Under the pieces are notes generated by a model. That model was not told where the DNA came from and did not search any database. It saw only the letters and a program-made list of their open reading frames with translations. A stretch of 64,000 nt of DNA, from the IMG/VR virus record IMGVR_UViG_3300032214_001462, positions 1 to 64,000 of that record. One strand, given 5' to 3'. Made by a program: the position numbers and the translations under genes. This DNA comes from a virus. Of this stretch, positions 1-64,000 are shown piece by piece (the first letter of the stretch is position 1; the number at the start of each line of letters is the position of its first letter).

Positions 1-629
1 CCAAGCCATTCAATATCAAACCAAAGGATCTGAGCCTTGGTGATGTCAAGCGTAAAACCAGATGGACCGTTGCCATCCAGTTTGTCAATGTTCCAATTAG
101 CTTGTGCAACCCGTGTTTCAGCAAGGCTTCCACTCACTGAACTGCGTTCGACCAGTGCCGGACCTGTTGTACCACTAACCTCTAGGTACATACCATTGGC
201 AGCACCGTAGTAACCAATGCGTTGCCGCAGGTTGGCCTTTGCAGGATTCATTACAAAGGTCGACATAAACAACAGGGATTTCCCTGGTTGGTATGAACAA
301 ACCTTGTTGGTTTCCCTGATGATTTCAGAGCCAGATGCCGTAGTTACATTCAGATCAACAAGCCCTTCGTTTGCATTAAATGCAAAGGTAGCACCTGTGC
401 CACTGGAAGTAGACCACAAACCATTGTCGTTATAGCGATGGCTTGAATCAAAGAGAGTTAGAGGTGCTGATACACGCGTACGCCCAAAGGCATCACCTGC
501 CATGCCAGCAGGTTGAACGTAAGTATTAGAACCGCTTGCTGTAGTTACTTCTAATGGTTGTCCACTACATGTCTTTACTTTTATTACTTCATATAAAAGT
601 GGTTCACCTGCTTCTCTATAAATCGGCAT
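1..629 (-). CDS. Conserved phage protein with DAFGRxRVS motif (partial, runs off window)
   Basis: Manual translation from ATG at 629: MPIYREAGEP...GDAFGRTRVSAPLTLFDSSHRY; absent from the ORF track because no stop lies in the window. Confidence 0.7.
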   Translation of the reverse strand, partial: MPIYREAGEPLLYEVIKVKTCSGQPLEVTTASGSNTYVQPAGMAGDAFGRTRVSAPLTLFDSSHRYNDNGLWSTSSGTGATFAFNANEGLVDLNVTTASGSEIIRETNKVCSYQPGKSLLFMSTFVMNPAKANLRQRIGYYGAANGMYLEVSGTTGPALVERSSVSGSLAETRVAQANWNIDKLDGNGPSGFTLDITKAQILWFDIEWL

Positions 630-633
630 TTGA

Positions 634-873
634 CTAATTACTATTTCCTTTCCTTATTATGTCAGCCCTCCACTTTGCATGTAGATGCCCATATTGTTTT
701 GGCTCTGTGACCAGAACATTATTTGCCCCACAAACTTGGCATTCGCCTTGACGATAAGTTGGATAGTTATAAGGCGGCCCAACGTAAGAACCTTTTTTAT
801 ACCAGGTTCCATAGTTTTCACCACAGGATTCACAAATCCATTTTGGATATTCAGGATCACTTTCTCTCAACAT
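634..873 (-). CDS. Hypothetical Zn-finger protein
   Basis: Two CxxC pairs (CESC, CQVC); in operon orientation. Confidence 0.6.
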   Translation of the reverse strand: MLRESDPEYPKWICESCGENYGTWYKKGSYVGPPYNYPTYRQGECQVCGANNVLVTEPKQYGHLHAKWRADIIRKGNSN

Positions 874-875
874 AT

Positions 876-1223
876 TTATGTAGCTGTGTGATAACGCAAC
901 AAATCAACAAGTTCCCTGGAGCGCTGATATTCTTTTTCAGCTCCTTTCATTTGTTCAGCTGCTGCTTGATAGAAAGCTTTATAAAGGTCTTTACCAGATA
1001 GTTCGTATTGATACTCTGCAAGTGTGTCAGAGAAATGTTCTTTTGCTTTTTCAATCCACATTTCTTTTGCTTTTTGTTCGTCAAACATTTTTGTTGTTTC
1101 ATGCATGTTTTCTCTGGATTCTTTTGTGACCAATGGCTCATCCATGGAAGCAACGACTCTGTTTTTTCTGTACCAATCCTGCCATTCCTTGATTGCGTGA
1201 ACAGGTTCGTGAGTTGTATCCAT
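876..1223 (-). CDS. Hypothetical protein
   Basis: 115-aa ORF tightly packed in the leftward operon. Confidence 0.65.
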   Translation of the reverse strand: MDTTHEPVHAIKEWQDWYRKNRVVASMDEPLVTKESRENMHETTKMFDEQKAKEMWIEKAKEHFSDTLAEYQYELSGKDLYKAFYQAAAEQMKGAEKEYQRSRELVDLLRYHTAT

Positions 1224-1227
1224 GATT

Positions 1228-1259
1228 AAAAAAGACGTACCACTAGTGTGGCACGTCTA
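1228..1259 (-). terminator. Rho-independent terminator
   Basis: Minus strand AGACGTGCCAC-acta-GTGGTACGTCT followed by a T-run. Confidence 0.6.
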
Positions 1260-1286
1260 AACATAAAAGTGTGTTCAATGTAAACC

Positions 1287-1535
1287 TTAAGAAACAGGCT
1301 CGAGTTTGCCTTCTTCGTAAAGACGGACTGCATCCATCATTTCGAAGTAACGATCACGCATAACGGGACCAGCTTCTCGAACGCAGAACTCTTGCCAAAG
1401 ATTGGTATAGAGACCAACTACACCGGGCCCACCCTTGGCACGACCCGAGCACTGATACATGTGCTCCATGAAATCAGCCTTGCGCTGTTCTGCTTTTGCA
1501 TCCCAGTCAGCAAGGTATTCAGTATTCATTGTCAT
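1287..1535 (-). CDS. Hypothetical protein
   Basis: ORF track; ATGA-type overlap with upstream gene. Confidence 0.6.
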   Translation of the reverse strand: MTMNTEYLADWDAKAEQRKADFMEHMYQCSGRAKGGPGVVGLYTNLWQEFCVREAGPVMRDRYFEMMDAVRLYEEGKLEPVS

Positions 1536-1729
1536 GAGTCTTCAGTGTCGAGTGAAGTGCATTTAGAGCAGACGCCTTGGACTTGCTCTAGCTCAAATAA
1601 CATATCATGGATCTCATCTTGTAATGAGTCTGCAATTTCATTGGCAGTTTTACCGCCAAATGAATTATATGCAACTTCGACATCAACCTCAAAAGAGAGG
1701 GTTAATTTCGGAACTGCTACTGTTTTCAT
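1532..1729 (-). CDS. Small acidic hypothetical protein
   Basis: ORF track; 4-nt overlap with next gene. Confidence 0.6.
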   Translation of the reverse strand: MKTVAVPKLTLSFEVDVEVAYNSFGGKTANEIADSLQDEIHDMLFELEQVQGVCSKCTSLDTEDS

Positions 1730-1764
1730 CTAAAGGATTTATAACTTGCTTATATTAACAGCAA

Positions 1765-2109
1765 TTAGAAGAAACCTAAGTATTTACCGGCAATTGCATT
1801 TTCTAAATTTGTGCCGTTATAGTTTCCAAACGATTGTGCCAAAGTACCAAGTGCGCCATCCAGAACCTTCTGGCTTAGGTTTGATTCTTGTGGGGCACCA
1901 AAAGAATTACGGACGTTTTGATAATCTTGAATTGCTTCAGATAATGCATCTATATCAAACGCCCCTGTCCTTGAAGGTATTGGACCAGCTTGTTCAGAAA
2001 TGTTTTCAAATGCTCTCCGATACTTAGCTTGAGAGCTTTGGTCGTAGGCACTTCCACTATTACCCAGGAAGTTCCAGCCAGTTTCCGCGTTGTAACCTAA
2101 GCTATTCAT
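1765..2109 (-). CDS. Hypothetical protein
   Basis: ORF track, operon packing. Confidence 0.6.
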   Translation of the reverse strand: MNSLGYNAETGWNFLGNSGSAYDQSSQAKYRRAFENISEQAGPIPSRTGAFDIDALSEAIQDYQNVRNSFGAPQESNLSQKVLDGALGTLAQSFGNYNGTNLENAIAGKYLGFF

Positions 2110-2116
2110 TTGCCTA

Positions 2117-2374
2117 TCACAGTAAACGTTCTAAGGAATGCGCTTGATGGCTCTGGTAATAACCAAGACGTTGTTGAATGATGTTGTAGTAATTAATTGC
2201 AGCATCTACCATTTCTTCTGCATCCATTGACGCAGAAAGATTTTCATTAGCAAGCATTGCTGCTGTCAAGATGACAACACCATGCTCCATCTTGGAACCA
2301 ATGGTTGCAGAAAGAGGAGTTCCATCGTTGGTAAATCCAGCGATTAATTTATTAAGGACTGAATCGCCGCCCAT
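2117..2374 (-). CDS. Hypothetical protein
   Basis: ORF track; upstream AGGAG and TACAAT on minus strand. Confidence 0.65.
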   Translation of the reverse strand: MGGDSVLNKLIAGFTNDGTPLSATIGSKMEHGVVILTAAMLANENLSASMDAEEMVDAAINYYNIIQQRLGYYQSHQAHSLERLL

Positions 2375-2408
2375 GGAACTCCTAATGCTTTAACTATTGT
2401 ACTAGCAC

Positions 2409-2757
2409 TTACTTACTAGCCTTCTCGCGTTGCAGGTAATACCAGTAGGCATTAGATGCATTCTGGTGAAAGCGTTTACCTACCAAAAGCTTAAGCTTTT
2501 TTTCTTCAAGATCACCGTGCTCATCGAGGTGGTAAGGAATAACCTCACCATTTTCTTTAAGCATCTCCAGCTGTAGACCATTCATCTCCAGCTGTAGATC
2601 AAAGTCTTTGATGGCATGATCATGGCAGCTCATCTTGATGCGTGCATCATCTGTATCAGTTGGAGCTGGAATCTTCTCGTAAAAGCTCGCTTGGATACTC
2701 GGATGGTACCACTTCCATCCTTGGCTCTCCAAAGATTCGCTTGGAGCGGACTGCATA
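2409..2757 (-). CDS. Hypothetical protein (start uncertain, overlaps Gp157 3' end)
   Basis: C-terminal part of ORF 2409..3014 fills the gap; an internal Met near 2757 is the likely start. Confidence 0.5.
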
Positions 2758-3369
2758 TTCTTGGACGACTTTGACACCGCTAGGGAGTTGTCGACCTTCT
2801 TGATAGGCGTTGCGTATGGCATCGAGGTTAGGGAGGACTTTAGTGGTTGTTTTTGGTTCAGTTCTTTCGTCAAGAACTTCTCCTGACATTGATCGTAATA
2901 CAACTCGCTTGGTTGTGGTTGTTGTTTCTTCAACGCAATAAAGTTCTCTTTCTTTAGTGTGCCAAAACTCTGGGTCCGTGGCGATCTCGACGGTGAGTTC
3001 TTTCTTTTTAACAAGGGTAAACTGGTAATTACGGCCTGTGATTTTATTCGAATCCAAAGGCAGGACTCGACGTAAATAATTTAGCAAGCCTTTTAGTGAT
3101 CTGAGCTGCGCTTCGTGATGACGTTTTGCTTGCGTTACAAGCTCCGTTTCTTTTTTGATGCGCTCCAAAGCATCCTCGTGGGACGCCATTGCGTAATAAA
3201 TTGCATCGACTTTTTCAGATCTAAGATTTGCACATGCTTCCAGCTCTGCTTTAACCAATTCCTCAGATTGAGGAGTGAGAAAAGGCAATGATTTTTCAAG
3301 AGCATTGTAGTGCTCGTAAAGTTTCAGAACATTTAAGCTTTTAAGTTTAACTTGAGTTACTTGGTTCAT
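2656..3369 (-). CDS. Siphovirus Gp157-like protein
   Basis: Coiled coil with EKVDAIYY...RSLKGLLNYL and C-terminal PNLDAIRNAYQEGRQLPSGV pattern. Confidence 0.7.
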   Translation of the reverse strand: MNQVTQVKLKSLNVLKLYEHYNALEKSLPFLTPQSEELVKAELEACANLRSEKVDAIYYAMASHEDALERIKKETELVTQAKRHHEAQLRSLKGLLNYLRRVLPLDSNKITGRNYQFTLVKKKELTVEIATDPEFWHTKERELYCVEETTTTTKRVVLRSMSGEVLDERTEPKTTTKVLPNLDAIRNAYQEGRQLPSGVKVVQEYAVRSKRIFGEPRMEVVPSEYPSELLREDSSSN

Positions 3370-3371
3370 GA

Positions 3372-3485
3372 TCAGTTGAATTTTGATTGAAGTTTGTTAA
3401 ACAAATAAGTAAGGGCTATGCCTGCGGCAGCCCACAAAAAGTCTTTAACAATGGGAAGTACGGCAGCAAACAAAGATTCAAACAT
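3372..3485 (-). CDS. Small membrane peptide (37 aa)
   Basis: Manual translation MFESLFAAVLPIVKDFLWAAAGIALTYLFNKLQSKFN; preceded by CTCAACTC leader and motif A1. Confidence 0.65.
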   Translation of the reverse strand: MFESLFAAVLPIVKDFLWAAAGIALTYLFNKLQSKFN

Positions 3486-3504
3486 GAGTTGAGATGAGAT
3501 GGAT

Positions 3505-3532
3505 TGGTCAGTTTTACGTCGTGACCAGGACG
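3505..3532 (-). ncRNA. Pseudoknot motif A, copy 1
   Basis: CGUC-C-UGGUCA-C-GACG-UAAAAC-UGACCA. Confidence 0.75.
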
Positions 3533-3569
3533 CCCACACCCCCGTGGAACAGCAAGTCTACCAGCTCTG

Positions 3570-3926
3570 TCAAGCCTTGGCTGTCGGCTTGGTCAACTCA
3601 GAAATGTAGTTGGTAAGAGCTTCGACCTTAGCGTTCACGGATTGAATCTCAGCCATCAGCTCCTCCCTGGAAGGGGTCAAGCCAAAGATGTCATTGTCTT
3701 TGATGGCTTCAGGGTTGTTGCTCTTTTGGTACCGGCGGCAATCATCGTTGGTTGCATAGACAGTCTCTTGATACAAGTCAAGAACTGTTTTGAAATCAAC
3801 GCTACCCGCACCTTCGGCACTAAGTATGTTGCAAGTTTTCAAATAAAGCTGGGCAGCAAAACGAATGTTGTCTTCAAAGAACTCCTCGTACTGTTCAGAA
3901 GGAAGGCCGTAGGTGTCAATCGACAT
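3570..3926 (-). CDS. Hypothetical protein
   Basis: ORF track; ATG start at MSIDTY. Confidence 0.65.
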   Translation of the reverse strand: MSIDTYGLPSEQYEEFFEDNIRFAAQLYLKTCNILSAEGAGSVDFKTVLDLYQETVYATNDDCRRYQKSNNPEAIKDNDIFGLTPSREELMAEIQSVNAKVEALTNYISELTKPTAKA

Positions 3927-4101
3927 AACAATCCAAAGCTTTTCGGAGTGAATCAATAATAAAGGTTTCTTGAGCTTGTGGACCTAAGTCGGTCCACCAC
4001 TGGAGATCAGGATCTGTTTCATCCCAATCTATTTGGATTAATGGGCTACCATCTTCTTCTTCAATAAAATTAATTTTTAATTTGTAAAAAGAATCCTGCA
4101 T
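3916..4101 (-). CDS. Small acidic hypothetical protein
   Basis: ORF track. Confidence 0.55.
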   Translation of the reverse strand: MQDSFYKLKINFIEEEDGSPLIQIDWDETDPDLQWWTDLGPQAQETFIIDSLRKALDCYVD

Positions 4102-4110
4102 CTGAAGTAA

Positions 4111-5049
4111 TTACTTTTTAATAGCAGCTTTCAACTGAGGCAATGCTGTACCAGGGAATGGGACGTAGCCAGCCTCCATCATGTTGAAGAAGAGATCCCA
4201 TGCATCATGCTGTGTAAAGATCTCCCTTGGTTTGTAAGTACGCCAATGACTCAAAGGTGCTTGTGCACCTGAGTTTGTGTATAGCAATACAAAGCGCCCA
4301 TCGCTGATGTGATCAGACGGTGGTGCATACCACCAGGCAACACACTTTTCAGGTGTGCCACTGGGACTGGAGTTACGTGCTTCTGTCCGCTTACAAAGCA
4401 ATTCCCTGTACTTATTGAACCAAGTCAAGTGGATGCACCATGGCCGGAAGCCTTGGATCTCGGACGCAAAGTCAGATAGGTTGCTGAGCTGACGCTGATA
4501 CGACCCACACGAACACCAAGGGTCACCCATGACAGGTGCTTCTTCCTCAGTCCCCATGTCGCTGTCAAGATCAATGGGCCGATTCGGAAGACGCAAACCG
4601 TCTGGTGCAATGAGATGACCAAGATCTGTTTGATCCGACTGCAGAAGTGCTGTGACTTTTACTGGATCTGACAGATGTATGAATTTGTCAGCCCAATGAG
4701 CCTGAAGCTGGGCATTAGAAGTCAGGTGTCCGAGTGCGTGCGTGTAGTTCCAGCCCTTAAAAAGAATGTAAGCATTGTTATGCCATACACTAGGGCCACG
4801 ATAATTAGGGCCAAGGTAAGAAAAGAAATCTTTGAGACGGTTTGTGTAACTACTATAAGCAGCTTTGATTAACTGCCTGTTGTAAGTCTGCTCGCTACCA
4901 TCAGAACGCACCACAAGGCAATTGTCATCTCGCAGATAAATGCCAGTGATTGAGGTGTCATCAAAATCCTGGAACGCACGACGGATATTAGTCCGTGTGT
5001 AAATCGAGGCTTGAGCTTGGTTGAGTTCGAGTTGAGTTTGGAGTGACAT
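4111..5049 (-). CDS. SWIM-type zinc-finger protein
   Basis: CSC...CIH (CxC-xn-CxH) signature. Confidence 0.65.
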   Translation of the reverse strand: MSLQTQLELNQAQASIYTRTNIRRAFQDFDDTSITGIYLRDDNCLVVRSDGSEQTYNRQLIKAAYSSYTNRLKDFFSYLGPNYRGPSVWHNNAYILFKGWNYTHALGHLTSNAQLQAHWADKFIHLSDPVKVTALLQSDQTDLGHLIAPDGLRLPNRPIDLDSDMGTEEEAPVMGDPWCSCGSYQRQLSNLSDFASEIQGFRPWCIHLTWFNKYRELLCKRTEARNSSPSGTPEKCVAWWYAPPSDHISDGRFVLLYTNSGAQAPLSHWRTYKPREIFTQHDAWDLFFNMMEAGYVPFPGTALPQLKAAIKK

Positions 5050-5067
5050 GATTGGAGTTGAGTTGAG

Positions 5068-5259
5068 TTAGCGGTTGAGCCAGTAGTCCTGTTGGGCCTT
5101 TTCCTCCTTTGCTTTTTGGTAAGCACCCTTAGCCATCCTATACGATCCATAGATCACGGCAGCCCATGCGGCTGGAGAAGGAAGCAGTAACGCAGCAGCT
5201 GCTGTGACCAGTGCTGTTGCGCCACCTACTTTAAGCGCAGCTTTTTTCTCAGGTTTCAT
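5068..5259 (-). CDS. Small membrane protein
   Basis: Hydrophobic Ala-rich helix; start at MKPEKK. Confidence 0.55.
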   Translation of the reverse strand: MKPEKKAALKVGGATALVTAAAALLLPSPAAWAAVIYGSYRMAKGAYQKAKEEKAQQDYWLNR

Positions 5260-5339
5260 GTTAGAAATCCTTAACACAAATGGAAACTTTTAATCAAGTT
5301 TAGTAACAGTCTTAGAATAATTTGAAATACTTGGAACTC

Positions 5340-5546
5340 ATGTTGCAATTTGAAATGAGTCCAGAGGAAGCATTCTGGCAGGAGAAGATGATACGTTCAA
5401 TTAATGATTGCAATTCAATGAGTGAGTTAAAGGAAATGGCAATCCTCTTAGCGAAGATTGCCACGATGCGTCAAGTTGCAATCAAAGGATTAGTCAAAGA
5501 TGCTATGGATCTGATGGGTAAACAAGTCCATAGCATCTCAGATTAA
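5340..5546 (+). CDS. NblA-like phycobilisome degradation protein (divergent)
   Basis: Two-helix pattern MSPEEAF...INDCNSMSELKEMAILL...RQVAIKGL; own TAGAAT box at 5313. Confidence 0.45.
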   Translation: MLQFEMSPEEAFWQEKMIRSINDCNSMSELKEMAILLAKIATMRQVAIKGLVKDAMDLMGKQVHSISD

Positions 5547-5547
5547 A

Positions 5548-6648
5548 TCACAGACTGCTGTCTTCACCCGTGAGTTCATCACGTGCAGGCAATGCTTTCA
5601 CATCAACTGCATCTGTGGTACGGGATACGGGAAGAATCTGTACACCATCTTTGATTCCATAAGCACCACCAAGACGTTGTGCGTCTTGACGAGAATGTTG
5701 ATTGATGTAATCTTCAAACATCTCTTGGTACTTCCAAGTCGACTCACGATCTTCATCAGGAATCGAAAGACGATTCAGTGATTCGACCGCATCCTCTTGG
5801 CTGCTGTAAGCAGGAATCTCAAAGGATTCAATTGCACAGATCTCAACGTTGTTTGCACCGCGCATCTCATTAGCAAGCACTGGCACAAATACCGTGGTTG
5901 CATAGAACTTTTCGTTAAAGGCAAGCGGTACTTCGGAATCCAGTGCTTTGCTCAGGCACTTAGACATTTCCTTTTCATACAGCTTAACTTTATCTGAAAC
6001 ATCTGTACCATTAAGACCCTTAAGTGTAAGCACCATCGGGATCTTATGTGCACGCTTGTTATCTTCCGTGAGAATATAAACAAGGTACTTGGTACGTACG
6101 CTGTACTTACGCTTGTACATCTCACCTTTGCTGTTGGCAAGATCAGATGCAATCTTGTCGTTCTCAAACATTGCCTTCACCTCTGGATCTTCAAAGGTGC
6201 CAATCGTTTGACGCATACCAGTTGTTTCTTCCACCATCAGTGGAGAACGCAGCAGGATTTGCACACGAGGCTCAGTGAAATTCAAGCCTTCTTCAATGGA
6301 AGTATTAGGTGCCATACCAAAGGTTTGCTTGTAATCCCAGATGACAGAGCCTTTGGTGAACTGATCTTCAGTTGCATTCCAACCGCAAGTATCTAGATCA
6401 GATTTACGAACAAACCAACCACGTACCTTTGATTTATTTAAAGGCTGGATGGTAACAAGATTCTGGTAGCCAGAGACAAACTCTTTGGCTTGGAAAAGTT
6501 TGAAGGAATCAAGCCCACGAGTTGCAAGGGCAGACGTTTTTTTGGCAGTCATTTTGTTAGATGCTTTCAGAGGAGATGCGGAAGTTAGTTCAGATTCGAG
6601 TTCATCCATCCAGGAATCACTCATCATGTCAGTCGGAGTTGCTGTCAT
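5548..6648 (-). CDS. DUF5895-like protein (cyanobacterial family, SSB-associated)
   Basis: RSPL, RTKYLVYIL and HKIPMVLTLKG motifs. Confidence 0.55.
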   Translation of the reverse strand: MTATPTDMMSDSWMDELESELTSASPLKASNKMTAKKTSALATRGLDSFKLFQAKEFVSGYQNLVTIQPLNKSKVRGWFVRKSDLDTCGWNATEDQFTKGSVIWDYKQTFGMAPNTSIEEGLNFTEPRVQILLRSPLMVEETTGMRQTIGTFEDPEVKAMFENDKIASDLANSKGEMYKRKYSVRTKYLVYILTEDNKRAHKIPMVLTLKGLNGTDVSDKVKLYEKEMSKCLSKALDSEVPLAFNEKFYATTVFVPVLANEMRGANNVEICAIESFEIPAYSSQEDAVESLNRLSIPDEDRESTWKYQEMFEDYINQHSRQDAQRLGGAYGIKDGVQILPVSRTTDAVDVKALPARDELTGEDSSL

Positions 6649-6667
6649 GGTTTTTTCTTAGCAAAGA

Positions 6668-6695
6668 TGGACAGTTTAACGTCATATCCAGGACG
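6668..6695 (-). ncRNA. Pseudoknot motif A, copy 2
   Basis: CGUC-C-UGGAUA-U-GACG-UUAAAC-UGUCCA. Confidence 0.75.
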
Positions 6696-6715
6696 ATCTA
6701 TTTAATTGTTTTATT

Positions 6716-6937
6716 TCATTCAATTTCCAACTTTGTTTTTTGTAACGAATCAAAGTAAGAATCAGATGATTCTCGCATTGCTTCAAAGATAGTGCTTTCG
6801 ATATAGCCACAACCCTTGAGGAAATAAACAAGGCGTTGGACTACATCATCAGCAACTACAGCTTTGAACTCATGCAGTACTTTGTTGTTTTCATCTTCAT
6901 AAAGAAGAGTGAATTGATCGTGAGTTGGGAGTGACAT
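6716..6937 (-). CDS. Hypothetical protein
   Basis: Common phage pattern HEFKAVV...VQRLVYFLKGCGY. Confidence 0.65.
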   Translation of the reverse strand: MSLPTHDQFTLLYEDENNKVLHEFKAVVADDVVQRLVYFLKGCGYIESTIFEAMRESSDSYFDSLQKTKLEIE

Positions 6938-7755
6938 CAGAATGGAGGTTCATCAGAGTCAAAGTTGGGAGCACTACCGTATTGACCAGGGAGGTCAGGC
7001 AGGCCACCACCTGAGGTTTGTGTCCAAGGATCCGTTGATTCCTCAACGCTCTTGCCACCCCAAAGGCTAGCAACGCTATCTGTTGATGCCACTGTTGTTT
7101 GCGGTGCCACAGATTTCGTTTGAGACTCAGTGTTCTTTGGTGCCAATGTCATCTGCACCAACTGAATCTTTGTAATACTGCGCCGCTGCTGGGACTCCTT
7201 ATCAGTCCATGCATCAGTAACAAGACGCCCACGAATGGTGATGCCTGTTCCTTTGCGTGTGAAATTAAGAAGAAGTTCAGCTTGATTTAATTTATCTTGT
7301 GCACTATTGATCGCATAGAAGTTAAACAGATCTGCTTGATTGCGACCTGTGTTAACACAGATAGTTTGGTTTGTAATCATCAAACCATCTGCTGTTGTTT
7401 TGAATGCGCGTGAATCAGTTTGGTCAATATCTTTAATGCAACGACCCGTCAAGATCACGTCGTTGAGGACAGGGAATGCTTCAGTAACTTGAGCAATAAC
7501 TCCTCCATGGAGCGAGTACGCTTTTGATTCGAGATCAAACCGTAGCTTGGCGCCGTGAATGTAGACACGGTTTCCTTTGTCAAACTCTTTGAATTTGTCG
7601 CAGGCTTTCCCGTAAACATGGAAGGTCAGAACAGTCGGAGCTTTGTTGCCAACAGGCGGAAGCATAACTTCCGCACAGAGATTAGATGATGTTGCACTGG
7701 TGTATACCTCACGAGGCTTCTCGTTAAGGATGGCGCAAACGTCAACGTAATTCAT
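6937..7755 (-). CDS. ssb: Single-stranded DNA-binding protein with tandem OB folds
   Basis: VILTGR, KGTGITIRGRLVTDAWTDKE and acidic C-terminal DEPPF. Confidence 0.8.
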   Translation of the reverse strand: MNYVDVCAILNEKPREVYTSATSSNLCAEVMLPPVGNKAPTVLTFHVYGKACDKFKEFDKGNRVYIHGAKLRFDLESKAYSLHGGVIAQVTEAFPVLNDVILTGRCIKDIDQTDSRAFKTTADGLMITNQTICVNTGRNQADLFNFYAINSAQDKLNQAELLLNFTRKGTGITIRGRLVTDAWTDKESQQRRSITKIQLVQMTLAPKNTESQTKSVAPQTTVASTDSVASLWGGKSVEESTDPWTQTSGGGLPDLPGQYGSAPNFDSDEPPF

Positions 7756-7775
7756 GAGATCAAATGTGAAGTGTT

Positions 7776-7803
7776 AAAGCAGTTTAACGTCATGCTTAGG
7801 ACG
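7776..7803 (-). ncRNA. Pseudoknot motif A, copy 3
   Basis: CGUC-C-UAAGCA-U-GACG-UUAAAC-UGCUUU. Confidence 0.75.
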
Positions 7804-7808
7804 TTTCA

Positions 7809-9671
7809 TTAGTGGGTTTGTGACCAGTTGGATCCTACACGAGAATCGCCTTCAATCTCGCATTGAAACCCAAAGAATTTCTGGGCTTGCGGAAAGGCAA
7901 GCATAGCTTGATCACGAATCGCCTCAGTGTATTGAGGCTTACAAACTAGTTGAACTTCGTCATGAACCATCAACACTTGTTCCCAGTTTTGGCCATGGGG
8001 CAGCTTGAGTGCTGATTCAATATTGTTATGAATGTTAATAACAACTTGCTTCATAAGGATTGCACCTGCTGATTGCAACAATACATTCAATCCTTTGAAA
8101 GAAGATCTGCAATGCAAGATACGTTTATCTAAGCCAATTAAATAACCTCTATGCGAAATATTATTTTCAATTTGTTCTTTTAATTTCTTCAATGCAGGCA
8201 CTCCCTTCATGAATGAATTAATTGCAGTTCTTCCTAGCTGTCTAAGAACTTCTTCATCCTTTTCATTTGGATCAACAATTGTGCCGGCTTTTAAATGGCC
8301 AGCACCGTAGAGGACTGCATAAAGTAAACGCTTGCTAATATCCCTGGTCTCAACACCAAAACGTTCTTGGTTATACACGTGGATATCAATCTCTGGATCT
8401 GTAACAACACTTGCGTATTCACCTCGATCCCAGAAAGCCAAGTAACCAGCAAGGCAACGCAACTCTAGTGCTTTGGCATCAATGCCAATCATCTCCCATC
8501 CTTGTGGTGCATGAAACAACGAGCGGCATTCTTTGCCATAAGGTGAATAGCCTGCTGGAACCTGGCCCATATTTGGGTACTTGTGAGCACAACGACCAGT
8601 GATGCAGCCAGAAGTAACAACGTCACCGTGCATTCGACCAGTATCATTGTTAACCAACTTGAGCCAAGAGTTGTTTCCATCTGCGATTTGGCCAAGACGT
8701 TTTTTGATTAGCATGTATTCTGCCAGAGGTTTTGCCTCAGGGAAAGGCAGTTGCTCTAGTACTTCATCATTAAGAATTGGATTTCCTTTCTCAGTTGTTT
8801 TTTCTGGTTGCCATCCGTACTTAACCTTAAGTCGATCAACAATTTGGTCACGAGATCCAGGATTGAATTCTTCGTATCGTACTTTTTCAAATGGTACTCC
8901 TTTGATGTAGCCACGATTTTTATTGTTGACTCTTGGTACAAACCAGGTGCGATGTTCAATTGGTGGAAATATTTCTTTTAGATGTGCTTCAAGTCCTGTT
9001 TGTTTTGTTCGTAGATCATCCACGAGATCAAGACATGCATCCACATCAAAAGGAATACCTGCCCTAATTTGTTTGTTAATCGCAAGAGCAAAGTCGTGTT
9101 CAAGTTTAAGAGCTGATTCGGAATAGTTTTGATTGACGATATGTTCCCAAAGCTTTTTTGTAACTGCAACGTCTTGCTTGCAGTAGTCAAGCATCTCTTG
9201 AGAATATTCTGAGAAGTCCTTGAAGTCGATCTTATGGTCGGCCAATCTCCATCCCCACGCCTTAAGCGATGCGGATCCACGCAGGTTCGGTGGAACCTCC
9301 GGATATTGTTCGATGTCAAGGTCATAGAGTTTTTCCTTAGGCCAAATCAATCGTGTGCAGATGAGTGTGTCAATGATGCGTGTTTTGCAGTCAAATGAAT
9401 GCAGCTTTTGCAGAACAGGACAGTCATAGAAACAAATGTTATGGCCAATCAAAACATCAGCGGTTGCCAGATGAGCAATAGCGTTAGCAATGCTGTCAGG
9501 CCCATAGCTAAAAGTTTGATTGGCTGTGATGTCATGGATGACTAGGCAATGGATTTTAGTGACCTTGTCATAGAGACCATCTGATTCAAGGTCAAATACT
9601 AGGTACCGATCATTTACGGAACCTGGCTTCAGTTTGAATTGAGAGTTCTTTACAGGCAAGGTCTTCGTCAT
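7809..9671 (-). CDS. polA: DNA polymerase family A, T7-like (3'-5' exonuclease plus polymerase; Tyr at the 762-equivalent site)
   Basis: ExoI FDLESDG, ExoII GHN, ExoIII YCKQDV, motif A DAKALELR, motif B KRLLYAVLYG, motif C VHDE. Confidence 0.95.
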   Translation of the reverse strand: MTKTLPVKNSQFKLKPGSVNDRYLVFDLESDGLYDKVTKIHCLVIHDITANQTFSYGPDSIANAIAHLATADVLIGHNICFYDCPVLQKLHSFDCKTRIIDTLICTRLIWPKEKLYDLDIEQYPEVPPNLRGSASLKAWGWRLADHKIDFKDFSEYSQEMLDYCKQDVAVTKKLWEHIVNQNYSESALKLEHDFALAINKQIRAGIPFDVDACLDLVDDLRTKQTGLEAHLKEIFPPIEHRTWFVPRVNNKNRGYIKGVPFEKVRYEEFNPGSRDQIVDRLKVKYGWQPEKTTEKGNPILNDEVLEQLPFPEAKPLAEYMLIKKRLGQIADGNNSWLKLVNNDTGRMHGDVVTSGCITGRCAHKYPNMGQVPAGYSPYGKECRSLFHAPQGWEMIGIDAKALELRCLAGYLAFWDRGEYASVVTDPEIDIHVYNQERFGVETRDISKRLLYAVLYGAGHLKAGTIVDPNEKDEEVLRQLGRTAINSFMKGVPALKKLKEQIENNISHRGYLIGLDKRILHCRSSFKGLNVLLQSAGAILMKQVVINIHNNIESALKLPHGQNWEQVLMVHDEVQLVCKPQYTEAIRDQAMLAFPQAQKFFGFQCEIEGDSRVGSNWSQTH

Positions 9672-9843
9672 TGTTGTTAATCCAAGTCAATATCTGCTGC
9701 GCACCCGCTCGATAGGGATGAGAGAAGATCTTGTTTAAAGCTACATCTGAATCTAGCGGAATCAATTCGAATTTATTAGTCTCGCTGTTTGCAGTAATGG
9801 CATGTGGTCGGCCCCACTGCCAGCAGGAAATGATGTAACTCAT
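9610..9843 (-). CDS. Hypothetical protein
   Basis: ORF track; overlaps polA start. Confidence 0.55.
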   Translation of the reverse strand: MSYIISCWQWGRPHAITANSETNKFELIPLDSDVALNKIFSHPYRAGAQQILTWINNNDEDLACKELSIQTEARFRK

Positions 9844-9905
9844 TGATCAAATAAAAGACGGATGCATATTATCCGATTTGATTTGATCGTCAAGCAGCTA
9901 CAGAT

Positions 9906-10667
9906 TTATTTTCTGTTCTTGATGTTGTATCCAACAAATTTTCCTTCCTTCTTCCGTTGAGTAATGGCTTTCATGGCATCCGACCCAGCACGCTGGGAGC
10001 CATGGACCAAGAGTGCGAAGGGCTTATCACCTAAGCAATGGCTGTCGTCGTGATCTATTTGGAGACCACGCTCTGCCGCTTCCTCTTCTGTGTAAACAAC
10101 ATATGCCACACGCTGGAACACATCAGGATACTTGGGGATCAAGTAGTCGAGTGTGCCGCCTTGTGATGCAGTGAGATAGAAGTTAGGTGGCATGATGTCC
10201 TTAAGGTTTAGCCACATGCCAAGGGACTTGGTGTAGCTGTAGAACTTTTGATCAGGCCTACCTTGAGCGACCATGATCCAAGCACGCATGTAGTTTTCAG
10301 TCCAATAGTCACCAGACTCATGGATGCGCACAAGTTTTTTAGGTGCTTGCATCAAGAGTGATAGATCGATTAGATCACGGAGAAGCATAGCTTGGCTGCC
10401 ATTCATATGAATGGTTTCACGTAGTAGATCCCAGTTATGCCAACGAGCTTCTCTTACTGTTGGCCTGGTCTCGGCCATTGCAGCAAAGCAACGGTATTCA
10501 TCTGCGACTGTGCCAGTGAACTGAGGCAAGTCACGGATTTGACCAGTGACACGATCAGCCATGGTCTTACATACACCAGCGTGCGGACATGAATAACCAG
10601 CTGGGATATTAAAGATCAAACGATTTTTGAGTTTGCCGTTACCAGTGGAAAACTTGAGGAGTTTCAT
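9906..10667 (-). CDS. GP88-like protein (Cys-rich)
   Basis: GNGKLK...FNIPAGYSCPHAGVC...CFA, VRIHESGDY, FYSYTK. Confidence 0.7.
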   Translation of the reverse strand: MKLLKFSTGNGKLKNRLIFNIPAGYSCPHAGVCKTMADRVTGQIRDLPQFTGTVADEYRCFAAMAETRPTVREARWHNWDLLRETIHMNGSQAMLLRDLIDLSLLMQAPKKLVRIHESGDYWTENYMRAWIMVAQGRPDQKFYSYTKSLGMWLNLKDIMPPNFYLTASQGGTLDYLIPKYPDVFQRVAYVVYTEEEAAERGLQIDHDDSHCLGDKPFALLVHGSQRAGSDAMKAITQRKKEGKFVGYNIKNRK

Positions 10668-10702
10668 GGTGTTGAGTTGAGTTGAATGATAAAAAAAACT
10701 GA

Positions 10703-10730
10703 TGAGTAGTTTAGGGACATGCTCAGGTCC
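10703..10730 (-). ncRNA. Pseudoknot motif A, copy 4
   Basis: GGAC-C-UGAGCA-U-GUCC-CUAAAC-UACUCA; stem 1 shows compensatory changes. Confidence 0.7.
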
Positions 10731-10762
10731 ATCTTCCCGTTCGGGAATGCTAGTGGGTCTGA

Positions 10763-11233
10763 CTACTGGGCTTCAAGCTCATCAGCAATAGCGAGCAAGC
10801 GGTTCTTAACACCAAGCAGCGCCCAGTGCTCTTCTGGCGTCTGAGCTTTAATTGGTACTGGCACCACCTGATCCGCAGCGGCGCGAAGGGCGGCGGCGGC
10901 TATCTGTCGAGCTTCGTTGAGGCAATCTTCTGGGCCATAGGCGCTGCTGTTGTTGGCGGCATCCAGCACCGCCTGCGCGGCGGGGGAGAGGGGTGCGGTC
11001 ATTGGTGGCCCCCAGCGGGTCAAGGCTTCCGCAATCGCGTTCTCAAAACCAACTTCAGATCCTTCGCCCATGTGGCGATAGAACAACTCGGTCACATCAC
11101 TGTCCCTCGGCCTCTCCCCCGTCTCGGCCAGCAGTGCGCGGGCACGTTCCAGTAAGTCATGGTGCTTCATATCCACTGCGTAGGTGTTAAAGGCAGCGTG
11201 AAGCTCAGCGCACAGTGCTCGGAAGTCAGTCAT
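10763..11233 (-). CDS. Modular hypothetical protein (GC-rich block)
   Basis: MTDFRALCAEL...LSPAAQAVLDA...LLAIADELE. Confidence 0.7.
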   Translation of the reverse strand: MTDFRALCAELHAAFNTYAVDMKHHDLLERARALLAETGERPRDSDVTELFYRHMGEGSEVGFENAIAEALTRWGPPMTAPLSPAAQAVLDAANNSSAYGPEDCLNEARQIAAAALRAAADQVVPVPIKAQTPEEHWALLGVKNRLLAIADELEAQ

Positions 11234-11753
11234 CGAGTTGCTCCAGTGCGCGGCGGATGGTGTCGGAGTTGCAAGTTCCCATGTTCTCCAATGCGTCTAA
11301 TTCACTGAGTGCACGCTCCTTCAAGCTCGGCGGCTTGGGGCGGCGGACTTCCTCCTCCCAGTTGATAACCTCATCGTCTCGGCCAATAGCGCGGGCTACC
11401 TGATCCACCAGCGAACTATCAACTTGGTTTGAAGTAGAAGTTAGCGTCATACCAACCCTGAAGTTGGGCGTCAGCAATGCCTGTAACTCCGCCTGTTGCT
11501 TTGCAGTAAGTTTCAAAGGCTTGCTGATCTGGTAGATCTTTGATGTTTGGCGTTCAGCAGCTTCCAGAGATTCAACCCGACTACACAAAGCCAAAATGTT
11601 TGCATGGGTTTCGACGATGTGCTTGTGAGCTGCATCTTCTAGCACCTTTACCCTGGCGCGGAGTTCAAGGATGCAGGCTTGAGCGTGGCCGTCCCGACGA
11701 GCCCAATGCTCCGTGTCGGCCCATTGCTCGGGCGTTGCTGTGTGGTCAGTCAT
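11226..11753 (-). CDS. Modular hypothetical protein (GC-rich block)
   Basis: RRPKPPSLKE...RRALEQLDD; ATGACTGA junction. Confidence 0.7.
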   Translation of the reverse strand: MTDHTATPEQWADTEHWARRDGHAQACILELRARVKVLEDAAHKHIVETHANILALCSRVESLEAAERQTSKIYQISKPLKLTAKQQAELQALLTPNFRVGMTLTSTSNQVDSSLVDQVARAIGRDDEVINWEEEVRRPKPPSLKERALSELDALENMGTCNSDTIRRALEQLDD

Positions 11754-11872
11754 CGAGGGCCTCCAGTGCGCGGCGGAGAAGGGTCAGATCGCATTGCAGA
11801 TCCCAACGCTTTTCCAAACCAGTTACTACTTCTAGCGCCTGCTCCTTCAAGCTCGGCGGCTTGGGGCGGCGG
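11315..11872. repeat. 32-bp exact direct repeat (11315-11346 and 11841-11872)
   Basis: gctccttcaagctcggcggcttggggcggcgg occurs twice. Confidence 0.9.
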
Positions 11873-12072
11873 GCGGCGGTAAGAAACTCTCTGGCGTTGG
11901 AGTCACTCAACTCCAAGAGTTTGCAGCAAGCCTCCAGCTCCTGATCAGATCCCCAGCGGGCGGCTTGGGTGGCGATGTAGTCGTAGTAAGGGCCGAGCTG
12001 ATTATCCGCTTCTCTGTACCACTGCTGCACCAGCTCAGGCGGCGGAGTAATCGGGTGGTTGTTGTCAGTCAT
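11746..12072 (-). CDS. Modular hypothetical protein (GC-rich block)
   Basis: ITPPPELVQQW...RRPKPPSLKE...RRALEALDD. Confidence 0.7.
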   Translation of the reverse strand: MTDNNHPITPPPELVQQWYREADNQLGPYYDYIATQAARWGSDQELEACCKLLELSDSNAREFLTAARRPKPPSLKEQALEVVTGLEKRWDLQCDLTLLRRALEALDD

Positions 12073-12175
12073 GAGGAAGAGAAGTGTGTAGAACTAATTG
12101 GTGGTTGTGTTACAGGATGAACGACATCATATACATGAAGCGTCATATACTTTCCGTATAAACCGCTACAGAATA

Positions 12176-12328
12176 ATGACGCTTACATACCGTGGTGTCA
12201 AGTACGAGCAAGAGGATCGTGCTAAGGCAGACAAGGCCTGGTGGAACTTAGCCCATCGTCCATGGCTACGTCTGACGTACCGTAACATCCGCTACAATCC
12301 TTATCTTACTGGAGGTCAAATCAAATGA
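12176..12328 (+). CDS. DUF4278-like small protein
   Basis: MTLTYRGVKY plus a second LTYRNIRY repeat. Confidence 0.65.
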   Translation: MTLTYRGVKYEQEDRAKADKAWWNLAHRPWLRLTYRNIRYNPYLTGGQIK

Positions 12329-12441
12329 ACAAAGCATTGATTGTTTACCTGGTAAACCAGAAAAAGAAAGTGGCACGCAAGGATATGGAATCCAAGCATG
12401 CCATCAAAGAGCTAGAAAAACAAACAACCGCGACCTTCTGA
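12325..12441 (+). CDS. Small basic protein (38 aa)
   Basis: GGAGG at 12311; ATGA overlap; MNKALIVYLVNQKKK... Confidence 0.55.
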   Translation: MNKALIVYLVNQKKKVARKDMESKHAIKELEKQTTATF

Positions 12442-12472
12442 TCGCCATTGTTGAACCTGATCCCCTGGCTTA

Positions 12473-13120
12473 TCAGCTGGGGGATTCTGTTTGGAAGGCA
12501 GCTTCTCCAATGATGGGGAACTGTTCGCAAAAGATTCGTTTGATTTCTCTGGCAATTTGTTGGTGTTCAAGTTGTGTTGATTCATGACAACGTAAGTCTA
12601 GGTAGTGAACCCACGACCTAATTGTACCGTTCATGAAGAGACGAGTTTGTGTCGATAGCGGCAGAATGGAGCGAGCACATTCTTTTGCTACACCATTACT
12701 AACCATCTCACGATAGAGATGCTCAGAGTTTTCATAGAGTTCACTGATTCTCCTGTAGTAATTGCTTACTAAATCAGGAGATAGATCATCAATACTGTTC
12801 TGCCTATTCTTGTGATCCTGCCTACGCAGATGTGGAATTACAGCAGAGCCAAGTTCATTGGTATCTGCATAGCGTTGACTAAACTCTTGGAATGAGAATG
12901 AACGATGGCGAATAATCTGCGCAGATATTGCGCGTGTTGTTTCAATTTCAACACAAAGATTAGCCATCTCGTAAGGGCTCCAGTGTTTGTGCTTAATGAG
13001 ATAACGCAACAACCGTGGAGCAGTGTCCATGTTGTCTTGGTTTTTTGGAGCTGATACACGAGCCATGCGTGTGATCATCTCTTCTGCATTGGGCGTTGCC
13101 CAAACCAACTGGACACTCAT
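12473..13120 (-). CDS. thyX: FAD-dependent thymidylate synthase
   Basis: HWSPYE and RHRSFSFQEFSQRY ThyX motif. Confidence 0.95.
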   Translation of the reverse strand: MSVQLVWATPNAEEMITRMARVSAPKNQDNMDTAPRLLRYLIKHKHWSPYEMANLCVEIETTRAISAQIIRHRSFSFQEFSQRYADTNELGSAVIPHLRRQDHKNRQNSIDDLSPDLVSNYYRRISELYENSEHLYREMVSNGVAKECARSILPLSTQTRLFMNGTIRSWVHYLDLRCHESTQLEHQQIAREIKRIFCEQFPIIGEAAFQTESPS

Positions 13121-13121
13121 C

Positions 13122-13421
13122 TCATTCACCAGGGACAATAAATTCTTTCATCAGACGCTCAAGCTCTGATGCAGGACAGATACGCATCGTAGCGTGTTCT
13201 GTTGGTGAAGACAGATGATCCCACTGGATCACTAAGAACTTTTGCTTACGGCCAAGGCTGTTTGGTTTTTCAACAATGTCTAGTACATTGCCGTATCGCT
13301 GGGTGCGGTATTGCTGAATACGTTCTTTGACTTCATTACGGATAGCAAAGATCCCATGAGTCTTGGGACGTTCAGCAACACGATCACCAACGGTGTAAGT
13401 GAATTGACGTTTAGTTGGCAT
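13122..13421 (-). CDS. Hypothetical protein (possibly SH3-like)
   Basis: YTVGDRVAE...FLVIQWD. Confidence 0.6.
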   Translation of the reverse strand: MPTKRQFTYTVGDRVAERPKTHGIFAIRNEVKERIQQYRTQRYGNVLDIVEKPNSLGRKQKFLVIQWDHLSSPTEHATMRICPASELERLMKEFIVPGE

Positions 13422-13770
13422 AGTGATTGCAGTCGAATGAATCAGCTGTGTGGTACTCAGGGAAATCAAATGAGCAGTTGTCATTGATGTTATGAGAACA
13501 AGTCAAGCACTTGATCTCAGGTAGTCTGTCTTCTATTTGATCAACAACACTAGTGCCCATTAGCTTAGATAGTTGTTGATGCAAATGAAGTAGATGTTCG
13601 TACTGTGCATAGGCTTCGGATGAGATTTCATATGTTGTGAAGCGATGTTTACAGTCTTCACATTCTTTACGGCGCCGCTGTCCATGTTGTGCTTTCTTGG
13701 ATTCAAGCACACGAACAGCGGACTTACCGCATTGAGGACAATCAGGGAGCTTGAGTTTCTGGAACCCCAT
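13411..13770 (-). CDS. NrdR-like Zn-ribbon protein without ATP-cone
   Basis: CPQCG...RVLES...RRRKECEDCKHRFTTYE. Confidence 0.7.
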   Translation of the reverse strand: MGFQKLKLPDCPQCGKSAVRVLESKKAQHGQRRRKECEDCKHRFTTYEISSEAYAQYEHLLHLHQQLSKLMGTSVVDQIEDRLPEIKCLTCSHNINDNCSFDFPEYHTADSFDCNHYAN

Positions 13771-14065
13771 CTTCTTTAGATAAGTTCAATGAGTTGAGTA
13801 GTTCAAGACAATTAACTGAACCCATGATTTTAAATGAATCAATAATTAATTCTTCCTTGAAATCAGGAAGTTCATAGTATGCAAATAAGATGGCTTCTGC
13901 TTTATCGAAGTCATCATAAGAGCCTGTTAGTTTTTCAATAACAGAGCCAGGCATGTTGTCAACAAGACAGGTAATAATTGATTGTCTGACTTGTTCCCAA
14001 CAATGATCAGGAACTAGATAAATTGTTTTAGCAACAAGATCAAGGTCAACGTAGTCTTGTGTCAT
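13742..14065 (-). CDS. Hypothetical protein
   Basis: ORF track. Confidence 0.6.
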   Translation of the reverse strand: MTQDYVDLDLVAKTIYLVPDHCWEQVRQSIITCLVDNMPGSVIEKLTGSYDDFDKAEAILFAYYELPDFKEELIIDSFKIMGSVNCLELLNSLNLSKEDGVPETQAP

Positions 14066-14112
14066 ATAGAAAGACCCCCGCCAATGCAGGGGCCGAACAT
14101 TCCGGTAGTACC

Positions 14113-14475
14113 TTAGACAGCTGTAGCTTCTGTGTCAATGAGCTTGTCATAAAGACCAGCATCCTTGAGCCGCTCAAGCATGCCACACATCATGGTTGCG
14201 TGGGCTTGAGTGGTCTCCATGAAGTGACGTGCACGTTCAGCTGAGATCACATGAACGTTGCCGTTAGGTTCGACATACTTCCATGAGCCATCAGGCTGAG
14301 GATCACCCTGGAGCGCAAGCTTCTCAGAGTTACGGACGTAACGTAGCTCAAGGTTATGATGATCCTTAAGGCCATCACCATCCGTCCATGTAGCACCGAT
14401 GTTGTAGCGCTTCTCATCATCAGAGTATGCATGGAACTCAGGGATGAGAGATTTGAAAGCAGAAAGGAATTGCAT
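14113..14475 (-). CDS. Hypothetical protein
   Basis: ORF track; followed by a terminator-like hairpin at about 14068-14095. Confidence 0.65.
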   Translation of the reverse strand: MQFLSAFKSLIPEFHAYSDDEKRYNIGATWTDGDGLKDHHNLELRYVRNSEKLALQGDPQPDGSWKYVEPNGNVHVISAERARHFMETTQAHATMMCGMLERLKDAGLYDKLIDTEATAV

Positions 14476-14505
14476 TGTTTTGAATTGAGTGTGGGTTGGT
14501 AGCCG

Positions 14506-14535
14506 ACTGGGACTTACACCTTATGGATGCCCAGT
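14506..14535 (-). ncRNA. Bulged-stem motif B, copy 1
   Basis: ACUGGG-CAUCCAUAAGGUG-UAAGU-CCCAGU. Confidence 0.65.
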
Positions 14536-14586
14536 TATGTGTGTCACATATTTATTGCTTGGCTCATAGTTAAGTAAAGAAAAGAC

Positions 14587-14660
14587 TGCCTGCTGACGGA
14601 TTCGAACCGACACTGAACGAGGCTTAAACTCGTCGCCTCTACCAGTTGGGCTAAGCAGGC
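14587..14660 (-). tRNA. trnL: tRNA-Leu(UAA), short variable loop, CCA not encoded
   Basis: Acceptor stem GCCTGCT/AGCAGGC+A; anticodon arm ACGAG-TTTAAGC-CTCGT; T-loop TTCGAAT. Confidence 0.9.
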
Positions 14661-14860
14661 TCGCTTGGACTTACGTCAATTGCATCTGACTGCCAAGTGT
14701 GATCTTGAGGCAGGACTTCCATTCCGTAAGTCCAGCTATCGTAGTCTTCTTCGTTGCGGGGATCGTCTTCAATCAAGATGTACTGTGGTGAATTGTCATG
14801 AATGTAATCGCCGAGATTAGCTAGTGCCATGGCAAGCAACTGCTCATCGGTATGGTCCAT
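14651..14860 (-). CDS. Small acidic protein; 3' end overlaps motif B2 and the tRNA 5' end
   Basis: ORF track; D/E-rich. Confidence 0.55.
   Translation of the reverse strand: MDHTDEQLLAMALANLGDYIHDNSPQYILIEDDPRNEEDYDSWTYGMEVLPQDHTWQSDAIDVSPSEPA
14664..14697 (-). ncRNA. Bulged-stem motif B, copy 2 (3 nt upstream of the tRNA)
   Basis: CUUGG-CAGUCA...UGACG-UAAGU-CCAAG. Confidence 0.6.
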
Positions 14861-14909
14861 GGTTAAAGAGGCATCCCATTTACGAGGATAGGATGCCCCT
14901 GCTGTGGCT

Positions 14910-16619
14910 TCAGCAATTAGATGCTAGCTGCTTTTCACGGGAGTGCAAGGCCAGCTTGAATGCAGCGGAGTACTGCTCTTGCTGGCAGTCATCCAATCGC
15001 TGGTTGCCAACACCAGCAATTTGTTTGACGTTCATCACACCCATGGATACATCCAGTTGGATGGTGAAGGTTGGTTTGCTATCAATCATGCAGAGCACAA
15101 TGAAGTGCTTGCGTTTCTTGATGTTCTCAGCATACTGAGATGCAGAGCCAACACAGTTGCGAACAGCTTGGCCCCATTGGGCTAGCTGATGCGTATCAAT
15201 GGGTTGGAGGAATGTCCATTCTTGTTCACCCATGTTGACCTTGACAGGCATAGGGAACAAGTCCTGGTACAGAGACTCCTTCTTGTTTGTGATCTTCCAC
15301 GCCTCTGCTTGTACATAGTCATGGAAGTCAGGCATACGCCAGCGCTTGGGTGGTTCAAGCGTCTTACCTTCTTCTAGAATGCGCATGATCATTGAGAATG
15401 TATCATTTAATTCATAGAAACTTTTAAGATGATAATCATAATCAGACATTGAACCAATACGTGCGCCAATGTCAAGTTCGTTATATTTACGCAAGATATT
15501 AAAGAATGAAGCAACAGACATATGTTGGCGTAGCCATTCAATTAATTGAGAATCAGTACGTAAATAGTCAAGACGAATTGAACGTAGCTCATCGTAGTAA
15601 GTACGGTAATGATCGAGTGGGCATTCAGGCCAAATCTTATTTACAAAGTGAATTGAATTAGTGATTTGCTCGAATGCTTTATAGCCATACTTAATTGTTT
15701 TACGTGCTGTATTATCTGGATTGTTATATTCTGCAGTGCAGCGATCAAGTTCTATTTGTAATTGTTTCTTGATATATGGAGTAGTAATGATATGACTGAT
15801 TGCTGTAAGTGTTACATAAGTTGAAGACAAAGTACCATGCTCTTTGCGGAATGATTCCGCAGTATCAAGCATGTTATCTACTGTCAACTTAAAGTTAGCT
15901 TTGTCAGAGATATGGCGAGTCAGTGACGCTGGTATGTCTAGCGCATCAAGTACGTTGTTGCACTTGATGCGATCAAAGATACCACGTGAATCAGACCATG
16001 ATGGTATGGTTGACATCAGCTCTTGCTCAAATTGAGTAATTGCTGCTGCCATATCACGTGACTTTTGGTAGTAATTACCAACGCTTGATTTACGCCAATG
16101 ACGAGAATCATTGCCATTAACAATGTCTTGCTTGGTAATTAATTGAGAGTAAGTAAAGATCTGTACGCCCCGACCAGTGGTGTGCTCAGTGCATTGATCT
16201 TTACTATTCCAGATTTGATGCGGCACCATCTTTGCTGCTGCCGATGTGTTCTTGAATCCATAGGCATAGCCATAGATATAGTCTTCACCTCGTTGAGGGA
16301 GCCATGCTGCGTACCAGCATTGTTCGTAGTGATAGAGAATAGCGATAGGTACAGTGCGTGCTTGCGGAGTTGCCACATCCACAAGCTTGGTAAACAATTG
16401 AAAACGGCCTGGTGCTAGCTCGCTATTGATGCGGTCTATCGCATCTTGCTGCAAGCCACTGCGTACGACATCTTCTGGGATCAGATGTGGGATATTACCC
16501 AGTGGGTACTTAGCTTTCTTAGGAGCCTTAGCAGGTTCCTGTTCTCTGACCAAAGCCTTGAGCTTTGGGTCATAGGCAAGCAGTTCTTGTTGGAGATTGG
16601 AGGGTAGAGCAAAATGCAT
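14910..16619 (-). CDS. PcfJ-like domain protein
   Basis: C-terminal FHD...LAQWGQAVRNCVGS...FTIQL...QIAGVGN. Confidence 0.75.
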   Translation of the reverse strand: MHFALPSNLQQELLAYDPKLKALVREQEPAKAPKKAKYPLGNIPHLIPEDVVRSGLQQDAIDRINSELAPGRFQLFTKLVDVATPQARTVPIAILYHYEQCWYAAWLPQRGEDYIYGYAYGFKNTSAAAKMVPHQIWNSKDQCTEHTTGRGVQIFTYSQLITKQDIVNGNDSRHWRKSSVGNYYQKSRDMAAAITQFEQELMSTIPSWSDSRGIFDRIKCNNVLDALDIPASLTRHISDKANFKLTVDNMLDTAESFRKEHGTLSSTYVTLTAISHIITTPYIKKQLQIELDRCTAEYNNPDNTARKTIKYGYKAFEQITNSIHFVNKIWPECPLDHYRTYYDELRSIRLDYLRTDSQLIEWLRQHMSVASFFNILRKYNELDIGARIGSMSDYDYHLKSFYELNDTFSMIMRILEEGKTLEPPKRWRMPDFHDYVQAEAWKITNKKESLYQDLFPMPVKVNMGEQEWTFLQPIDTHQLAQWGQAVRNCVGSASQYAENIKKRKHFIVLCMIDSKPTFTIQLDVSMGVMNVKQIAGVGNQRLDDCQQEQYSAAFKLALHSREKQLASNC

Positions 16620-16648
16620 GAGTTGAGTTCGTAGTTGGTTCGTAGTAT

Positions 16649-16676
16649 TGAGCAGTTTAGCGTCATGCTCAGGACG
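16649..16676 (-). ncRNA. Pseudoknot motif A, copy 5
   Basis: CGUC-C-UGAGCA-U-GACG-CUAAAC-UGCUCA. Confidence 0.75.
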
Positions 16677-16686
16677 TATGACTTAG

Positions 16687-16929
16687 TTAGTCAAGCTCTA
16701 CAAGTTGCCATTGAGGATCGAGGGAATCAAGATAGCTACAGAAGCCGTCTTCATCAAGAGGTATTGGTTCCTCTGGATCCAGTTCAATAGTTGCTTGACA
16801 CAATGCTGGAGCCCACTCTTCAGGTTCGAAGCGAGTCGCCCGATAGAGGAGGCGCATTTCGTCAACAAGAGCTGTAACTGTGACATGAGTATCTGTGAAT
16901 TGAGTATGTTCGATTGCGAGTACAGTCAT
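16687..16929 (-). CDS. Acidic hypothetical protein
   Basis: ORF track. Confidence 0.65.
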   Translation of the reverse strand: MTVLAIEHTQFTDTHVTVTALVDEMRLLYRATRFEPEEWAPALCQATIELDPEEPIPLDEDGFCSYLDSLDPQWQLVELD

Positions 16930-17114
16930 TAGTCAGGTTCCACAAATGAAACTGTGTTTGATATGAAACACTTGTAACGAGTCCACGCCCTTGCAGTTGT
17001 GTGCTCGCCCATGAAACGATTGTTATCAAGGCAATTTTGATGTGCACGTTCCGATGCACAACGTGCAATGTTGATGCGTTCGAACAAGCTGAGGTTTGTG
17101 TCTCTGTTGTACAT
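16929..17114 (-). CDS. Hypothetical protein
   Basis: CTCAACTCAACTC leader; TAATG junction. Confidence 0.6.
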   Translation of the reverse strand: MYNRDTNLSLFERINIARCASERAHQNCLDNNRFMGEHTTARAWTRYKCFISNTVSFVEPD

Positions 17115-17138
17115 GAGTTGAGTTGAGTAATTGGATTT

Positions 17139-17172
17139 GATCTAGGACTTACACCTTACGGATGCCTAGATC
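17139..17172 (-). ncRNA. Bulged-stem motif B, copy 3
   Basis: GAUCUAGG-CAUCCGUAAGGUG-UAAGU-CCUAGAUC. Confidence 0.7.
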
Positions 17173-17173
17173 T

Positions 17174-17371
17174 TTAGATTAATTTAATGTTTGGAATGCT
17201 CAATCCTGTGCCAGGAACACTGAGTGATCCTTTGACACCATTTGGATTGGCATTGAGAGTTAGTTGGAATGGACCAAGCTTAATCGCTTTGGTCATTGAT
17301 TTAATTCCGTGTTCAGTTATGTTGACACCATGGATGGTGCGATCAAAACTGATGAGTGATTTCTTAGTCAT
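17174..17371 (-). CDS. DUF4236-like small protein
   Basis: KAIKLGPFQLTLN...SVPGTGLS. Confidence 0.5.
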   Translation of the reverse strand: MTKKSLISFDRTIHGVNITEHGIKSMTKAIKLGPFQLTLNANPNGVKGSLSVPGTGLSIPNIKLI

Positions 17372-17577
17372 TTGAGGTCTTCAGGTAGGAGTGCATTGGC
17401 ATCATCGTCATCCATATTTGTCATGACGAATTTCTGTCCATCGGGGGATATAAAGCCACCGATGAAACCGATGCCATGTTTATCTGCTGATTCTTTCATC
17501 TTTGCTACAAGCTGCATAGCTTGAAGTCTTTGCATATCCAGAGAGTCTGGTATGCGAGGAGTGTTTGGTGTTGGCAT
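17368..17577 (-). CDS. Hypothetical protein
   Basis: ORF track; CTCAAC leader. Confidence 0.6.
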   Translation of the reverse strand: MPTPNTPRIPDSLDMQRLQAMQLVAKMKESADKHGIGFIGGFISPDGQKFVMTNMDDDDANALLPEDLK

Positions 17578-17739
17578 TGATGTTGAGTTGATTAACTGAT
17601 GAAGTCTATCAGGGTTGTAAAGGGTTGATTGATGTATTAAAAGATATTACTTATAGATAGTACTTATATAAACCATAGATCCCCCCTGGTACTCCACTGG
17701 GGGAGTGTGAGGGGGGGAATACATGTGTACTACCTGATG

Positions 17740-18210
17740 TTACCGATGCATCTCCTGGTGTTCTTTCCATGCAGCTGCATGCATTTCTGCTGCAGTGATG
17801 GGTGGTTCACCAGGTTCGTTAGGTGTTGGATCGTAGTCGATCTCATCTTCCAACATGCCGATGACCTCATCGACAATGTTACGCATGTGCGGATCAAGAT
17901 GCTCGTCCATTTGATGACGCTTATCTTCGCGAGCACAAATGGCTTTAAGTGCATCAACTACTAGCTTTAGTTGATGGTACTCATTCTTGGTCCAATCAAT
18001 TGCTGGATACTTCTTGGTTTGTTCCATGGTTGAGTTAAGGTTGAGGTTGGGTTGTAGATACCAATCGTGTTTGTTTACCATTGCTTCACAGTGGTAACAC
18101 TGAAGTGCTGTCCACTGGAAGTGATAAACAGTTGTCCGATTGTTGCACTGTGGGCAGTAAATAGATTTACCACCTTGCGATGCACGTGTTGAGTCTGTTA
18201 CTTGTGTCAT
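17740..18210 (-). CDS. Zn-ribbon hypothetical protein (possible second start near 18027)
   Basis: CPQC and CYHC pairs; internal CTCAACC-ATG leader. Confidence 0.6.
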   Translation of the reverse strand: MTQVTDSTRASQGGKSIYCPQCNNRTTVYHFQWTALQCYHCEAMVNKHDWYLQPNLNLNSTMEQTKKYPAIDWTKNEYHQLKLVVDALKAICAREDKRHQMDEHLDPHMRNIVDEVIGMLEDEIDYDPTPNEPGEPPITAAEMHAAAWKEHQEMHR

Positions 18211-18228
18211 TGACAGATCACAGTAAAT

Positions 18229-18269
18229 CCTGGGACTTACACACCGTACTTACGTAGGTGAAGCCCAGG
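18229..18269 (-). ncRNA. Bulged-stem motif B, copy 4
   Basis: CCUGGG-CUUCACC...GGUGUG-UAAGU-CCCAGG. Confidence 0.65.
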
Positions 18270-18338
18270 TGTGGACTGATGTATTGGCATGTATTCGCTA
18301 TTTGCGAATAGCAAATATATAACGGAAGTGTTATGGAG

Positions 18339-18593
18339 TCATAGCCCGGTCTTAGGTTCGAGCATGATCCAGCCAGTGTAGTTAGCACTGGTTCGATCAA
18401 CGCGTAGTAATCCGTATTGTTCTAGTTTGATCAATGCGTTGAGATATTGATCAAGCCTTGATATTTGGGTTGAACACCGTGGCACATAGCACGGAGTGTT
18501 CTTATGCTTCTTCTTGTGATTCAAGAAGTAGAGATATAGATTTCGCTGATTGATTGTCAGGCCTGGTGCTAGGCCCAGTACTTCTGTTGTCAT
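18339..18593 (-). CDS. Hypothetical protein (possibly winged-helix)
   Basis: LTINQRNLYLYF...YLNALIKLEQYGLLRV. Confidence 0.6.
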   Translation of the reverse strand: MTTEVLGLAPGLTINQRNLYLYFLNHKKKHKNTPCYVPRCSTQISRLDQYLNALIKLEQYGLLRVDRTSANYTGWIMLEPKTGL

Positions 18594-18961
18594 CAGCAGT
18601 AGTGTGGTTTGATTTCGGGATAGACTTTAGCGTATCCGTTGTCAAAGTTGACTTCGTAGTTCGAGTACGTCGTTGAGAGGCCAAGGCTTGGCTGCTCTTG
18701 GATCTCGTACTCGTCGAAGTATTGGATGAAGGTTTGGACTGCTTGCTTCTTGGAGAAGATGCAGTGGGTAAGGACTGGGTATCCTGCTTGGTAGTACCAA
18801 CCACCTTCCTCTGGACCACCGTAGTTGAGTGTGGTTTCGTGGATGGTGATTGTCGTTGGGGTTTCGTATTCCCATTCAAGGTGTGTGTTGTAGCGCTGGA
18901 GGGCGTAACGCACTTTGTAAGTTCTGGGGTAGAACTTTTGGAGCTCACTGAGATAAGACAT
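18593..18961 (-). CDS. Conserved phage protein (YGGPEEGGWYY)
   Basis: YGGPEEGGWYY motif and C-terminal P..KPHYC. Confidence 0.7.
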   Translation of the reverse strand: MSYLSELQKFYPRTYKVRYALQRYNTHLEWEYETPTTITIHETTLNYGGPEEGGWYYQAGYPVLTHCIFSKKQAVQTFIQYFDEYEIQEQPSLGLSTTYSNYEVNFDNGYAKVYPEIKPHYC

Positions 18962-19036
18962 TGAATTGAATCGATGAGTGTTGTGATGAGAATGGAGATG
19001 AGGGTAATGATGACAATGACGATGTCATCTTCGTGA

Positions 19037-19165
19037 TTACGATTCGTCATCATAGCCCTCCCATTCTTCTTCAGTTGTTTCACGCATAGCTTGCTCTTGT
19101 TGATATGCAATGTCAGCCATTGCATCAAGCAAGTCTGCGTTGAAGTTGTTATCGAGGTTAGTCAT
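19037..19165 (-). CDS. Highly acidic 42-aa peptide
   Basis: Manual translation MTNLDNNFNADLLDAMADIAYQQEQAMRETTEEEWEGYDDES; CTCAACTCAA leader. Confidence 0.6.
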   Translation of the reverse strand: MTNLDNNFNADLLDAMADIAYQQEQAMRETTEEEWEGYDDES

Positions 19166-19197
19166 GGTTTGAGTTGAGGTAAGTGGATAAGTGGACA

Positions 19198-19425
19198 CTA
19201 GCCGTGGGGTACGAAGTCAGAGTCGCTGAGCAATTGGTGGACTGACAGGCAGTCCTCTGCAATCTCATCTCTGGTGCAGCCGTCCCAATCATCAGATTGA
19301 TCTTCGATCACTTCGCAGCCAATGTCTTCGAGTTGATCGACGAATTGATTCCAGGTACGTGCTTGGCCCCAGACGTGGGCATAACGCCCAGTGAGGTCAG
19401 CGACTAGTGCGATGTGGAGTCCCAT
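19198..19425 (-). CDS. Acidic hypothetical protein
   Basis: ORF track; start at MGLHIAL. Confidence 0.55.
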   Translation of the reverse strand: MGLHIALVADLTGRYAHVWGQARTWNQFVDQLEDIGCEVIEDQSDDWDGCTRDEIAEDCLSVHQLLSDSDFVPHG

Positions 19426-19600
19426 TGTTCTGTGGTGTGATGTTGGTGATGTCAACGCCTAACAGTGCAGGCACTGTGAATGAGGCGATGATGATGGCAA
19501 AGGTTGCGACCAGTACATTCCCTAGTCGATTCTCATGAGTCTCACCATAAGAATCAAGGGTGATGTACTTGCCTTTGCCCATGGAGTAAATAGTTCGCAT
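19397..19600 (-). CDS. Small membrane protein
   Basis: One hydrophobic helix; start at MRTIYS. Confidence 0.55.
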   Translation of the reverse strand: MRTIYSMGKGKYITLDSYGETHENRLGNVLVATFAIIIASFTVPALLGVDITNITPQNNGTPHRTSR

Positions 19601-19617
19601 GGTGTTGTGTGCAGTTG

Positions 19618-19691
19618 CTGCAGGAGGTGAGTCCTGCAGTAAACCCACCACCGATACGGATCCGTATCAATGGAAGGGTTAAGAGCAGGAG
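19618..19691 (-). ncRNA. Motif C, copy 1
   Basis: UCCUGC-UCUUA-[hairpin]-UUUACU-GCAGGA-CUCACC-UCCUGC. Confidence 0.7.
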
Positions 19692-19695
19692 TCTG

Positions 19696-20079
19696 TCAGA
19701 AAGGAATTTCTTCCAGTGTAGGTTCTACCTGGAGTGTTGGTTCAACCGTTGCCTTGGGCTTAGGTGCTGAACCAATGGTTGCCCTTACGTTTGTAAGAGC
19801 GATCTCTGGGTAGCGAAGAGGAAGTAGTTGTTCATCCTTGGTGTAGTGCGTACGAATACTTGCGATCCGTACGTCCCACTGGCTAAGGATGAGTTGCTGT
19901 CCGACAACGAATGTACCGTTGCGGTAAGCAGTTAACAATCCGTTGGAATTGTTAAATTTAATCCGACAAGACTTGTCGTATGCATCATTGACTGCAACTG
20001 TGATTGCAAGGAATTCACGTCCTTCATAGGTCGCGACTTCCATGTAAGTAACGTTGCCAATGATGGTGTTAGAGAACAT
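19696..20079 (-). CDS. Second SSB-like OB-fold protein
   Basis: TIIGNV...ITVAVND; acidic C-terminal EEIPF. Confidence 0.5.
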   Translation of the reverse strand: MFSNTIIGNVTYMEVATYEGREFLAITVAVNDAYDKSCRIKFNNSNGLLTAYRNGTFVVGQQLILSQWDVRIASIRTHYTKDEQLLPLRYPEIALTNVRATIGSAPKPKATVEPTLQVEPTLEEIPF

Positions 20080-20101
20080 GGTTGGTATGAAGTTGAGTTG
20101 A

Positions 20102-20177
20102 TGTACAGGATGTTGAGTCCTGCAGTAAACCTACCGTCGTAGTACATACGTACTGACGGCAGGGCTTAGAGCAGGGA
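20102..20177 (-). ncRNA. Motif C, copy 2
   Basis: CCCUGC-UCUAA-[hairpin]-UUUACU-GCAGGA-CUCAACA-UCCUGU. Confidence 0.7.
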
Positions 20178-20381
20178 TCAGTTTAGATACTTTGCATTAA
20201 TGCAGTAGTAGCTATCACCAAGGAAGCTCTTGGTGTAGATCAGGTTATGTCCTGGTCTGTTGTTGCATGTCTTCTTGTAGTGTTGGTTGAGTAGCTTCTG
20301 GCCTCCAGCAGAAAGGAATAAGCCACAACCAACGCCGAGAACAAGAGCAACACAGGAATCGATAAAGTGATTGTTTGTCAT
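20178..20381 (-). CDS. Small membrane-anchored protein
   Basis: N-terminal hydrophobic helix; FLGDSYYC. Confidence 0.55.
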   Translation of the reverse strand: MTNNHFIDSCVALVLGVGCGLFLSAGGQKLLNQHYKKTCNNRPGHNLIYTKSFLGDSYYCINAKYLN

Positions 20382-20407
20382 GGTGTTATGTAGTGTGTTA
20401 AGAACGC

Positions 20408-20680
20408 TCACATCATTTGCATGATGCGTTCTTGTTCCATGTCGATGCTGTACTCGTAGTACTCATGCATCTCCATGAGCATGTCTTTCATTGAGCTTGG
20501 TAATCCACCGCCGAGAGTACGGACATCACGCTCCAACCATTCCTGGTATGTAGCATTGGTATCGGCGTCGAATGTATTCCATAGCTTCTCGAAGTGAAGC
20601 ATGGTTGATTCACCGCCGTACCATGTGATGCGATACTGATGTTCGCCGGATGGTTTGTAGACCAGTGCAGGTGTTGTCAC
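20408..20680 (-). CDS. Hypothetical protein (GTG start)
   Basis: CTCAACTCAAC leader before GTG at 20680. Confidence 0.6.
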   Translation of the reverse strand: MTTPALVYKPSGEHQYRITWYGGESTMLHFEKLWNTFDADTNATYQEWLERDVRTLGGGLPSSMKDMLMEMHEYYEYSIDMEQERIMQMM

Positions 20681-20705
20681 TGTTGAGTTGAGGTAGTGTT
20701 GATGA

Positions 20706-20754
20706 CAGGATGTTGAGTCCTGCAGTAAAGGCCCGTAGGCCCTTAGTGCAGAAG
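20706..20754 (-). ncRNA. Motif C, copy 3
   Basis: UUCUGC-ACUAA-GGGCC-UACG-GGCC-UUUACU-GCAGGA-CUCAACA-UCCUGU. Confidence 0.7.
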
Positions 20755-20928
20755 TCAAAGTTCAGTCTTGGGAGTAATGACAAATGCCATATCGTTAGGC
20801 ATCAGCAGGGCTGCTGCACGTATACGGTATTCATTTAGCTTGGTGCTGACATACTCCTTAGATTTGTCACTCTCCAGCATTGCTGCTGTTGAGATAAGTG
20901 CATTGGCTAGTCCTTTGCGGATACCCAT
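20755..20928 (-). CDS. Small hypothetical protein
   Basis: Start at MGIRKG, downstream of motif D1. Confidence 0.55.
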   Translation of the reverse strand: MGIRKGLANALISTAAMLESDKSKEYVSTKLNEYRIRAAALLMPNDMAFVITPKTEL

Positions 20929-20943
20929 ATTGTGTAGTGTAGA

Positions 20944-21011
20944 TGCCACGGGATTGTGGCAATAACTGGGCAGGGGTTTGCACCCTGCCACCCGCTTTAA
21001 CGGATCAGCTA
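20944..21011 (-). ncRNA. Motif D (tRNA-like three-way junction plus hairpin), copy 1
   Basis: UAGCUG-AU-CCGU UAAA GCGG-GU-GGCAGGG UGCAAAC CCCUGCC-CAGUUA-U-UGCCAC...GUGGCA. Confidence 0.7.
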
Positions 21012-21208
21012 GTTTGGAAGGCTGACCTGAACATTGAGTCATACACCTTATGTGTAACCTCGCGGTTCGGATCGTTAATCGCAACAAAGCGATCAACCAT
21101 TTCAGCTAGGCAGACTTCATAGTCAACCATTCTCTGACAACAATCTTCAATTGCTGCCTCACGAAGTGAGATCAGCACTTCAAGAGTGTGAGCAAGAGCT
21201 TGGTCCAC
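21005..21208 (-). CDS. Small hypothetical protein (GTG start)
   Basis: AGGAG Shine-Dalgarno before GTG. Confidence 0.55.
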   Translation of the reverse strand: MDQALAHTLEVLISLREAAIEDCCQRMVDYEVCLAEMVDRFVAINDPNREVTHKVYDSMFRSAFQTS

Positions 21209-21230
21209 AGGAATCTCCTGTTGTGTGCGG

Positions 21231-21303
21231 TGCCTATCTCCGCTGGAGGCAATGACCAGAGCCAGGCATTGCACCTGGCTTGGGAGCTATAACTCACCTG
21301 GCC
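21231..21303 (-). ncRNA. Motif D, copy 2
   Basis: GGCCAG-GU-GAGU UAUA GCUC-CCA-AGCCAGG UGCAAUG CCUGGCU-CUGGUC-AU-UGCCU...AGGCA. Confidence 0.7.
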
Positions 21304-21473
21304 TGAAGCTGACGTACGAACTTACGTGCGTTGTTAACTGACATCGTGGTGCTGCAGTCGTAACCCTTCTGGCTCTTACGAACCAGCTTGGTGATACGAG
21401 CTAAGCCCACTTGCTTGTTAACCACGAAGTGATACGTTGCTTGCTTGGTTGAGATTGTGAAGAAGATGTCCAT
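21294..21473 (-). CDS. Small basic protein (59 aa), first gene of the leftward arm
   Basis: Manual translation MDIFFTISTKQATYHFVVNKQ...RQLQAR. Confidence 0.55.
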   Translation of the reverse strand: MDIFFTISTKQATYHFVVNKQVGLARITKLVRKSQKGYDCSTTMSVNNARKFVRQLQAR

Positions 21474-21496
21474 TGATTTGAGATGGATTGAAGGTT

Positions 21497-21521
21497 GCTG
21501 CGTTTAACGTCCAGCTCGACG
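21497..21521 (-). ncRNA. Pseudoknot motif A, variant copy 6
   Basis: CGUC-GAGCUG-GACG-UUAAAC-GCAGC; loop GCUG pairs with CAGC. Confidence 0.55.
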
Positions 21522-21940
21522 TAGCTATCAAAGTAGATAGATAAGAATCAAGTGCTGAACTGCGTTCTCACCCTTGGTCCTCCCTTGAAAGCTACTGTCT
21601 TATATGGACGAGAGCGGGGCGGGGCGCAGATTATACCCATGTGCGATACGGATTCGTATCAAAATCAAGGTAAATGTATCAAATTATACAGTTCTAAGGG
21701 TGTTTAGTGAGCGCAGCGAGCGCTCCCTTCGTGAACGAAGTGAACTCTACATGCTTCTAAGCATTTATACTCACTTCCTCACAGGTAACACCCTATCCTT
21801 TCTTTTTTTCTATACGTAATCCACTACGCGTAGGGTATATAAGAAGCGTCAGCAAATTTTTTATCCTTTTTTGACCTCTATAGGAGCCGATTTTTGTAAA
21901 GAATGTAAGGTTATACTTGCTTTTGCCCAAGAAAACACAC

Positions 21941-21966
21941 AAAAAAGCCGGGTTTTTACCCCGGCG
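21941..21966 (-). terminator. Terminator hairpin
   Basis: aaaaa-GCCGGG-tttttac-CCCGGC, read as a hairpin plus T-run on the minus strand. Confidence 0.6.
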
Positions 21967-21994
21967 TTACCAAAATTTATTTTTAATTTTTTAT

Positions 21995-22204
21995 TCAGAG
22001 GTTTTGTTTACCCCATTTTGCTGCAGCTGAAGAAGCCTTTGCGTAAGCTTCGGGATCTGGACGCTCTGAAGAGAGTTTATTCCGTGCCCCAATAATAAAT
22101 TGCTGGACTTCTGTATCGCTAGTCCCTTCTTTTTTTAATTTATCCGCTGCATCAGCAATTGCATTGAGTGCAATCGCTTTTTCAATGCGATTTTTTGGGT
22201 TCAT
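21995..22204 (-). CDS. Hypothetical protein
   Basis: ORF track; followed by terminator. Confidence 0.6.
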   Translation of the reverse strand: MNPKNRIEKAIALNAIADAADKLKKEGTSDTEVQQFIIGARNKLSSERPDPEAYAKASSAAAKWGKQNL

Positions 22205-22322
22205 AAGCCCAATTCCCGTTTTCTTGACTTATTTTCTTGTCAATAGTCTAGCGTATTCGCATTTTTCTTAAATTCTTCGAAGTAAAATACACATAACAAA
22301 GATACAAAAAAATAAATTAACC

Positions 22323-24020
22323 ATGGCGCTAGCACCTGCTGATTTTTACGCCTACAGCCAGGCCACTGGTACGCCATACCCAGAAGATCCGGAAGAACGT
22401 GCAGCTCTAGCCCCACAGGTCGCTGCTTTCCGCCGTAGTCAGCTTCAGCCTGCCCAGGAGCAGTCCAACCTTCCAGGCATTCTTGGCGCCGCAGCCCTTG
22501 GCTTAGGTGCCTTAGCCGGTGGTGCAGTACTTGCTAGACGTTTCGCCGGAAAGAAACCTACTTCTACTGTTGGGCTGACAGCTGAAGGAGCACAGAACGT
22601 ACAAAATATTGGAACAATGGCACGGCAAGCAGCAAATGAAGCTGCTGTAATCCAAGCTCGCGCAGAACGTCCACAAGGAATTCAACAAGTTGACCTGTCT
22701 GCTGTCAATAAACTTTTAAATGACAAATCTTTGTTAGCTGCCGTTGAAGCACAAGAAGCTGTTGAGTCTTTAACGCCGCAACAACTATCTGAATTCCGTG
22801 GTGCTGAGTCACGTGCACGTAATGAATATCGTGGTGCAATCACCGCAATAGGTGATGAGATCATTGCACAAGAAAGAGCAGCTGCAAAGATTCCTGTTGT
22901 CAACCAAACGTTAGGTGCATTGGAATCTGGTGAAGACCAGGTGACTGGTCGTATCTTGCGTGGTGTACAGAGAAATGAAGATCTTGATTCTTCCGTTGTT
23001 AACGCAGTTGCTAAACAAACTGGTAATGCAGAAGTTGCAGCATCTTTAACACCTGATGGTGTACCTAAAGATCAGCTGGAACTTAATCAACCCTACACAG
23101 CTCAAGAACTTGTTGAGGTAGCAAAGCAAGAAATGCTTTCGCGTCGCCAGTCTTTAGAGCAAGCTGGGATGCGTCCAGGAACCGTAAGGTTTGAAAGGGC
23201 ACTCGCTCAGCCTTTCCGCACATCACAAAACGCTGTTGTCACTGGTACAGCACCCGTTGGTCTTGCCTTACCGGCAGGAGCAATTCGTCAGACCGTTGAA
23301 TCAGTTGGTGCCGGTGAACCGTTAATTGAAAAGGCTGTTCTTAACATTGGCCCACAAGCAGTTTTAACATCTACAGCGGCAGGCACCGCAATCCGTGGTG
23401 CATCACCCAGCTATTACGAGGCGCTTCCCAAACAAGAGCTTCGTCAGCTTTACGGAGCGGCTGATCCCTTGGTGCCAGGTGCACCTGATGAATTAGTGCC
23501 AGATCTTCCTGCTTCCTTGCGCATCCGCGGAGGTGTCGCACCAGATGTGGAGCCAGAACTTCTTTCCAAACAAGAAATTCAATATAGTGTTTTAGATAGG
23601 CCCCAAGTTGCTGGCCCTGCGGGTGGCTCTGCAGGCATCGGCATTTACGGTATCGAACCAGGCTTCGTACCCGGAGCAGTTACAAAATCAACTGGCGAGT
23701 ACAGTGAAGCGTCTTCTCGTAAGCCAAGCTATGTTCCAGGTTGGCTGCAACGCAAAGCAGGACGTACCGGTTTTGAGAATCTAAATACTGCACAGCTTGC
23801 GACCGCTGCCGAGAACGCAAAGGCACCTAAGATTCAAGCTGCGTTAGAGAACGAACTAGGCAAAAGAAAAGCCGCTCAAGAGAGTATAGAATTATCAGAA
23901 GAAATGCGTCGAACTAGAATGGAAAGACCAGATGCACAAAATTTCTTGGCAGAAAAAATGCAGCAATTAGGCATTTCTGCCATTGGTGAGTATTCACCCT
24001 TACCTCGCCGCTATCGTTGA
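22323..24020 (+). CDS. Hypothetical virion-associated protein
   Basis: 565-aa Ala-rich ORF with one hydrophobic helix. Confidence 0.7.
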   Translation: MALAPADFYAYSQATGTPYPEDPEERAALAPQVAAFRRSQLQPAQEQSNLPGILGAAALGLGALAGGAVLARRFAGKKPTSTVGLTAEGAQNVQNIGTMARQAANEAAVIQARAERPQGIQQVDLSAVNKLLNDKSLLAAVEAQEAVESLTPQQLSEFRGAESRARNEYRGAITAIGDEIIAQERAAAKIPVVNQTLGALESGEDQVTGRILRGVQRNEDLDSSVVNAVAKQTGNAEVAASLTPDGVPKDQLELNQPYTAQELVEVAKQEMLSRRQSLEQAGMRPGTVRFERALAQPFRTSQNAVVTGTAPVGLALPAGAIRQTVESVGAGEPLIEKAVLNIGPQAVLTSTAAGTAIRGASPSYYEALPKQELRQLYGAADPLVPGAPDELVPDLPASLRIRGGVAPDVEPELLSKQEIQYSVLDRPQVAGPAGGSAGIGIYGIEPGFVPGAVTKSTGEYSEASSRKPSYVPGWLQRKAGRTGFENLNTAQLATAAENAKAPKIQAALENELGKRKAAQESIELSEEMRRTRMERPDAQNFLAEKMQQLGISAIGEYSPLPRRYR

Positions 24021-24022
24021 TC

Positions 24023-24247
24023 ATGGCTGAAGAAAAGAAAGACAAAAAATGGATTCAAGGCATGGAGATGAAGGAAGGCGCCTTTACACGTAAGGCAAAA
24101 CGTAAGGGCATTACCTCTGCTCAGCTTCAGCAGAACGTTCTTGCAAATCCTGACAATTATGATGAAAAAACAGTAAAGCAAGCGCAGCTGCGTAAAACTC
24201 TTGTAGGGTTAAAAAAGGATAAAGACAAAAAGAAAGCTGAAAGCTGA
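24023..24247 (+). CDS. Small basic protein
   Basis: KWIQ...KEGAFT...KQAQLRKTL pattern common in phages. Confidence 0.65.
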   Translation: MAEEKKDKKWIQGMEMKEGAFTRKAKRKGITSAQLQQNVLANPDNYDEKTVKQAQLRKTLVGLKKDKDKKKAES

Positions 24248-24813
24248 TGGCAAAAGATTATCGTCTTGACCTTGGCCGTTATATCGATTACACAGCCGAT
24301 ATCTTTGCCAAAAAAAAGAAACTTAATTTTGATGACTTATTTTCATCAAAGCCATCTTCTGGCACATCTCCATGGATGCCAAGTCGTTTTGAAGGAAATG
24401 ACCTGGTACGTAAACTGCAGACTCGTAAATTACAGCTAAACCCAGGTCTTAACTTTGTTGGCGAACAGCCTGAGGAGTATGAAGTATTTGCTGGGCTTGG
24501 GCGCTTCAAGCGCCAAGAGGATTACGACTTTCAAACAGGTAGGCCAAATACAAAACTTCGTCCAGAAGAACAACCTGGCTACACACCTTTGTGGAAAGAA
24601 GCTTACGAATTAAGTCCTACCCTAAATCCAGGTCAACGCATTTCCAATCCAATGCCACGTGCCACAAACCCAGATCCCAAGGGATACTTGATGTCTATGG
24701 CTGAAAGAAAAGTGGAGAATGAAATGGAAGGAAATATGTCAGTTGCCCAATTGTTGGAAGACAAGAAAACTTCTGACAAAGATAAAGATAAAAAAACAGA
24801 AGAGGCTAAATAA
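24247..24813 (+). CDS. Hypothetical protein
   Basis: ORF track; TGATG junction. Confidence 0.65.
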   Translation: MAKDYRLDLGRYIDYTADIFAKKKKLNFDDLFSSKPSSGTSPWMPSRFEGNDLVRKLQTRKLQLNPGLNFVGEQPEEYEVFAGLGRFKRQEDYDFQTGRPNTKLRPEEQPGYTPLWKEAYELSPTLNPGQRISNPMPRATNPDPKGYLMSMAERKVENEMEGNMSVAQLLEDKKTSDKDKDKKTEEAK

Positions 24814-24850
24814 AAAAAGCTTAGCGTTTATAATAAAAAGAAAAGATACC

Positions 24851-25417
24851 ATGGCAATCGGCGGTGGTGCTTTCCAGGGCATCTTAAATTTAATCAAAAA
24901 AAATCCTGATGTCATTAAAGAAGCAGGGATGAGCGCTGCTTTGACGACAGGCATTGGTGCGTTGACTGGAGATATTCCTGGGGCATTGAAATATGGTCTT
25001 GCCGACTTTGCTCTTTCTTATCCAGCAACACTTGCTGTTAGAGGTTTACGCCCAAAACCAGCTACGCGTGTAATGGATGTTAATACAGGAAAGATAGTTG
25101 AAAAACCTGGTAGAAGCTCTTTAGAAGTACCTGCGAATATTGGTGCATCCGTCTTATCTGGCATTGCGGTTTCTTCTTTAGATTCACCTGCCGTCATGGG
25201 GCAACAGCAACAGATGGCGCAACAGATTGAACAACGTTCAATGATGAATCAACTCCCTTTACCGGAACAAAATTTATCGCCAGGAACACAGTTTCAAATG
25301 ACTGGACTTCCTCCTATTGATGGCTTTCAAAACTTATTAAATAAAAGAAATAATTGGACGCAATACCTAAGCCCGCAAGATCAAGCTTTAATTCAACAAA
25401 CTTTAGGAGCGCAATAA
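24851..25417 (+). CDS. Hypothetical protein (candidate internal virion protein)
   Basis: TATAAT at 24829; start at MAIGGG. Confidence 0.6.
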   Translation: MAIGGGAFQGILNLIKKNPDVIKEAGMSAALTTGIGALTGDIPGALKYGLADFALSYPATLAVRGLRPKPATRVMDVNTGKIVEKPGRSSLEVPANIGASVLSGIAVSSLDSPAVMGQQQQMAQQIEQRSMMNQLPLPEQNLSPGTQFQMTGLPPIDGFQNLLNKRNNWTQYLSPQDQALIQQTLGAQ

Positions 25418-25418
25418 A

Positions 25419-26354
25419 ATGGCATTCCAAGATCTTTTAAATAAAGTAAGTAATGTCAAGGAAAAACTTGCAAGTGGTGCAAGAGCTAGTGCAGAGGCAA
25501 GCAAACGCGCTTCTGGCGTCGAATATTATCCAACTGCTTTAAATCTAAAAGGACGTTATTCAGAAGAACTTCGTTCACTTGGTGTTTCTTTTAAAGAAAC
25601 CCCTGTAGAAGCGTTAGGTGCTCTTGGCACGCGTATCATGACTGATGTAACCAATGATGGAACGCGTGGCATCTACTGGCGCTACAACAGCCCACTTGCA
25701 ATGCTTGAAACAGGTATACAAAAAGCAATTGGTAAAGAAGCATACAAAGAATTAGGTCCAGCAAAAACTGGATTGATCGGTGCCGCAATCAGCATCCCAG
25801 TAACAGCTGCCGCTGGTGCATACAACATTCTTAATCCACAAGAGCAATTCAGGCCAAAAGGCTTTGCACAAAGTTATGCAGAGGAAGGTTCAGAAGATCG
25901 CAGGGAAACATCTCAACCTGGTCCAGAGTTATTTGAACGCTTTTTCTTAGGTAGGACTGGAAGACCTCTTAATTACGAAACAGCAAAACAAGATATTCCT
26001 TCTTTGACGCCAGAACGCTATGGCAATTATTTAAGAGATTATTATCAAGACAAAGGATTCCTGGGAATTGTAAAAGGAACAACTGAAAACTTAGAGGGCG
26101 TGCCAGAAGTCCGCGTTCTTGGCTATCCGGTTACAATTCCTGCTGTTACCGCAGCAGCGGGTGGTATCGCTGGCGCAGCAACCGCAATACGTACAGCACC
26201 AACTGTTAAAAATTCTTTCAGGCGCGGATTAGCCGGCGCTGCGCTGGGATCTGGAGCGGGTGTGATTGTTGGTAACTTAGCAAACGCTGTACTTGCATCG
26301 AAAGCTACAGAGCAAACATTGCCAACTTCAGCTCAATATGAAATGCTGCAATGA
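25419..26354 (+). CDS. Hypothetical protein with Gly/Ala-rich membrane helices
   Basis: ORF track. Confidence 0.65.
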   Translation: MAFQDLLNKVSNVKEKLASGARASAEASKRASGVEYYPTALNLKGRYSEELRSLGVSFKETPVEALGALGTRIMTDVTNDGTRGIYWRYNSPLAMLETGIQKAIGKEAYKELGPAKTGLIGAAISIPVTAAAGAYNILNPQEQFRPKGFAQSYAEEGSEDRRETSQPGPELFERFFLGRTGRPLNYETAKQDIPSLTPERYGNYLRDYYQDKGFLGIVKGTTENLEGVPEVRVLGYPVTIPAVTAAAGGIAGAATAIRTAPTVKNSFRRGLAGAALGSGAGVIVGNLANAVLASKATEQTLPTSAQYEMLQ

Positions 26355-26384
26355 TAGAATTTATTTAAATAAGGTTATTTATAA

Positions 26385-27296
26385 ATGCAACCTCCTATTC
26401 CTGGACTTGAATCTTATTTATCTTCCGGCGCTGGTGGCGGTATGTCCGGAGGAGCAGGCAATTACGACCCCAGGATTAGGGAGTTACTTGCCAAAGGCGT
26501 AGATCCACGTGTCATTCGTACGCTTGGCACTGAAAATGCAGGACGAACCGTCCAAGGTGCAAAGGGCACACAAGAGTTTCTTGGTAATTTTGTAAGTGGT
26601 TTAGGCGCCCTTCCTGTTGGCCGCTTATCGCTTGTTGGCGGCCTTGTTGGTCCTGCAATGACTGCTGTAGAAGAAGCACAGGCTGGACGTCCAACCGGCG
26701 CCGTAGGTGCATTAGGCGGCGGTGCCCTTGGCGCAGCTGGCGGCTTAGCTTTGGGACGAGTTGCCTTAGGTGGTCTTGCAAAAACAGGCGGTTTACCCGG
26801 ACTTATTGGTAAAGTTGGTCAGGCAGCACTTCCTGCTATCGGTGGCCTTTTAGGCGCTCCTGTTGGCGCACAGGCAGCTGAATCTTTCCGTCAGAAAGCA
26901 ACAGGTGAGCCCACAAAAGGAAAAGAAGGTGAGTTCAGTACTCAACTTGCCATGGCAGGGCAGATCAATGAGCTTGGCGCTACACAATACCGTGATCAGC
27001 TTGGCACCTACACAGGAGCAGTGCGTGATCTCCAACGTGATATTTCCAACCAACAGTTTTTAGATCTCCAGCGCAATATTCCTCTTATCGAGAAGATGAA
27101 GAATAATGAGCTGATTCGTCAGCAAGCTCTTCTCAATACCCAAGGTCAGCTGCAAAGCCAGCTTGGTGTTCTTGCAACAGCAGGTGCCCTGGCCCAAGGT
27201 GCACAGGCTGAAACAGGCGCAACGCTGCGTTCTGCTTTAACCTCTGCTCCTTACGCTGGCTCCGTACTTCAGGCTCCCCAAATTCGCTTCGGGTGA
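26385..27296 (+). CDS. Gly-zipper protein (candidate ejection/pilot protein)
   Basis: GxxxG-rich region followed by Gln-rich coiled coil. Confidence 0.6.
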   Translation: MQPPIPGLESYLSSGAGGGMSGGAGNYDPRIRELLAKGVDPRVIRTLGTENAGRTVQGAKGTQEFLGNFVSGLGALPVGRLSLVGGLVGPAMTAVEEAQAGRPTGAVGALGGGALGAAGGLALGRVALGGLAKTGGLPGLIGKVGQAALPAIGGLLGAPVGAQAAESFRQKATGEPTKGKEGEFSTQLAMAGQINELGATQYRDQLGTYTGAVRDLQRDISNQQFLDLQRNIPLIEKMKNNELIRQQALLNTQGQLQSQLGVLATAGALAQGAQAETGATLRSALTSAPYAGSVLQAPQIRFG

Positions 27297-27301
27297 TAGC
27301 A

Positions 27302-27784
27302 ATGCAAAAGTATAATTTTCCGAATTATTCGGCAGCAGCATTTAAGGGCGGCCCAGTCATGGGTACCACTCAGCCCATGCAGGCAATGCAGCCAGTACCC
27401 CTTGCTGGAAGGTACGGGGAAGTGATGCCAGAAAAGACTAAATCCCAAGAAGTAAAAGAACAGCTTTCAGAGCTTGGTATTGATACTTCCACTCCAATCG
27501 GCAGCGCATTAGCTGTCAATCTTTTCCAACGTGCCCAAGAAAACGATATTGGAAAAGTTAAAGAGCAAGGCGAGTACTTTAAAGGTTTAATGAATGAGAT
27601 GGCAGATGCCGCTCAAAAACGTGCGATGGAAGCAAATGTTTTTGCTGGCATCATCAACCTACCTAACCAATTCTCTCGTGCAATGGCAGAGAAATATAGG
27701 TACTTCCCTGAGACAATGGAAGTGGTAGCGCAAGGCATCCGTCCAGGTACCTCGTTTGCTAACCGCCAATACATCAATCTTTAA
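27302..27784 (+). CDS. Hypothetical protein
   Basis: ORF track. Confidence 0.6.
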   Translation: MQKYNFPNYSAAAFKGGPVMGTTQPMQAMQPVPLAGRYGEVMPEKTKSQEVKEQLSELGIDTSTPIGSALAVNLFQRAQENDIGKVKEQGEYFKGLMNEMADAAQKRAMEANVFAGIINLPNQFSRAMAEKYRYFPETMEVVAQGIRPGTSFANRQYINL

Positions 27785-27796
27785 TAGGTAAACGTC

Positions 27797-28198
27797 ATGT
27801 CTTTATTTGGCTTTGATCTTGCTTCTCAAGGAATTAATCTTGCACCTGGTGCAGCAGGCGCATTATCTGGCGGTGGAAGCGGCGGTTTTGGCAGCTTCTT
27901 TAGCGGTGGTAACGGCCTTGGCTTTTTAACTGCTGCTAATTCGGCATTATCTGGTTTAGCGCAAGCGAATGCAAACCAATCTGCCGAAAACCAACTTGCT
28001 GCTGCAAATGCAGTATTTGATGCAAACTTTGGTAAGGATATATTCTCTTCTAACTTAGATTACTTCCGGCAAAAGGAAGCTCCTGCCTGGGCCGCCAAGT
28101 TTGCGGTGAATGATCCTTTCTATCGTCAGCAACGTACGATGCAAGGTCTTCCTGAACTTGCGGGACGTTATGGCCGTTTCGGCGCATTTGTATCGTAA
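27797..28198 (+). CDS. Hypothetical Gly/Ala-rich protein
   Basis: ORF track. Confidence 0.6.
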   Translation: MSLFGFDLASQGINLAPGAAGALSGGGSGGFGSFFSGGNGLGFLTAANSALSGLAQANANQSAENQLAAANAVFDANFGKDIFSSNLDYFRQKEAPAWAAKFAVNDPFYRQQRTMQGLPELAGRYGRFGAFVS

Positions 28199-28247
28199 GT
28201 TCTCTTCCGCTAAAATAAAAAACAAGAGCAATAATAGGTCGTTTTAG

Positions 28248-28877
28248 ATGGCATTTCCTTTAGCTGCTGTTGCGGGAGGCCTTGCAACTAGCCTTGGTGG
28301 ATCCCTGGCAGGATCTCTTTTTGGTGGCGGTGGGACAGAGTTCCAGCCGTCTGAAACGATGCAAGCCCTAAGTGATTACGGCTTGGGACAACTTAAGGCA
28401 AGTAAAGCGCAGAAAAAGAGCCTTAAATCTCAATTTAGAAATCTAATTGAAGAAGGTAATAGAGGTGGCGCAGAAGCATTTCTATCTTCTTATAGGGATC
28501 GCTTTGCTAATCCAAAGTTTATTGATAAAGCATTAGGAAAAAGCTATAAGCAAGATGTTAATTACGACACCAGCCAATTCTTTAATGTGGCTGATCGTGT
28601 GTTTAATCAAGCAGGCGTAGGCTTCTCTGGTGAAGACTATCAAAACTTTGCAGAACAAGCAAAGGCCTTTGGTATCCGCAGCCCCCAAGCTTTCCAAGAC
28701 ATGTTAAAGCAAGACTTGATTGCTTCCGGTAAGATCATGACTCCGGAGCAAGAAAGGCTTTCTTATATGTTTGGCATGCCATCTCGTGATGCATCAGGCA
28801 TGATTACAAACATGTACAAGCCGTTGCGTCGTATTGATGGCAACGCAATTGCACAAGGCGTACCCGGCACCTTTTAA
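28248..28877 (+). CDS. Candidate ejection protein
   Basis: N-terminal MAFPLAAVAGGL...GSLFGGGG, typical of pilot proteins. Confidence 0.55.
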   Translation: MAFPLAAVAGGLATSLGGSLAGSLFGGGGTEFQPSETMQALSDYGLGQLKASKAQKKSLKSQFRNLIEEGNRGGAEAFLSSYRDRFANPKFIDKALGKSYKQDVNYDTSQFFNVADRVFNQAGVGFSGEDYQNFAEQAKAFGIRSPQAFQDMLKQDLIASGKIMTPEQERLSYMFGMPSRDASGMITNMYKPLRRIDGNAIAQGVPGTF

Positions 28878-28908
28878 TATTTAAATAGTATTTAATGAGA
28901 GCGTAAAA

Positions 28909-29964
28909 ATGGCTAAAGACAATAAGAAAAATAATCAAGCAGTTAATCCTTTGATTGCCTACGCTCAGCAAATGGCTGGCGGCGGTGGCAATAAAGGAGG
29001 CGGTGGCGGTGGCGGCAATAAAGGCGGTGGCGGTGGCAATAAGAATAATGGTGGCGGTGGCAATAAGAATAATGGTGGCGGTGGCGGTAACAAAGGAGGC
29101 GGTGGCGGCAATAAAGGCGGTGGCGGTGGCGGCAATAAAGGAGGTGGAGGAGGCAATAAAAACAACGAACAGACAAAAGCAGAGTCACGAGAAAGAATCA
29201 AACAGAAAGCTGCAGCTGGTATCTCTTTAGCTCAGATTAAACAAAGTAAAGCAGGACAAAACGTTAATCCTGGCAAAGTAAAGGAGCTTTTTAATGCGTT
29301 CACTACCATCGAAGGTGGTGGCGGTGGCGGTGGCGGTGGCGGTGGAGGAGGAAACAGAGGCGGCGGTGGCGGAAACAGAGGTGGTGGCGGCGGTCGCAAT
29401 AATGGCGGTGGCGGCGGCGGTGGTGGCGGTGGTGGTACCCCTGTTGACACCTCAGGTGGTGGCGGCGCAACAGGTGGCGGTGGAGCTGCAGGAACTGATT
29501 TTGCGACCATCTTTGAAAACTTAAGTACAGCTCAAGAAAACCTTGCTAATATTCAAGGTGGCTTTAGTGTTCAAGCCGCACAGATTGGCGCTGATGCTAC
29601 CGTTGCATCTGCTGGTTTAAGAGCTGATGCTGATAAAGAAGTAGCTAAAGCGTACGCTGATGCTCAGAAGTTTTCCGCTGACCGTGGCCTGGAAGGCACC
29701 AAATATGTTGCCGACCGTGAGTCTGAGTGGCGCCAAGCAGTCGCTAACATTGAAGTAAAAGGTCGCCTGGATCTCCAACCAATCATTAATGCGGGTATCC
29801 AACGAGTGGCCGAGATTGAAGGCGCTACTCAGCGTGATGTCGCTGATATCACTGGTAAATTCAACCTGGCATCTACAAAGGCTCGTACTGATGCGGATGA
29901 AAGAATCAGCAAGGTACAGCTTGCCGGTAACTTATATGGCCTGATTAATTCCGTATTTGGATAA
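28909..29964 (+). CDS. Poly-glycine repeat protein
   Basis: GGGG(N)K and GGGGNR repeats in two tracts; helical C-terminus. Confidence 0.7.
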   Translation: MAKDNKKNNQAVNPLIAYAQQMAGGGGNKGGGGGGGNKGGGGGNKNNGGGGNKNNGGGGGNKGGGGGNKGGGGGGNKGGGGGNKNNEQTKAESRERIKQKAAAGISLAQIKQSKAGQNVNPGKVKELFNAFTTIEGGGGGGGGGGGGGNRGGGGGNRGGGGGRNNGGGGGGGGGGGTPVDTSGGGGATGGGGAAGTDFATIFENLSTAQENLANIQGGFSVQAAQIGADATVASAGLRADADKEVAKAYADAQKFSADRGLEGTKYVADRESEWRQAVANIEVKGRLDLQPIINAGIQRVAEIEGATQRDVADITGKFNLASTKARTDADERISKVQLAGNLYGLINSVFG

Positions 29965-30001
29965 TATTGTTTAAAATATAAGGAGACGGATTGATCTAAC
30001 T

Positions 30002-30181
30002 ATGACTAGTAGCGTACCCACTGGCCAAAGCGGTGCTGATGACTTTTTTGACATCGATAAGTTTCAGCAGCTTCTCGATCGATTAGAAGGCTCTAAAGGC
30101 CGTCAGCGTCGTCAAGAAGGCCTTGAGGGCCGGCGTAATATCTTTACGCAGGGTCTCGCCAGCATGATGAGCAACTTCTGA
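30002..30181 (+). CDS. MTSSVP paralog 1 (59 aa)
   Basis: Manual translation; tandem duplicate of 30202-30381. Confidence 0.75.
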   Translation: MTSSVPTGQSGADDFFDIDKFQQLLDRLEGSKGRQRRQEGLEGRRNIFTQGLASMMSNF

Positions 30182-30201
30182 TCTTTTAAAAGGTTTTAAC
30201 A

Positions 30202-30381
30202 ATGACTAGTAGCGTACCCGCCGGACAAAGCGGCGCAGATGACTTTTTTGATATCAACAAGTTCCAGCAGCTTCTTGATCGTCTCGAGGGATCAAAAGGT
30301 CGTCAGCGTCGTCAAGAAGGTCTTGAGAGCCGCCGTGACATTTTTGCTCAAGGCCTTTCAAGCATGATGAGCAACTTCTGA
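30202..30381 (+). CDS. MTSSVP paralog 2 (59 aa)
   Basis: Differences from paralog 1 are mostly synonymous. Confidence 0.75.
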   Translation: MTSSVPAGQSGADDFFDINKFQQLLDRLEGSKGRQRRQEGLESRRDIFAQGLSSMMSNF

Positions 30382-30405
30382 TTTACTATTGGAGAATAAA
30401 AAGCC

Positions 30406-30654
30406 ATGACTAGCAGCGTACCTGCAGGTCAATCTGATCTAGACGATTATTTTGACCTAGACAAATACAAACAAGCTGCTGAAGTGGCTTATAGTTTTTC
30501 CAAGAAAAAAATCGAAGATGCTGGAACCCAAGAACGTGAAACTATCGGCAAAGGGGCCCAAGAACAAAGGACCTCTGCCGAGCAAGCACAGCGGTTCCGA
30601 GATACAGACGAAGCAAGGGATTCAGCTCAGGCCCAACGAGCGTATCGATATTGA
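30406..30654 (+). CDS. MTSSVP paralog 3 (shared N-terminus only)
   Basis: MTSSVPAGQSDLDDYFDLDKY. Confidence 0.7.
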   Translation: MTSSVPAGQSDLDDYFDLDKYKQAAEVAYSFSKKKIEDAGTQERETIGKGAQEQRTSAEQAQRFRDTDEARDSAQAQRAYRY

Positions 30655-31144
30655 GATATTTGACCAGTGGGTCGATAACTTAACATCTGCAGAACAAGAA
30701 GCATTCAATATTTTTGCCGAAGAAAATTATTCGGTAATTGAGTGCTTCTTATATGCGCGTTTCCTTGGTTACAACGGAAGTATTATCCCATGTGAACTAT
30801 GGGTTAAACAGCTGTACCCAAAGCCAGATCATCGCAAAACACTTCTATATGAAGTGGAAGAGATGCAAGAAGATATCCGTAAGTTACGTGAAGACGTTGA
30901 TAACGGTGTTGTAAAAAGAGATGCGGGCGTTGCACGTATTGCCTCTATGCAGAAAGAGCTACGTGGAACGATTGCTCAGATAGAACAGGCGACAGCTGGT
31001 CGTGATCGCAAAGGCTTGTTAATGGCTGGTGCAGATAGAGCCATACGTGAATTAATGTCTGTCTTTAAGGATGATCCCATTGAACTCCCCCTTGAAGAAG
31101 CGTCAATGAGTGTCTGGGCTAAAATGCAGTTTGAAGAAGGTTAG
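30518..31144 (+). CDS. Putative terminase small subunit (start uncertain)
   Basis: Helical coiled-coil protein upstream of TerL; positional inference. Confidence 0.4.
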   Translation: MLEPKNVKLSAKGPKNKGPLPSKHSGSEIQTKQGIQLRPNERIDIEIFDQWVDNLTSAEQEAFNIFAEENYSVIECFLYARFLGYNGSIIPCELWVKQLYPKPDHRKTLLYEVEEMQEDIRKLREDVDNGVVKRDAGVARIASMQKELRGTIAQIEQATAGRDRKGLLMAGADRAIRELMSVFKDDPIELPLEEASMSVWAKMQFEEG

Positions 31145-31154
31145 TTAATTAAAA

Positions 31155-31508
31155 ATGGATTTAAATCAACAAGCTATTCCCGCAGGTGATGAGCGTCTCG
31201 CTGGTAGCTTGATGAATGTTGTTTTAACATTACAAAAAAACCGTCGACGTGGTATTGATAGTTCAACGCCAAGTCTTAAAGGATCGCCGCAAGAAGGCGC
31301 AGAAGTATTAGGCGCTGTGCGCGATCAAAAACAAAATGAACAAAAAGAAAATGCCACCGGAACTCCTGGAGCACTTCCGCAAGAACGAGGCCAAGAGGGA
31401 GGACGGCAGCGAGATGTCGGACAAGGAGAAGAGGAAAGCGGCATTGGACAAAGCTCGCAAGTACAAGGAGCAGACAAAATGAGGCAATATGGAAGAAAAA
31501 TGATGTAG
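31155..31508 (+). CDS. Hypothetical protein
   Basis: ORF track. Confidence 0.5.
   Translation: MDLNQQAIPAGDERLAGSLMNVVLTLQKNRRRGIDSSTPSLKGSPQEGAEVLGAVRDQKQNEQKENATGTPGALPQERGQEGGRQRDVGQGEEESGIGQSSQVQGADKMRQYGRKMM
31336..31482 (+). CDS. Nested small charged protein (48 aa)
   Basis: Manual translation MNKKKMPPELLEHFRKNEAKREDG...KYKEQTK. Confidence 0.5.
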   Translation: MNKKKMPPELLEHFRKNEAKREDGSEMSDKEKRKAALDKARKYKEQTK

Positions 31509-31538
31509 CATTCAGTAACTAATTAGATAGTTAATCAA

Positions 31539-33065
31539 GTGCCGTCTTATCAACACCTTGCTTACCGTCGTAACGCTAGGGCAGCGGCACAAAAACAACA
31601 GTTACGTCCCCCCAAGAATGCTGCGAGTATTCAGAAAGCTCGCGATGATTTTGGTTTCTTTTGTGAGTATGTAGCCGATAAGCCACCTGCTGAACACCAT
31701 CAACATTGGCATCGCCATTTCATTACAGATCAAGATAGTACTTGCCTCATAAAAATTGCAGGTCCCAATGTTGACTTGCTTGCTCCACGGGGTTCTGCAA
31801 AATCTACAGTCCTTGGACTTTTAACTGCATGGGCAATTGGAGTTCATACACATGCCAGGATGCCACTGCAGATCCTGTATCTCTCCTATACCGTTGACAT
31901 TGCTCGATCAAAGTCCGCAACAATTAAAAGGATCATTGAAAGCAAGCGCTATCAAGAAGTTTTCCCAAAAGTAAGGCTTTTGAAAAATGTCACCAGTAAT
32001 GAGTACTGGTCCATTGATCACAAGTTTGCTGGTATTGATACTACAGGTGAAGAGCAGTTCACCCTTTGCGCTGCTGGTCTAAAAGGATCTGTGACTTCGA
32101 AGCGTTCTCATCTTGTCATGATCGATGACGCCATTAAGTCTGCAGCTGATATTGCTAATCCTGATATCAGGAAGCAGATGCAAGAAAACTGGAATGCAGT
32201 GATTGCACCAACAATGTTTGAAGGGGCCAGGGCCATCTGCCTTGGTACGCGCTTTAGACATGATGATATTCATGCAACAACTTTTAACGAGCAAAATAAT
32301 TGGCAGCAGATCGTTCTTTCTGCAATCCTTAATGATCCAAAAACAGGAGATGAAAAATCATACTGGCCCGAGATGTGGTCACTTGATTACCTAAAAGAAA
32401 AGAAGAGGCAAGCACCTATTGCTTTTTCTTTCCAATATATGAATCAAGTGATTAGGCAAAATGAGCTGTCACTTGCACCTGAACTAATTGTTAAAGCTGA
32501 AATTGCAACTGAGTTTGACACGCTTGGAATAGGTGTTGACTTGTCTGCTGGCACCAAGGAGAAGAATGACTATACGGTGATGATTCTTGGCGGACGCATC
32601 GGAGATCAGATTCATATTATTGATTACCGACGTATACGCGTCATGGGAAATCTAGAAAAACTTGATCAATTAAAAGAACTTCTCAATGATTGGTCAATTC
32701 TTGGAAAGGATGAAAACGGTCTTTACTACCCAACACACTCAACGTGTGACATTTGGAGTGAAGCAGTCCAATACCAAGCATCTCTGGAAGCCGACTTTAA
32801 GAGAGTGTGTCTTAACGGAGAGGGACTCTGGAATTTGATCTGGCACCCTGTCAAAGGATTCCGTGCGGATAAGCTTGCACGTTTTCGTGGTTGCATGGGC
32901 TTATTTGAAGAAAGAAAAATTATTTTTAATCGTTATCGCAATTTCACAGCCATGTTTGAAGAGCTGACTAACTTTGGAGTCAGTAGTCATGATGACACGG
33001 TGGATGCTTTGGTTTGGTTAATTACAGGTCTAATGAGAAAAGGACAGCTTCACATTGATTACTAA
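31539..33065 (+). CDS. terL: Terminase large subunit
   Basis: Walker A APRGSAKST, Walker B MIDD, LGTRF, nuclease GVDL and HDDTVDA. Confidence 0.93.
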   Translation: MPSYQHLAYRRNARAAAQKQQLRPPKNAASIQKARDDFGFFCEYVADKPPAEHHQHWHRHFITDQDSTCLIKIAGPNVDLLAPRGSAKSTVLGLLTAWAIGVHTHARMPLQILYLSYTVDIARSKSATIKRIIESKRYQEVFPKVRLLKNVTSNEYWSIDHKFAGIDTTGEEQFTLCAAGLKGSVTSKRSHLVMIDDAIKSAADIANPDIRKQMQENWNAVIAPTMFEGARAICLGTRFRHDDIHATTFNEQNNWQQIVLSAILNDPKTGDEKSYWPEMWSLDYLKEKKRQAPIAFSFQYMNQVIRQNELSLAPELIVKAEIATEFDTLGIGVDLSAGTKEKNDYTVMILGGRIGDQIHIIDYRRIRVMGNLEKLDQLKELLNDWSILGKDENGLYYPTHSTCDIWSEAVQYQASLEADFKRVCLNGEGLWNLIWHPVKGFRADKLARFRGCMGLFEERKIIFNRYRNFTAMFEELTNFGVSSHDDTVDALVWLITGLMRKGQLHIDY

Positions 33066-33096
33066 CTTTTAGAATTAGGAAAAGCATTTTTTTCTG

Positions 33097-33393
33097 GTGG
33101 GACCTGAATACGTTGCCATTGGCTTAACAGCTATTATTTCATCTATTACCGGCGGCGGTTGGGCCGCCTCAAAAATACTTAGCCGCTACAACGATCAAGT
33201 ACAACAAGCCTTCAGCTATATTGGATCACAGAAACGAAGGATTGATGTTTTGGAAGAAGATCTTAAGCGCCTCCCAATGGACTATGTACTTAAGGTTGAT
33301 TTCTTAAGAGAAATTCAAGACATGCACAATAATTTTCGTGAGATCAACAATAAACTTGATAAACTAATCGAAAAGATGTTATCAAGCAAATGA
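33097..33393 (+). CDS. Membrane-anchored coiled-coil protein
   Basis: N-terminal TM helix; YVLKVDF...NKLDKL. Confidence 0.6.
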   Translation: MGPEYVAIGLTAIISSITGGGWAASKILSRYNDQVQQAFSYIGSQKRRIDVLEEDLKRLPMDYVLKVDFLREIQDMHNNFREINNKLDKLIEKMLSSK

Positions 33394-33572
33394 GTTACGT
33401 TCTCGAAGTCCAAGAAGATACGAACGGAGATCAGTACATTATTTTGCCAGACGAGATAACCGAAGATCTTGGTTGGCAAGAAGGTGACCTATTGAACTGG
33501 GATGTTCGAAGCAATGGAATTATCCTGAGTAAAGTTAACGACATCTCTGGTTACGAAGTTATAGAAGATTAG
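33390..33572 (+). CDS. AbrB/MazE-like small protein
   Basis: IILPDEITEDLGWQEGDLLNW. Confidence 0.7.
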   Translation: MSYVLEVQEDTNGDQYIILPDEITEDLGWQEGDLLNWDVRSNGIILSKVNDISGYEVIED

Positions 33573-33596
33573 AATAAACAAATTGAAGTAAGTGAA

Positions 33597-34025
33597 ATGA
33601 CTCAAGGTTTTTACGGTGGTTACATGGGTAACGCAGGTGCCATTGATGATTTGGTATACCGAGGAGAGCCTAGGCAGATGATGCCAATGCCGTATTACGG
33701 TGGTGGTATGAATATGCAGCAACTCGCTGGCTTTTATGGGCCAGGGCAGATGTCGACTGATGTGATTAAGGCGAACATCCCAATGGGCCAAATGGCTGGC
33801 GCACCAAGCTTTGATATCAACCGTCGTCCCGGCGCTCTTGGCGAACGCTCTGGTGAACAGCTCAAAAGGATTTATGAAGGCGGCACGCAAGATAATCGGA
33901 AACTAAACGAGGAGTTAATGCGTCGTGGCATTATGCCCGGTGGCCCTAGCTTGCCTATGGCGATGGGTTCACAAATGGGAATGCAGAGCATGCCTGCAGG
34001 TTTCCAAAATAAAATGGTTTATTGA
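33597..34025 (+). CDS. Met/Gly-rich hypothetical protein
   Basis: ORF track; TAGAAT at 33570. Confidence 0.6.
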   Translation: MTQGFYGGYMGNAGAIDDLVYRGEPRQMMPMPYYGGGMNMQQLAGFYGPGQMSTDVIKANIPMGQMAGAPSFDINRRPGALGERSGEQLKRIYEGGTQDNRKLNEELMRRGIMPGGPSLPMAMGSQMGMQSMPAGFQNKMVY

Positions 34026-34041
34026 TTACTAGTTAACTAAA

Positions 34042-34221
34042 ATGGAACCGGAAATCGCAGGCCGCTTTATGTCTGACCTAGAAGCTTTGCAGGCTGTAAG
34101 AGCTCCTCAGTTTCCATTGGAACCTTTTACTACACAAGGAGACATCACTTCTCGACGTCCCTCACGTGTTCCATCGCCAGCAGTATTCGTATCACCTGGA
34201 CCCAAGGGCCCCGGCTTCTAA
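34042..34221 (+). CDS. Small hypothetical protein (59 aa)
   Basis: Manual translation MEPEIAGRFMSDL...; fills the gap before the portal. Confidence 0.45.
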   Translation: MEPEIAGRFMSDLEALQAVRAPQFPLEPFTTQGDITSRRPSRVPSPAVFVSPGPKGPGF

Positions 34222-34265
34222 ATAGTAAAAACTGCTAACATAATTAAAAGTATCAAAGGGGATAG

Positions 34266-36545
34266 ATGTCTGACGCAAAGGCCCGCTTAAAGGAAATAAT
34301 CAATTCCTATCTCGACAAAGATAGTGACATTGTTGTTGACACAGGCGTTGTTGCGTCACATATTGCACAGATGAAATTATTTGGCATCCGTCAGGGTGTT
34401 GAATTTTTCCCTTCTCAAGACAACTTCGGTGCGCAGCGCAAGGATTTTCTTGATCGCGTATTGAAATACAACAAGATGGATACGCGCCTGGATTCTATCT
34501 GGGAGTATTTTCTTTGTGATGGTAAAGGGCTTTTCTATATTCGTCCCACTAAGCAAAGCTATCGTCTTTACTATTTTCGTGAACACGAATACAGAAGCTA
34601 TTACAACGTAGATGGTGAGCTCGACGAAGTTGTGATCATCTATAGCTATAAAGTGCGTCGTGGCAACGGGTTTGGTGATCAAATAAATGTCGCTAATTTA
34701 AGCGGCATGAAAAATAGTTACGGCCCAGGTGCTAAACGCTATATCCGTTTATCTATCAAGAATAGTCAAATCGAAGAGACTCATTCTGATAGTGACATGT
34801 CCTTCGACATGCCCAGTTATTCCTATGGAACTAACACCAAAAAATTCAAGAACACTTTAGGCTTCATTCCTTGTGTTGAGATCGTCAATAATCCACAAGG
34901 CTTTTCAACAGAAGGCAGTGGTGAATTTGATGCGATGGCAAATCATATTTGCACGCACGATGATTTGATGCGTACGATTCGTAAAAATATTAATTTCTTT
35001 GGTAACCCCACACTCCTTTCTTCCAGGCCTAAAACAGACTTGATGGAAGCAGGTGGGGATATGTCCATCCAGCGTCCTTCCATCGCGGCCAACTCAGGTT
35101 TCACAAGCGCTTCTCCCTTGAGCCGTTCCATGTTCAAGGCTGATCCCGTCAGTCGCGGCATGGATGGCCAGCTGCGAGTACCAAGGGTTATTGCAAACCT
35201 GGAGCCTAATGACCGAGTTGGTTACATTGTTCCCGATGCAATCACAGGCGACCAAAACTCTTTTGCTCGTCAGTATCGCGAAGAGATTCGCACTGCTCTT
35301 GGTGGTGTAGATGAACTTTCGATTTCAGCTGGTGTTACTGCGACTGAATATAAGTCTTTGTTTGGACGAGTATCTGCAACTTCAAAGAAAAAAGCAAATG
35401 CTATCTATACACATGGCATTTCTCGTTGCTTGGAATTGATCATTTACCAAGAAGAACAGCTATTTAAATCAACACTTGCAGCTGCTGCTGGCATCGAAAA
35501 GCCAGTAGATTTGGGACCTAACGCCCCTCCGGAAGAAGAGCAGGCCTATAAGCAAGCACTTGATCAATACAACGAAAAGATCAAGAGCATCATGATGGCC
35601 TGTATCGAAACACAGATGATTCCACCTGGAGTAATGGGACTTATTCCAGATGGAGACATCACTGTGCTTTGGCGCTGGATGGGCCCTGTTTATGAAGATT
35701 CCACTCAAGATATCTTGAATAACTCAATTGTGGTTAGGAATCTTCAAGAATTAGGTGTTGATAGCATTGAAGCACTGAAGTACCTCTTTCCGTCCAAAAC
35801 GGATGAGGAAAGAGCCGAGATGTTATCTGGGTTCCCGTTCAGGATGGTTAACGAATTGCAGGGTGCTTATTCTGCATTCGCTAAACTAGTGGGGGGAATG
35901 ATGCAGACTCCCCACCCGCAAGCACCGGATCTTCCGATGGCTGCGGATCCAAGATTGGATTTAACGCCATATCTGTATCGAACTTTAGAAGCTCTACAAA
36001 AGGAGATGAGTTATGCAGGACGCTACCGTCCAATCGATCCCACAGACGAGCCAAGTTCCGGCAGCGGTGGCTCCGAGCAGCTACGTGGCACCGGCACCCA
36101 GCAATTACCAGGCGGCTCCGGGTCCAGTGGCGTATCAAGTGGGTACCAACTACCCTCAAGCAGTTCCACAGGCGGTCCCCAATTACCAATCCGCCCCTAC
36201 TCAGTACGCCCCCCAATCCCCATCGGAGGCGACGAGCAGCCCATGGGAATCGGCGTTCAACAAGGTGGTGAATCTGCTGAGCGCACCAGTTCAATCCCCG
36301 TTCCAGGGTCAGTCCTCAGCGACGACGACTCAGTACGCCCCGGCGAACTACGGCCAGCAAGTAAACCCAGCTACGCAACAATCGGCTCAGCAGACCTGGT
36401 CTCCCAACCAGATCTCGTCGCCCAGCTCTTCCCAAACCTTCTCGGTTCAATCCTTGGGGGACGTGGCGGATCTGCTCCAGTGGAGTCCGGAGACGCGCCA
36501 CGTGGTAAGCGCGTACGGAGTAGAGGCTCCCGCAATCCTAAATAA
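34266..36545 (+). CDS. Portal protein (putative) with disordered C-terminal extension
   Basis: Position between TerL and scaffold; LGFIPCVEIVNN and GSGEFD portal-like segment. Confidence 0.7.
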   Translation: MSDAKARLKEIINSYLDKDSDIVVDTGVVASHIAQMKLFGIRQGVEFFPSQDNFGAQRKDFLDRVLKYNKMDTRLDSIWEYFLCDGKGLFYIRPTKQSYRLYYFREHEYRSYYNVDGELDEVVIIYSYKVRRGNGFGDQINVANLSGMKNSYGPGAKRYIRLSIKNSQIEETHSDSDMSFDMPSYSYGTNTKKFKNTLGFIPCVEIVNNPQGFSTEGSGEFDAMANHICTHDDLMRTIRKNINFFGNPTLLSSRPKTDLMEAGGDMSIQRPSIAANSGFTSASPLSRSMFKADPVSRGMDGQLRVPRVIANLEPNDRVGYIVPDAITGDQNSFARQYREEIRTALGGVDELSISAGVTATEYKSLFGRVSATSKKKANAIYTHGISRCLELIIYQEEQLFKSTLAAAAGIEKPVDLGPNAPPEEEQAYKQALDQYNEKIKSIMMACIETQMIPPGVMGLIPDGDITVLWRWMGPVYEDSTQDILNNSIVVRNLQELGVDSIEALKYLFPSKTDEERAEMLSGFPFRMVNELQGAYSAFAKLVGGMMQTPHPQAPDLPMAADPRLDLTPYLYRTLEALQKEMSYAGRYRPIDPTDEPSSGSGGSEQLRGTGTQQLPGGSGSSGVSSGYQLPSSSSTGGPQLPIRPYSVRPPIPIGGDEQPMGIGVQQGGESAERTSSIPVPGSVLSDDDSVRPGELRPASKPSYATIGSADLVSQPDLVAQLFPNLLGSILGGRGGSAPVESGDAPRGKRVRSRGSRNPK

Positions 36546-36969
36546 TTATGCTCTCCAGCTTGAGAATATGCTGGATAGCGCAGTTGCTTGGGGAAGCCAG
36601 GCCAAAGGTTTGATCGAAGGATACGCAACGTTTGCTGTTAACGAGCATTCCGAGAATCTTTCCTATAACGAGATTCTGACGAATCCTGATGTACTGAGCG
36701 ATTACACGCTTAAGTTCTTTGGTCCTGAAGGTCCTTATCCTGTTTACGAAAGTGAGCAGGAACTTGATAACTACGGTTATCGCACTGAGGCTGTTGATCC
36801 TTACATGGGTCAGTTCCCTGCCCCTCCTGTTGCTGAAGCACCTCAACAGCCTGAGAACTTCTGGGGTTCCTTCAAGCAGCAAATGGATCTCGATCCCGCT
36901 AACGCTTGGCGCCTTTTAAATCAGGCTCAACCTCAAGTTGTTGCTAACAAACTGTTAGTCATGGAGTGA
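36013..36969 (+). CDS. Capsid scaffolding protein (putative)
   Basis: AGGAG SD; P/Q/A-rich disordered N-terminus; located upstream of MCP. Confidence 0.6.
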   Translation: MQDATVQSIPQTSQVPAAVAPSSYVAPAPSNYQAAPGPVAYQVGTNYPQAVPQAVPNYQSAPTQYAPQSPSEATSSPWESAFNKVVNLLSAPVQSPFQGQSSATTTQYAPANYGQQVNPATQQSAQQTWSPNQISSPSSSQTFSVQSLGDVADLLQWSPETRHVVSAYGVEAPAILNNYALQLENMLDSAVAWGSQAKGLIEGYATFAVNEHSENLSYNEILTNPDVLSDYTLKFFGPEGPYPVYESEQELDNYGYRTEAVDPYMGQFPAPPVAEAPQQPENFWGSFKQQMDLDPANAWRLLNQAQPQVVANKLLVME

Positions 36970-36973
36970 TGCC

Positions 36974-37516
36974 ATGCGTGGCGCTCTTAAATACGGCGTA
37001 CCCATCGCTGCCGGCTTAGGCACTGGTGCGTACGCCCTTTCTCAAGGTGAAGATATTGGCTCTGCTGCTCTTGCGGCAGGTGCCGGTGCATTAGGCGGTG
37101 CAGGTGGTTTGCTTGCAGGTCGTTTGGCTGGCAAGTATTCCCCGCAGCTTCTTGAAGTGATTCAAGAAAAGGCAGTAGTTCCCGTTGGCAATATTGTCGG
37201 TGATATTGGCCGCAATATTCCACAGGGATCTACAAAGCGTGCTGGCGTCGTTGGTAAAGCAGCTGATATTCTTGCCGCCGCAGAAGGTGCTGCAATGAAT
37301 CCGGCCGCACAACGTACAGTCGGCAAAGCAGCTGCTGGCCTAGGTGTTCCACTTGGAGCATTAACTGCCGGACTTGGTGGAGTTGCTCTTGGAGCTATTC
37401 CAGGCTCATTGGGCGTACCTGGCTTTGTTCAGGATCCTTCCATTGATCCCGAGTCTTACGGCTCCAGCAACTCAATGGGTGCTCGCTATAAAGAGCCCAC
37501 TATGCAGTACATGTGA
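36974..37516 (+). CDS. Gly/Ala-rich membrane protein
   Basis: ORF track. Confidence 0.6.
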   Translation: MRGALKYGVPIAAGLGTGAYALSQGEDIGSAALAAGAGALGGAGGLLAGRLAGKYSPQLLEVIQEKAVVPVGNIVGDIGRNIPQGSTKRAGVVGKAADILAAAEGAAMNPAAQRTVGKAAAGLGVPLGALTAGLGGVALGAIPGSLGVPGFVQDPSIDPESYGSSNSMGARYKEPTMQYM

Positions 37517-37615
37517 ACATATAAGTTCACTACCTGCTAAAATTTGTGTTAGATAAGACACGTGTGTCTTTATCTTTCACCCGATAAAAACACTGACACT
37601 GGAGGATAAACCAAG

Positions 37616-39600
37616 GTGTTTATTGATAGCTAGTTCAGATCCTGGTAGGTATGACCCTTCAAGATTTGGTAAATAGCTCCGTGATTGCAATCAAATTTTT
37701 CGGCAATTTTTCTATAAGAAAGACCAGCCTCTTTTAAAGATTTGATTTGATTCACGTCACCCGAAGAAAACTTTCTCAAAGACTTCTTCGGTTTTCCTTT
37801 ACTGGCAAAGCCATTGTTTTTATAACAACCACTTTCCCAGGCTCTTGTTAAATTCTCTTGTTTGGTAACAATCTCAAGATTGTCAAGATAATTATTTCTC
37901 TTGTCATTATCTTTGTGATCAACTTGCAAGGAAAAGTTACTGGTTCCATGAGAACGCAGATCTAATCCTAAAAATGCAACTGCCATCAAGACATGAAGAT
38001 GAAAACGCTTTCTCTTCCCGTCAACAAGAACTGAGATGCGGTCGTAAACACTGGTTGAACTGATTGGAATCTCTAAAAAATATTCTTGATTATCGGGATC
38101 AAGTTGTTTTTCAAAAGCTTTTCCTTCTTCAGTTAAGTAAAGATTACCAAATCCTGGAACAAGTTTTGGATTCATGTTGTTCATAAACAAGTTTCCAAAT
38201 AGTAACATGCCTCAACTGAACGCTCAACGTTGTCACCTCACCGAGCAATCGATGAGTGCAAACCGGATGAATTCAGGGAAGCCCTAACGTAAAGACGAGG
38301 GTAATCCTGAGCCAAGCCAATCAAGCGTGATTGGAAGGTGCAGAGACTAGGCGGCTGGTGACGCTTCACCTGTAATACGCCATTAGCGTCCGGCATCCCA
38401 CAGGGATGAAGAGATAGTCCACCCCTCTAAGAAACTAGAGACCAGGAGAACGATTTTCCAAAAATCTTGGGTGCGGAACTTTATCGCCCCCACCCTGCTT
38501 ACATCGCAGAAATGGCAGTCGAGCCTGTGGTCGTTCACGACTTCACTCGTCAGCCCGGTCAAACTGTTCAGTTAGATCGCTATAAGTTCTGGGGTACCCC
38601 TGGTACTAAGGACAGCCGTGAGCGTATTGCCGATCAAACCATCGGTACCGCTAACAGCCGCAACATCACGAAGGAGAAAGTCCTTGTGGTGCTGAAGGAG
38701 TACACTGGCCCTGCAGACCCGGGTGATCCGACTCAGCCTTCTACCTTCAAGATTGCACGTGAAACTCTGATTACCGCCCAGCGTCTTCTGCTGGACACCG
38801 GTAACCTGAATATGTTCCACCAGTCGATCGGTAGCCTGACGCTGCTTGACGACTATCGCCGTTGGCGTGATCGCGTGTTCATTGATGAACTCGCCAAAGC
38901 AGAAGCCAATGGTGCTGCCTCTACTACCCAAGGCGGTTACTACTTCCCTGGTGCTAAGACCAAGAACGCTTCTGGTCAGATCACCTATACCTCTGATGAG
39001 TACACCGCAGAAACTCAGCAGTTCCAAGTGCGCACCGATCTTCTGACTGTGGTCAAGGATCTCCGTAAGCGCAACACTCCTACCTTCGCTGATGGTCTGT
39101 ATCGCTGTATTTGCGATCCAACCTTCATGATGCACCTGCGTCGTGATCCTGACTTCCGCGAAATCGCACGTTACTCCGGTAACCCTGGCCAAGGCATGTA
39201 CATGGGCAACCCCATGATGCCTAACAACGCCAGCTTCTACATGGGTCCCCAGGCTGGTCAAGGTTACTTCCTGGCTGGCGAACCTGTAATGCCTACTGGC
39301 GTGCAGTTCGAAGGTGTTAAGTTCTTCGAGTCGACCAACTTCCCGACCAAGAACGTCAGCGCTTCGTTCAACAACGGTTCTACCTACACCTCCCAGGAAG
39401 TTGCACAAGGCTACTTCTTTGGTCCTCAGTCCATCGGTGTTGGCATCGGCGGCCCTAATGCCCAGGTGCTCATCAACAACAACGATGACTTCAGCCGTTT
39501 CATCATCCTGATCTGGCAACTGTATGCAGGCTTCGAGATCCTGAACAAGGACTTCGTGACCACCGCATTCAGCTTCGTTCAAGACGACGGCAACATCTGA
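37616..39600 (+). CDS. Major capsid protein, spliced (exon 1 37616-37627, exon 2 38449-39600; about 387 aa)
   Basis: GGAGG at 37601; GTG-TTT-ATT-GAT joins in frame to AAC-GAT-TTT-CCA-AAA-ATC-TTG giving MFIDNDFPKILGAELYRPHP; strongly biased codons; position after scaffold. Confidence 0.85.
37628..38448 (+). mobile_element. Group I self-splicing intron (821 nt)
   Basis: 5' exon ends in U; intron ends in G; IGS CGUU-G-UCA at 38228-35; P3 CCGGAUG/CGUCCGG; P AAUUCAGGGAA, Q AAUCCUGAGC, R CAGAGACUA, S AAGAGAUAGUCC. Confidence 0.92.
37630..38184 (-). CDS. HNH homing endonuclease, antisense inside the intron
   Basis: HVLMAVAF...VDHKDNDKRNNYLDNLE...EN plus C-terminal HTH; extended -10 TGtTACTAT about 15 nt upstream. 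Confidence 0.88.
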   Translation of the reverse strand: MNNMNPKLVPGFGNLYLTEEGKAFEKQLDPDNQEYFLEIPISSTSVYDRISVLVDGKRKRFHLHVLMAVAFLGLDLRSHGTSNFSLQVDHKDNDKRNNYLDNLEIVTKQENLTRAWESGCYKNNGFASKGKPKKSLRKFSSGDVNQIKSLKEAGLSYRKIAEKFDCNHGAIYQILKGHTYQDLN

Positions 39601-39636
39601 TAACTATTAATAGTTCCAAAACATAAGGAAAGATAA

Positions 39637-40428
39637 ATGACCTATTTGTCCTCTAAGAAGATCTATCCAGGTAACTGGGCAGAGCCTCTGAATGGTTGGT
39701 ACAAGAATATTGATACCAACTATGATTCCACTAACAATGGTTCCAAGGGCGGCCCCACTTCTGTGCTGGCTGTCCCTGGCTATCGTTACTTCCAGCAGCG
39801 TGGTTACGTAGCTGTTACCACCGCCTCTGGCGCAGGTGCAGTTGCTTCTGGCAGCGTGATCGTTCCTTCCCCTTATCGGAATGACGACACTCGTACTGAT
39901 ATCACCGGCATGGTGATCTCTGGCAGCACCACCCTGCCTGCCTATGTGTATCGCGCAGCAGTTTCTGTCGCTTCTGGTTGGGGCGACGGCCGTGTTGCTT
40001 CTGGTATCTACGCTGCTACCGGCAACGTGATCACCTTTGGTCCTGGCCTCACCTCCACCGGCAACGCTGGTGAAGCTGTGGCACAAGCCAACCTGACCTC
40101 CACTACTTCTGGTTCTCAGCCTGGTGAAATCTTATTCACCGCTGGTACCGCCGCCTATAGCGCTAACGCTTTCCTCACCGCTACTGGTGCTGCTGGTGTA
40201 AGCGTCAATAAGGTTTACAAGGAAGTCACTACGGCTACTACCTATACCGTCCAGGCTCGTGAGTCGCAAACCGCTACCTCCACCTCTGGTGGCTGGTACA
40301 TCTCCAGCGGTGATGCAACTGCCGGCCGTATTGGTTACTTTGTGGTTGAAGTGTGCTACATCCAACCTGATGAAGCACCTGGCTACGAAGATATCGATGG
40401 CTATCTTCTTGGCCGCACTGTTAGCTGA
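39637..40428 (+). CDS. Minor capsid/decoration-like structural protein
   Basis: Directly after MCP; highly expressed codon bias; T/S/G-rich. Confidence 0.6.
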   Translation: MTYLSSKKIYPGNWAEPLNGWYKNIDTNYDSTNNGSKGGPTSVLAVPGYRYFQQRGYVAVTTASGAGAVASGSVIVPSPYRNDDTRTDITGMVISGSTTLPAYVYRAAVSVASGWGDGRVASGIYAATGNVITFGPGLTSTGNAGEAVAQANLTSTTSGSQPGEILFTAGTAAYSANAFLTATGAAGVSVNKVYKEVTTATTYTVQARESQTATSTSGGWYISSGDATAGRIGYFVVEVCYIQPDEAPGYEDIDGYLLGRTVS

Positions 40429-40463
40429 ATAAGTTAAACTAGGACCAGACAACATCTGGTTCT

Positions 40464-40892
40464 ATGACATTTACTCCAGCAATGCTTTATCAGCATAAAA
40501 AAACCGGCGCAAGAGTAAAGGTTGTAAGCGAATGGGATAATGGCGATTGGTTCATGGTCGAAGATCAGGACGGTCGCCTTTACACCGCTTATAAAACCGA
40601 GCTTTGCCCTGATGAAGCTGCTACTAAAACAGTAAAAACTCTTCAGGTAAAAGATAAAGCAGCCAAAGAAGAGCCCCGTACTTTTCCCCCGGACCATCGT
40701 TTAAATATCAATTCAGCTACCGCACAAATGATCGCTGATCATATTAAAGGTATTGGATTGAAGACAGCCCGAGAGATTAAAGATCTTCAGATGTCCTTAT
40801 CGGGTGAAAGGTTCAACAATCTCGAACAGTTAAAACAGATTAAACGTGTGGATTGGGAAGCGGTTCTAGCGGCTGACCTTATCCGAGTTTGA
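40464..40892 (+). CDS. Helix-hairpin-helix (ComEA-like) domain protein
   Basis: LNINSATAQ...IKGIGLKTAREI...FNNLEQLKQI. Confidence 0.7.
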   Translation: MTFTPAMLYQHKKTGARVKVVSEWDNGDWFMVEDQDGRLYTAYKTELCPDEAATKTVKTLQVKDKAAKEEPRTFPPDHRLNINSATAQMIADHIKGIGLKTAREIKDLQMSLSGERFNNLEQLKQIKRVDWEAVLAADLIRV

Positions 40893-40908
40893 TAGATAAC
40901 ATAAATAC

Positions 40909-40933
40909 ACCCCTGGGAAACCAGGGGTTTTTT
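40909..40933 (+). terminator. Rho-independent terminator of the capsid operon
   Basis: ACCCCTGG-gaaa-CCAGGGGT followed by a T-run. Confidence 0.85.
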
Positions 40934-40961
40934 AGTCCTAAAATTAAAAATAAAACATAAG

Positions 40962-41600
40962 ATGGCGGAAAGATCTATTGTTGATGTGGGCAAATACCTA
41001 CAACGCGTTGGTTTGCGTGTAGGAGAAAACCCTGCGTTTGGTGGTGTAGGTGGCGGCCATTCCCCCACTGGCTACCACCCAAAAGGCATGGCAATCGACG
41101 TGACGGACTGGCGTCCTGATGTCGCACCAGCATATGCAGGAGGTAAAGCAATTCCCTGGCAACAACGCACAGGTGAATTGAGCTGGCGTGCAAAGCAGTT
41201 AGGACTGTTCAATGAAGCTTTAGGGCCTGGCGACCCAGGTCACCCTACACACGTACACCTGGCACTAGGGGGCAAAAAATTTATTACAGACCCACAGCTC
41301 GAATGGCTCGCCACCGGACGCTATAAAACTCCTGATGGCAAATTGACTGATGTCATGCCGACTGCAAGCATGCCCATGGGTGGTATGGTAGCCAATAATA
41401 TGCAGCAAGATATTGTTCAGCCAGAGGTAAAGAAAGATGCAGATAAATTCTTGAATGATTACATGAATGAGTATGCGCAATCTGCGATTATTGCAAGTGC
41501 ATTAAGCCCTTCGTCGCCAGCGGCAAATCCAATGGCCCAGTTCCAGCAGATGTATCAGCAGATGGCACAAACAAATATTCCAAATCCATTGCTTGGTTGA
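40962..41600 (+). CDS. Zn-dependent D,D-peptidase-like (M15 fold) virion protein
   Basis: YHPKGMAID (H-x6-D) and HPTHVH motifs. Confidence 0.6.
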   Translation: MAERSIVDVGKYLQRVGLRVGENPAFGGVGGGHSPTGYHPKGMAIDVTDWRPDVAPAYAGGKAIPWQQRTGELSWRAKQLGLFNEALGPGDPGHPTHVHLALGGKKFITDPQLEWLATGRYKTPDGKLTDVMPTASMPMGGMVANNMQQDIVQPEVKKDADKFLNDYMNEYAQSAIIASALSPSSPAANPMAQFQQMYQQMAQTNIPNPLLG

Positions 41601-41635
41601 GTTCATTTATAATGAAAAACATACGGAAATAAGCT

Positions 41636-42097
41636 GTGCAACTCAGCGACTTTGATAAAAGTAGAGTCCGGTATCACCTGGGCTACTTCACGGTTTCCGT
41701 GCCGGCAGGTGATTACGCTCGTCTTGAAGAGAGTATGAATACCATTCCGGATTCATACTTCTACGACAAGATCTCTATTCAGATTGGTCGCTGTGACACT
41801 GCTGAAAAGAAGACAGAGGTTGCTACCTCTCCTTCTACTCGGCTAGAAAGCATCGCTGGTGATGTCGACCGTACGATCCGGTCTAGCAACGCCAAAGAAG
41901 CTCTCAAGGTTTGGGATGAGATTTATCTCTACGAAACCAACCGTCTGGCTCAAATCCTTTACGTTCCCAACTATAAGGATCCTTTCCAAGCTCGTTATCG
42001 TTACGAGCGTTCAGGCGCTGAGTTTATTCAGGCGCTTCCAGGACCCGCTGATGTTTCAGTGGGCACACGCATTTATCTGAATATTAATTGGAGGTAG
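41636..42097 (+). CDS. Putative head-tail connector
   Basis: DKSRVRYHLGY N-terminus; position. Confidence 0.5.
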   Translation: MQLSDFDKSRVRYHLGYFTVSVPAGDYARLEESMNTIPDSYFYDKISIQIGRCDTAEKKTEVATSPSTRLESIAGDVDRTIRSSNAKEALKVWDEIYLYETNRLAQILYVPNYKDPFQARYRYERSGAEFIQALPGPADVSVGTRIYLNINWR

Positions 42098-42099
42098 TT

Positions 42100-42816
42100 A
42101 TGCCAACAGGACCCTTTTCTCGTCAGACTTGGCAAACAATTGAGGCGCTGCCCGGCAGACTGCTGGGTGGTCTTGGAAGGCTAGGTAATTATCTCGGTTC
42201 AGAAAGAGCTGCTCAAGACTATGCCAACATGCTATCTGGCACCAGACCAGCCAATGCCGCAGGCTTACCGAAACGAGGTGTGCCCTTAACTCCAGCAGAG
42301 CGGCAATCTCAGATGAATGCAATCAGAGCTTTTGAAGCTGCTCCAGGTATGCAAACAGGAGTTTCCTACGCCATGGGCTCTGGTTCGCCTGCCGTAGAAC
42401 GTGCCTACCAACAAGAAAAAGCACGTGTTGCACAGATGACGGCACAGGATCCCGAGCTTCAGCGTTATGAAAAAGCCCGTATTGGAGCTAAGACACAAGA
42501 TGAAATGAACGCAGCACGTGATATTGGCATGGAGATTTGGGCTAAAGCAAATCCTCAATTAGCCGCAAAAGTAAGTGCTGGTCAGTCAGGCTACGACACT
42601 ATTCAAGGTGTGTTAGCTGGGCAAGCTGTTAATCAAGGCTATGGTTATCAGATGCCGCAGCAAATTATCGGCACACCAGCTATGGGGATGAATGCCCCAC
42701 AAGGACTCCCAGCTGTGCAGTCAATGGGAGCGGCAGATACCTATGGACCACAAGGCATCGAATTTGATCCGGAAATGGTGAACAAGTTCCAGGCCTTACT
42801 GAACCTTAAAAAATAA
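42100..42816 (+). CDS. Hypothetical protein
   Basis: GGAGG SD; ORF track. Confidence 0.65.
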   Translation: MPTGPFSRQTWQTIEALPGRLLGGLGRLGNYLGSERAAQDYANMLSGTRPANAAGLPKRGVPLTPAERQSQMNAIRAFEAAPGMQTGVSYAMGSGSPAVERAYQQEKARVAQMTAQDPELQRYEKARIGAKTQDEMNAARDIGMEIWAKANPQLAAKVSAGQSGYDTIQGVLAGQAVNQGYGYQMPQQIIGTPAMGMNAPQGLPAVQSMGAADTYGPQGIEFDPEMVNKFQALLNLKK

Positions 42817-42821
42817 ATACC

Positions 42822-42848
42822 TTGGCGTTGCTGAGCATGTAAGTCCAA
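42822..42848 (+). ncRNA. Bulged-stem motif B, copy 5 (late arm)
   Basis: UUGG-CGUUGCUGAGCAUG-UAAGU-CCAA. Confidence 0.5.
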
Positions 42849-42903
42849 CCAACTGGATACGAATCTTTTGATTCATGGAGGCCAGTGTAGTTGCTTTAAA
42901 CCA

Positions 42904-43020
42904 ATGATTCTCTGCCCTAAGTACGTCAAGCGAACTCTGCTGTCTTTGTCGACACTCCTCGCATTACAAACAGTCTTCGTTCCTGGTCTTAGGGCAAGTT
43001 CAAATTGGGTAGGAGAATAA
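42904..43020 (+). CDS. Small hydrophobic peptide (38 aa)
   Basis: Manual translation MILCPKYVKRTLLSLSTLLALQTVFVPGLRASSNWVGE. Confidence 0.45.
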   Translation: MILCPKYVKRTLLSLSTLLALQTVFVPGLRASSNWVGE

Positions 43021-43033
43021 AGAGAATAAAGAA

Positions 43034-43684
43034 ATGTCTCTAAATCCAAATGCTATCGCTGTAGCAAAACGCTTACAGGGCCTTGGTTTATCCACTGCAC
43101 AAATTGCCGGTGTTCTTGGTAATTTTCAGTTGGAATCAGGGTTCAATCCACGCATCAATGAAGGCGGTAAAGTAGGCGCTCCTGCAGGCGCAGGTGGCTT
43201 TGGATTGGCACAATGGACGGGAGGCAGACAGAATGCACTCGTTAATTTTGCTAAGAAAAAAAAGCTTGATCCCGGCTCCATAGAAGCCCAAGCTGACTTC
43301 TTGGCTTATGAATTGCAGGGCCCTGAGAAACGTGCATTTGAATCCCTGAAAGGAGCTGTGTCTCCAGAGGAATCGGCAAGGCGTTTCTTGGTTGATTTTG
43401 AACGTGCTGGTGTTCCCAAAACGGATCAACGCCAGAAAGCAGCACGTTCTATTTACGAAAAGCTTGGGCAATTAGACCTTAATGCACAAGGTCAACAGCA
43501 GCAAAATCCACCCGCTGGGGCCGCACAAAAACCACAGAACACGCAACTTGCTGGCGAAAAAGACCCCGTTCTTTTGATGATGGCACAACAGTTGGCTGCA
43601 CCATTGATACAATCTTTGGTTCAGCCACAGCAAGCATCTCCGTTCAGTAAGTTCATGAACATATTTGGAATGGTGGGCCAATAA
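43034..43684 (+). CDS. Phage tail lysozyme (Phage_lysozyme2-like)
   Basis: AGVLGNFQLESGFNP...GFGLAQWTGGR...FER. Confidence 0.85.
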   Translation: MSLNPNAIAVAKRLQGLGLSTAQIAGVLGNFQLESGFNPRINEGGKVGAPAGAGGFGLAQWTGGRQNALVNFAKKKKLDPGSIEAQADFLAYELQGPEKRAFESLKGAVSPEESARRFLVDFERAGVPKTDQRQKAARSIYEKLGQLDLNAQGQQQQNPPAGAAQKPQNTQLAGEKDPVLLMMAQQLAAPLIQSLVQPQQASPFSKFMNIFGMVGQ

Positions 43685-43717
43685 GTTCTATAATGTAAAC
43701 AAATAGGAAGTAGAAAA

Positions 43718-44497
43718 TTGTCCTCCACCAGCTCGAACAAGCAGCCACTGTTAATTGATCGCCCGTTATTTGACTCTGTTCGAGTAACGACGCAGACGGT
43801 TGGTAGCGCTAGCGCAAGCACTATCTTTGTGCAAGGCGGACAAGCTCCATCAATCCTGGTGGACATGGACGCTGATTTAAGTGAAGACAACAATAGTGGT
43901 GGCATTGTAGATTCCATTACGATTACTCGTAACGATTTCTATCGTGCTGCTGACTACACGGTGAATAGCGGCACATCTGGAACCGTTATTTCTCTCACCA
44001 GTGGTCAAATTGTTTTTGTTCAGCAGCCAGGCGTTGTTTCTCCTACACCAGCAAACGGTTACGGTTATTACATCTACACAGGTGTTACAACACTGACAGG
44101 TGTTAATACTGCATTTAACTACAGCGGTGGCACTGCAACAGGCTTCCTCTACAACGGTTCTAATTACGGCACTCAACCAGCAGTGACCTTTGTGTTTTAC
44201 CACACCCGTGGCAAGACCGTACCTATTCCTGCATCTGGTGATTACCGCGTACTGTTCGCAAAAACAGTTCCAGCAAATAGTGGTACTGTCGATTGTTCCG
44301 ACTTGATGCCGCAACTTGCAGCACCTGTTGCACAAGCAGGTAATACAAATGGCTTAGGTCCTACTGCTCCGCTGCGTAATAAAGGCATCTACTTGGAGCG
44401 GGGCGACCGCATTTACGTTGGTGTATTCCCAGATGGTCCAAACGTCTCTGGCTATACACCAGGTGCTCACGTCATTGCACAAGGCGGCTTCTTCTAA
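43718..44497 (+). CDS. Structural protein (TTG start)
   Basis: NKQPLLIDRP...GIYLERGD...AQGGFF; beta-rich. Confidence 0.65.
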   Translation: MSSTSSNKQPLLIDRPLFDSVRVTTQTVGSASASTIFVQGGQAPSILVDMDADLSEDNNSGGIVDSITITRNDFYRAADYTVNSGTSGTVISLTSGQIVFVQQPGVVSPTPANGYGYYIYTGVTTLTGVNTAFNYSGGTATGFLYNGSNYGTQPAVTFVFYHTRGKTVPIPASGDYRVLFAKTVPANSGTVDCSDLMPQLAAPVAQAGNTNGLGPTAPLRNKGIYLERGDRIYVGVFPDGPNVSGYTPGAHVIAQGGFF

Positions 44498-44499
44498 AA

Positions 44500-46017
44500 A
44501 TGGCACCAAAAAGAGGAAGCTCTTTTGGTAATTTTGTTCAGTCGCCTGTAAATCCTCCTAATGGAGTGAAGCCAATCACGACTGAATTCTCTAAGGGTTC
44601 AGTACCTGATTCGATCTATTCTGCAAATAGAGAATCAGCCTGGTCCCGGTGGCGACGTGGTTACGAAATAGCAACAGCTACGTTTTACGACAACAGTTAC
44701 GAATATCCTTTTCAATATGAGCTTCCAGCTAATTTTGGAAGCGGTGATGGAATGCCAGTGGTTTCTGGTACTTTTGTTGGGTTTCCGACAAAGAATAAAG
44801 AGATGGGAATGCACTGGGCAGGCTGGCGTTTTGCCGGTGCAATGCGCAGTGATCAATTGGTAGATCCAATCACTTCCGAAAGACTTTATATTGAATCCGT
44901 AACAGAAGATAAAGATAATTGGTATGTAAAGCTTGCTGGATCCTGGAGCGAATCAAATCCATTGCCACCTTTGTTTTATGTGGAAGATCCGAACGTACCT
45001 GGTGGATTAACTCCGTTAAATTCTGAAATACTGGAAGATCGGGTTATCACACCTGGCGGTGAGATCATTGATAAAGATACGCTTAATCCAGAGACACAAA
45101 GAAGATATGGATACGTACAAGCTGTTCTCACTAACACAAATCAAACAACTGGCGTTTTAACTTTAATAAAAGCAGGCTCAATTCAAGTTACGCCTGACCA
45201 AGAGTATTTAACACCGTCACCAATAGGCTTTACACCAGGTCGTTATCTTATTACCGGCTCCAGGTTTTGCTGTTCTTGCCAGGACTTCACTCATCGTGAT
45301 TACGCATTTATGCGTGACATCTCGAAAGGCAATAGAAAAATATTCCCTAGGAATAAAGTCTCCTACATAAAACCAGGTCGTTTTGAGTTAACACGTCGTG
45401 ATGGCATATTAGATAACAATGCAATGACACCTGGGGATGTCAATAGAACTATGGAGGTTTATGCACCCCCTGGCTACCAACTTCCACCAAATACTGCTAA
45501 TAGTTTTGTAAAAGACAACATAGCAAGAGATAGCCCTGGCATCTATGCAGACTTTGGTGCAACTTATATTAGGAGCACAACCGACCCTGGAACGCTTGGA
45601 GCAAAAGCAGAAGGCATGCCCAAGTTTGGCGACTACTCTTCTAATCAAGGAGAGATTACAGCATTGACAGATAACTGGGAACCACTTCTTGATGAGTTGC
45701 GATACTGCAAACACATCTATGCACTTAAATTTGCAGATAATACATTCCCTCCTGAGCCTTCCGATTTCCCAGTTGGAAGAGATAGTATGGCTGATTGGGA
45801 GCAACGACTAGTAGATCAAACTGAAAATGAACAGCAATCACTTAAGGCAGCAAACTTAAATAGATTTTCTTTGTCCCAAATGGATGTGCCTCCATATAAC
45901 TGCCAGACACCAATGATGATGCCAATGATGCAAAAACTGTTTAATGTTCCAACTGATTTAATTCAGATGCAAGGTTTTACAATGTTTGACAAAGAAGGAA
46001 GACCTTACAAACCATAA
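44500..46017 (+). CDS. Protein with a split SWIM-like Zn finger
   Basis: CSCQDF...YCKHIYA separated by a long insertion. Confidence 0.6.
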   Translation: MAPKRGSSFGNFVQSPVNPPNGVKPITTEFSKGSVPDSIYSANRESAWSRWRRGYEIATATFYDNSYEYPFQYELPANFGSGDGMPVVSGTFVGFPTKNKEMGMHWAGWRFAGAMRSDQLVDPITSERLYIESVTEDKDNWYVKLAGSWSESNPLPPLFYVEDPNVPGGLTPLNSEILEDRVITPGGEIIDKDTLNPETQRRYGYVQAVLTNTNQTTGVLTLIKAGSIQVTPDQEYLTPSPIGFTPGRYLITGSRFCCSCQDFTHRDYAFMRDISKGNRKIFPRNKVSYIKPGRFELTRRDGILDNNAMTPGDVNRTMEVYAPPGYQLPPNTANSFVKDNIARDSPGIYADFGATYIRSTTDPGTLGAKAEGMPKFGDYSSNQGEITALTDNWEPLLDELRYCKHIYALKFADNTFPPEPSDFPVGRDSMADWEQRLVDQTENEQQSLKAANLNRFSLSQMDVPPYNCQTPMMMPMMQKLFNVPTDLIQMQGFTMFDKEGRPYKP

Positions 46018-46128
46018 CAATTACTGTATACTTATATTAAGTCTCACGAGACTTATTAAGCTTTCCTTTACCCCTTGCGAGCAGAACCCACCGTTGGATA
46101 TGGTGCGGTTACTTAGCTCATACCAAAC

Positions 46129-46551
46129 ATGAACCACCAACCGCCCCTGGATCAGCGGATTGTGGATGAGTATTTCCGCTTGGCATCTAGCAGAAAAACA
46201 AAAGACATTGCATGGCTTTATGCAATGGTAGCCACCTACGGCTTGACCCCAGAAGAATTGTCATCTTTCGAATGGAGTGCCGAATACTCCATTTCAGTCC
46301 CAACTAAAAAAAGAGCAGTGCGCCCACTACATCCACAGTGGGTATTTTTGTTTAGCCTAAAAGAAAAGCAGCCCCGCGACCTGCAGAGCTGCTATGTACC
46401 CCTTTGTTCACACCTTTATGAAGCAATGGCTTTTCAGAATGTTGAACTCAACATTACTGATTTAATCCTTGCTCATAAGCTCCGGAAAAAGCACTACAAG
46501 CAAATCAAGCAGCCATCGGAATCATGCCTTGTTTTTGCAGGTGCTTTTTAA
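46129..46551 (+). CDS. Truncated, catalytically dead tyrosine-recombinase-like protein
   Basis: WLYAMVATYGLTPEEL and PLHPQWV resemble cyanobacterial integrase W.YGM.ATYGLRP.E and P..PEWV. Confidence 0.6.
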   Translation: MNHQPPLDQRIVDEYFRLASSRKTKDIAWLYAMVATYGLTPEELSSFEWSAEYSISVPTKKRAVRPLHPQWVFLFSLKEKQPRDLQSCYVPLCSHLYEAMAFQNVELNITDLILAHKLRKKHYKQIKQPSESCLVFAGAF

Positions 46552-46723
46552 CAGCTGCTACATTCCACTTGTAGCTGTCCCTGGACATGGTCCCAGGAAA
46601 TGCCGCGAAATGGGGTCCAAGCTTTAAAGTGCCGTCATCACGGTACTTAAAGAGCGTTTTGCGTTCAATGCCAAGAAGTTCTTCTGCTTGCTGAGCAGAG
46701 ACCCAGCCTGGATGCTTAGCCAT
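46505..46723 (-). CDS. Excisionase/MerR-like HTH protein
   Basis: WVSAQQAEELLGIERKTLFKYRDDGTLKLGPHF. Confidence 0.7.
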   Translation of the reverse strand: MAKHPGWVSAQQAEELLGIERKTLFKYRDDGTLKLGPHFAAFPGTMSRDSYKWNVAAVKKHLQKQGMIPMAA

Positions 46724-46859
46724 TGGAGTGGCGTTGATTACTCATACAACCTAACGCGAGTCAAGGCCCTGTCAATAGGTTTAATAAAGTTTTTATCTCT
46801 TTACTATGATCTTGTAGATATGTGGGGAAATTAGAATAAATTAACGGCAATCGAAGAGT

Positions 46860-47198
46860 ATGTTTTGCAACGAGCACGAGCCTCTCGCCCTGCTAGTTGA
46901 ATTAACTCCAAAGCTTGCCAAGAAACGTTTTAGAGAAAGTATATATCAATCCTGGAACAATAAGTGTGGTTATTGTGGAGACAACGCAACAAGCCTTGAT
47001 CACATCATTCCACGCTTTAAGTCGGGCTCATCTAATCGACATAATCTAATCCCTTGTTGCAGGAGGTGCAACGCACATAAGGGATCAGAAGAAATGCGGA
47101 GTTGGTTTGAAAAACAACCCTTCTTTTCTTCTGAAAACCTTGATAGGATTGAAGCCTGGATAAAGCAAGAATCCTTTTTTATTTTTGGTGAGTGTTAA
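46860..47198 (+). CDS. HNH endonuclease (McrA-like)
   Basis: CGYCG...LDHIIP...NLIPCCRRCNAHKG. Confidence 0.9.
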   Translation: MFCNEHEPLALLVELTPKLAKKRFRESIYQSWNNKCGYCGDNATSLDHIIPRFKSGSSNRHNLIPCCRRCNAHKGSEEMRSWFEKQPFFSSENLDRIEAWIKQESFFIFGEC

Positions 47199-47204
47199 AG
47201 AAAA

Positions 47205-50200
47205 ATGGCATTTTGGAATCCTCAGCAAGGCTGGCAAACTTACAACCTACCCGCCAACTTTAGGGTTGATTTTACGCCCGCTGAATTTGCTGGTGAGTTT
47301 CCTGCTAACTTCCCAACAAACTTTAAAGTCAATTTTACTCCTGGCGAATTTGCATCTGAGTTCCCTGCAGACTTAGCGACCAATTTAAAAACAAATTTTG
47401 TAGCTAATGATTTTGTTGCTCAGTTTCCAGCGGATAAACCAGATAAGCAAGTCGTTTACGTAACTTTTACTGATAATGGTAATTCGGCAAGTATTAGCAA
47501 AGATAGCAGCCCTGGTTCAAAGGCAGTCACAATCAACGGTAACGCCCTTAATGCCGAACAAGCAATTGGCTCTGATACCTTTAAAAAATTAAAGGGATCC
47601 AACCCATTCATATTGCAGGGTATTTTTAATACAGTACAAAAGGCTGCAATTTCAAACCAGCAAGATATTGTTAAAAGATCAACAGAAGCAACTAAACAAA
47701 ATAATACAAACAAAAAAACAAACGAGGACAACAAAGCGCTGAATGATCAAAACATTCAGAAAAGACAAGATAAAGCAAATCAATTAAATACTGAGAACCA
47801 GCAAAAGAACGAAGAGAACCAATTTAAAAACCAAGAAGCAACAAAGTTACAACAGCAAAAAGTTGATGAATTAAATGCAGAAGGAAGAGAGTTAAATGAA
47901 AAGAATACTGCAATTAATAGGTGGAGTCAGAACACTGTCAATCGCTTATCCATAGCACAAGACGGCACTTATAAAAACAACGCAAATGCAATTGAGTCTG
48001 AAGAGCTAAGAGAGATTTTATCTCCAGAAGAATATTCAACTTATATCAATACTGCAAGTGATTCATTTGATGGTTTTTATACTGCAAAAGTAATTACCAA
48101 GTGGGACCCAAAAACACAAGGTGCTCAGCCACCTGTTGGTGGTTTTGATCCGACTTATTATCGGACACAAACGCAAGGTGGTACTATTGCAGATGAGCAA
48201 TGGAATGAAGCTTTAACAGCGGTCTCAATTAACGGTAGAGATAAACCAGATCTTGACATTGTAGGCAAATACGGAAATACAGATAACTATGCTTTCTTCT
48301 ATTACACAACACAGGGCAAAGCCGCAGGTGATCGAGGCAATGCAGCGCAAAGGGCTGGTATTGCAGAGGACTACAGCGAAGCCCTAACCGATGCCGATTT
48401 CCAGCTTTATAGAGATAAAGTCCTCGGTTTATCGGATCGCTTTGATGACCTTCAAGATTGGATCGACGCACAGGATCCGACAATCCTGGCAGAGTGGGTA
48501 AATAGCTTACCAGCGGATCAAAGGAGAGCTTTTAATGATGGAACTTTGCCCGTTCCAACCTTAGATAGCGTACCCGATCGTTTAAGAGGAAGAATTGTAC
48601 TTGAGAAAGAAAAAACAATTTTAGAAGGAGAACTTGGCGCTGTTATTAACGCAAAAGATAAGCAACAGCAGCAGACTTTTGGCTCTTTAACCAGTGATTC
48701 GCTTAAGCAAGCGGCAGCTGAATTACAACGCGTACAAGCAAGCCAAACTCAGTTTGATTTCCTCAGTGGTCTTGAAGGCTTTAACGAAGTATTTTCAATC
48801 AATGAAAGTATTTCTAATTCAATCCTTGGTGATTCGGGAATCGGCGGCGTTCTCGGATTTGTAGCAAATACTGAACGTACCTCAGAAGGCTTAGAAAAAT
48901 CCCTGGGAAACGTTACAGGCATTCCCAGTAGAAGCAATGCTGTTTATAACTGGCAGAAATGGTTCGATGATCAGCTATTAACACGTTACGGTGAAGGTGC
49001 TACTTTTCAAGATCCAACAGATCCCAACAACAAATTTACATTAGATGCGGAATTTGCTAAAGATTATATTGAGCGTTATTTAAAGCCGCGTTTTGATAAC
49101 TCAAAATCATTAACTGAGTTCATCAGCTATCTAGATGTAAAGCAAAACGAACAAAACATTTTCCAAACTCAAAGTGCATTGGATTCTTTGAGAGATATTG
49201 CAGACTTACGTGCACGTGCATTCCTTGATGGCGTTCGTGGACAAGATCCTTTAAACTTTGACACAAAGTTTTATTTTGATCCCACAGGCAACTTCTCGGC
49301 TGATGATCCTAAATTTGCAAGGTACGCAGAACAAAAATCTGAAGTCGCTAAAGATTGGGAAGACGCCAGAACAAGAGGGGATACTGTAAAAGTTGACGGG
49401 CTTACCTGGAACCAATGGGCATACTTTTACGGACTTGACGTAAATGATCCAGATCAATTTGCAAAGCTTAATTACCAAGTCAAAGGTGCAGCAAAAGGTT
49501 TTGACCCTGCAAAAGATTTGATTACATTAAAAGACGCAGAGGACTATATTCAGAACACAATTATTCCTGAAATTGCCAATGAAAAATTAAACATTGGCGA
49601 TATTAGTTTTTTAAACTTTGTCACACCTGAAGAGTTTGCCGACAATCTACTCGAAGGTATTGACCCAGAGAAACAAAAAGAAGAGTTCGATAAAGTACTT
49701 GAATCTCTGGGCTTAGGCGGTCAACAGTTAGGCATCGACGAAGTTAAGCAGTATATTGTTGAGGCATTTAGAACAGGTGCTGCAGAAAAGATCAGAGAAT
49801 CAATCAAGTTCTTAAATGAAAAAAAACTAAAACCTACACAAGAAAGGCTTGGCGTTGATTACATTGAACGACCAGAAGATTTCAAACCAACCTCATCTCC
49901 GAACGAGACAGAGCTCTATAAGATATTCAGAAACGCTGGTTATCAAGGTAGCGAGGATGAGTTCTTTGATTCTTTCTTAACAGATGTAGATAGAGGTGAA
50001 GTTCAGTTATTAACACAAGGTCAAAAGGGTTTACAGCTTGGCGGAGCCTTTGCTGGGCTAACAAGCAGAGATCCTTTTAAAGCCTTGTCTTCTATTGAAA
50101 CTCTATTTCCAGATGACAAGCCGACAGGATTAAGTAGTAGAAGAGAAGCTGCTGCGCCTAGTTATTTTAGTATATTTACAGACAACAATAGAGCAGAAGA

Positions 50201-50267
50201 CTTCAAGAGTGAAAGCGGCAAAAAGATACTTGGTGAATTCACTGCATTATTTAAAGGTGTTGACTAA
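47205..50267 (+). CDS. Large virion protein (1020 aa)
   Basis: Long ORF; N-terminal 20-aa repeats and a coiled coil. Confidence 0.7.
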   Translation: MAFWNPQQGWQTYNLPANFRVDFTPAEFAGEFPANFPTNFKVNFTPGEFASEFPADLATNLKTNFVANDFVAQFPADKPDKQVVYVTFTDNGNSASISKDSSPGSKAVTINGNALNAEQAIGSDTFKKLKGSNPFILQGIFNTVQKAAISNQQDIVKRSTEATKQNNTNKKTNEDNKALNDQNIQKRQDKANQLNTENQQKNEENQFKNQEATKLQQQKVDELNAEGRELNEKNTAINRWSQNTVNRLSIAQDGTYKNNANAIESEELREILSPEEYSTYINTASDSFDGFYTAKVITKWDPKTQGAQPPVGGFDPTYYRTQTQGGTIADEQWNEALTAVSINGRDKPDLDIVGKYGNTDNYAFFYYTTQGKAAGDRGNAAQRAGIAEDYSEALTDADFQLYRDKVLGLSDRFDDLQDWIDAQDPTILAEWVNSLPADQRRAFNDGTLPVPTLDSVPDRLRGRIVLEKEKTILEGELGAVINAKDKQQQQTFGSLTSDSLKQAAAELQRVQASQTQFDFLSGLEGFNEVFSINESISNSILGDSGIGGVLGFVANTERTSEGLEKSLGNVTGIPSRSNAVYNWQKWFDDQLLTRYGEGATFQDPTDPNNKFTLDAEFAKDYIERYLKPRFDNSKSLTEFISYLDVKQNEQNIFQTQSALDSLRDIADLRARAFLDGVRGQDPLNFDTKFYFDPTGNFSADDPKFARYAEQKSEVAKDWEDARTRGDTVKVDGLTWNQWAYFYGLDVNDPDQFAKLNYQVKGAAKGFDPAKDLITLKDAEDYIQNTIIPEIANEKLNIGDISFLNFVTPEEFADNLLEGIDPEKQKEEFDKVLESLGLGGQQLGIDEVKQYIVEAFRTGAAEKIRESIKFLNEKKLKPTQERLGVDYIERPEDFKPTSSPNETELYKIFRNAGYQGSEDEFFDSFLTDVDRGEVQLLTQGQKGLQLGGAFAGLTSRDPFKALSSIETLFPDDKPTGLSSRREAAAPSYFSIFTDNNRAEDFKSESGKKILGEFTALFKGVD

Positions 50268-50566
50268 TGTCTGATAAAAGAAAGAAAGCTGTAAAAGCAT
50301 CAAAGATTGCCAAGGACTCAATGCAATGCAATAAACCCCGCCGTACTCCCGGTCATCCAACAAAGAGCCATGTCGTGAAGGCTTGCGAAGGTGGTAAAGA
50401 AAAGATTATTCGTTTTGGCCAGCAAGGTGTAGAAGGTGCTGGTAAAAACCCAACAACAGCCAAGGACAAAGCACGCAAGAAGTCATACTACGCGCGACAC
50501 AATGCTCAAGATGCTAATCCTGACAAGATGTCGGCAAGATACTGGTCCCATAAAGTAAAATGGTAG
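50267..50566 (+). CDS. Basic conserved phage protein
   Basis: KIIRFGQQG...RKKSYYARH...SARYWS..KW. Confidence 0.75.
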   Translation: MSDKRKKAVKASKIAKDSMQCNKPRRTPGHPTKSHVVKACEGGKEKIIRFGQQGVEGAGKNPTTAKDKARKKSYYARHNAQDANPDKMSARYWSHKVKW

Positions 50567-50582
50567 ATAAAACCAAACAGTA

Positions 50583-50834
50583 ATGGAATTAGCCGGAAAG
50601 TACACAGATTTAAAAAAATGGTCCGAAACGCCAGAAGCAACTGGAGGCGAGTACCCAACGTTAAAACAAGAATTGAATCGGCAATTAAACATTTTAAAAA
50701 CATCGATTCCCGGATCAAAAGAAGCAGCACAAGCCATGATCACAATCAGTGAACTTCAAAACACAATTGCAATCGTTAAACAAAACACAAGTGCAATCCT
50801 TAAATCTGAAAACGGACTAAAAAATTATCTCTAA
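50583..50834 (+). CDS. Hypothetical protein
   Basis: ORF track. Confidence 0.5.
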   Translation: MELAGKYTDLKKWSETPEATGGEYPTLKQELNRQLNILKTSIPGSKEAAQAMITISELQNTIAIVKQNTSAILKSENGLKNYL

Positions 50835-50877
50835 GCCCGATAGGCTGCTAGACTGCGTGGGCTGATTTCTTACCAGA

Positions 50878-51000
50878 ATGGCAAAAACCAAAGCAACAGC
50901 TCTTCTAATCGAATCGAAGCCCAAAAAGACACGTCAAGGAGATGGCAAGCATTCACGTCCTAATCACGGACGCAAACTATCTCGCGGTCAAGGTAAGTAA
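50878..51000 (+). CDS. Small basic peptide (40 aa)
   Basis: Manual translation ...KPKKTRQGDGKHSRPNHGRKLSRGQGK. Confidence 0.65.
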   Translation: MAKTKATALLIESKPKKTRQGDGKHSRPNHGRKLSRGQGK

Positions 51001-51037
51001 TTTTTATGTATGATTGGGGGTAATAATATTTGCCCCC

Positions 51038-51703
51038 ATGTCAGATTTTTCTGCCGCAATCAATATCATTAGAAAATACGAAGGCTTTAGCGAAAAGGCA
51101 TACCCAGATCCTTGCACTGGAGGAGAACCTTATACGATCGGGTATGGCAGTCAATACTATCCAGACGGTGCGCCAGTACGTAAAGGACAGCTTTGCAGCA
51201 AACAAAAAGCATTGGAATATTTATTTCATGAAGTTAACGTCATTGATACTCAACTCGCAAAATTAAATCTGGGCATTGACCACTCTATGCACCAGGCACT
51301 GATCTCATTCATTCATTCGATTGGGTGGGAGCCGTTCCTTTACAGCAACATTGTTGATTGTTTGGAAAGAGAAGACTTTTGCAGTGCCACAGAAGAGATG
51401 GGACGCTGGATCTTTGATGAAGACCATAAAGCTATTGGTGGCCTCCTGGATCGCAGGCGGGAAGAGATCACCTTATTCTTGCTGGATGTTGACGCAAACC
51501 CTTGGTCTTCTACAGAAGTCCTTCTGAAGGCTTTCCGGAACTACACTGCAGCACCCCATCAGGTACGTGCAATCCGGGCACTGGAAGAAAACATCAATCC
51601 CTATGTTCTTTCCGAATTTGCAAACAGTTTTTTAATTGGCCAAGAAACATGGGATTCTTTTTGGGATAACGAAGCAGAGTGTTTGTTTGATAGCTACGAT
51701 TAG
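51038..51703 (+). CDS. Lysozyme (GH24/RrrD-like)
   Basis: YEGFSEKAYPD...YTIGYG...GLLDRRREE. Confidence 0.85.
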   Translation: MSDFSAAINIIRKYEGFSEKAYPDPCTGGEPYTIGYGSQYYPDGAPVRKGQLCSKQKALEYLFHEVNVIDTQLAKLNLGIDHSMHQALISFIHSIGWEPFLYSNIVDCLEREDFCSATEEMGRWIFDEDHKAIGGLLDRRREEITLFLLDVDANPWSSTEVLLKAFRNYTAAPHQVRAIRALEENINPYVLSEFANSFLIGQETWDSFWDNEAECLFDSYD

Positions 51704-51733
51704 AATAATTTCATCGAAAACATGCAAAGCGGA

Positions 51734-52021
51734 ATGGAACGATCTGTCGAACCAAGGGAATTTGAGCTCCCACTTGAGCTTCAGTTTTCTATGCGCAAAG
51801 CAGAGCTTGCAGCCAAAGAGCTAACATGGGACGAACTCTATTGTGCACTTCTTAACCTGTACCACCAGCGATTGATGGAGTGGTACGCAGTGAAAGCTTT
51901 GATGGAAGAGGAGAATGTTTCTATTGACTTTGATATGCCAACAGATTTGGAGCTAGCAGAACTCGCCGCCGCATGTGCATACGACGACGAGGATGAGGAA
52001 GACGATCTTCAGCCGTTCTGA
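51734..52021 (+). CDS. nblA: NblA-like phycobilisome degradation protein with acidic tail
   Basis: LPLELQFSMR...LTWDELYCALLNLYHQRLM matches the NblA pattern LSLEQQF..R...L..LY.Q. Confidence 0.65.
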   Translation: MERSVEPREFELPLELQFSMRKAELAAKELTWDELYCALLNLYHQRLMEWYAVKALMEEENVSIDFDMPTDLELAELAAACAYDDEDEEDDLQPF

Positions 52022-52104
52022 GCCTCGTCTAATTCAATAAGGCGGTTCAGATACCACTGTGCTTTCTTCAGTGATTCTGTGCCGCCTTTGTGGCGTTCAC
52101 GCCA
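52009..52104 (-). pseudogene. Displaced original 3' end of the DUF3310 gene
   Basis: Reads WRERHKGGTESLKKAQWYLNRLIELDEAQNG* without a start codon. Confidence 0.75.
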
Positions 52105-52135
52105 ATTTAAGCAGACCAAGTTTCCTTGGATACTG

Positions 52136-52633
52136 TTAGTACGTTTGAATCAGCCTCTTTAGGTACCATTCGCATTTTTGCAAGTCCTCTTTCGAGTTTC
52201 CTTTGAGATTACAACGCCAGAGGTACTTAATGCAATTTCCTTTGCAGTAACCACGAAATTCTTCGTTTGTTAAAGCTGCCTCAATAGCTTCAATGCACTC
52301 AATACTTCCATCTGCGTAGTGAGAAGGGCGATTGACAGCATCCCCCTGGATCACAGGAATTTGTTCTTTAGTGGCCCAGGGAACCGGGCACACGCCTCCA
52401 GGGCAATCACTGATTACTTCGTCAGTCACAGATAGATCTATCGGATCAAACCACGACGTTTTGCTGACAGCATCATCTCCTCCTCGTCCGGCTCTTCCAG
52501 TTCGATCACTAAGTTCTTCGGTCGCGGAGACGCTCCCATCGACAAGCCCTGCTCCATCGAAGGAATGTAACCCGTCGCTCCAAGTCGTGAGCCCTCGAGA
52601 TTCAGTGGATTCCGCTCCAGCCCTTGTTCGCAT
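52136..52633 (-). CDS. DUF3310 (SaV-like) protein (start uncertain)
   Basis: DAVNRPSHY...IECIEAI...GYCKGNCIKYLWR...EDLQKCEWYL. Confidence 0.8.
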   Translation of the reverse strand: MRTRAGAESTESRGLTTWSDGLHSFDGAGLVDGSVSATEELSDRTGRAGRGGDDAVSKTSWFDPIDLSVTDEVISDCPGGVCPVPWATKEQIPVIQGDAVNRPSHYADGSIECIEAIEAALTNEEFRGYCKGNCIKYLWRCNLKGNSKEDLQKCEWYLKRLIQTY

Positions 52634-52824
52634 GCAACTAAGCCTCTGTTATACAGGTCATATAAGGGTACATCATTTTCTTGATTTGCGAGAGGTTGAC
52701 CAAAGTCTTCCTCATCAAGACAACGACACTTAAGCTCATCTTGAACAAAGCTATCTAAGAAACCAGCTGCTGAGTGCATCACGTTTTTGATCGATTTACT
52801 ACTTCTACAATAATAAGATGGCAA
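52438..52824 (-). CDS. Hypothetical protein (start probably near 52780)
   Basis: ORF track. Confidence 0.5.
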   Translation of the reverse strand: MPSYYCRSSKSIKNVMHSAAGFLDSFVQDELKCRCLDEEDFGQPLANQENDVPLYDLYNRGLVACEQGLERNPLNLEGSRLGATGYIPSMEQGLSMGASPRPKNLVIELEEPDEEEMMLSAKRRGLIR

Positions 52825-53189
52825 ATATCTTTACACCTACATACGATCCAAGGCAAGATTCTGGTACTTCAGGAGCAGAAGTATCTGATCTAAACCCCGA
52901 ACAGGCGTACGACACTGACTTACGTCGTCTTAGTCAAGATGAAAGGGGTTCAGCGCAATCAGTTAATAATTTACAAAACCGTGTTGCTAAGTTTATGCGA
53001 GCGGCAAAGAGTGCTGGTGCCTACCAACAAAGGGCTGGCATCGATGAGCCAACAATTCGTGGAAAGACTCCACGCACTCAAGCTGTGATTGCAGGTACTG
53101 AACTACCATCAACTGGTGATTCCGGAGGGCGTACCGGTGCTGTTGGCTACGCCCGCAAACCAGGAGCTCAGTTCGGTAAAGGTTTCTAG
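52818..53189 (+). CDS. Hypothetical protein
   Basis: TACAAT at 52806; ORF track. Confidence 0.6.
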   Translation: MANIFTPTYDPRQDSGTSGAEVSDLNPEQAYDTDLRRLSQDERGSAQSVNNLQNRVAKFMRAAKSAGAYQQRAGIDEPTIRGKTPRTQAVIAGTELPSTGDSGGRTGAVGYARKPGAQFGKGF

Positions 53190-53773
53190 ACCTGAGAGAA
53201 GACAACGTTATTTGGTTGGTCTTGATACTTACCTTTCCTATCCTGGTAAGTTGTTTTACAAGGATTACCGCGATAGAAAAGAAGTTGCGTAATTCCTTCG
53301 TTCGCATAGATGCGATTGAAGAGACCAGTGCAATTACTAATCTCAAGTGTTAGATAGCCTTCCCACCCACTTTCTGCTGGTGTAATATTGACCAAAATTC
53401 CAGAACGTGCATAAGTAGATTTCCCCACCGCAACAACAGTGACATCTCTGGGGAGCTTCAGACGTTCTTGCGCAACACCAAGGCAATAACCATACGGAGG
53501 AAGAAGGAAATATTCACCGCGCTCATCTTCTAGTAAGTCTGCGGGCTTCAGGATATCAGGATCAAAGTCCTTTGGATCGCAATCCCCTGCTTGCACTTTA
53601 CCAAAAATCAAGCACTGACTTGGTGACAAACGAATGTCATAACCATAAGAACTAAGTCCATAGCTGAGCAACTTGCGTTTTCCTTCTTTACTGACCAAGT
53701 GGTCAACAAAAGGAGAAATCATCTCCTCCTTTTCGGCAAGCTCTTTGATTTCCCAGTCGGCCAGAACGCTCAT
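53186..53773 (-). CDS. dcd: dCTP deaminase
   Basis: SYGLSSYGYDIRL, GKSTYARSG, GWEGYLTLE, KYQDQ. Confidence 0.95.
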   Translation of the reverse strand: MSVLADWEIKELAEKEEMISPFVDHLVSKEGKRKLLSYGLSSYGYDIRLSPSQCLIFGKVQAGDCDPKDFDPDILKPADLLEDERGEYFLLPPYGYCLGVAQERLKLPRDVTVVAVGKSTYARSGILVNITPAESGWEGYLTLEISNCTGLFNRIYANEGITQLLFYRGNPCKTTYQDRKGKYQDQPNNVVFSQV

Positions 53774-53806
53774 GGACCCTTTTAATCGTTCTTCAGTATA
53801 CAGAAT

Positions 53807-54394
53807 TCAACAAAGAACACGCCCTTTTTCTGAGTAAATAGCAATAAAGTTTTCAATAGCTTTCTCGGTATTGTGCTTGGGAGGCAGATAGACCAAAAAA
53901 GAAGTACAGGTTTTATGTGTCTTTACTTCGTTTTCTACCCTGCGCAATAAAAAGGGTGCGGTTTTTAAAATGCACATGGGGAAATCAAATATCTTTTGTT
54001 CGTAACGAATCATGTCAGGGCAGTTGCTGAAATAAAGACCTTGCTCTACTTCTCCTGCTAGCCATTCACGATACAAACGACGAAACCAAACTGCATGCGA
54101 TGAGGTCAACGTAATAGCAGATGAACGTGTCATCTTCCATCGTTCAGTTTTTTTGTCCCAGAAATAACATCCACTGGGAGGAAAAAGATAAACTTTCCCA
54201 AACCAAGGTTGGCAGTTCAAGCCGTCATCAGAAGGTGTATAGAAATTTTCGGCGCCGACGTACTCGTTTGCAAGCTTTGAACTGGCAACATCAAGATCAA
54301 TGCCACCAAGCAATTCGTTTGCAGCAGTTGCAAGGTCAGTACTGGTGATCATTTCAGTGTCTTCTCGCCTGGCACCAACGGCAAAGACTGTCAT
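53807..54394 (-). CDS. Phage Dam-like adenine methyltransferase homolog with degenerate motif IV
   Basis: IDLDVASS...FYTPSDDGL..PWFGKVYLFPPS (NPPY expected). Confidence 0.65.
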   Translation of the reverse strand: MTVFAVGARREDTEMITSTDLATAANELLGGIDLDVASSKLANEYVGAENFYTPSDDGLNCQPWFGKVYLFPPSGCYFWDKKTERWKMTRSSAITLTSSHAVWFRRLYREWLAGEVEQGLYFSNCPDMIRYEQKIFDFPMCILKTAPFLLRRVENEVKTHKTCTSFLVYLPPKHNTEKAIENFIAIYSEKGRVLC

Positions 54395-54780
54395 TTGTTT
54401 TCGGCTACCTTGTTGTAATCGACTTCAAAATAACGCATACCCGCTTCGTCGTTAATAAGGTATCCCGCTTTTTCTTGCGGATCTATTTTTTGAGCGGCAG
54501 ACAAGATGCGACGAAAGCTTTCAGCCATATCACCGTCTCTATTGCGTTCGCACTCTTCCTGTGCTGAGTGCATCTCCTTCAATGTCATAAAAAACATTGA
54601 ACGTTCTTTGTTCTCCGGCTGAAACACAAGTACACCAGGGCCCTCTGCTTGCCAAAACTTGGAATATTGCTGCCCCATGTCGCCAAGAATTAGGCGCACG
54701 GTGGCATCAAGCATCTTCGCTTTCGTCTTGTCCATCTCTGGACCGATCACCGAAGCAATTAGTTTTTCCCGCCTGTCCAT
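54391..54780 (-). CDS. Hypothetical protein
   Basis: ORF track. Confidence 0.65.
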   Translation of the reverse strand: MDRREKLIASVIGPEMDKTKAKMLDATVRLILGDMGQQYSKFWQAEGPGVLVFQPENKERSMFFMTLKEMHSAQEECERNRDGDMAESFRRILSAAQKIDPQEKAGYLINDEAGMRYFEVDYNKVAENK

Positions 54781-55234
54781 TTTCTAGTAATCCTTGACGT
54801 TTAAGTGATTCTAAAAGCTTTGGCATAGGTTTGTATAGTACAACAAGCTTGCCAAGGACTCCTCGTTTTTTTACTAACTTACCTTTATCGTCCCTTACCT
54901 TATCGAATTCACCTGATCGAATCAGATATTCGGCCACACACCTAAGCCTTCTTTTAAGGGGAAGCTCTGCCTGAGGAAATTTACCACAAATTGTGTCCTG
55001 ACTCATGTCTTTGAAGGCCAATCGCAATCTATTGGCCAAAGTCATGCCAGAATTTGCGTCTTCTTCCTCGTAATTTTTTACGTTCTCTAGATAGCGACGC
55101 AGGCAAGCATCATCAAAAGAGCCTTCGGGAGGCAAAAAGAATAGGACCTGCTTACTTAAAGATTCAGGCAAAAATTCTTTGTAGTTTTCGATCGTGATGA
55201 TTTCTATATTCACCCCCTTAAAACGATGTGACAT
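54707..55234 (-). CDS. Hypothetical protein
   Basis: ORF track; TAATG junction. Confidence 0.65.
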   Translation of the reverse strand: MSHRFKGVNIEIITIENYKEFLPESLSKQVLFFLPPEGSFDDACLRRYLENVKNYEEEDANSGMTLANRLRLAFKDMSQDTICGKFPQAELPLKRRLRCVAEYLIRSGEFDKVRDDKGKLVKKRGVLGKLVVLYKPMPKLLESLKRQGLLENGQAGKTNCFGDRSRDGQDESEDA

Positions 55235-55659
55235 TATCCAATCCTTCCAAAGGTGCGGTTTTTATACATCTTGTCGACAACACCTTCTTTGCCCCTGGTA
55301 TCGGTCTGATCGATCTCCTTGTTTTTTGCAAAAGATTGCACTAATTGATTCCAGGGAATCCTCAAAACTGCTTTCTTTTTGTGATCTGGGGAAATGTTGA
55401 CGTAATGGATACCCTCTACCCAGCCCTTTTCTGGATTTTTACGCCCAATTGCAATCCAATTACGCACGGTTTGATCCGAGACACCTAAACGTCTACCACA
55501 TTCTTCTGTCGAAATGTACTCGTCGCAGTAAGCCTCAGGATTTAATACGTCAGTCTCACCGCTTGAATAGCGACTATGCCACATAGAGGCAAGGATGTTC
55601 TTGATACCCTTCAATTCGTGGGCAACATCTTCAAATCCTTTTCTTATCCCGTAATTCAT
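55234..55659 (-). CDS. HTH DNA-binding protein
   Basis: ISTEECGRRLGVSDQTVRNWI...EGIHY. Confidence 0.75.
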   Translation of the reverse strand: MNYGIRKGFEDVAHELKGIKNILASMWHSRYSSGETDVLNPEAYCDEYISTEECGRRLGVSDQTVRNWIAIGRKNPEKGWVEGIHYVNISPDHKKKAVLRIPWNQLVQSFAKNKEIDQTDTRGKEGVVDKMYKNRTFGRIG

Positions 55660-55707
55660 AGCAGAACAGTTTTTTAAATGCTAGTGTGTGAGAAAGTTTT
55701 TTGCGTT

Positions 55708-56019
55708 ATGGAAGAGCAAATCCCACCCAGCCAAGCAATACCTAGCTTTGAAGGTAAGATCACGCCGGAGCAGCTGGCAGAAATGAAGGCAAGAGCACGT
55801 GAGCTTGCAATTCAACAAACCTTGGCGCAACAGGCGGCACTACAGGCAAGCCAGCCACAGCAACCACAACAACCACAGTTTGTTTACGTAAGGCGCAACT
55901 TAACAGTTGCTGAAATTCTGTTGGTATTCCTCATTTCTTTGGGAATTGTAACAGGAATTCAATGGTCTTGGAACATGCTTTCAAATGTATTGCCAAGGAT
56001 TGAAGTAAAGGTTCGTTAA
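55708..56019 (+). CDS. Membrane protein
   Basis: C-terminal TM helix. Confidence 0.6.
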   Translation: MEEQIPPSQAIPSFEGKITPEQLAEMKARARELAIQQTLAQQAALQASQPQQPQQPQFVYVRRNLTVAEILLVFLISLGIVTGIQWSWNMLSNVLPRIEVKVR

Positions 56020-56064
56020 ATAAGACGAACTATAATTAGGAGAAAGAGTTGCGCAGTAAAGTAG

Positions 56065-57369
56065 GTGTCAAACAGGAGAATTTCTGAATTTCCGTCAATT
56101 AACGGAATTCAAATTGTTGATCAGGATCTTCTGACCTTGGTTGACGTTTTCGAAGCGGACCCTACGCTGCGCAATAAAAAAATTACGTTTACTGAATTTA
56201 GAAATTACCTAGATCAATACTATACAAATACATCAGGAACAACTTTCAATGGTAATGTCGTCATCAATGGCGACCTTACGGTAACAGGTACTACCTCTAT
56301 TGGTGATATCACCTTTACGGATCTTGTAACCTTTAGTGGCGTTATTGTACAAAACAGTTTATACGCCTCTGGTACCGTAGGTGCATCTAGCGTTACAGGC
56401 GACAGTGCAATCTTTACAAACTTTGTTGCTGGTACCGGGCGCTTTTTAAACGAGGTATCAGGACAAGTCATAACAGGCAATACGATCAGGGCAACAAACA
56501 TAACAGGAGTATCTGGGGTATTTACCACTTCTGTTACAAGCTCACTCGTTAATGCCACAACAGTTCAGGCGAACGTTGTTAACAGCGTCTCCGGCATTTT
56601 CACATCACAAATCTCTGGCGCCACCGTTACAGGAGATACGGTCAGAGCAACTAGCATAACTGGCGTATCAGGCGTCTTTACTCAAAACCTATTCGGTGCC
56701 ACAGTAACCGGAAATACGGTTGCTGCTACAACCGGTACATTTAGGAACGTAACCACCAGTGGTCAAGTAGTACAAGATACATTAACAGTATCAGGGTTTC
56801 TTAATGTACCAGGCTCGGGTCAGTTTAATACACTCACAGGCACTAGCGCAGGCTTTGCAACTGTTACTGGTCAAGTAGTAACAGGAATAACTGCAAACTT
56901 TGTTTCAGGTATTTTTACAAATTCTTTATCTGGCACAACTGTAACTGGAAACGTAATCAATGCAGCGACATTAAACGCAGTTAGCGGTGTATTTACCACG
57001 CGTGTTTCAGGAACAACTGTCACTGGTAATCAACTGTACTTCACTTCTGGAACGTTCCAGAATCTTAATGCCACCAACATGACGTTCGGTGGGGACCAAA
57101 CAATTAGCGGTTCTTTTACAGTTCTTGGAGCCGGCTCTTATGGATCTGGGCTTTTAATTACGGGTGGCATCAGTGGAGATTCAGCTAGTTTTACAACGGT
57201 ATCCGGACAGACAGTAACCGGAGAGACTGGTTTATTTACAAATATAACTGGAAGTACAGTCACAATTACAACTCCATCTGGAGCAACGCCAGCACTTATC
57301 TGCTCAGGTGTGGTATCAGGAAGCACAAGTGGTTTTGTAATTAAAGGCCCACTAATTGTTCTTCCTTGA
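56065..57369 (+). CDS. Tail fibre-like protein
   Basis: SNRRISEF N-terminus; SGxFT...SGxTVTG repeats. Confidence 0.75.
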   Translation: MSNRRISEFPSINGIQIVDQDLLTLVDVFEADPTLRNKKITFTEFRNYLDQYYTNTSGTTFNGNVVINGDLTVTGTTSIGDITFTDLVTFSGVIVQNSLYASGTVGASSVTGDSAIFTNFVAGTGRFLNEVSGQVITGNTIRATNITGVSGVFTTSVTSSLVNATTVQANVVNSVSGIFTSQISGATVTGDTVRATSITGVSGVFTQNLFGATVTGNTVAATTGTFRNVTTSGQVVQDTLTVSGFLNVPGSGQFNTLTGTSAGFATVTGQVVTGITANFVSGIFTNSLSGTTVTGNVINAATLNAVSGVFTTRVSGTTVTGNQLYFTSGTFQNLNATNMTFGGDQTISGSFTVLGAGSYGSGLLITGGISGDSASFTTVSGQTVTGETGLFTNITGSTVTITTPSGATPALICSGVVSGSTSGFVIKGPLIVLP

Positions 57370-57409
57370 GTTAATGGAATCCATTTAAAATAATAAAAAG
57401 GGTAACAAA

Positions 57410-59425
57410 ATGAATTACGGTACCATCAAAGTTGATCAAATTACATTTACTAATGCTGGCGTCGACGATACGTTGACTGTTTCTGGCATCATGCAGTCGA
57501 TGTCAGGCAGCATGACTGTAACTGGCACCGTTCAAGGCGAGACAATTATTGGTACGAGTACTGTTTCAGGTGCAACTGTAACTGGAAATATAGGTCAGTT
57601 TACTGTAATTACGGGAGGCTCTGCTGGCTTTACCACAATTACAGGTACTACCGTAACGGGAACGACTGCTAATTTTGTTAGTGGTGTTTTTTCAGCTGAG
57701 GTATCTGGATTAACAGTAAGGGGAACAACTGTTTCTGGTGCAACAGTCACAGGCGATGTAGGAAGTTTTGCCACCCTTACTGGTGGCGTCGTAACGTTAA
57801 CTTCTGGCGTTTTTGGTGCAGGCACTGCAGCCCTGCCAAGTATCTCATTTAGTGGTGATCCCAACACTGGAATCTATAGCCCTGGTGCAGACCAAGTAGC
57901 CATCAGCACTGCTGGGTCTGGCAGGTTTTTTGTCAGCGACACAAAAGTTCAAGTCAGTAATCCGGGTAATACTGCTGAGTTTGATGTAGGTGCTGGTGCA
58001 ACTGGAAATAACTTTGCGGTTGTCAACCTAATTGGAGATACAACCTATCCAACCTTTGGTTTACGAATAATACGTATTAACGCAGGAGCAAATGCAGATA
58101 GTCAAATCAACCATAGGGGAACTGGCCCGCTTGCGCTAAATGCAATAGACGCTGGAAATATCCAATTCAAGACAACCAACACCGAACGCCTGCGCATCAC
58201 CTCGGCAGGGCTTGTAGGCATAGGGACCAGTTCGCCTGATAACCTACTATCCGTTCGGTCTACATCTGAAGTCATTAATTACACAGCCGCAGACTTTAGA
58301 AGCAACGCTGCGGGAACCGGACTATCCAACACTTATATAAAACTAGAAAAGGGGAGCGGCTTTGGCGGAGCAATCGGCGGTTTTATTGAGCAAGGTGTTG
58401 GCTCCGGCCTAAAACTTTCGACATTAAACTCTGGAACGATTTCAGATGTAGTTGTTATACGAGATACAGGCCGTGTAGGGATTGGCACTACGAGCCCTGG
58501 CAATACACTAGACATCTCGCCCGGCTCAGCAGGAGATGTACTGCGCATCCGTGGTGGTACTGGCGGTACATCTATTGTTCAATTTACTGATAATACGGCA
58601 TCGGCTCAATGGGGTACTATTGCTACTACCTCTAGCTCTGCTGATTTAACGCATAGTTCTGTCGTTCGATTTTTAACGGCATCCTCCGAACGCGCCCGCA
58701 TCGACAGCTCCGGCAGGCTCTTAGTTGGTACGTCTACTAGCACCAACGTTATCGGTGTTGAGTCTGGACTACAGGTTCAAGGAACAGGAGCAGGCTCTTT
58801 TATCACCTCAGCAAGGTGGGCAAACAGCGCAGATAACCCAGGCTTCTTATTCGCAAAATCCCGTGGAGCTTCGGTCGGCACAAGAGGCGTTGTATCAAAT
58901 GGAGACGCTCTTGGCATTCTTTATTTCACTGGTGACGATGGTACAAACTTTGTCCAAGCAGCAACTATTCAAGCCAGTGTAGACGGCACCCCTGGCGCTA
59001 ATGACATGCCAGGCCGACTAGTGTTCTCCACTACTGCGGATGGGGCGAGTTCTCCGACGGAGCGGATGCGCATTGCACAAAATGGTGTTATCACGATTCA
59101 AAATGGTGCTGTTGCTGTTATCGGTACACTTACAGATGCAGCTACAATCACACCAGACCTAGCAGCAGATTGTAATTTTACAGTCACACTCGGTGGTAGT
59201 CGTACCATTGCTAACCCCACTAATATCACAGCTGGTCAAAGTGGTTCTATCTTCATTGTGCAAGATGCCACTGGATCACGTACACTGAGCTGGGGTAGCT
59301 ATTGGGATTTCCCTGGTGGTACAGCTCCTACACTATCAACAGCTGCTAATGCTATTGATCGTGTGGATTATATTGTTCGCAGTGCTACATCAATTCACAC
59401 TGTCTTTACTGCTAATTATTCCTGA
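57410..59425 (+). CDS. Tail fibre protein
   Basis: PSISFSGDPNTGIY; ERLRITSAG.VGIGT repeats; C-terminal QDATGSRTL. Confidence 0.85.
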   Translation: MNYGTIKVDQITFTNAGVDDTLTVSGIMQSMSGSMTVTGTVQGETIIGTSTVSGATVTGNIGQFTVITGGSAGFTTITGTTVTGTTANFVSGVFSAEVSGLTVRGTTVSGATVTGDVGSFATLTGGVVTLTSGVFGAGTAALPSISFSGDPNTGIYSPGADQVAISTAGSGRFFVSDTKVQVSNPGNTAEFDVGAGATGNNFAVVNLIGDTTYPTFGLRIIRINAGANADSQINHRGTGPLALNAIDAGNIQFKTTNTERLRITSAGLVGIGTSSPDNLLSVRSTSEVINYTAADFRSNAAGTGLSNTYIKLEKGSGFGGAIGGFIEQGVGSGLKLSTLNSGTISDVVVIRDTGRVGIGTTSPGNTLDISPGSAGDVLRIRGGTGGTSIVQFTDNTASAQWGTIATTSSSADLTHSSVVRFLTASSERARIDSSGRLLVGTSTSTNVIGVESGLQVQGTGAGSFITSARWANSADNPGFLFAKSRGASVGTRGVVSNGDALGILYFTGDDGTNFVQAATIQASVDGTPGANDMPGRLVFSTTADGASSPTERMRIAQNGVITIQNGAVAVIGTLTDAATITPDLAADCNFTVTLGGSRTIANPTNITAGQSGSIFIVQDATGSRTLSWGSYWDFPGGTAPTLSTAANAIDRVDYIVRSATSIHTVFTANYS

Positions 59426-59440
59426 TTAGAGAGAAATATC

Positions 59441-61864
59441 ATGGCCCTTTTTCACGACAGTGCAATCGTTGGTGCAAGCGGACAAGCTGGTGGTGCACAA
59501 TATAAAATTGAGCGCAGCCTGAGGTTTAACTCAGCGGACTCGGCGTACCTCAACCGCACACCAGCATCAGCGGGCAACAGGAAGACGTGGACTTGGAGTG
59601 GGTGGGTCAAAAGAAGTGCGGTTGGCTCCGGCGACCAAATGCTTTTTTCGACTGGCACTACTGGGGCTACCACATCGGCCGTCATCTTTTTTAGAAACGA
59701 TGCTTTTGTATTCTCTACTCTTTCCGCCGACATCTTAGCCACATCTGCTCTGTTTCGTGACCCTTCCGCTTGGTATCACTTCGTTGTCTTATTTGATTCT
59801 ACGCAAGCTGCTGCCTCGGCTCGGCTTCGCTTTTTTGTGAACGGATCAGAAATTAGCCAGTTCTCCATCGATGCTCGGTTGACGCAAATCTCTCAAAATA
59901 CGGATTACGGGTTTAATCTTAATCAAGTGCACGAGATAGGTCGTTTTACATTTGATAGCTCTCGCTATTTGAACGGTTACCTCGCGGACGTTCACTTCAT
60001 CGACGGCCAAGCCCTAACTCCCACGAGCTTCGGCGAGTTTGATACCAATAACATCTGGCAGCCCAAGGCATACACCGGCACCTACGGCACTAACGGGTTC
60101 CAACTTAAGTTTGCTGATAACAGCAACAACACTGCCACCACACTCGGTAAAGACACCAGCGGCAACGGCAATAACTGGACACCAAATAACCTCAGCGTGA
60201 CGGCTGGTGCTGGTAACGATTCGCTGGTAGATAGCCCGACGAACTACGGCACCGACACAGCCGCTGGCGGTGAGGTGAGGGGGAATTATTGCACTCTGAA
60301 TCCGCTTGCAAAAGGTTCTGCACTGACGCTATCAAATGGCAATCTAGACTTAAGTGATAGCGGCAGCGCGTCTCCAGTAGTAGGCAGTACGTTTGCTGTA
60401 AACTCCGGCAAATGGTATTATGAAGTCACGCTTGGAAACCAATTTTCATATATTGGTTTATCTGCGCCTACAGTTTTATCTACCTCTGTAAGTTTTCTTG
60501 GTGCTATATCTGGTCAGATAGTATTTAACACTGGCACAACCTCATTTAGTTGGATAGATGGGGTTGTGTATAACTACTCAACTGCATCATCATGTACTAC
60601 AGGTGATGTAATAGGTGTGGCGTTAAACTTTGATACCGGCGTACTTACATTTTACAAGAACGGTGTAAGTCAAGGACAATTTGGAACAAATGTATTAACT
60701 GGTCGGACATTAACTCCAGCATTTAAATCGAATACGTCTACATCCGCGTCATTTAATTTCGGCCAACGCACCTTCGCCTACCCGCTAAGCGGATTCAAAG
60801 CACTCTGCACACAAAACCTGCCCACACCCACCATCACCAATGGTGCCACCGTCTTTGACGCCAAGCTCTACACCGGAAACGGCAGCACGCAAACCATTAG
60901 TGGGCTAGGGTTCTCGCCGGATTTTGTATGGCTAAAAGCACGAAATAACAGTTTTGTTCACGGCTTATTTGACACGGTGAGAGGGGCTTCAAGGTTCCTT
61001 GTTTCAAACAGTACAGTCGCAGAGCTTGTTAACGAGGTAGATGGATTCCTGTCTGCTTTTAACTCTGACGGATTCACTCTTTCTGCGGGCACCAACTCTT
61101 CAAATACGTTCAACTCAAATGCAGGCACACAAGTTGCCTGGTGCTGGGACGCGGGCAGCTCTACCGTCACCAACACACAAGGCAGCATCACTAGTCAGGT
61201 GAGGGCAAATGCTAGTGCGGGGTTTTCGATTGCTACTTTTACAGGACCAACATCAGGCACAAGCACTGTTGGGCATGGATTAAATATTGCTCCAGGGCTG
61301 ATCATTACCAAAGTAAGAAACTTAACCGGAGGTGGTTGGGTTGTCTACCACTCAAGCATCGGAGCAACCGGCTCGTTGGCATTAAATTCAACAGCTGCAA
61401 CTGACACAAACATTGGTTATTACAACAACACTGCGCCCACGTCTTCTGTTTTCAGTCTTGGAAGTTTCTACGCAATTTCTCCTACTCCTTATGACTTTCT
61501 TGCCTACTGCTTCGCCCCAGTAGCCGGGTACTCTAGTTTCGGCAGCTACACCGGCAACGGCAGCACAGATGGGCCGTTTGTTTATACCGGATTTAGGCCG
61601 AAGTTTGTGCTCGTGAAAGGCAGCTCTACTGTTTCTGAATGGTGGATAAACGACTCAGTGAGGAGTGCCTACAACCAAACCGCAAACAATCTGGTGCCCA
61701 ATAGCTCTGCGGCAGAATACACGGCAAATGATTTTAATTCCATTGATATCCTGTCAAACGGATTCAAGATGCGAAATACCAACAACAGTTCAAATGCCAA
61801 TGGCAATACCTACATCTACGCCGCCTTCGCCGAATCACCCTTCCAGTTTTCTAGGGCGCGCTAG
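59441..61864 (+). CDS. Tail/receptor-binding protein with LamG/ConA and SPRY-like domains
   Basis: RSLRFN, FRDPSAWYH, SGKWYYEV, YTGNGS repeats. Confidence 0.85.
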   Translation: MALFHDSAIVGASGQAGGAQYKIERSLRFNSADSAYLNRTPASAGNRKTWTWSGWVKRSAVGSGDQMLFSTGTTGATTSAVIFFRNDAFVFSTLSADILATSALFRDPSAWYHFVVLFDSTQAAASARLRFFVNGSEISQFSIDARLTQISQNTDYGFNLNQVHEIGRFTFDSSRYLNGYLADVHFIDGQALTPTSFGEFDTNNIWQPKAYTGTYGTNGFQLKFADNSNNTATTLGKDTSGNGNNWTPNNLSVTAGAGNDSLVDSPTNYGTDTAAGGEVRGNYCTLNPLAKGSALTLSNGNLDLSDSGSASPVVGSTFAVNSGKWYYEVTLGNQFSYIGLSAPTVLSTSVSFLGAISGQIVFNTGTTSFSWIDGVVYNYSTASSCTTGDVIGVALNFDTGVLTFYKNGVSQGQFGTNVLTGRTLTPAFKSNTSTSASFNFGQRTFAYPLSGFKALCTQNLPTPTITNGATVFDAKLYTGNGSTQTISGLGFSPDFVWLKARNNSFVHGLFDTVRGASRFLVSNSTVAELVNEVDGFLSAFNSDGFTLSAGTNSSNTFNSNAGTQVAWCWDAGSSTVTNTQGSITSQVRANASAGFSIATFTGPTSGTSTVGHGLNIAPGLIITKVRNLTGGGWVVYHSSIGATGSLALNSTAATDTNIGYYNNTAPTSSVFSLGSFYAISPTPYDFLAYCFAPVAGYSSFGSYTGNGSTDGPFVYTGFRPKFVLVKGSSTVSEWWINDSVRSAYNQTANNLVPNSSAAEYTANDFNSIDILSNGFKMRNTNNSSNANGNTYIYAAFAESPFQFSRAR

Positions 61865-61928
61865 TAGTGACCACCTCTTCTCTTGCTTAAAAGGGATAAG
61901 TTAAAATAAAGAAAATAGTCCTATAAAT

Positions 61929-62426
61929 ATGTTCATCCTGGATGGAAAGCCACTCTCTCCTGATGTGGCTTTTACACATGACGATATACAATATCCCGCT
62001 AATTGGTTACGTTTAAGTACACCAGAAGAGCGGGAAGCCATTGGCATCACAGAAGTTCCTGATCCCGCTCCCTACGATCAGCGTTTCTACTGGGGCTATG
62101 ACAGTGATGGGAACCTCATCCCTAAGGACCACACCCAGCTGGTGGAGCAGTGGACGCAACAAACACGCCAAACTGCTAATACACTTCTGTTCCCAAGTGA
62201 TTGGATGATCATTCGAGAAGCTGATAACGGCATCGCTGTTGATCCAAACTGGCGCACCTGGCGGGAAAACGTACGTTTAGCAGCAGGCAGCAAGAATTTT
62301 GAAATTGAAGCAACAACTGCAACAGATGAGTTGGCTGCTTACATTACGGGCGTTGATTATCCCACCTGGCCGCCAAGTCCAGATGCACCTGTTGTAGAAG
62401 AACCTACCGTCACGACAGAGAACTAA
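61929..62426 (+). CDS. Tail fibre assembly chaperone
   Basis: YPANWL...EEREAIGI...SDWMIIR...WRENVR. Confidence 0.75.
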   Translation: MFILDGKPLSPDVAFTHDDIQYPANWLRLSTPEEREAIGITEVPDPAPYDQRFYWGYDSDGNLIPKDHTQLVEQWTQQTRQTANTLLFPSDWMIIREADNGIAVDPNWRTWRENVRLAAGSKNFEIEATTATDELAAYITGVDYPTWPPSPDAPVVEEPTVTTEN

Positions 62427-62471
62427 AAACACTTATTGAATATTGTCGTAAAATAATAAAAAACATTAGCC

Positions 62472-62795
62472 ATGGCTAACACACTTTGGGATATTGCTCA
62501 GCTTGAGCGTCATCTTCCTGATGGTGATACCTGTCCAGATGGTGCTGTCTACACTGCACACTGGACGGCATCCCTGGAAGAAAACGGTGAATCAGCCAGT
62601 TGTTATGGCTCCGTTGGTTTTAGTGCTCCTGATCCGGATACCTTTGTACCTTTCAGCCAGCTCACCAAAGAAGAAGTCATCAACTGGGTATTTGAAGCCT
62701 TGGGACCAGATCAAATTGTTACCATTGAAGAAGGTCTTTACAACCAAATCCAACAAAAGATCAACCCAACTTCAGAAACTGGTGTACCTTGGTAA
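62472..62795 (+). CDS. Tail fibre-associated small protein
   Basis: WDIAQLER...FVPFSQLTKEEVINWV...GVPW. Confidence 0.75.
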   Translation: MANTLWDIAQLERHLPDGDTCPDGAVYTAHWTASLEENGESASCYGSVGFSAPDPDTFVPFSQLTKEEVINWVFEALGPDQIVTIEEGLYNQIQQKINPTSETGVPW

Positions 62796-62829
62796 TTTTT
62801 GTTATACTTTTTGAAGTTATTTGTTCGTT

Positions 62830-63015
62830 ATGGCTTGCAAAAAGTCTGAGTTAGTGAGCGCCATCAATTCATTTGGCTCTGCACGTGCTACCGGTGACGG
62901 TAACCTCATTGCTTTCTCTGCTAATCTCATCGGTCAATTGATTGATACGATTGAGTTTGCCCCAGAAGAGGAAGCAGTAGAAGACGCAGAAGTCAAAGAA
63001 GCCGTACCTGCTTGA
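62830..63015 (+). CDS. Small hypothetical protein
   Basis: ORF track. Confidence 0.6.
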   Translation: MACKKSELVSAINSFGSARATGDGNLIAFSANLIGQLIDTIEFAPEEEAVEDAEVKEAVPA

Positions 63016-63057
63016 TTATTTAGTTGACCTAGAGTAATACAAAGGCTCTAGGTCGAT

Positions 63058-64000
63058 ATGGCAATCAAACTTAAGGATGCTGCTAAGTTTTTTGTAGAAG
63101 AAACACATCAAATCGCAGCATGGGATTGGCTCCAGTCTCGGGTTTCCACCGAAGACCTGGAGCTTTTTGCTGACAAATATCGCAATAAAGAAAAACCAAA
63201 CGCAGAATTAGCTAATACATGGGAAGGAGTTGTTGCAGCTGCTAAACAAGCAGGTAGCAAATGGCCCGAATGTGTTGCTGCCCAATGGGCACTTGAATCA
63301 GGGTGGGGTAAACACACCTCAGGTAAAAATAACTACTTTGGTTTGAAAGGATCAGGATCAGAAGTCAGTACACAAGAATTTATTAATGGCAAGTGGGTAA
63401 CAATCAAAGCTGGCTTCCTTGATTTTCCCGACTTACAAACCTGTGTTTGCTACTTAGTTGATCGCTGGTATAAAGATTTTGGTCGATTTAAAGGTGTCAA
63501 TCGCGCAACCAGTAGGAATGAATGCGCTCAGTTATTGGTCAAGGAAGGCTACGCCACTGATCCAGCTTATAGTACAAAATTAATACAGATCCTTGACAAT
63601 AAACTAGGCACACCTGGTGCCAACAGCAATGATGTAATCAATGAAAAAATACTTTCAGTTCCATATGAATATCAATTAGACAATAAATCTGGCAAGGGAT
63701 ACAGAGAGTGTTTTTCATCTACTTGCGCAATGATTGCTAAATATTATGGAAAAGTTAAATCAGACGATGAATACAATCAAATTCGCTCCAAGTATGGAGA
63801 CACAACTTCAAAAGATGCACAGCTAGCTGCACTGAGATCCTTGGGACTGAATGCAAAATTTATTACGAATGGCAATCCCGCGTTACTTGAAAATGAAATT
63901 AGGAACGGTAGACCAGTTGCAGTTGGTTGGTTACATCAAGGAGTAGTATCAAAACCAATTGGCGGTGGTCACTGGACTTGCTGCATTGGCTTTACGCCAA
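63058..64000 (+). CDS. Endolysin: GH73 glucosaminidase plus C39-like peptidase (partial)
   Basis: Manual translation: AAQWALESGWG, NNYFGLKG, YATDP; VPYEYQLDN...ECFSSTCAM...GGGHW. Confidence 0.85.
   Translation, partial: MAIKLKDAAKFFVEETHQIAAWDWLQSRVSTEDLELFADKYRNKEKPNAELANTWEGVVAAAKQAGSKWPECVAAQWALESGWGKHTSGKNNYFGLKGSGSEVSTQEFINGKWVTIKAGFLDFPDLQTCVCYLVDRWYKDFGRFKGVNRATSRNECAQLLVKEGYATDPAYSTKLIQILDNKLGTPGANSNDVINEKILSVPYEYQLDNKSGKGYRECFSSTCAMIAKYYGKVKSDDEYNQIRSKYGDTTSKDAQLAALRSLGLNAKFITNGNPALLENEIRNGRPVAVGWLHQGVVSKPIGGGHWTCCIGFTP

Follow-up and report, generated by a model that had tools for sequence, protein, structure and literature searches.

A capsid gene whose reading frame meets a stop codon soon after its start, with an endonuclease-like frame on the opposite strand just beyond, raises two questions: how a full capsid protein is made from such a locus, and what the opposite-strand gene does there. 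The locus lies in a 64,000-nt stretch of viral DNA (the window; positions 1 to 64,000 of IMG/VR record IMGVR_UViG_3300032214_001462). From comparison with related loci, it very probably contains a mobile group I intron of 821 nt that interrupts a major capsid gene behind its fourth codon, in a freshwater cyanophage of the S-EIV1 type.

Capsid gene, exons, and splice junction

The intron occupies 37628–38448 of the plus strand, starting with the base that follows the U of the 5′ splice site and ending with the terminal G, with boundaries set by comparison with intronless alleles. The covariance match to Rfam RF00028 is 95.5 bits (E 2e-23; gathering score 50) and runs over the full model (1–253), and 10 related loci score 71–102 bits against the same model. 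The Rfam score and the intronless alleles together confirm the proposal, made in an earlier note on this DNA, of a group I intron after codon 4.

The coding part of exon 1 is GTG TTT ATT GAT (MFID; 37616–37627, plus strand), which adjoins exon 2 directly in intronless alleles. Reading on from it, an in-frame UAG is reached two codons into the intron (37631–37633). Both the 12-nt exon and the early stop had been described before, and both are present. In ORF-less alleles of the intron the unspliced frame ends at a UAA, seven codons in; group I introns usually have a stop shortly downstream of their 5′ splice site (PMC3073962). Exon 2 (NDFPKILGAELYRP... to the stop; 38449–39600, plus strand) was assigned through PHROG 1357 and its likeness to an S-EIVl ORF. 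Its product matches the PHROG 1357 “major head protein” over residues 31–373 (E 1e-16), the capsid ORF is 87% identical to that of S-EIVl, and the gene stands after portal-like and scaffold-like genes. A Pfam search with the capsid, the portal, and a 180-aa ORF returned no family; the assignments came from PHROGs.

The predicted ligated exons (MFID|NDFPK) have the sequence found in S-EIVl, a Synechococcus phage that is the nearest relative and is intronless at the capsid gene, and in 58 of 80 IMG/VR capsid loci. The GAT|AAC junction given in the earlier note, aligned to these intronless relatives, therefore holds. Differences among intronless alleles that span the junction are synonymous only, with GAC at codon 4 and AAT at codon 5 among the natural variants, and the same is true of codons 2–12. 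Upstream on the plus strand, the Shine-Dalgarno sequence GGAGGA (37601–37606) is invariant in intron-bearing and intronless alleles alike. A consensus scan called a putative capsid-gene promoter with an extended −10 element (TGCTAAAAT; 37535–37543), and TGCTAAAAT is also found upstream of the intronless S-EIVl gene. The capsid 5′ leader contains a conserved hairpin outside the intron (37551–37575, read from the sequence), which is kept in S-EIVl with a compensated stem (GACAC/GUGUC versus GACAA/UUGUC).

We also compared the locus with 24 RNA runs as contigs, which carry no strand information and in which the share of the sampled words was never above 0.26. One of these runs, the freshwater metatranscriptome X12, has a contig of 187 nt in which 38449 follows directly on 37627, with a short side of 29 nt, a likeness set to 88%, and a library that may contain DNA. 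The same run yielded a contig of the intron with the HNH gene at a depth similar to that of the joined contig. Because intronless DNA alleles are common (run X1), the joined contig is ambiguous as evidence of splicing; it is compatible with splicing and does not discriminate.

Ribozyme core and guide sequence

The guide sequence (IGS; CGUUGUCA, 38228–38235, plus strand) was placed by covariation and consists of CGUU, which pairs with AACG of exon 2 to form P10, and GUCA, which pairs in P1 with UGAU, the last 4 nt of exon 1 (37624–37627), through a U37627–G38232 wobble. Both exon pairings had been read earlier from the sequence, and each now has a compensatory change. In P1, a change from ATT to ATC in the exon, at exon position −4, tracks an A-to-G change in the IGS (U-A versus C-G) across five intron forms; in P10, one pair is doubly changed from G-C to A-U in two sequences.

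The ribozyme core that follows (38236–38440, plus strand) was defined by covariation over 59 pairs in 28 distinct sequences, with 95.3% of cells paired and 28 pairs changed on both sides. None of 500 shuffles reached 28, and slid controls gave at most 12. The core consists of P2 (38237–56), P3 (38263–69/38387–93), P4 (38273–78/38305–10), P5 (38281–85/38298–302), which is a simple hairpin, P6–P6a (38311–39), an invariant P7 (38343–49/38415–20), P8 (38394–408), and P9 (38425–40), with GNRA loops on P2 and P9 as read from the sequence. An extra 32-nt hairpin (38350–38381) lies between P7 and P3′ and occurs in two versions, both fully compensated. The intron closes with a 3′ tail of ACCAGGA and the terminal omega G (38441–38448), and this G (38448) is invariant in the 28 distinct sequences.

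Antisense HNH endonuclease gene

On the minus strand, the loop of P1 carries a predicted I-HmuI-type HNH homing endonuclease gene of 181 aa (37630–38175), identified by Pfam, PHROG, and PDB 1U3E. With its upstream start included, the antisense ORF extends over 37630–38208. The earlier note had placed an opposite-strand endonuclease in a loop of ~580 nt; the HNH ORF in the P1 loop agrees with this, and the start moves from 38208 to 38175. The “ATG” at 38208 was rejected because its TG belongs to the extended −10 element of the promoter described below, and the Met at 38175–38173 is the only start conserved in 15 of 15 copies, giving the 181 aa. At the other end, the last six HNH codons and the stop overlap 5′ structural elements of the intron.

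The protein matches Pfam HNH_3 at 35.5 bits (cutoff 24.8), PHROG 59 (E 3e-25), and PDB 1U3E (E 3e-5) across the latter's HNH domain and C-terminal helix-turn-helix (HTH). Its D-H-K-D...N-N...N motif aligns with 1U3E and is conserved in the 15 copies. The C-terminal region scores 22.4 bits with Pfam HTH_38 and 18.6 bits with HTH_23, both under cutoff, and is covered by the 1U3E alignment and by PHROG 517. The ORF is intact at 181 aa in all 15 copies with a median dN/dS of 0.11, which shows strong purifying selection on the gene. It is the only credible minus-strand gene within a plus-strand block of ~30 kb. An HK97-type packaging HNH, as might be placed among head genes, was rejected: 72% of alleles do not have the gene, which is I-HmuI-like with a putative HTH and is intronic. 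ORF-less (276 nt) and minimal (229–233 nt) introns at the same site show the HNH gene to be an insert in the P1 loop.

A putative sigma-70-like promoter for this gene spans 38199–38227 of the minus strand, with a −35 element TTGAGC (38227–38222), a 17-nt spacer, TG at 38207–38206, and a −10 element TACTAT (38204–38199). All 15 ORF-bearing copies keep TTGAGC, TTGACT, or TTGAGT, a spacer of 15–17 nt, and (TGn)TAnnnT; T1, A2, and T6 of the −10 are invariant while the inner bases vary freely, and the motif is common to two lineages with as little as 61% identity between their HNH proteins. In the consensus promoter scan this site was not called (8/12 matches). The extended −10 promoter proposed for the antisense gene is present and conserved as a motif, and it is from this conservation that we infer its function as a promoter. 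From the HNH stop to the capsid leader, no terminator-like site was found on the minus strand.

Long-range helices around the P1 loop

Two further pairings tie the loop to the rest of the intron. The first is an extension of P1 in which GUUCAG (37633–37638) pairs with CUGAAC (38216–38221). It shows two compensatory double changes in loci L083, L087, and L169 (ACUCAG/CUGAGU) and is present in the predicted fold of an ORF-less allele. The earlier note had drawn a longer stem here, AGC-ua-GUUCAG with CUGAAC-GCU; the 6-bp part covaries, and the 3-bp AGC/GCU part is not conserved in the L083/L087 lineage, its 3′ strand overlapping the antisense −35 element. In the second, UCCUGGU near the 5′ edge of the loop (37640–37646) pairs with ACCAGGA of the 3′ tail (38441–38447). 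This complementarity, also noticed previously, occurs in the minimum free energy (MFE) structure of the full-length RNA and has a compensated G-C to A-U change in L083/L087/L169 (UCCUGAU/AUCAGGA), which is a single compensated position in a comparison of two lineages. The MFE prediction also offered another partner for GUUC, namely G|AAC at the 3′ splice site, but the L083 lineage gave this pairing no support.

Among the 17 close copies compared first there was no covariation signal for P1, its extension, or the tail pairing because these elements are invariant there; the diverged copies used for covariation were found by a pattern scan. UCCUGGU is missing from the minimal introns L100, L154, and L088, and both helices, the 6-bp clamp and the 7-bp loop-to-tail helix, are confined to forms that have the endonuclease insert now or had it in the past. 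The loop-to-tail helix and a conventional P9.0 pairing beside the terminal G would compete with each other.

It is conceivable that the two helices form a previously undescribed three-way “splice-site clamp,” with the terminal G linking the loop-to-tail helix and P10 and both splice sites held across the 577-nt loop. Combined with a start codon that stands 12 nt ahead of the 5′ splice site, and with a putative convergent promoter in the guide-sequence linker, such an arrangement would couple ribosome loading, splicing, and endonuclease expression. We give this larger reading little chance of being correct.

Alleles in the population and mobility

The insert at this site measures 0, 229–348, or ~810–827 nt among the sampled alleles. 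Intronless alleles make up 72% (58/80) of IMG/VR capsid loci, and the intron is found in ~28% of those sampled. ORF-less introns of 276 nt at the same site (L003, L042) have a small hairpin in place of the HNH gene, and the minimal introns of 229–233 nt are found at the same site in L100 and L154, with 229 nt in a distant allele. For the distant L158/L159/L181 form, exon 1 was not located. All stages of a homing cycle are thus represented: the empty site, the minimal intron, the intron with endonuclease, and the intron from which the endonuclease has been lost.

Mapped on the capsid tree, intron state changes at least 13 times, well-supported branches alone require at least 10 of these changes, and near-identical capsids differ in intron state. 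This patchy distribution is what would be expected of a mobile element. Part of it could also reflect intron loss or recombination inside the capsid gene, besides homing.

Proposed mechanism and alternative explanations

In the mechanism that we propose, the capsid pre-mRNA would fold so that P1 offers U37627 to the catalytic core for attack by guanosine. The 6-bp clamp would close the base of the loop and the 7-bp pairing would join the 5′ edge of the loop to the last bases before the terminal G; P10 and this loop-to-tail helix would then bring in the 3′ splice site, and exon ligation would give an mRNA reading MFID-NDFPK. Since the endonuclease gene is antisense, no ribosome would translate within the intron of the pre-mRNA. 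The enzyme would be made from its own sigma-70-type promoter, whose −35 element lies in the linker beside the guide sequence. In mixed infections it would nick or cut intronless capsid alleles, and repair would copy the intron in.

The endonuclease could instead no longer serve mainly for homing and be kept because, by cutting the capsid gene of intronless relatives in a mixed infection, it would harm them, a form of interference competition. The strong purifying selection on the gene (dN/dS 0.11), at a site where most alleles are empty targets, fits this idea, and the intron endonuclease of PhiPA3 is reported to act in phage-phage competition (PMC11620839). However, ordinary homing predicts purifying selection and a patchy distribution equally well, and the two roles are not exclusive. 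We consider interference as the main role unlikely.

The intron and its antisense gene might also serve as a regulatory device, an idea close to the suggestion in the earlier note that splicing gates capsid synthesis and that antisense transcription could regulate it. The GTG is 12 nt before the 5′ splice site. Given the size of a ribosome footprint, an initiating ribosome would cover the exon strand of P1, because exon 1 is 12 nt long and the Shine-Dalgarno sequence lies 10–15 nt upstream; loading at the GTG would then exclude P1. Interplay of ribosome and splicing is documented for T4 introns (PMC3073962). The conserved antisense promoter faces exon 1, and with no terminator-like site on the minus strand before the capsid leader, antisense transcription through exon 1 and the ribosome-binding site could time or damp capsid synthesis and may also influence capsid mRNA made by intronless phages in the same infection. 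Selfish-element biology nevertheless explains these features sufficiently, and any such regulation is dispensable because 72% of related phages are without the intron and minimal introns are without the gene. We consider a regulatory role improbable. Splicing can be said to “gate” capsid synthesis only trivially, in that the gene cannot do without splicing.

It is very improbable that the ribozyme is a decaying, non-splicing relic, with the capsid protein starting downstream, at TTG 38467 or ATG 38512, and the upstream GTG-TTT-ATT-GAT untranslated as part of it. The ORF listing does report the capsid ORF from TTG 38467, a start that the earlier note had named as the finding that would count against splicing; in relatives this codon is CTT, CTC, or TTA, which contradicts it. 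In intronless alleles a single ORF runs unbroken from the GTG after the same Shine-Dalgarno sequence, codons 2–12 show synonymous changes only, each core helix is kept by compensatory change, and exon base −4 covaries with the guide sequence. A free-standing HNH gene upstream of a short intron, with the true 5′ splice site near 38209, is scarcely credible: the Rfam match starts only at 38203 because a loop of 577 nt is more than the model can span, no exon sequence stands beside 38209, where the DNA is antisense to the 5′ end of the HNH gene, the stem that spans the ORF covaries, and the reading is refuted by the ORF-less alleles, which join the same intron 5′ end (AGCUGGUUCAG...) straight to the core, and by the intronless allele, which fixes the 37627|38449 junction.

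Significance

On our preferred reading, that of a mobile, splicing intron, the true capsid gene would consist of two exons from GTG 37616, and gene callers will truncate it; the record of S-EIVl itself mis-annotates the region. The layout of a capsid intron with an antisense endonuclease extends to a widespread freshwater cyanophage lineage. Public metagenomes offer a ready-made series in which an endonuclease gene appears to invade a ribozyme loop and the RNA to adapt, with compensatory changes in every helix. With the splice site and the start codon 12 nt apart, the locus would allow an unusually direct look at how ribosome and ribozyme compete. These findings leave known categories unchanged.

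Comparison with known systems

The best solved-structure match of the endonuclease is I-HmuI (PDB 1U3E), the HNH nicking enzyme from the DNA-polymerase intron of Bacillus phage SPO1. Both are phage intron-encoded proteins of similar length (174 aa for I-HmuI and 181 aa here), and their alignment spans the HNH motif (DHKD-N...N) and the C-terminal helix-turn-helix of I-HmuI. The likeness is low (27 bits), the activity of the present protein is only predicted, and the I-HmuI gene, unlike the one here, is on the sense strand.

The ribozyme core was compared with cyanobacterial tRNA-Leu (IC3) introns by direct reading of five named loci. An exact 16-mer across P4′–P6 is common to the tRNA-Leu(UAA) introns of Calothrix, Raphidiopsis, Nostocales, and Limnothrix; P4, P6, and J6/7–P7 sequences are shared as well, and the core is compact, without P5abc, in both. 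Unlike the tRNA-Leu introns, the present one interrupts a phage protein-coding gene, has a hairpin between P7 and P3′, and carries an ORF in an extended P1. P5 here is formed by the CCCUAACGU-AAG-CGAGGG hairpin, which in the tRNA introns forms P8. P7.1/P7.2 helices between P7 and P3′ are a trait of subgroup IA in the Michel-Westhof classification. The IC3 resemblance drawn in the earlier note is therefore real at the sequence level (P4, P6, J6/7–P7), and the extra hairpin at 38350–38381, in an IA-typical position, departs from it.

Antisense homing endonuclease genes with their own promoter are known from nuclear rDNA group I introns such as Didymium Dir.S956-2 (I-DirII), and insertion of such genes in peripheral loops, P1 included, is documented (PMC3679873, PMC3073962). 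The Didymium type belongs to eukaryotic nucleolar rDNA and is expressed by Pol II, with polyadenylation and a spliceosomal intron, whereas the present case is a bacterial virus with a protein-coding gene and a putative sigma-70-type promoter. Among cyanophages, introns are known in psbA (S-PM2, S-CBWM1) and in the DNA polymerase of Pf-WMP3, the latter with the nicking HNH enzyme I-PfoP3I (PMC3428280). The present core is 69% identical to the annotated S-CBWM1 psbA intron over ~180 nt. Those introns lie in photosynthesis or replication genes, their endonucleases are sense-strand or free-standing, and none is beside a start codon.

The closest counterpart is found in mycobacteriophage LittleE, whose major capsid gene has an intron of ~820 nt that contains, on the bottom strand, endonuclease gene 14 (Pope et al. 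2013, PMC3706429). LittleE is likewise a tailed phage; its exon 1 ends in U and its intron in G, the endonuclease gene lies opposite the capsid gene, close relatives are intronless, and related ORF-less introns exist (PMC3706429). The LittleE enzyme is LAGLIDADG-like and the present one is HNH of the I-HmuI type; the LittleE intron is described by its authors as “unclear, most likely group I,” whereas RF00028 matches the present one clearly and covariation supports it; and LittleE splicing was demonstrated by RT-PCR and N-terminal sequencing (efficient, in late infection), whereas here we infer it (PMC3706429). In contrast to LittleE, the site here is four codons from the start, the ORF maps to the P1 loop, and the host is cyanobacterial. 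The earlier note, which described phage intron endonuclease genes as usually on the sense strand and mostly in DNA-metabolism genes or psbA, had missed the published LittleE intron (PMC3706429), and the layout is less unusual than that description suggests. The layout is not the first of its kind: it has already been demonstrated experimentally in mycobacteriophage LittleE.

Intron position and exon boundaries

The source genome is a complete IMG/VR virus of 80,662 bp with terminal repeats. The nearest phage in culture is S-EIVl (KJ410740), a Synechococcus phage from polar freshwater, with a capsid protein 87% identical. A full-length group I intron match at 38203-38441 (+), the only one in the whole genome, scored 95.5 bits (E 2e-23) against an Rfam threshold of 50 bits. 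Downstream of this ribozyme, the plus-strand ORF has a hit to PHROG 1357 "major head protein" (E 1e-16); it is preceded by a scaffold-like gene and by the gene of a portal-like virion protein. The S-EIVl capsid gene lacks the insert and is a single ORF, reading MFIDTDFPKILGAELYRP from a GTG behind the same GGAGGA. In the window, an identical leader and GTG TTT ATT GAT (37616-37627) are followed by 821 nt (37628-38448) and then by AAC GAT TTT CC (38449 onward). The comparison with S-EIVl makes a U the last base of exon 1 and G38448 the last base of the intron, both of which group I chemistry requires.

We surveyed the 80 nearest capsid loci in IMG/VR. Fifty-eight are intronless with exactly the predicted junction, which, together with S-EIVl, bears out the earlier note's placement of the intron after MFID. 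The other 22 carry the intron, complete with the antisense ORF in 14, ORF-less in two, and cut by a contig end in six. Five of these contigs (L008, L019, L020, L026, L047) terminate within the intron, directly upstream of exon 2, probably because mixtures of intron-bearing and intronless strains within a sample broke the assembly; the sixth (L027) begins further upstream, inside the HNH gene. The first dozen capsid codons differ only synonymously among the IMG/VR loci. Translation from TTG 38467, the start taken by ORF finders and the one that the earlier note named as refuting its reading, is contradicted by CTT, CTC or TTA at this codon in other loci. The presence of a group I intron in the capsid gene is confirmed, and its structural reading is supported.

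Freshwater RNA library X12 contains one contig with the exact 37627|38449 joint and an intron-bearing contig of similar depth. In run X1 (probably DNA) the intronless form occurs at high depth, and the X12 joint is indistinguishable from an intronless phage. We infer from sequence that the capsid intron is spliced in the window phage. The 12 nt between start codon and splice site are of moderate specialist interest.

Several other features were observed in these genomes. The capsid leader (37535-37575) contains TGCTAAAAT and then a hairpin, both conserved in intronless S-EIVl, with a compensated stem (GACAC/GUGUC vs GACAA/UUGUC). Independent of the intron, they may represent a late promoter with a structured leader, or else a terminator acting in both directions. 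In the S-EIVl GenBank record (L001, 3011-4237), the full capsid ORF (L001:3086-4237) is not annotated; only its last 156 codons are, on the plus strand, and a 253-aa minus-strand "hypothetical protein", a shadow ORF, is listed over its 5' part. A tRNA gene lies at window 14587-14660 (-), within the minus-strand early arm (Rfam 53 bits).

Covariation of the ribozyme and long-range helices

P10, P2-P6a, P7, P8 and P9 were derived by hand and counted on an alignment of 28 distinct ribozymes. Paired cells make up 95.3%, and both sides have changed in 28 of 59 pairs, a count reached by none of 500 shuffles; sliding the partner by 1-3 columns gave at most 12 such pairs. P7 is invariant, and the P7-P3' hairpin exists in two wholly different versions, each self-complementary.

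Among close copies the long-range pairings are invariant, and they were assessed in the lineage of L083, L087 and L169 (capsid 69%, HNH 61% identical). There, the exon-guide pairing P1 changes from AUUGAU/GUCA to AUCGAU/GUCG, the P1 extension from GUUCAG/CUGAAC to ACUCAG/CUGAGU, and the loop-to-3'-tail helix from UCCUGGU/ACCAGGA to UCCUGAU/AUCAGGA. The proposed guide pairing (38228-38235) with exon 1 holds in all five intron forms, with guide A/G tracking exon ATT/ATC. The long stem AGC-ua-GUUCAG/CUGAAC-GCU survives in part: its GUUCAG/CUGAAC segment covaries, and the AGC/GCU pairs are not conserved. The suggested UCCUGGU/ACCAGGA complementarity is upheld by compensation and appears in the minimum free energy fold of the full-length RNA; its loop-side change is a synonymous Tyr codon in the antisense gene, compensated in non-coding RNA. 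The P1 extension is present when the ORF-less allele is folded. Minimal introns lack both helices and their tails have diverged, so the two go with the insert. Covariation supports two putative insert-associated clamp helices, of moderate specialist interest.

An antisense endonuclease gene in the P1 loop

The ORF at 37630-38208 on the minus strand scores above the cutoff of Pfam HNH_3. All 15 complete copies have a 181-codon open frame that begins with the Met of MNPKLVPGFG (38175-38173); they do not all share the ATG further upstream, at 38208. Pairwise dN/dS has a median of 0.11 across these copies, dS reaches 0.6, and the copies show no indels. Among proteins of solved structure the best match is I-HmuI (1U3E), aligned over the D-H...N...N motif and C-terminal helix-turn-helix, and annotated phage relatives are ~30% identical.

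ORF-less introns of 276 nt (L003, L042) share the 5' end (AGCUGGUUCAG GUCCUGGU); next come a 17-nt hairpin with compensatory differences between these two loci, then CUGAAC-GCU and the guide. In the window the ORF stands in place of this hairpin. In L100, from a distant capsid lineage, the intron measures 229 nt and P1 is a plain 4-bp helix with a 10-nt loop, and L154 and L088 have small P1 hairpins. These forms indicate that the ORF is an insertion into the P1 loop, as had been proposed. Its last six codons and stop overlap 5' structural elements of the intron.

The HNH ORF is the sole credible minus-strand gene in a plus-strand block of ~30 kb. In both lineages, the start of each copy is preceded by TTGAGC, TTGACT or TTGAGT, a 15-17 nt spacer and TAnnnT, with TGn ahead of TAnnnT in 14 of 15. 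The three defining positions of the -10 motif never change in the 15 copies, and its inner positions are free to vary. On the plus strand, the -35 element corresponds to the linker that joins the P1 extension to the P10 guide. A simple consensus promoter scan did not call this site, and we infer a putative antisense promoter from motif conservation. Regulation by antisense transcription is speculative.

Mobility and distribution

On a capsid-gene tree (3' 850 nt, 82 rows), the distribution of the intron requires 13 changes, at least 10 forced by well-supported branches; shuffled states average 19.9, and none of 500 was as low as 13. Intron state differs between near-identical capsids. This pattern is what a homing-and-loss cycle would predict, and recombination may contribute. 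The natural series of alleles covers the whole homing cycle, which is of moderate specialist interest.

Further inserts of ~0.9 kb lie deeper in the capsid gene of L100 (original coordinates 1906-2798, minus strand), L153 and L088, after exon-2 residues 44, about 85, and 14 and 44, respectively. All of them contain a LAGLIDADG-like ORF on the sense strand (LGDGCL motif), and in each a U is followed at once by an in-frame stop; the L100 insert is a weak group I match (39 bits, E 3e-8), below the Rfam threshold. With up to three insertion sites, this lineage's capsid gene resembles a hot spot for introns. In a more distant capsid lineage (IMG/VR contigs L158, L159, L164, L181; 67% aa identity), a related ribozyme has its end at the identical exon-2 position and is preceded, over 1.3-1.9 kb, by two or three antisense ORFs, one a distant HNH; no recognisable exon 1 or guide sequence was found there.

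Comparison with known introns

The phage intron shares the P4'-P6 16-mer and neighbouring motifs with cyanobacterial tRNA-Leu(UAA) IC3 introns, an identity read directly in Calothrix, Raphidiopsis, Nostocales and Limnothrix and in agreement with the earlier note. The intron also has an IA-type feature, the additional hairpin that separates P7 from P3', so we assign no subgroup despite the IC3 motifs. The P5 hairpin (38281-38302), CCCUAACGU-AAG-CGAGGG, has a near-identical counterpart in P8 of tRNA-Leu introns (L223, L272, L235), and speculatively may be a portable tetraloop-receptor-like module.

A 2014 review of bacterial group I introns does not contain the words antisense, opposite or capsid (PMC3984707). 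Nuclear rDNA introns include cases of antisense endonuclease genes driven by a promoter of their own, and of insertions in P1 (PMC3679873, PMC3073962). Earlier records of capsid-gene introns include those of lactococcal phage Tuc2009 and mycobacteriophage LittleE, the latter ~820 nt, with a bottom-strand endonuclease ORF, and spliced in vivo (PMC3706429). The layout of a capsid intron with an opposite-strand endonuclease is already known from LittleE.
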